A DNA stretch of 9,693 nucleotides, taken from the IMG/VR virus record IMGVR_UViG_2554235125_000002; one strand, 5' to 3'. The stretch comes from a virus. Lineage: Duplodnaviria > Heunggongvirae > Uroviricota > Caudoviricetes. Below the pieces are notes generated by a model, which saw only the letters and a list, made by a program, of their open reading frames with translations, ran no database searches and was not told where the DNA came from. This document shows positions 1 to 9,693 of the stretch, in pieces. The translations under genes and the position numbers were made by a program. Each line of letters begins with the position of its first letter. Position 1 is the first letter of the stretch.

Positions 1-1
1 T

Positions 2-181
2 ACGCAGATTGAGCAGGAAGTGCTTACCACCTGGCCCACGGAGGCAATTGCTCAGGCTGAAAACGTGGTGTTACGTCTGTCCGGAATGTCTGAGTTTGTT
101 GTGAATAATGCCCCTGAACAGGCAGATGACGCCGGGCCTGCAGAGCCTGTTTCTGCGGGAAAGTGTTCGACGGTGAGCTGA
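2..181 (+). CDS. G: Tail assembly chaperone G, C-terminal fragment (5' end lies outside the window)
   Basis: Frame beginning at nt 2 translates to ...IEQEVLTTWPTEAIAQAENVVLRLSGMSEFVVNNAPEQADDAGPAEPVSAGKCSTVS*, with stop TGA at 179-181. I recognise this as the C-terminus of lambda gpG. It contains the slippery heptamer at 157-163 and is followed by the T frame. Confidence 0.85.
   Translation, partial: TQIEQEVLTTWPTEAIAQAENVVLRLSGMSEFVVNNAPEQADDAGPAEPVSAGKCSTVS
157..163 (+). other. Programmed -1 ribosomal frameshift slippery heptamer G_GGA_AAG (G to G-T fusion)
   Basis: Heptamer GGGAAAG sits in the G zero frame as GCG GGA AAG, 16 nt upstream of the G stop. The -1 frame stays open from nt 163 to 597 and encodes a T-like sequence with no ATG or SD of its own. 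This matches the known lambda G/GT frameshift arrangement. Confidence 0.8.
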
Positions 182-597
182 GTTTTGCCCTGAAACTGGC
201 GCGTGAAATGGGGCGACCCGACTGGCGCGCCATGCTTGCCGGGATGTCATCCACGGAGTATGCCGACTGGCACCGCTTTTACAGTACCCATTATTTTCAT
301 GATGTTCTGCTGGATATGCACTTTTCCGGGCTGACGTACACCGTGCTCAGCCTGTTTTTCAGCGATCCGGAGATGCATCCGCTGGATTTCAGTCTGCTGA
401 ACCGGCGCGAGGCTGACGAAGAGCCTGAAGATGATGTGCTGATGCAGAAAGCGGCAGGGCTTGCCGGAGGCGTTCGTTTTGGCCCGGACGGGAATGAAGT
501 TATCCCCGCTTCCCCGGATGTGGCGGACATGACGGAGGATGACGTAATGCTGATGACAGTATCAGAAGGGATCGCAGGAGGAGTCCGGTATGGCTGA
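163..597 (+). CDS. T: Tail assembly chaperone T segment, expressed only as a G-T fusion via -1 frameshift (no independent start)
   Basis: The ORF track's 144-aa product (VFDGELSFALKLAREMGRPDWRAMLAGMSSTEYADWHRFYSTHYFHDVLLDMHFSGL...GIAGGVRYG*) is in the -1 frame relative to G. The track's start at 163 is the GTG immediately after the slip site, not a true initiation codon. Stop TGA at 595-597 overlaps the H start. Confidence 0.85.
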   Translation: MFDGELSFALKLAREMGRPDWRAMLAGMSSTEYADWHRFYSTHYFHDVLLDMHFSGLTYTVLSLFFSDPEMHPLDFSLLNRREADEEPEDDVLMQKAAGLAGGVRFGPDGNEVIPASPDVADMTEDDVMLMTVSEGIAGGVRYG

Positions 598-3139
598 ACC
601 GGTAGGCGATCTGGTCGTTGATTTAAGTCTGGATGCGGCCAGATTTGACGAGCAGATGGCCAGAGTCAGGCGTCATTTTTCCGGTACGGAAAGTGATGCG
701 AAAAAAACAGCGGCAGTCGTTGAACAGTCGCTGAGCCGACAGGCACTGGCTGCACAGAAAGCGGGGATTTCCGTCGGGCAGTATAAAGCCGCCATGCGTA
801 TGCTGCCTGCACAGTTCACCGACGTGGCCACGCAGCTTGCAGGCGGGCAAAGTCCGTGGCTGATCCTGCTGCAACAGGGTGGTCAGGTGAAGGACTCCTT
901 CGGTGGGATGATCCCCATGTTCAGGGGGCTTGCCGGTGCGATCACCCTGCCGATGGTCGGGGCCACCTCGCTGGCGGTGGCGACCGGTGCGCTGGCGTAT
1001 GCCTGGTATCAGGGCAACTCAACCCTGTCCGATTTCAACAAAACGCTGGTCCTTTCCGGCAATCAGTCGGGTCTGACGGCAGATCGTATGCTGGTCCTGT
1101 CCAGAGCCGGGCAGGCGGCAGGGCTGACGTTTAACCAGACCAGCGAGTCACTCAGCGCACTGGTTAAGGCGGGAGTAAGCGGTGAGGCTCAGATTGCATC
1201 CATCAGCCAGAGTGTGGCGCGTTTCTCCTCTGCATCCGGCGTGGAGGTGGACAAGGTCGCTGAAGCCTTCGGGAAGCTGACCACAGACCCGACGTCGGGG
1301 CTGACAGCGATGGCGCGTCAGTTCCATAACGTGACGGCGGAGCAGATTGCGTATGTTGCTCAGTTGCAGCGTTCCGGCGATGAAGCCGGGGCATTGCAGG
1401 CAGCGAACGAGGCCGCAACGAAAGGGTTTGATGACCAGACCCGCCGCCTGAAAGAGAACATGGGCACGCTGGAGACCTGGGCAGACAGGACAGCACGGGC
1501 ATTCAAATCCATGTGGGATGCGGTACTGGATATTGGTCGTCCTGATACCGCTCAGGAGATGCTGATTAAGGCAGAGGCTGCGTTTAAGAAAGCGGACGAC
1601 ATCTGGAATCTGCGCAAGGATGATTATTTTGTTAACGATGAAGCGCGGGCGCGTTACTGGGATGATCGTGAAAAGGCCCGTCTTGCGCTTGAAGCCGCCA
1701 GAAAGAAGGCTGAACAGCAGAGTCAACAGGACAAAAATGCGCAGCAGCAGAGCGATACCGAAGCGTCACGGCTGAAATATACCGAAGAGGCGCAGAAGGC
1801 TTACGAACGGCTGCAGACGCCGCTGGAGAAATATACCGCCCGTCAGGAAGAACTGAACAAGGCACTGAAAGACGGGAAAATCCTGCAGGCAGATTACAAC
1901 ACGCTGATGGCAGCGGCGAAAAAGGATTATGAATCGGCGCTGAAAAAGCCGAAACAGTCCGGCGTGAGGGGGTCTGCGGGCGATCGTCAGGAAGACAGTG
2001 CTCATGCTGCCCTGCTGACGCTTCAGGCAGAACTCCGGACGCTGGAGAAGCATGCCGGAGCAAATGAGAAAATCAGCCAGCAGCGCCGGGATTTGTGGAA
2101 GGCGGAGAGTCAGTTCGCGGTACTGGAGGAGGCGGCGCAACGTCGCCAGCTGTCTGCACAGGAGAAATCCCTGCTGGCGCATAAAGATGAGACGCTGGAG
2201 TACAAACGCCAGCTGGCTGCACTTGGCGACAAGGTTACGTATCAGGAGCGCCTGAACGCGCTGGCGCAGCAGGCGGATAAATTCGCACAGCAGCAACGGG
2301 CAAAACGGGCCGCCATTGATGCGAAAAGCCGGGGGCTGACTGACCGGCAGGCAGAACGGGAAGCCACGGAACAGCGCCTGAAGGAACAGTATGGCGATAA
2401 TCCGCTGGCGCTGAATAACGTCATGTCAGAGCAGAAAAAGACCTGGGCGGCTGAAGACCAGCTTCGCGGGAGCTGGATGGCAGGCCTGAAGTCCGGCTGG
2501 AGTGAGTGGGAAGAGAGCGCCACGGACAGTATGTCGCAGGTAAAAAGTGCAGCCACGCAGACCTTTGATGGTATTGCACAGAATATGGCAGCGATGCTGA
2601 CCGGCAGTGAACAGAACTGGCGCAGCTTCACCCGTTCCGTGCTGTCCATGATGACAGAAATTCTGCTTAAGCAGGCAATGGTGGGGATTGTCGGAAGTAT
2701 AGGCAGCGCCATTGGCGGCGGCGCATCAGCGTCAGGCGGCACAGCCATTCAGGCCGCTGCGGCGAAATTCCATTTTGCAACCGGAGGATTTACGGGAACC
2801 GGCGGCAAATATGAGCCAGCGGGGATTGTTCACCGTGGTGAATTTGTCTTCACGAAAGAGGCAACCAGCCGGATTGGCGTGGGGAATCTTTACCGGCTGA
2901 TGCGCGGCTATGCCACCGGCGGTTATGTCGGTACACCGGGCAGCATGGCGGACAGTCGGTCGCAGGCGTCCGGGAAGTTTGAGCAGAATAACCATGTGGT
3001 GATTAACAACGACGGCACGAACGGTCAGATAGGGCCACAGGCGCTGAAGGCGGTTTATGACGTAGCCCGTAAGGCGGCAATGGATGTTGTGACCGGGCAG
3101 ATGCGTGATGGTGGTCTGTTCTCCGGAGGTGGACGATGA
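590..3139 (+). CDS. H: Tail tape measure protein (849 aa)
   Basis: ATG at 590 is preceded by SD AGGAGGA (576-582). The product starts MAEPVGDLVVDLSLDAARFDEQMARVRRHFSG..., which I recognise as lambda gpH, and ends ...MRDGGLFSGGGR. It has a long charged, Ala/Gln/Lys/Glu-rich central region typical of tape measure proteins and a Gly-rich C-terminal segment. Its start overlaps the T stop (ATGGCTGA). Confidence 0.96.
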   Translation: MAEPVGDLVVDLSLDAARFDEQMARVRRHFSGTESDAKKTAAVVEQSLSRQALAAQKAGISVGQYKAAMRMLPAQFTDVATQLAGGQSPWLILLQQGGQVKDSFGGMIPMFRGLAGAITLPMVGATSLAVATGALAYAWYQGNSTLSDFNKTLVLSGNQSGLTADRMLVLSRAGQAAGLTFNQTSESLSALVKAGVSGEAQIASISQSVARFSSASGVEVDKVAEAFGKLTTDPTSGLTAMARQFHNVTAEQIAYVAQLQRSGDEAGALQAANEAATKGFDDQTRRLKENMGTLETWADRTARAFKSMWDAVLDIGRPDTAQEMLIKAEAAFKKADDIWNLRKDDYFVNDEARARYWDDREKARLALEAARKKAEQQSQQDKNAQQQSDTEASRLKYTEEAQKAYERLQTPLEKYTARQEELNKALKDGKILQADYNTLMAAAKKDYESALKKPKQSGVRGSAGDRQEDSAHAALLTLQAELRTLEKHAGANEKISQQRRDLWKAESQFAVLEEAAQRRQLSAQEKSLLAHKDETLEYKRQLAALGDKVTYQERLNALAQQADKFAQQQRAKRAAIDAKSRGLTDRQAEREATEQRLKEQYGDNPLALNNVMSEQKKTWAAEDQLRGSWMAGLKSGWSEWEESATDSMSQVKSAATQTFDGIAQNMAAMLTGSEQNWRSFTRSVLSMMTEILLKQAMVGIVGSIGSAIGGGASASGGTAIQAAAAKFHFATGGFTGTGGKYEPAGIVHRGEFVFTKEATSRIGVGNLYRLMRGYATGGYVGTPGSMADSRSQASGKFEQNNHVVINNDGTNGQIGPQALKAVYDVARKAAMDVVTGQMRDGGLFSGGGR

Positions 3140-3465
3140 AAACCTTCCGCTGGAAAGTGAAACCCGGTATGGATGTGGCTTCGGCCCCTTCTGTAAGAAA
3201 GGTGCGCTTTGGTGATGGCTATTCCCAGCGAGCGCCTGCCGGGCTGAATGCCAACCTGAAAACGTACAGCGTGACGCTTTCTGTCCCCCGTGAGGAGGCC
3301 ACGGTACTGGAGTCGTTTCTGGAAGAGCACGGGGGCTGGAAAGCCTTTCTGTGGACGCCGCCTTATGAGTGGCGGCAGATAAAGGTGACCTGCGCAAAAT
3401 GGTCGTCGCGGGTCAGTATGCTGCGTGTTGAGTTCAGCGCAGAGTTTGAACAGGTGGTGAACTGA
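3136..3465 (+). CDS. M: Minor tail protein M (109 aa)
   Basis: ATG at 3136 overlaps the H stop (ATGA), with SD GGAGGTGG at 3125-3132. The product MKTFRWKVKPGMDVASAPSVRKVRFGDGYSQRAPAGLNANLKTYSVTLSV... is recognised as lambda gpM. Confidence 0.95.
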   Translation: MKTFRWKVKPGMDVASAPSVRKVRFGDGYSQRAPAGLNANLKTYSVTLSVPREEATVLESFLEEHGGWKAFLWTPPYEWRQIKVTCAKWSSRVSMLRVEFSAEFEQVVN

Positions 3466-4193
3466 TGCAGGATATCCGGCAGGAAACGCTGAATGAATGC
3501 ACTCGTGCGGAGCAGTCGGCCAGCGTGGTGCTCTGGGAAATCGATCTGACAGAGGTCGGTGGAGAACGTTATTTTTTCTGTAATGAGCAGAACGAAAAAG
3601 GTGAGCCGGTCACCTGGCAGGGGAGGCAGTATCAGGCGTATCCCATTCAGGGGAGGCAGTATCAGGCGTATCCCATTCAGGGGAGCGGTTTTGAACTGAA
3701 TGGCAAAGGCACCAGTACGCGGCCCACGCTGACGGTTTCTAACCTGTACGGTATGGTCACCGGGATGGCGGAAGATCTGCAGAGTCTGGTCGGCGGAACG
3801 GTGGTCCGGCGTAAGGTTTACGCCCGTTTTCTGGATGCGGTGAACTTCGTCAACGGAAACAGAGACGCCGATCCGGAGCAGGAGGTGATCAGCCGCTGGC
3901 GCATCGAGCAGTGCAGCGAACTGAGCGCGGTCAGTGCCTCTTTTGTACTGTCCACACCGACTGAAACGGATGGCGCTGTTTTTCCGGGGCGTATCATGCT
4001 GGCCAACACCTGCACCTGGACCTATCGCGGCGATGAGTGCGGTTATAGCGGTCCGGCGGTCGCGGATGAATATGACCAGCCGACGTCCGATATCACGAAG
4101 GATAAATGCAGCAAATGCCTGAGCGGCTGTAAGTTTCGCAATAACGTCGGCAACTTTGGCGGCTTCCTTTCCATTAACAAACTTTCGCAGTAA
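3465..4193 (+). CDS. L: Minor tail / tail tip protein L (242 aa, includes a 10-aa in-frame duplication)
   Basis: ATG at 3465 overlaps the M stop (TGATG), with an AGGTGG SD upstream. The product MQDIRQETLNECTRAEQSASVVLWEIDLTEVGGERYFFCNEQNEKGEPVTWQG... is recognised as lambda gpL. The C-terminus carries the cysteine pattern C-x9-C ... C-x2-C-x3-C. Stop TAA at 4191-4193. Confidence 0.95.
   Translation: MQDIRQETLNECTRAEQSASVVLWEIDLTEVGGERYFFCNEQNEKGEPVTWQGRQYQAYPIQGRQYQAYPIQGSGFELNGKGTSTRPTLTVSNLYGMVTGMAEDLQSLVGGTVVRRKVYARFLDAVNFVNGNRDADPEQEVISRWRIEQCSELSAVSASFVLSTPTETDGAVFPGRIMLANTCTWTYRGDECGYSGPAVADEYDQPTSDITKDKCSKCLSGCKFRNNVGNFGGFLSINKLSQ
3621..3680 (+). repeat. Perfect 30-bp tandem direct duplication (2 copies) inside L, in frame, flanked by CAGGGGAG microhomology
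   Basis: 3621-3650 and 3651-3680 are both gggaggcagtatcaggcgtatcccattcag. The motif CAGGGGAG occurs at 3618-3625, 3648-3655 and 3678-3685. Translation gives RQYQAYPIQG twice. Confidence 0.95.
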
Positions 4194-4197
4194 TCCC

Positions 4198-4941
4198 ATG
4201 ACAGAGACAGAATCAGCGATTCTGGCGCACGCCCGGCGATGTGCGCCAGCGGAGTCGTGCGGCTTCGTGGTGAGAGCGCCGGAGGGGGAAAGATATTTTC
4301 CCTGCGTGAATATTTCCGGTGAGCCGGAGGATTATTTCCGGATGGCTCCGGAGGACTGGCTGCAGGCAGAGATGCAGGGTGAGATTGTGACACTGGTCCA
4401 CAGTCATCCCGGTGGTCTGCCCTGGCTGAGTGAGGCTGACCGGCGGCTGCAGGTGCAGAGTGATTTGCCGTGGTGGCTGGTCTGCCGGGGGGCGATTCAC
4501 AAGTTCCGCTGTGTGCCGCATCTCACCGGGCGTCGCTTTGAGCACGGGGTGACGGACTGTTACACGCTGTTCCGGGATGCTTATCATCTGGCGGGGATTG
4601 AGATGCCGGATTTTCATCGCGGGGATGACTGGTGGCGTCACGGCCAGAATCTCTATCTGGATAATCTGGAGGCCACAGGGCTGTATCAGGTGCCGTTGTC
4701 ATCAGCACAACCGGGCGATGTGCTGCTGTGCTGTTTTGGTTCATCGGTGCCGAATCATGCCGCCATTTACTGTGGTGACGGCGAGCTGCTGCACCATATT
4801 CCTGAACAACTGAGTAAACGAGAGAGGTATACCGACAAATGGCAGCGACGCACACACTCCCTCTGGCGTCACCGGGAATGGCACGCATCTGCCTTTACGG
4901 GGATTTACAACGATTTGGCCGCCGCATCGGCCTTCGTGTGA
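4198..4941 (+). CDS. K: Tail tip assembly protein K (247 aa; N-terminal MPN/JAMM-like domain plus C-terminal NlpC/P60-like domain)
   Basis: ATG at 4198 lies 5 nt after the L stop, and the frame is open to TGA 4939-4941. The product MTETESAILAHARRCAPAESCGFVV... contains an exact JAMM-type motif H-S-H-x7-S-x2-D (HSHPGGLPWLSEAD). The C-terminal half has Cys/His residues in NlpC/P60-like context (DCYTLF ... NHAAIY). An internal ATG at 4342 would give the 199-aa form. Confidence 0.88.
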   Translation: MTETESAILAHARRCAPAESCGFVVRAPEGERYFPCVNISGEPEDYFRMAPEDWLQAEMQGEIVTLVHSHPGGLPWLSEADRRLQVQSDLPWWLVCRGAIHKFRCVPHLTGRRFEHGVTDCYTLFRDAYHLAGIEMPDFHRGDDWWRHGQNLYLDNLEATGLYQVPLSSAQPGDVLLCCFGSSVPNHAAIYCGDGELLHHIPEQLSKRERYTDKWQRRTHSLWRHREWHASAFTGIYNDLAAASAFV

Positions 4942-5510
4942 AAACGGGGGCTGAAGCCATCCGCGCACTGGCCACACAGCTCCCTGCGTTTCGTCAGAAA
5001 CTGAGCGACGGCTGGTATCAGGTACGGATTGCCGGGCGGGACGTCAGCACGTCCGGATTAACGGCGCAGTTACATGAGACTCTGCCTGATGGCGCTGTGA
5101 TTCATATTGTTCCCAGAGTCGCCGGGGCCAAGTCAGGTGGTGTATTCCAGATTGTCCTGGGAGCAGCCGCCATTGCCGGATCATTCTTTACCGCCGGAGC
5201 CACCCTTGCAGCATGGGGGGCAGCCATTGGGGCCGGTGGTATGACCGGCATCCTGTTTTCTCTCGGTGCCAGTATGGTGCTCGGTGGTGTGGCGCAGATG
5301 CTGGCACCGAAAGCCAGAACTCCCCGTACACAGACAACGGATAACGGTAAGCAGAACACGTATTTCTCCTCACTGGATAACATGGTTGCCCAGGGCAATG
5401 TTCTGCCTGTTCTGTACGGTGAAATGCGCGTGGGGTCACGCGTGATTTCTCAGGAGATCAGCACGGCAGACGAAGGGGATGGTGGTCAGGTTGTGGTGAT
5501 TGGTCGCTGA
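4839..5510 (+). CDS. I: Tail assembly protein I (223 aa)
   Basis: ATG at 4839 starts inside the 3' end of K in a different frame (103-nt overlap). The product MAATHTLPLASPGMARICLYGDLQRFGRRIGLRVKTGAEAIRALATQ... is recognised as lambda gpI, with a Gly/Ala-rich hydrophobic segment in its C-terminal half. Stop TGA at 5508-5510. Confidence 0.93.
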   Translation: MAATHTLPLASPGMARICLYGDLQRFGRRIGLRVKTGAEAIRALATQLPAFRQKLSDGWYQVRIAGRDVSTSGLTAQLHETLPDGAVIHIVPRVAGAKSGGVFQIVLGAAAIAGSFFTAGATLAAWGAAIGAGGMTGILFSLGASMVLGGVAQMLAPKARTPRTQTTDNGKQNTYFSSLDNMVAQGNVLPVLYGEMRVGSRVISQEISTADEGDGGQVVVIGR

Positions 5511-5528
5511 TGCAAAATGTTTTATGTG

Positions 5529-5548
5529 AAACCGCCTCCGGGCGGTTT
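5529..5548 (+). other. Perfect 8-bp stem-loop (AAACCGCC / tccg / GGCGGTTT) in the I-J intergenic region; possible weak terminator, attenuator or RNA-stability hairpin
   Basis: Inverted repeat 5529-5536 and 5541-5548 with a 4-nt loop, followed by a T-rich stretch (ttttatcgtttat). It lies 18 nt after the I stop and about 22 nt before the J ATG. Confidence 0.4.
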
Positions 5549-5570
5549 TATCGTTTATGGATCATGACGA

Positions 5571-8500
5571 ATGGGTAAAGGCAGCAGTAAGGGGCATACC
5601 CCGCGCGAAGCGAAGGACAACCTGAAATCATCCCAGATGCTGAGCGTGATAGACGCCATCAGTGAAGGGCCGGTTGAAGGTCCGGTGGACGGATTAAAAA
5701 GTGTGCTGCTGAACAGTACGCCAGTGCTGGACAGTGAGGGGAATACCAATATCTCCGGCGTCACGGTGGTGTTCCGGGCAGGTGAGCAGGAGCAGACACC
5801 GCCGGAGGGGTTTGAATCCTCCGGCTCCGAGACGGTGCTGGGTACGGAAGTGAAATACGACACGCAGATCACCCGCACCATCACGTCGGCAAACATCGAC
5901 CGTCTGCGCTTTACCTTCGGTGTGCAGGCACTGGTGGAAACCACCTCAAAGGGAGACAGGAATCCGTCGGAAGTCCGTCTGCTGGTTCAGATACAGCGTA
6001 ACGGTGGCTGGGTGACGGAAAAAGACATCACCATTAAGGGCAAAACCACCTCGCAGTATCTGGCCTCGGTGGTGGTGGATAACCTGCCTCCGCGCCCGTT
6101 CAATATCCGGATGCGCAGGATGACACCGGACAGCACCACAGACCAGCTGCAGAACAAAACGCTCTGGTCGTCATACACCGAAATCATCGATGTGAAACAG
6201 TGCTACCCGAACACGGCACTGGTCGGCGTGCAGGTGGATTCGGAGCAGTTCGGCAGCCAGCAGGTGAGCCGTAATTATCATCTTCGCGGGCGCATTCTGC
6301 AGGTGCCGTCGAACTATAACCCGCAGACGCGGCAATACAGCGGTATCTGGGACGGAACGTTTAAGCCGGCATACAGCAACAACATGGCCTGGTGTCTGTG
6401 GGATATGCTGACCCATCCGCGCTACGGCATGGGGAAACGTCTTGGTGCGGCAGATGTGGATAAATGGACGCTGTATGTCATCGGCCAGTATTGCGACCAG
6501 TCGGTGCCGGACGGTTTTGGCGGCACGGAGCCGCGCATCACCTGTAATGCGTACCTGACCACGCAGCGTAAGGCGTGGGATGTTCTCAGCGATTTCTGCT
6601 CGGCGATGCGCTGTATGCCGGTATGGAACGGACAGACGCTGACGTTCGTGCAGGACCGACCGTCGGATAAGGTGTGGATCTATAACCGCAGTAATGTGGT
6701 GATGCCGGATGATGGCGCGCCGTTCCGCTACAGTTTCAGCGCCCTGAAGGACCGCCATAATGCCGTTGAGGTGAACTGGATTGACCCGGATAACGGCTGG
6801 GAGACGGCGACAGAGCTTGTTGAAGATACGCAGGCCATTCCCCGTTACGGTCGTAACGTCACGAAGATGGATGCCTTTGGCTGTACCAGCCGGGGGCAGG
6901 CACACCGCGCCGGGCTGTGGCTGATTAAAACGGAGCTGCTGGAAACGCAGACCGTGGACTTCAGCGTGGGCGCAGAAGGGCTTCGCCATGTACCGGGCGA
7001 TGTTATTGAAATCTGTGATGATGACTATGCGGGTATCAGCACCGGCGGGCGCGTGCTGGCGGTGAACAGCCAGACGCGGACACTGACGCTCGACCGTGAA
7101 ATCACGCTGCCATCCTCCGGTACCACGCTGATAAGCCTGGTTGACGGAAGTGGCAATCCGGTCAGCGTGGAGGTTCAGTCCGTCACCGACGGCGTGAAGG
7201 TAAAAGTGAGCCGTGTTCCTGACGGTGTTGCTGAATACAGCGTATGGGGGCTGAAGCTGCCGACGCTGCGCCAGCGACTGTTCCGCTGCGTGAGTATCCG
7301 TGAGAACGACGACGGCACGTATGCCATCACTGCCGTGCAGCATGTACCGGAAAAAGAAGCCATCGTGGATAACGGGGCGCACTTTGACGGCGACCAGAGC
7401 GGCACGGTGAATGGTGTCACGCCGCCAGCAGTGCAACACCTGACCGCAGAAGTCACCGCAGACAGCGGGGAATACCAGGTGCTGGCGCGCTGGGATACGC
7501 CGAAGGTGGTGAAGGGCGTGAGCTTTATGCTTCGCCTGACCGTGGCAGCGGATGACGGCAGTGAGCGGCTGGTCAGCACAGCCCGGACGACGGAAACCAC
7601 ATACCGCCTCAGGCAGCTGGCGCTGGGGAACTACAGGCTGACAGTCCGGGCGGTAAATGCGTGGGGACAGCAGGGCGATCCGGCATCGGTATCGTTCCGG
7701 ATTGCCGCACCGGCAGCGCCGTCTCGGATTGAGCTGACGCCGGGCTATTTTCAGATAACCGCCACGCCGCATCTTGCGGTTTATGATCCGACGGTACAGT
7801 TTGAGTTCTGGTTCTCGGAAAAGCGGGTTGCTGATACCAGACAGGTTGAAACCAGCGCGCGTTATCTTGGTACGGGGCTGTACTGGATAGCTGCCAGTAT
7901 CAATATCAAACCGGGCCATGATTATTCTTTTTACATCCGCAGTGTGAACACCGTTGGCAAATCGGCATTCGTGGAGGCTGTTGGCCAGCCGAGTGATGAT
8001 GCATCCGGCTATCTGAATTTTTTCAAAGGAGAGATAGGGAAAACCCATCTGGCTCAGGAGTTGTGGACGCAGATTGATAACGGTCAGCTTGCGCCTGACC
8101 TGGCGGAAATCAGAACGTCCATCACGGATGTCAGTAATGAAATCACGCAGACCGTCAATAAGAAACTGGAAGACCAGAGTGCGGCAATCCAGCAGATACA
8201 GAAGGTTCAGGTTGATACAAATAATAACCTGAACAGCATGTGGGCTGTGAAGCTGCAGCAGATGCAGGACGGACGCCTTTATATCGCGGGTATTGGTGCC
8301 GGTATTGAGAATACCCCTGACGGTATGCAGAGTCAGGTGCTGCTGGCGGCGGACAGGATTGCGATGATTAATCCTGCGAATGGCAACACAAAGCCGATGT
8401 TTGTTGGTCAGGGCGATCAGATATTCATGAACGAAGTGTTCCTGAAATATCTGACGGCTCCCACCATTACCAGCGGCGGTAATCCTCCGGCATTTTCCCT

Positions 8501-9050
8501 GACACCGGACGGGCGGCTGACGGCGAAAAATGCCGATATTAGCGGTAACGTGAATGCGAACTCCGGGACGCTCAACAACGTCACGATTAACGAGAACTGC
8601 CGGGTTCTGGGAAAACTGTCCGCGAACCAGATTGAAGGCGATCTCGTTAAAACAGTGGGCAAAGCTTTCCCCCGGGACTCCCGTGCACCGGAGCGGTGGC
8701 CATCAGGGACCATTACCGTCAGGGTTTATGACGATCAGCCGTTTGACCGGCAAATTGTTATTCCGGCGGTGGCATTCAGTGGCGCTAAACATGAGCAAGA
8801 TCATACTGATATCTACTCCTCATGCCGTCTGATAGTACGAAAAAACGGTGCTGAAATTTATAACCGAACGGCTCTGGATAATACGCTGATATATACGGGT
8901 GTTATTGATATGCCTGCAGGCAGTGGTGTAATGACACTGGAATTTTCTGTATCGGCATGGCTGGTAAATGGCTGGTATCCCACAGCAAGTATCAGCGATT
9001 TGCTGGTTGTGGTGATGAAGAAAGCCACTGCAGGCATCATGATTAGCTGA
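5571..9050 (+). CDS. J: Central tail fibre / host specificity protein J (1159 aa)
   Basis: The 1159-aa ORF starts [54 protein letters not shown]..., recognised as lambda gpJ. The N-terminal ~800 aa appear near-identical to lambda J as I recall it. The C-terminal ~340 aa diverge but keep the conserved block ...[45 protein letters not shown].... Stop TGA at 9048-9050. Confidence 0.95.
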
Positions 9051-9068
9051 ATTTTATAACCCAGATAC

Positions 9069-9097
9069 GGGCGCCAGAAATGGCGCCTTTTTTATTT
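9069..9097 (+). terminator. Rho-independent terminator after J
   Basis: GC-rich hairpin GGCGCC-agaaat-GGCGCC (9070-9087) is immediately followed by TTTTTTATTT (9088-9097), 20 nt downstream of the J stop. Confidence 0.75.
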
Positions 9098-9108
9098 GTG
9101 GAGTGAAT

Positions 9109-9693
9109 ATGGCAGTACAGATTTCAGGTGTGCTGAAAGATGGTGCGGGAAAACCAATACAGAACTGCACTATTCAACTGAAGGCAAAGCGTAACAGCAC
9201 CACGGTACTGGTGAACACGGTGGCCTCTGAAAATCCGGATGAAGCCGGGCGTTACAGCATGGATGTTGAGCATGGCCAGTACAGCGTCACCCTGCTGGTT
9301 GAAGGTTTTCCGCCTTCACATGCCGGAACCATTACCGTCTATGAAGGTTCCAGACCAGGTACGCTGAATGATTTTCTCGGTGCCATGACGGAAGATGATG
9401 TCATGCCGGAGGCATTGCGTCGTTTTGAGGCAATGGTGGAAGAAGCGGCACGCAACGCCGAAGCCGCCTCTCAGAGCGCAGCGGCGGCAAAGAAATCCGA
9501 AACTGCAGCGGCATCATCGAAGAACGCGGCGAAAACCTCAGAAACGAATGCAGCTAACAGCGCACAGGCGGCAGCGTCCTCGCAGACTGCATCGGCAAAC
9601 TCCGCGACAGCAGCCAAAAAATCAGAAACCAACGCGAAAAACAGCGAGACAGCCGCAAAGACGAGCGAAACCAACGCAAAGTCCAGCCAGACG
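9109..9693 (+). CDS. stf: Side tail fibre protein (Stf-like), N-terminal part; 3' end lies outside the window
   Basis: ATG at 9109 with SD GGAG (9099-9102). The product MAVQISGVLKDGAGKPIQNCTIQLKAKRNSTTVLVNTVASENPDEAGRYSMDVEHGQYSVTLLVEGFPPSHAGTITVYEGSRPGTLNDFLGAMTEDD... is recognised as the conserved N-terminal domain of lambda Stf. It is followed by an Ala/Ser/Thr/Lys-rich quasi-repeat region (KKSETAAASSKNAAKTSETNA...). The frame is open to the window end. Confidence 0.85.
   Translation, partial: MAVQISGVLKDGAGKPIQNCTIQLKAKRNSTTVLVNTVASENPDEAGRYSMDVEHGQYSVTLLVEGFPPSHAGTITVYEGSRPGTLNDFLGAMTEDDVMPEALRRFEAMVEEAARNAEAASQSAAAAKKSETAAASSKNAAKTSETNAANSAQAAASSQTASANSATAAKKSETNAKNSETAAKTSETNAKSSQT

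What the first reader, a model, noticed from the sequence alone, without database searches (positions are those of the whole stretch)
4198..4941. K probably starts at ATG 4198 (247 aa), not at the internal Met giving 199 aa
The K reading frame is open immediately after the L stop, with an ATG at 4198. The protein carries an exact JAMM-type motif HSHPGGLPWLSEAD (H-x-H-x7-S-x2-D) at residues 68-81 of the long form. An MPN/JAMM fold needs roughly 40-60 residues of upstream sequence, including a conserved Glu (candidates E19, E29, E31), and these exist only in the long form. Starting at ATG 4342 would truncate the domain and leave about 150 nt of tightly packed operon unexplained. My recollection is that classic lambda annotation gives K as 199 aa, so homologues may be systematically annotated short. 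The pairing of an MPN/JAMM-like domain with an NlpC/P60-like domain in a tail assembly protein is itself mechanistically interesting.
Basis: partly seen in the sequence, partly recalled or inferred. Interest (0 to 1): 0.45.

Follow-up and report, generated by a model that had tools for sequence, protein, structure and literature searches.

The report
Lambda-type tail gene K: full-length start
The tail-assembly gene K in this E. coli prophage does start at ATG 4198 and encodes a 247-residue two-domain peptidase, which current databases already record; the textbook 199-residue phage lambda K comes from one base missing in the 1982 reference sequence.

Summary
ATG 4198 lies 4 nt after the L stop and opens a 247-codon frame ending at 4941. 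The motif HSHPGGLPWLSEAD sits at residues 68-81.

The main interpretation also holds:
- Pfam Prok-JAB fits residues 4-98 (51 bits). It falls below threshold (21 bits) in the 199-aa form.
- The catalytic Glu is E19, and the first 48 residues hold several of the family's best-conserved positions.
- Distant homologues begin at the same point, next to the upstream gene's stop. Most have Ile, not Met, at position 49.
- Codons 2-48 evolve as coding sequence.
- AlphaFold gives a confident model of an MPN domain joined to an NlpC/P60 domain.

None of this is new. RefSeq already lists this exact protein at 247 aa. The JAB plus NlpC/P60 architecture was published in 2003-2006.

The useful correction is the cause of lambda's 199 aa. 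J02459 and NC_001416 lack a G after position 14266 that re-sequenced lambdas carry, and this breaks the long frame. UniProt TIPK_LAMBD and some derived records still carry the short form.

Homologues are not systematically annotated short; only a minority are. A minor internal-start isoform cannot be excluded.

The parts
4198..4941 (+). Gene K, full-length CDS (247 aa plus stop). It is 94% identical to the corrected lambda K.
   Evidence: RefSeq holds the identical protein, WP_019842782.1, at 247 aa.
4191..4200 (+). L stop TAA (4191-4193), a 4-nt spacer and the K start ATG (4198-4200). No Shine-Dalgarno sequence is present, so this is a translational-coupling junction.
   Evidence: Read. Anti-SD duplex energy is +0.7 kcal/mol. 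In 178 of 182 non-redundant homologous loci the start lies -8 to +9 nt from the upstream gene's stop.
4207..4491 (+). Prok-JAB / MPN+ (JAMM) metallopeptidase domain, residues 4-98.
   Evidence: Pfam PF14464, 51 bits. A PDB profile search hits 2kcq and 2kks over profile positions 2-103. Foldseek matches PfJAMM1 5ld9 with target-normalised TM 0.67.
4252..4254 (+). Codon for E19, the JAMM catalytic Glu (context P17-x-E19-x-C21-G22). It is present only in the long form.
   Evidence: At least 90% conserved in alignment A1. It lies exactly 49 residues before the HxH motif in the loci checked.
4399..4440 (+). JAMM zinc-site motif H68-S-H70-x7-S78-x2-D81.
   Evidence: H68, H70 and D81 are invariant and S78 is at least 90% conserved in A1.
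4326..4344 (+). SD-like GGAGG (4326-4330) followed 11 nt later by the internal ATG 4342 (Met49). This is the classic '199-aa' start. The GGAGG also forms the 3' arm of a small predicted hairpin at 4313-4330.
   Evidence: Anti-SD duplex energy is -9.5 kcal/mol. The Met49-equivalent residue is Ile in 112 and Met in 79 of 196 loci. The internal ATG is lost in 2 of 79 close relatives.
4528..4869 (+). NlpC/P60 (C40) cysteine peptidase domain, residues 111-224. The triad is C121 (codon 4558-4560), H187 and H199.
   Evidence: Pfam PF00877, 47.7 bits. D120, H187 and H199 are invariant and C121 is at least 90% conserved. Foldseek matches MepS, LytE and Acd33800.
4839..4941 (+). Overlap of the K 3' end with the 5' end of gene I, taking the lambda-style ATG 4839 as the I start.
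   Evidence: Polymorphism is reduced, and the variable sites fall on I-frame third codon positions. Pfam Lambda_tail_I needs this stretch for full coverage.

Best explanation
Window 4198-4941 is gene K of a lambda-type E. coli prophage, the tail tip assembly protein gpK.

Start site. Translation starts at ATG 4198, 4 nt after the L stop. It most likely starts by termination-reinitiation coupling, because no Shine-Dalgarno sequence precedes it. The product is 247 residues.

Domains.
- Residues about 4-98 form a complete JAMM/MPN+ zinc metallopeptidase domain with E19, H68, H70, S78 and D81.
- Residues about 111-224 form an NlpC/P60 cysteine peptidase domain with C121, H187 and H199.

Origin of the 199-aa annotation. 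The classic lambda K exists because J02459 lacks one G after position 14266 (GGAGGC^TATTTCC). That splits the 247-codon frame, and an SD-preceded ATG happened to lie just downstream of the break.

Function (inferred, not shown here). gpK is a non-structural two-headed peptidase that acts during tail tip assembly. Its most likely substrate is the neighbouring gpI, from which it would cut away the N-terminal ubiquitin-like domain, as Iyer et al. proposed in 2006.
For: Domain fit. Prok-JAB scores 51 bits over residues 4-98 in the long form. It scores 21.1 bits, below the cut-off of 25, in the short form. NlpC_P60 is unchanged between the two. NCBIfam desampylase hits only the long form, and below its own cut-off.

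Conservation.
- In 58 homologues at 32-58% identity the N-termini coincide with residue 1 to within a few residues.
- P17, E19, C21, G22, N38 and F47 are conserved, and all lie in the first 48 residues.

Gene layout, from 196 non-redundant loci.
- The start lies 16-21 residues before the Glu in 189 loci.
- The start codon is ATG in 194.
- The start lies -8 to +9 nt from the upstream stop in 178 of the 182 loci where an upstream ORF could be found.
- The Met49-equivalent residue is Ile in 112 loci.
- Even among 79 close relatives, 2 lack the internal ATG.

Selection.
- Variable sites in codons 2-48 number 10, 6 and 28 at codon positions 1, 2 and 3.
- pN/pS is 0.25 there, against 0.15 for the rest of the gene.
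- The two alternative frames give ratios of about 2.

Structure.
- AlphaFold2 gives pLDDT 96.9 and pTM 0.91. Helix 3-15 and strands 21-27 and 30-36 lie in the extension.
- Foldseek hits include PfJAMM1 (alone and with the ubiquitin-like SAMP2), AMSH, Rpn11, CSN5, and MepS and LytE.
- A PDB profile search aligns positions 2-103 to the bacterial MPN proteins 2kcq and 2kks.

Reference error.
- J02459 and NC_001416 read GGAGGCTATTTCC. LC730321, PV340536, KT232076, DE3 and lambda imm21 read GGAGGCGTATTTCC, and each then has an open 247-aa frame.
- A whole-genome comparison of LC730321 with J02459 lists +G at 14266/14267.

Annotation. PGAP genomes, phage 21 and PV340536 annotate 744 nt.

Function.
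- gpK was not detected in virions by mass spectrometry (PMC10721106).
- Only gpI residues 134-222 are resolved in virion structures (PMC12617516).
- The single gpI peptide found by mass spectrometry covers 9.87% of 223 aa, which is 22 residues. That matches only the C-terminal tryptic peptide, by my own digest.
Against: - There is no Shine-Dalgarno sequence before ATG 4198 (+0.7 kcal/mol). The internal ATG 4342 has GGAGG 11 nt upstream (-9.5 kcal/mol), and 77 of 79 close relatives keep that ATG. Some internal initiation is therefore plausible.
- No N-terminal peptide or ribosome-profiling data could be examined.
- Two other records, OR474059 and OR974322, share the reference's missing base. 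OR974322 has reference-identical coordinates and looks reference-guided.
- The proposed substrates are inference. The mass-spectrometry evidence is one peptide from a protein present at 3 copies per virion.
Confidence: 0.9

Rival explanations
1. Dual initiation. The 247-aa enzyme is made from ATG 4198. In addition, a 199-aa isoform is made from the SD-preceded ATG 4342. That isoform would carry the NlpC/P60 domain plus a non-functional stub of the MPN domain, and both products might be used.
For: GGAGG lies 11 nt upstream of ATG 4342, with a duplex energy of -9.5 kcal/mol. The ATG is kept in 77 of 79 close relatives and the GGAGG in 77 of 79. Gene callers picked this start for four 199-aa protein clusters totalling about 11,000 member sequences.
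Against: - The GGAGG is explained by coding: CCG GAG G encodes the conserved Pro43-Glu44.
- The Met49-equivalent residue is Ile in 112 of 196 loci, so any short isoform is at most a feature of one clade.
- Two close relatives lack the ATG.
- The GGAGG sits in a predicted hairpin, and the 11-nt spacing is longer than optimal.
- A fragment starting at residue 49 would lack a helix and two strands of the MPN fold.
Confidence: 0.12
2. The classic annotation is right. K is 199 aa from ATG 4342, and 4198-4341 is untranslated or a separate small ORF.
For: The J02459 and NC_001416 annotation and UniProt TIPK_LAMBD are 199 aa. ATG 4342 has a strong SD.
Against: - That annotation rests on a sequence lacking one base that re-sequenced lambdas carry.
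- The JAB model falls below threshold without the extension.
- The catalytic Glu and other conserved residues lie in the first 48 residues.
- Codons 2-48 are under purifying selection in the K frame.
- Distant homologues have no Met at position 49.
Confidence: 0.02
3. K starts further upstream at TTG 4156, giving 261 aa and overlapping the end of L by 38 nt.
For: It is the first start codon in the stop-to-stop frame.
Against: - Homologue N-termini align to ATG 4198, with the Glu at residue 17-22 in nearly all loci.
- In lambda proper the frame upstream of the ATG is only 7 codons long and contains no start codon.
- There is no SD (-1.7 kcal/mol).
Confidence: 0.01

Closest known systems
Phage lambda tail tip assembly protein K (gpK; UniProt TIPK_LAMBD, GenBank AAA96551). 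Iyer et al. 2006 call the family TAPK.
   Same: It is 94% identical over all 247 residues to lambda K as read from re-sequenced lambda. The gene order H-M-L-K-I-J is the same. The JAB plus NlpC/P60 architecture matches that described in PMC1779556.
   Different: Nothing biological differs. The difference is in the records: the lambda reference entries give 199 aa because of a missing base, whereas the window's frame is intact.
Prokaryotic and archaeal JAMM/MPN+ peptidases that cut ubiquitin-like proteins: Pyrococcus furiosus JAMM1 (PDB 5ld9, 5lda), the Haloferax desampylase (NCBIfam NF041370), and the bacterial MPN proteins 2kcq and 2kks.
   Same: The fold matches (Foldseek probability 1.0, target-normalised TM 0.62-0.67). 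The E...HxH...S..D motif is the same. A ubiquitin-like partner is encoded next door (gpI, Pfam Lambda_tail_I).
   Different: It scores only 28 bits against the desampylase model, whose cut-off is 130, so it is not an equivalog. It is fused to a second peptidase domain. It serves virion assembly, and no E1-like enzyme is encoded in the window's tail gene set.
NlpC/P60 (C40) peptidases such as E. coli MepS/Spr, B. subtilis LytE and CwlO, and the phage NlpC family TIGR02219.
   Same: Pfam NLPC_P60 scores 47.7 bits. The Cys-His-His triad is conserved. The fold matches structurally.
   Different: It is below the cut-off for TIGR02219 (22.8 bits against 81.9). gpK is not found in virions (PMC10721106), so a role in cell-wall digestion during infection is unlikely. 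A protein substrate inside the assembling tail is more likely.

Membership tests
JAMM/MPN+ metallopeptidase (Pfam Prok-JAB PF14464) | The profile HMM score exceeds the curated gathering cut-off. | tested here: met
   The 247-aa form scores 51 bits against a cut-off of 25, over residues 4-98. The 199-aa form scores 21.1 bits and fails.
JAMM/MPN+ metallopeptidase (Pfam Prok-JAB PF14464) | The complete motif E-x(n)-H-[ST]-H-x7-S-x2-D. | tested here: met
   E19, H68, S69, H70, S78 and D81 are present. They are conserved in 58 divergent homologues. The motif definition is from PMC300881.
JAMM/MPN+ metallopeptidase (Pfam Prok-JAB PF14464) | The MPN alpha/beta fold. | tested here: met
   The AlphaFold2 model has pLDDT 96.9. 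Foldseek hits PfJAMM1, AMSH, Rpn11 and CSN5 at probability 1.0. This rests on a predicted structure, not a solved one.
JAMM/MPN+ metallopeptidase (Pfam Prok-JAB PF14464) | Zinc binding and (iso)peptidase activity. | not testable with these tools
   This needs purified protein, metal analysis and a cleavage assay.
NlpC/P60 (C40) cysteine peptidase (PF00877) | The HMM score exceeds the cut-off and the Cys-His-His/polar triad is present. | tested here: met
   47.7 bits against a cut-off of 23, over residues 111-224. C121, H187 and H199 are conserved.
NlpC/P60 (C40) cysteine peptidase (PF00877) | Hydrolytic activity on a defined substrate, either peptidoglycan stem peptide or protein. | not testable with these tools
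Absence from virions (PMC10721106) argues for an intracellular assembly substrate.
Lambda tail tip assembly protein K (TAPK) | Close sequence identity to lambda K over the full length. | tested here: met
   233 of 247 residues are identical to K of re-sequenced lambda PV340536.
Lambda tail tip assembly protein K (TAPK) | Position between L (minor tail protein) and I (ubiquitin-like tail assembly protein), upstream of J. | tested here: met
   ORF map. The PGAP neighbourhood of a 98.9% identical locus shows the same order. Pfam Lambda_tail_I hits the downstream ORF.
Lambda tail tip assembly protein K (TAPK) | Required for tail assembly but absent from the finished virion. | not tested
   This is known for lambda from the literature (PMC12617516, PMC10721106). 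It was not tested for this prophage.

The most novel reading that the evidence does not exclude
gpK is an active two-headed peptidase whose complete JAMM domain removes the N-terminal ubiquitin-like domain of gpI, in the manner of a deubiquitinase, during tail tip assembly. It might also catalyse the still-unassigned cleavage of the tape measure gpH to gpH*. Work on lambda itself may have overlooked this because the reference K entry lacks the catalytic Glu and the first three secondary-structure elements of the domain. One 2020 review that analysed the 199-aa entry reported a single peptidase domain at residues 52-182 (PMC7291167). A second, smaller possibility is a clade-specific 199-aa isoform made from the internal ATG.
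Probability: 0.3. Interest if true: 0.55.

Novelty: already known. Interest (0 to 1): 0.22.

Why it matters
For this window nothing changes, because RefSeq already carries the 247-aa protein.

The practical value is curatorial. The model-phage reference entries still give a truncated K: J02459, NC_001416, UniProt TIPK_LAMBD, and copies in the DE3 and lambda-hybrid records. That form lacks the JAMM catalytic Glu, and the cause is one missing base. Anyone who designs constructs, mutants or structure predictions from those entries will miss half of the MPN domain. At least one review that used the 199-aa entry reports only a single peptidase domain (PMC7291167).

Using the full-length sequence makes an old prediction directly testable with point mutants E19A, H68A and C121A. 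The prediction is that K processes the ubiquitin-like gpI. The protease that cleaves gpH is also reported as unknown (PMC12617516).

Tried and rejected
- TTG 4156 as the start was rejected on homologue N-termini and on lambda's own short upstream frame.
- The search for related loci with the divergent alignment A1 failed because no stretch was conserved enough. Single divergent proteins P0131 and P0182 were used instead.
- Literature searches for an explicit published note of the missing base in J02459, or for N-terminal or ribosome-profiling evidence on K, found nothing usable.
- Two attempts to open papers by PMC id as I recalled them found nothing held: the Casjens and Hendrix 2015 review and the 2013 lambda ribosome-profiling paper.
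- From memory only, and unverified: a commercial supplier's lambda sequence notes list a G inserted at 14266 and a G deleted at 138. Both changes do appear in LC730321.
- OR974322 and OR474059 share the reference's version. OR974322 has reference-identical feature coordinates and comes from a chicken swab sample, so I did not count it as an independent witness. OR474059 was not examined further.
- I did not fold the 199-aa form on its own. A single-sequence model would not be a fair comparison.
- I did not model a K-I complex, because the tool returns no inter-domain confidence values or coordinates.
- Antisense ORFs across 4043-4977 were set aside. The substitution pattern fits the K frame.

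Full report
**What the window is**

The ORF map shows the lambda tail-tip gene block:
- H: 590-3139
- M: 3136-3465
- L: 3465-4193
- K frame: ending at 4941
- I: 4839-5510
- J: 5571-9050

The K region matches thousands of E. coli prophages. There are 14,812 places in 4,375 of 5,426 complete genomes. It is 96-98% identical at the DNA level to phage 21, phage 434 and lambda-like phages. The exact 247-aa product is RefSeq WP_019842782.1, 'C40 family peptidase'. It is recorded on a contig of 9,693 nt, the same length as this window.

**Check of the observation**

Every element holds.
- L ends with TAA at 4191-4193.
- ATG 4198 follows after 4 nt, and the frame runs to TGA at 4939-4941, giving 247 aa.
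- ATG 4342 would give 199 aa.
- HSHPGGLPWLSEAD is at residues 68-81.

Lambda's records J02459 and NC_001416 do annotate K as 199 aa (14276..14875). They leave 148 nt unassigned after L, which ends at 14127.

**Which start is real: domain evidence**

- Pfam Prok-JAB fits residues 4-98 of the long form (profile positions 4-103 of 114; 51 bits; cut-off 25).
- In the short form it drops to 21.1 bits and covers only profile positions 63-103.
- NLPC_P60 is unaffected by the choice of start.
- The NCBIfam desampylase model touches only the long form, and below its own cut-off.
- A profile built from 58 divergent homologues aligns positions 2-103 to the solved bacterial MPN proteins 2kcq and 2kks.

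**Which start is real: family evidence**

An exhaustive search of 50%-identity representatives returned 2,715 relatives. The full-length ones, about 230-260 aa and 35-50% identical, align from query residues 3-10 to their own residues 3-15.

In the alignment of 58 of them:
- G22 and N38 are invariant, and P17, E19, C21 and F47 are at least 90% conserved. All six lie in the first 48 residues.
- H68, H70 and D81 are invariant, and S78 is at least 90% conserved.
- In the NlpC/P60 domain, D120, H187 and H199 are invariant and C121 is at least 90% conserved.

**Which start is real: gene layout**

Among 196 non-redundant K genes taken from 240 viral-contig loci and the annotated records:
- The start codon lies 16-21 residues before the Glu in 189 genes.
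- The start codon is ATG in 194.
- The start sits -8 to +9 nt from the stop of the upstream gene in 178 of the 182 cases where an upstream ORF could be found.
- The residue equivalent to Met49 is Ile in 112, Met in 79, Val in 4 and Leu in 1.

Twenty-four further loci were skipped by my script because their Glu-to-HxH spacing differs. Their printed sequences still show the E-x-C-G motif upstream of HSH. Even within 79 close relatives, two have lost the internal ATG, one to ATT and one to CTG.

**Which start is real: selection**

In the 79 close relatives:
- Codons 2-48 have variable sites at codon positions 1, 2 and 3 in the ratio 10:6:28. The rest of the gene shows 45:29:109.
- pN/pS is 0.25 in codons 2-48 and 0.15 in the rest.
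- Reading the same bases in the other two frames gives ratios of about 2.

The extension is therefore protein-coding in the K frame.

**Structure**

AlphaFold2 with the 58-sequence alignment gives pLDDT 96.9 and pTM 0.91.
- The extension contributes helix 3-15 and strands 21-27 and 30-36.
- The MPN domain continues with helix 51-60, strand 62-69, helix 79-88 and strands 92-96 and 99-103.
- The NlpC/P60 domain follows.

Foldseek against the PDB returns both halves:
- PfJAMM1 alone and bound to the ubiquitin-like SAMP2 (5ld9 and 5lda; target-normalised TM 0.62-0.67), plus AMSH, Rpn11 and CSN5.
- MepS, LytE and clostridial autolysins.

A protein starting at Met49 would lack three secondary-structure elements and the catalytic Glu.

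**Why lambda says 199 aa**

In J02459 and NC_001416 the long frame is not open.
- The K frame there opens only 6 codons before the annotated ATG.
- An ATG at 14133, 5 nt after the L stop, opens a frame that reads MTQTES...GEPEA and then departs from the K sequence.
- The alignment shows a single missing base. The reference has GGAGGC-TATTTCC. The window has GGAGGATTATTTCC, and phage 21 and another prophage have GGAGGCGTATTTCC.

A 151-nt probe across the site found only four records with the reference version: J02459, its RefSeq copy, OR474059 and OR974322. The other 28 records at 99% identity or more carry one extra base. These include several lambda or lambda-derived genomes:
- LC730321, PV340536 and KT232076
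- DE3
- lambda imm21, lambda imm434 and lambda h434 imm21
- HK629 and HK630

I read the sequence in five of these: LC730321, PV340536, KT232076, DE3 and lambda imm21. Each has GGAGGCGTATTTCC. Four show a complete open 247-aa frame; the LC730321 stretch I fetched ends before the K stop but is open across the site.

A whole-genome comparison of LC730321 (48,503 bp) with J02459 lists 15 differences, including +G at 14266/14267.

OR974322 comes from a chicken swab sample and has feature coordinates identical to the reference. It looks reference-guided.

The simplest reading is a base missed in 1982 in a G+C-rich run. A real mutation in the sequenced stock cannot be formally excluded.

**How far the short form has spread**

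- Annotated long (744 nt): PGAP E. coli genomes, the phage 21 record and PV340536.
- Annotated short despite an intact frame: DE3 (EU078592) and lambda imm21 (OM418625) still give 199 aa, and KT232076 gives 211 aa.
- UniProt's TIPK_LAMBD is the 199-aa sequence.
- Among the 120 listed protein clusters, four clusters of exactly 199 aa hold about 11,000 member sequences. The nineteen 247-aa clusters hold about 50,700 by my tally.

Gene callers probably pick the internal ATG because of ribosome-binding signals. GGAGG lies 11 nt upstream of it (-9.5 kcal/mol), whereas ATG 4198 has no SD at all (+0.7 kcal/mol).

The truncation has already affected published analysis. A 2020 review that analysed the 199-aa entry reports one peptidase domain at residues 52-182 (PMC7291167).

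**How it probably works**

Shown here:
- The two catalytic sites are intact and conserved.
- The start is coupled to the L stop.

From the literature:
- gpK is required for tail assembly, but its location is unknown (PMC12617516).
- It was not detected in virions by mass spectrometry (PMC10721106).
- JAMM motifs in lambda K were noted in 2003 (PMC300881).
- The JAB plus NlpC/P60 'TAPK' next to a ubiquitin-like 'TAPI' was described in 2006, with the prediction that K cleaves I after the conserved C-terminal Gly of the beta-grasp domain (PMC1779556).

Inference:
- Virion structures resolve only gpI residues 134-222.
- The one gpI peptide seen by mass spectrometry covers 9.87% of 223 residues, which is 22 residues. 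That matches only the C-terminal tryptic peptide VVSQEISTADEGDGGQVVVIGR, by my own digest of the lambda sequence.
- This is consistent with removal of the N-terminal ubiquitin-like part, but it is weak evidence, because gpI is present at only three copies per virion.
- The protease that cuts gpH to gpH* is stated to be unknown, so K is a candidate. That is speculation.

**Rivals**

A minor 199-aa isoform from ATG 4342 cannot be excluded.
- For it: 77 of 79 close relatives keep the ATG, and 77 of 79 keep the GGAGG.
- Against it: the GGAGG is accounted for by the conserved Pro43-Glu44 codons. It lies in a small predicted hairpin. The wider family has Ile at position 49.

A short-only K and a TTG 4156 start are both strongly disfavoured.

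**Verdict**

The result is already in RefSeq and the architecture is in the literature, so the finding is ordinary. The added value is the cause of the lambda discrepancy, a single missing base in the reference. That missing base still propagates a catalytically incomplete K in reference resources.

Noticed in passing
window 4839-4941 (K/I overlap), with possible gene I starts at 4839, 4878 and 4938: Gene I has the opposite annotation problem. PGAP starts I at GTG 4938 (190 aa, overlapping the K stop). Classic lambda starts it at ATG 4839 (223 aa).

Evidence that the PGAP form is too short:
- Pfam Lambda_tail_I covers profile positions 2-83 only with the long form (residues 14-97, 97 bits). 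The 190-aa form covers profile positions 26-83 at 69 bits.
- The overlap has about 7 variable sites per 100 nt, against about 19 in the flanking sequence. Those sites fall on I-frame third positions (0, 2 and 5 at positions 1, 2 and 3).

The true start is ATG 4839, which has an SD at -9.3 kcal/mol, or possibly ATG 4878 (Met14). phrog_32 aligns from residue 12.
   Followed up: partly
window 3618-3685 (inside gene L): There is a perfect 30-nt tandem duplication, CAGGGGAGGCAGTATCAGGCGTATCCCATT, in 2.3 copies at 100% match. It adds 10 in-frame residues, so L is 242 aa here. L is 232 aa in lambda and 699 nt in the related prophages checked.
   Followed up: partly
lambda J02459 versus LC730321 (loci L256 and L254): Besides the +G at 14266/14267, the re-sequenced lambda LC730321 differs from the reference at 14 other sites. 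These include a G deleted at 138 and a C inserted at 20833. The insertion lies in the orf-401/orf-314 side tail fibre region, where the lab strain is known to carry a frameshift. The lambda reference therefore has several small discrepancies that affect reading frames.
   Followed up: partly
window 5529-5556 (I-J intergenic region): There is a G+C-rich hairpin followed by a T-rich run, AAACCGCCTCCGGGCGGTTTTATCGTTT. The phage 21 record annotates the equivalent position as a terminator. The simple terminator scan did not list it.
   Followed up: no
window 4313-4330: A small hairpin, TTTCCGG-TGAG-CCGGAGG, pairs the SD-like GGAGG that precedes the internal ATG 4342. This might damp internal initiation. 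It lies inside the K coding sequence, so it is not a terminator.
   Followed up: no
protein clusters P0012, P0014, P0025, P0031, P0036, P0092 and P0118: The databases hold proteins in which K is fused to L (Pfam PF05100) or to I (PF06805). Most are singletons. They are probably frameshift or assembly artefacts at the tightly packed L/K and K/I junctions, although Iyer et al. (PMC1779556) also mention natural TAPI-TAPK fusions.
   Followed up: no

Follow-up and report, generated by a model that had tools for sequence, protein, structure and literature searches.

A mosaic central tail fibre gene J in a lambdoid phage sequence, with a receptor-binding domain of probable OmpC specificity

J proteins of lambdoid phages and their receptors

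The tip attachment protein gpJ of lambda (NP_040600; structures 8IYK, 8XCK and 8XCJ) has LamB as its receptor, and LamB is also the native receptor of phage 21. There is ample documentation that E. coli prophages exchange the J 'specificity region' in modules, and the specificity hot spots of lambda J include residues 1048, 1049 and 1107, with D1107 being critical in the gain of OmpF use by lambda (PMC6646904). Receptor use is labile: one J mutation gives phage 21 the use of OmpC. OmpC-binding tips are found in A8 gpJ (PDB 9wca, 9wcb), whose structure was solved with EDL933 OmpC, and in phage 434 J. The A8 receptor-binding domain (RBD), which binds OmpC, is 80% identical (101/127) to the RBD of phage 21, which binds LamB.

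The RBD type that concerns us here has only one member with a measured receptor, 1A2, and that receptor is OmpC. Eligo's 'gpJ 1A2' is an engineered chimera in which the RBD is fused to lambda gpJ at residue 964 (PMC11338833). On lambda particles it mediated delivery into MG1655 ΔlamB ΔompC via 20 of 23 plasmid-encoded OmpC variants; permissive variants gave at least 76% GFP-positive cells at the top MOI, variants G1, G2 and G40 at most 2%, and variant G17 98.3% (PMC11338833). G17 is the EDL933 allele, a name taken from the title of 9wcb. K-12 OmpC is unusable by 1A2 (PMC11338833), whereas A8 accepts it. The delivery figures quoted for 1A2 were taken from the source data of Fig. 1b and Extended Data Figs 1 and 8 of PMC11338833.

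Here we describe the J gene in a stretch of 9,693 nucleotides (the window) from the virus record IMGVR_UViG_2554235125_000002. The coordinates of its features are given in Table 1.

Mosaic structure of J and its relatives

The ORF map of the window showed the tail genes in the order H-M-L-K-I-J followed by stf, which places J where lambda has gpJ/TipJ. The region from T/H through J was collinear with lambda at a 95.6% match in blastn, in which positions 5-8067 aligned at 95.6% identity and 8237-8587 at 75.8%, with no alignment for 8068-8236 and 8588-9050. All six gpJ Pfam families exceeded their curated cut-offs in the lambda order (FNIII-A_GpJ, residues 86-207; Phage-tail_3, 330-498; Ig_J, 610-714; Ig_J_second, 716-818; Phage_Tail_Tip, 872-1000; Ig_GpJ_C, 1029-1159), so that J has the full gpJ architecture. 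BLASTP with the whole protein gave 82% identity to lambda gpJ (NC_001416), the alignment being broken by a cluster of gaps beyond about residue 835. The two proteins agree in domain order and in the fold of the RBD, and the HepS-trigger phenylalanine is kept (F924 in lambda, F952 in the window).

Table 1. Features of the J region, in window positions.
Feature	Position	Strand	Basis or remark
Gene J (central tail fibre / tip attachment protein), intact ORF	5571..9050	+	1159 aa
Lambda-type module: hub domains, FNIII-1, most of FNIII-2	5571..7978	+	4.6% nt mismatch to lambda
First breakpoint interval, relative to lambda, 434 and 2G7b	7935..7979	+	Mismatch pattern, max-chi-square
Alpha-helical shaft (AHS), aa 819-871	8025..8183	+	Alignment; name from PMC11101478
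Central straight fibre (beta-prism, PF09327), aa 872-1000, phage-21 type	8184..8570	+	Pfam, alignment
Conserved hinge block FLKYL...NANSGTL, aa 957-1001	8439..8573	+	Common to all J types
Second breakpoint interval, relative to phage 21	8621..8666	+	Mismatches start at 8621, dense from 8666
RBD (Ig-like, PF12421 Ig_GpJ_C), aa 1029-1159	8655..9047	+	VT1-Sakai / 1A2 / PhiR46_1 type
Codons Q1076-D1077, hot-spot loop = lambda 1048-1049	8796..8801	+	K-E in 1A2/VT1-Sakai
Codons S1118-G-V1120, DMPAG-x-G-x loop	8922..8930	+	H-G-H in 1A2/VT1-Sakai
Codon G1134 = lambda D1107	8970..8972	+	N in 1A2/VT1-Sakai, D in PhiR55_1
Intrinsic terminator after J	9069..9098	+	GGGCGCC-AGAAAT-GGCGCC, then T run
stf (side tail fibre gene) start, leaves window	9109..9693	+	Directly after J, no lom between

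Residues 1-804 of J were identical to lambda gpJ at 779 of 804 positions (96.9%). In a MAFFT alignment of the J genes, mismatches to lambda were few up to position 7934, absent at 7935-7978 and dense from 7979. The max-chi-square method placed the breakpoint at 7979, where mismatch rose from 4.6% on the left to 44% on the right (chi2 = 842). The breakpoint interval corresponds to residues 789-803, where the second FNIII/Ig domain ends, and the first protein differences of the diverged block are at residues 806-807. An earlier note on this DNA, made from the letters alone, had described near-identity to lambda up to about residue 820 and a mosaic breakpoint near 8030. The strong early identity and the breakpoint are both real, but divergence begins some residues earlier, at 806-807, and the proposed site lies about 50 nt too far downstream of the max-chi-square position; there is also a second breakpoint.

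This second breakpoint appeared in the comparison with phage 21 (central tail fibre, OL657228), to which window positions 4974-8670 are 95.9% identical in nucleotides. Max-chi-square placed it at 8666, with 4.5% mismatch on one side and 45% on the other (chi2 = 703). Bases 7979-8665 encode the helical shaft and the beta-prism fibre, each 98% identical to phage 21, and bases 8666-9050 the Ig-like RBD. The two breakpoints, one relative to lambda and one relative to phage 21, indicate that the diverged third of J consists of two exchanged modules, the shaft plus fibre and the RBD. A crossover between 2G7b and the window was found at about 8393, just 5' of the conserved hinge block. This block, the 45-residue stretch that the earlier note had reported as retained, is indeed present and nearly identical to lambda, and it acts as a recombination joint.

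This analysis demonstrated the mosaic structure, domain architecture and fold of J, and the mosaic pattern is not attributable to chance. The mosaicism is real but ordinary, being of a kind already documented. We propose that homologous recombination among lambdoid prophages would have assembled J from three modules: a lambda-type hub and FNIII body (residues 1 to about 803), a long alpha-helical shaft and beta-prism central fibre of phage-21 / EHEC-prophage type (about 804-1030), and an Ig-like C-terminal RBD of VT1-Sakai / '1A2' / PhiR46_1 type (about 1030-1159).

The shaft carries 28 residues that lambda lacks (836-856 and 860-866; nt 8076-8168). It is 44% identical to lambda over 25 alignable residues, 98% to phage 21 and 100% to PhiR46_1, and single-sequence AF2 predicted helices at 811-817, 821-836 and 842-879 within residues 800-880. 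The central fibre is 67% identical to lambda and 98% to phage 21. Phage 21 also shares with the window the arrangement J-terminator-stf without lom, its annotated terminator being at the same place after J. The window is 83.7% identical to lambda at 9092-9458, around the start of stf (orf-401), and in the genomes that are 100% identical here stf is annotated as 'prophage tail fiber N-terminal domain-containing protein'.

PhiR46_1 (PV340565; recorded host E. coli ECOR13) has a J of 1159 residues with the same three-module layout. Its shaft and fibre are 100% identical to the window at the protein level, its RBD is 99% identical (only M1157S), and nt 8671-9050 are 100% identical, whereas the N-terminal two-thirds show 3-4% nucleotide divergence and the neck (residues 1002-1028) has four amino acid differences. 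PhiR46_1 carries lom between J and stf, which the window does not. E. coli B REL606 (a remnant at the DLP12 site), E. coli C and ATCC 8739 are 100% identical to the window over 8030-9693. The REL606 remnant diverges 5' of 8030 (97.8% identity over 6201-9693), and its J is truncated at the N-terminus and directly follows a terminase small-subunit gene; for these reasons E. coli B itself was rejected as the source of the window. Over its full length the window matched no complete RefSeq E. coli genome at more than 97.6%, and a 48-nt word spanning its private Y786S codon had no exact counterpart in genome_contigs or viral_contigs. In the VT1-Sakai (Sp15) record, J is split into two ORFs by mutation. 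The shaft and the receptor-binding tip of the window J occur in many E. coli prophages; its exact C-terminus recurs in numerous sequenced genomes, and the finding as such is not new.

The receptor-binding domain and its probable receptor

The last 131 residues of J (1029-1159) are 40% identical to lambda, in agreement with the divergence of the C-terminal third claimed by the earlier note, which had named near-identity of this end to lambda J as the result that would speak against it. The RBD is thus not of the LamB-binding lambda type (lambda residues 1002-1132, loops L1-L4). Nor is it of the LamB-binding phage 21 type (61%, with indels of 4 and 5 residues at two loops) or of the OmpC-binding 434 / WGPS6 (phi330-like) type (41% to both). 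Identity to the A8 tip is 58%; A8 and 434 have tips of the same fold and probably of the same receptor class at these low identities.

The alignment with the 1A2 type was free of gaps and all loops were of equal length. Identity of the RBD was 99% to PhiR46_1 and 95% to VT1-Sakai, 2G7b and 1A2 (95-96%), and the RBD region matched VT1-Sakai at 151 of 158 residues and 1A2 at 139 of 145 readable positions. The 1A2 DNA sequence came from the OCR-damaged text of the Supplementary Information of PMC11338833 and was decoded by a frameshift-tolerant protein-to-DNA dynamic-programming alignment that recovered 150 of 158 residues; the comparison base is 145 residues, since 13 of 158 were unreadable or dropped as obvious OCR artefacts (5 of the 13). 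At all 145 readable residues 1A2 equals VT1-Sakai J.

The window differs from 1A2/VT1-Sakai by seven substitutions (Q1076K, D1077E, T1109S, S1118H, V1120H, G1134N and M1157T). The hot-spot residues (equivalents of lambda 1012, 1048/49, 1077/78 and 1107) are therefore only partly shared: positions 1040 and 1105/1106 are unchanged, and the differing residues 1076, 1077 and 1134 are the counterparts of lambda 1048, 1049 and 1107. Among 19 cluster representatives of the same type, residues 1076-1081 were the most polymorphic stretch. The allele Q1076, D1077, S1118, V1120, G1134 is also that of PhiR46_1 and of the remnants in E. coli B and C.

We also modelled residues 987-1159 with AF2 (mean pLDDT 81). 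The top Foldseek matches were 9wcb (A8 gpJ with OmpC; TM 0.73) and 8xck/8xcj (lambda gpJ with or without LamB; TM 0.72-0.74). Fold search was rejected as a receptor discriminator, since LamB-bound and OmpC-bound RBDs matched equally well.

The identity of 95-96% to the OmpC-dependent 1A2 RBD makes OmpC, in alleles other than that of K-12, the probable receptor of the window J, rather than LamB. OmpC use by the window allele, with its seven substitutions, would follow from homology to a tested protein. The near-identical RBD of PhiR46_1, a complete phage genome according to its record, differs at residue 1157 only, and we count this as support for the viability of the window RBD. A 2026 receptor-prediction preprint covers Drexlerviridae GpJ, and the RBD type of the window falls outside that coverage. 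The earlier note's suggestion of an altered receptor specificity gains support from these comparisons; it had named no receptor, and OmpC is now the best-supported candidate as judged from sequence. The lability of receptor use across the J superfamily counts against a firm assignment.

Continued LamB binding, with the divergence due to drift among alleles or to adaptation to variant forms of LamB, appears very improbable. Phage 21 does use LamB natively with a shaft and fibre 98% identical to those of the window and an RBD 61% identical, and the modelled fold fits the LamB-bound RBD of lambda as well as the OmpC-bound RBD of A8. However, 1A2 works in ΔlamB strains given a suitable OmpC, and in wild-type MG1655, a host with both LamB and K-12 OmpC, it gave 5.2% delivery compared with 97.7% for wild-type lambda gpJ (PMC11338833). 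Two of the four hot-spot loops also carry the indels relative to phage 21 (4 residues at lambda 1012, 5 residues at lambda 1048-49). That the RBD binds another outer-membrane protein, such as OmpF, or a range of OmpC alleles markedly unlike that of 1A2, is suggested by the location of the substitutions in specificity loops, three of seven being at equivalents of lambda 1048, 1049 and 1107. Polymorphism within the RBD type is also highest at these positions, consistent with diversifying selection, and lambda and phage 21 needed only a few mutations to gain OmpF or OmpC as a further receptor. We nevertheless hold this reading to be unlikely, because backbone, loop lengths and 151 of 158 residues are shared with VT1-Sakai/1A2, and because receptors gained in laboratory evolution were first added to the old one and not substituted for it. 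It is similarly doubtful that the window allele stands apart in function as a specificity variant within the 1A2 type; if it did, the substitutions at the equivalents of lambda 1048, 1049 and 1107 would alter the accepted OmpC alleles or the porin, and the locus would exemplify in nature the fine-scale arms race over receptors that is known from laboratory evolution of lambda and phage 21.

A different kind of objection is that J may lie in a decaying, non-inducible prophage, in which case receptor specificity would be without present function. The identical 3' 1.66 kb sits in a clearly defective remnant in REL606, and gene L of the window contains a perfect 30-bp tandem duplication unseen in the listed complete genomes. 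However, the window has open frames of essentially lambda-like length for H, M, L, K, I and J, and the duplication in L keeps the frame (10 aa). We regard decay as possible, on the unlikely side of the balance. A three-module mosaic J with a VT1-Sakai/1A2-type RBD, most likely binding OmpC and triggering as in lambda, is the reading that we consider probable.

Possible mode of action and implications

By analogy with the solved structures of lambda and A8 gpJ, a J trimer would carry three RBDs, and their distal loops would dock into a porin trimer in the outer membrane. This contact would spread the RBDs, twist the fibre and flip the helical shaft, upon which the tail tip would open and DNA would be ejected, as in the opening mechanism from cryo-EM work on lambda gpJ-LamB (PMC11101478). 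Trimeric assembly and receptor-triggered opening of the window J are thus suggested by the lambda structures, and the signal-transduction mechanism of lambda may hold for it as well.

This case shows that the receptor of a lambdoid J tip can now be assigned from sequence alone with fair confidence, thanks to tests of natural RBD types in lambda chimeras and to structures of such types with porins. Such assignment has its limit where, as here, the few residues separating an allele from the tested one are known specificity hot spots. For annotation, LamB binding should not be assumed for J proteins with an RBD of this type.

Tail operon and the lambda-side breakpoint in J

A lambda-like tail operon fills the window, and positions 5-8067 are collinear with lambda (NC_001416) at 95.6% nucleotide identity in blastn.

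Features of the tail operon and domains of J
Feature	Position	Strand	Remark
End of G/T	window start	+	precedes H
H	590-3139	+	
M	between H and L	+	
L	3465-4193	+	
Tandem duplication in L	3618-3685		perfect, 30 bp; TRF: period 30, 2.3 copies, 100% match
K	between L and I	+	
I	4839-5510	+	
J	5571-9050	+	1159 aa
Ig_J_second	aa 716-818 of J		Pfam
Phage_Tail_Tip	aa 872-1000 of J		Pfam
Ig_GpJ_C	aa 1029-1159 of J		Pfam, 'C-terminal receptor binding domain'
Antisense ORF inside J	6171-8048	minus	ATG-initiated, 625 aa
J-stf gap	9051-9108		without lom; holds only terminator and stf ribosome-binding region
Intrinsic terminator	9069-9088		plus T run
stf (side tail fibre gene), start only	from 9109	+	
Imperfect tandem repeat, stf N-terminal coding region	9625-9681		21 bp, 2.8 copies, 70% match

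J was 82% identical to lambda gpJ overall (BLASTP), with 779 of residues 1-804 identical (96.9%). In blastn, 8068-8236 and 8588-9050 did not align to lambda, and 8237-8587 aligned at 75.8% identity. When nine J genes were aligned with MAFFT, mismatches to lambda were few up to 7934, zero at 7935-7978 and dense from 7979, where the max-chi-square analysis also placed the breakpoint (mismatch 4.6% on its left and 44% on its right, chi2 = 842). The sharp switch from near-identity to divergence that the earlier note had described was thus borne out, but the breakpoint is some 50 nt upstream of the proposed 8030, and the new block shows its earliest protein changes at residues 806-807, not 820. The conserved block that it had quoted (aa 957-1001) is real and is kept relative to lambda.

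Codon 786 of J (7926-7928) carries Y786S, in the second FNIII/Ig domain. The change is absent from 7 of the 8 compared J genes covering the position, BP-4795 having W there, and a 48-nt word with this codon gave zero exact matches in genome_contigs and viral_contigs. Complete RefSeq E. coli genomes matched the whole window at 97.6% at most.

In lambda, 434, PhiR46_1, VT1-Sakai, 2G7b, WGPS6 and BP-4795, lom stands between J and stf, whereas phage 21 lacks it there, as does the window. The duplication in gene L gives an in-frame 10-aa repeat (QGRQYQAYPI-QGRQYQAYPI), so that gpL has 242 aa, compared with 232 in lambda and PhiR46_1. A 151-nt query from gene L covered a 121-nt span in two pieces in the best complete-genome matches listed, indicating that these genomes are without the duplication, which looks recent and private to the source of the window. 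The antisense ORF most likely arises as a side effect of codon bias in the G+C-rich sense frame.

Modules of the diverged third and their distribution

The lambda cryo-EM papers name FNIII-2, the alpha-helical shaft (AHS), the central straight fibre (CSF) and the receptor-binding domain (RBD) in this part of gpJ (PMC11101478). The AHS of the window (aa 819-871) has 28 residues more than that of lambda, at aa 836-856 and 860-866; its identity to lambda is 44% where the two can be aligned, and its identity to phage 21 is 98%. For the CSF these values are 67% and 98%. Single-sequence AF2 predicted helices across aa 811-879, by which the insertion makes the helical shaft longer. The long AHS is a standard variant, since it is also present in phage 21, PhiR46_1, WGPS6 and VT1-Sakai. 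The RBD is 40% identical to that of lambda, 41% to 434 and WGPS6, 58% to the engineered OmpC-binding chimera A8, 61% to phage 21, 95% to VT1-Sakai and 2G7b, and 99% to PhiR46_1.

Against phage 21, a second breakpoint was found at 8666 (max-chi-square, mismatch 4.5% versus 45%, chi2 = 703), and the sequence of 2G7b, whose shaft is of the lambda type, joins that of the window at about 8393. Together with the breakpoint at 7979, these crossovers make J a three-module mosaic. The conserved hinge block is the region between about 8393 and 8666, and it is the joint at which RBDs are exchanged. In line with this, Maddamsetti et al. aligned a 'specificity region' (960-1132) and reported a putative recombination breakpoint at position 49 of that alignment (PMC6646904).

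Stretches 100% identical to window 8030-9693 occur in E. coli B (REL606 and relatives), E. coli C, ATCC 8739 and others, and 2,550 of the 5,426 complete E. coli genomes cover 80% or more of this region. The REL606 copy lies within the prophage remnant at the DLP12 site. Its J matches the window at 100% over the last 1.0 kb, as does the stf behind it, so a remnant with the window's RBD type is present in laboratory B strains; over window 6201-9693 identity is 97.8%, with the divergence upstream of 8030. In this REL606 stretch (18175-21021), J is N-terminally truncated and directly follows a terminase small-subunit gene. Phage records with this RBD type (at least 88% amino-acid identity) include PhiR46_1, PhiR49_2, PPompW prophages, many Stx1a/Stx2a phages, WGPS2, JLK-2012 and VT1-Sakai. 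Already known are the exchange of J specificity regions as modules, this RBD type and the exact C-terminal sequence.

Receptor of the J tip

An AF2 model of aa 987-1159 from a 41-sequence alignment (mean pLDDT 81) was a beta-sandwich, and this predicted structure confirms the gpJ RBD fold. Its top Foldseek matches were A8 gpJ with and without OmpC (9wcb and 9wca, TM 0.73) and lambda gpJ with and without LamB (8xck and 8xcj, TM 0.72-0.74), so the fold match does not separate LamB from OmpC receptors. Lambda uses LamB (PMC11101478), as does native phage 21, in which a single J mutation adds OmpC use; 434, phi330 and the Eligo lambda chimeras A8 and 1A2 use OmpC. A PDB sequence search placed the window C-terminus nearer to 'A8 gpJ 713' (9wca) than to lambda, although the RBDs are still only about 60% identical.

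The closest experimental counterpart is 1A2, whose recoded DNA sequence is printed in the Supplementary Information of PMC11338833. We decoded it by frameshift-tolerant alignment because bases were dropped in the OCR text; 13 of 158 positions were unreadable or set aside. The 145 readable positions were all identical to the VT1-Sakai J C-terminus, and 139 of them to the window (VT1-Sakai versus window, 151/158, gap-free). On lambda particles, 1A2 delivered a GFP cosmid into MG1655 ΔlamB ΔompC carrying plasmid OmpC for 20 of 23 OmpC variants, including 98.3% on G17, which the title of PDB 9wcb identifies as the EDL933 allele. Delivery was 2% or less on G1, G2 and G40, and these failures provide an internal control that delivery depends on OmpC. 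Into wild-type MG1655, carrying both LamB and K-12 OmpC, delivery was 5.2% with 1A2 and 97.7% with wild-type lambda gpJ. These values come from the source data of Fig. 1b and Extended Data Figs 1 and 8 (PMC11338833) and not from those of Extended Data Fig. 2, for which the source-data file gives the panel B numbers again under panel C. These experiments establish the RBD type as an OmpC binder that, as tested with 1A2, does not use K-12 OmpC and shows no efficient LamB use. The altered-receptor interpretation of the earlier note is thereby supported and sharpened, given also an RBD only 40% identical to that of lambda. Weak circumstantial support for the receptor call comes from the recorded hosts, which are ECOR13 or E. 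coli C for phages with this RBD type; PhiR/mEp phages recorded on K-12 (PhiR34_1, mEp332) have a 434-type RBD.

By its likeness to 1A2, the window RBD probably uses OmpC. It differs from 1A2/VT1-Sakai by Q1076K, D1077E, T1109S, S1118H, V1120H, G1134N and M1157T. Three of these positions, 1076, 1077 and 1134, align with lambda 1048, 1049 and 1107. Two residues are critical for lambda to gain OmpF use, and 1107 is one of them; 1048-1049 forms one of four hot spots of indels and entropy that have been read as surface loops (PMC6646904). Across 19 representatives of clusters within the RBD type (at least 85% identity), polymorphism was highest at 1076-1081, 1118, 1120, 1131 and 1134, a pattern expected under diversifying selection on receptor-contact loops. 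Such substitutions favor a shifted OmpC allele range or another porin, which we nevertheless regard as rather unlikely. LamB is very improbable as the receptor, considering the poor delivery of 1A2 into LamB-bearing MG1655. The RBDs of A8 (OmpC) and phage 21 (LamB) are 80% identical (101/127) and share their indel pattern, and at that distance receptor class is unreadable from family membership. This similarity, the hot-spot substitutions and the one-mutation gain of OmpC in phage 21 keep the OmpC call short of certainty.

Proposed triggering, and HepS

With OmpC as the probable receptor, and by analogy with lambda (PMC11101478), the RBD loops would enter the porin lumen and the three RBDs would then spread. 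New hydrogen bonds would compact and twist the CSF, the AHS would flip, the FNIII strings would dissociate, and the hub would open. HepS, a prophage abortive-infection nuclease, is triggered by F924 of lambda J, in the motif QIFMN. The equivalent F952 (8424-8426) is conserved in the window, whereas Gifsy J proteins have isoleucine at this position. Judged by this residue, the J protein of the window would be a HepS trigger.
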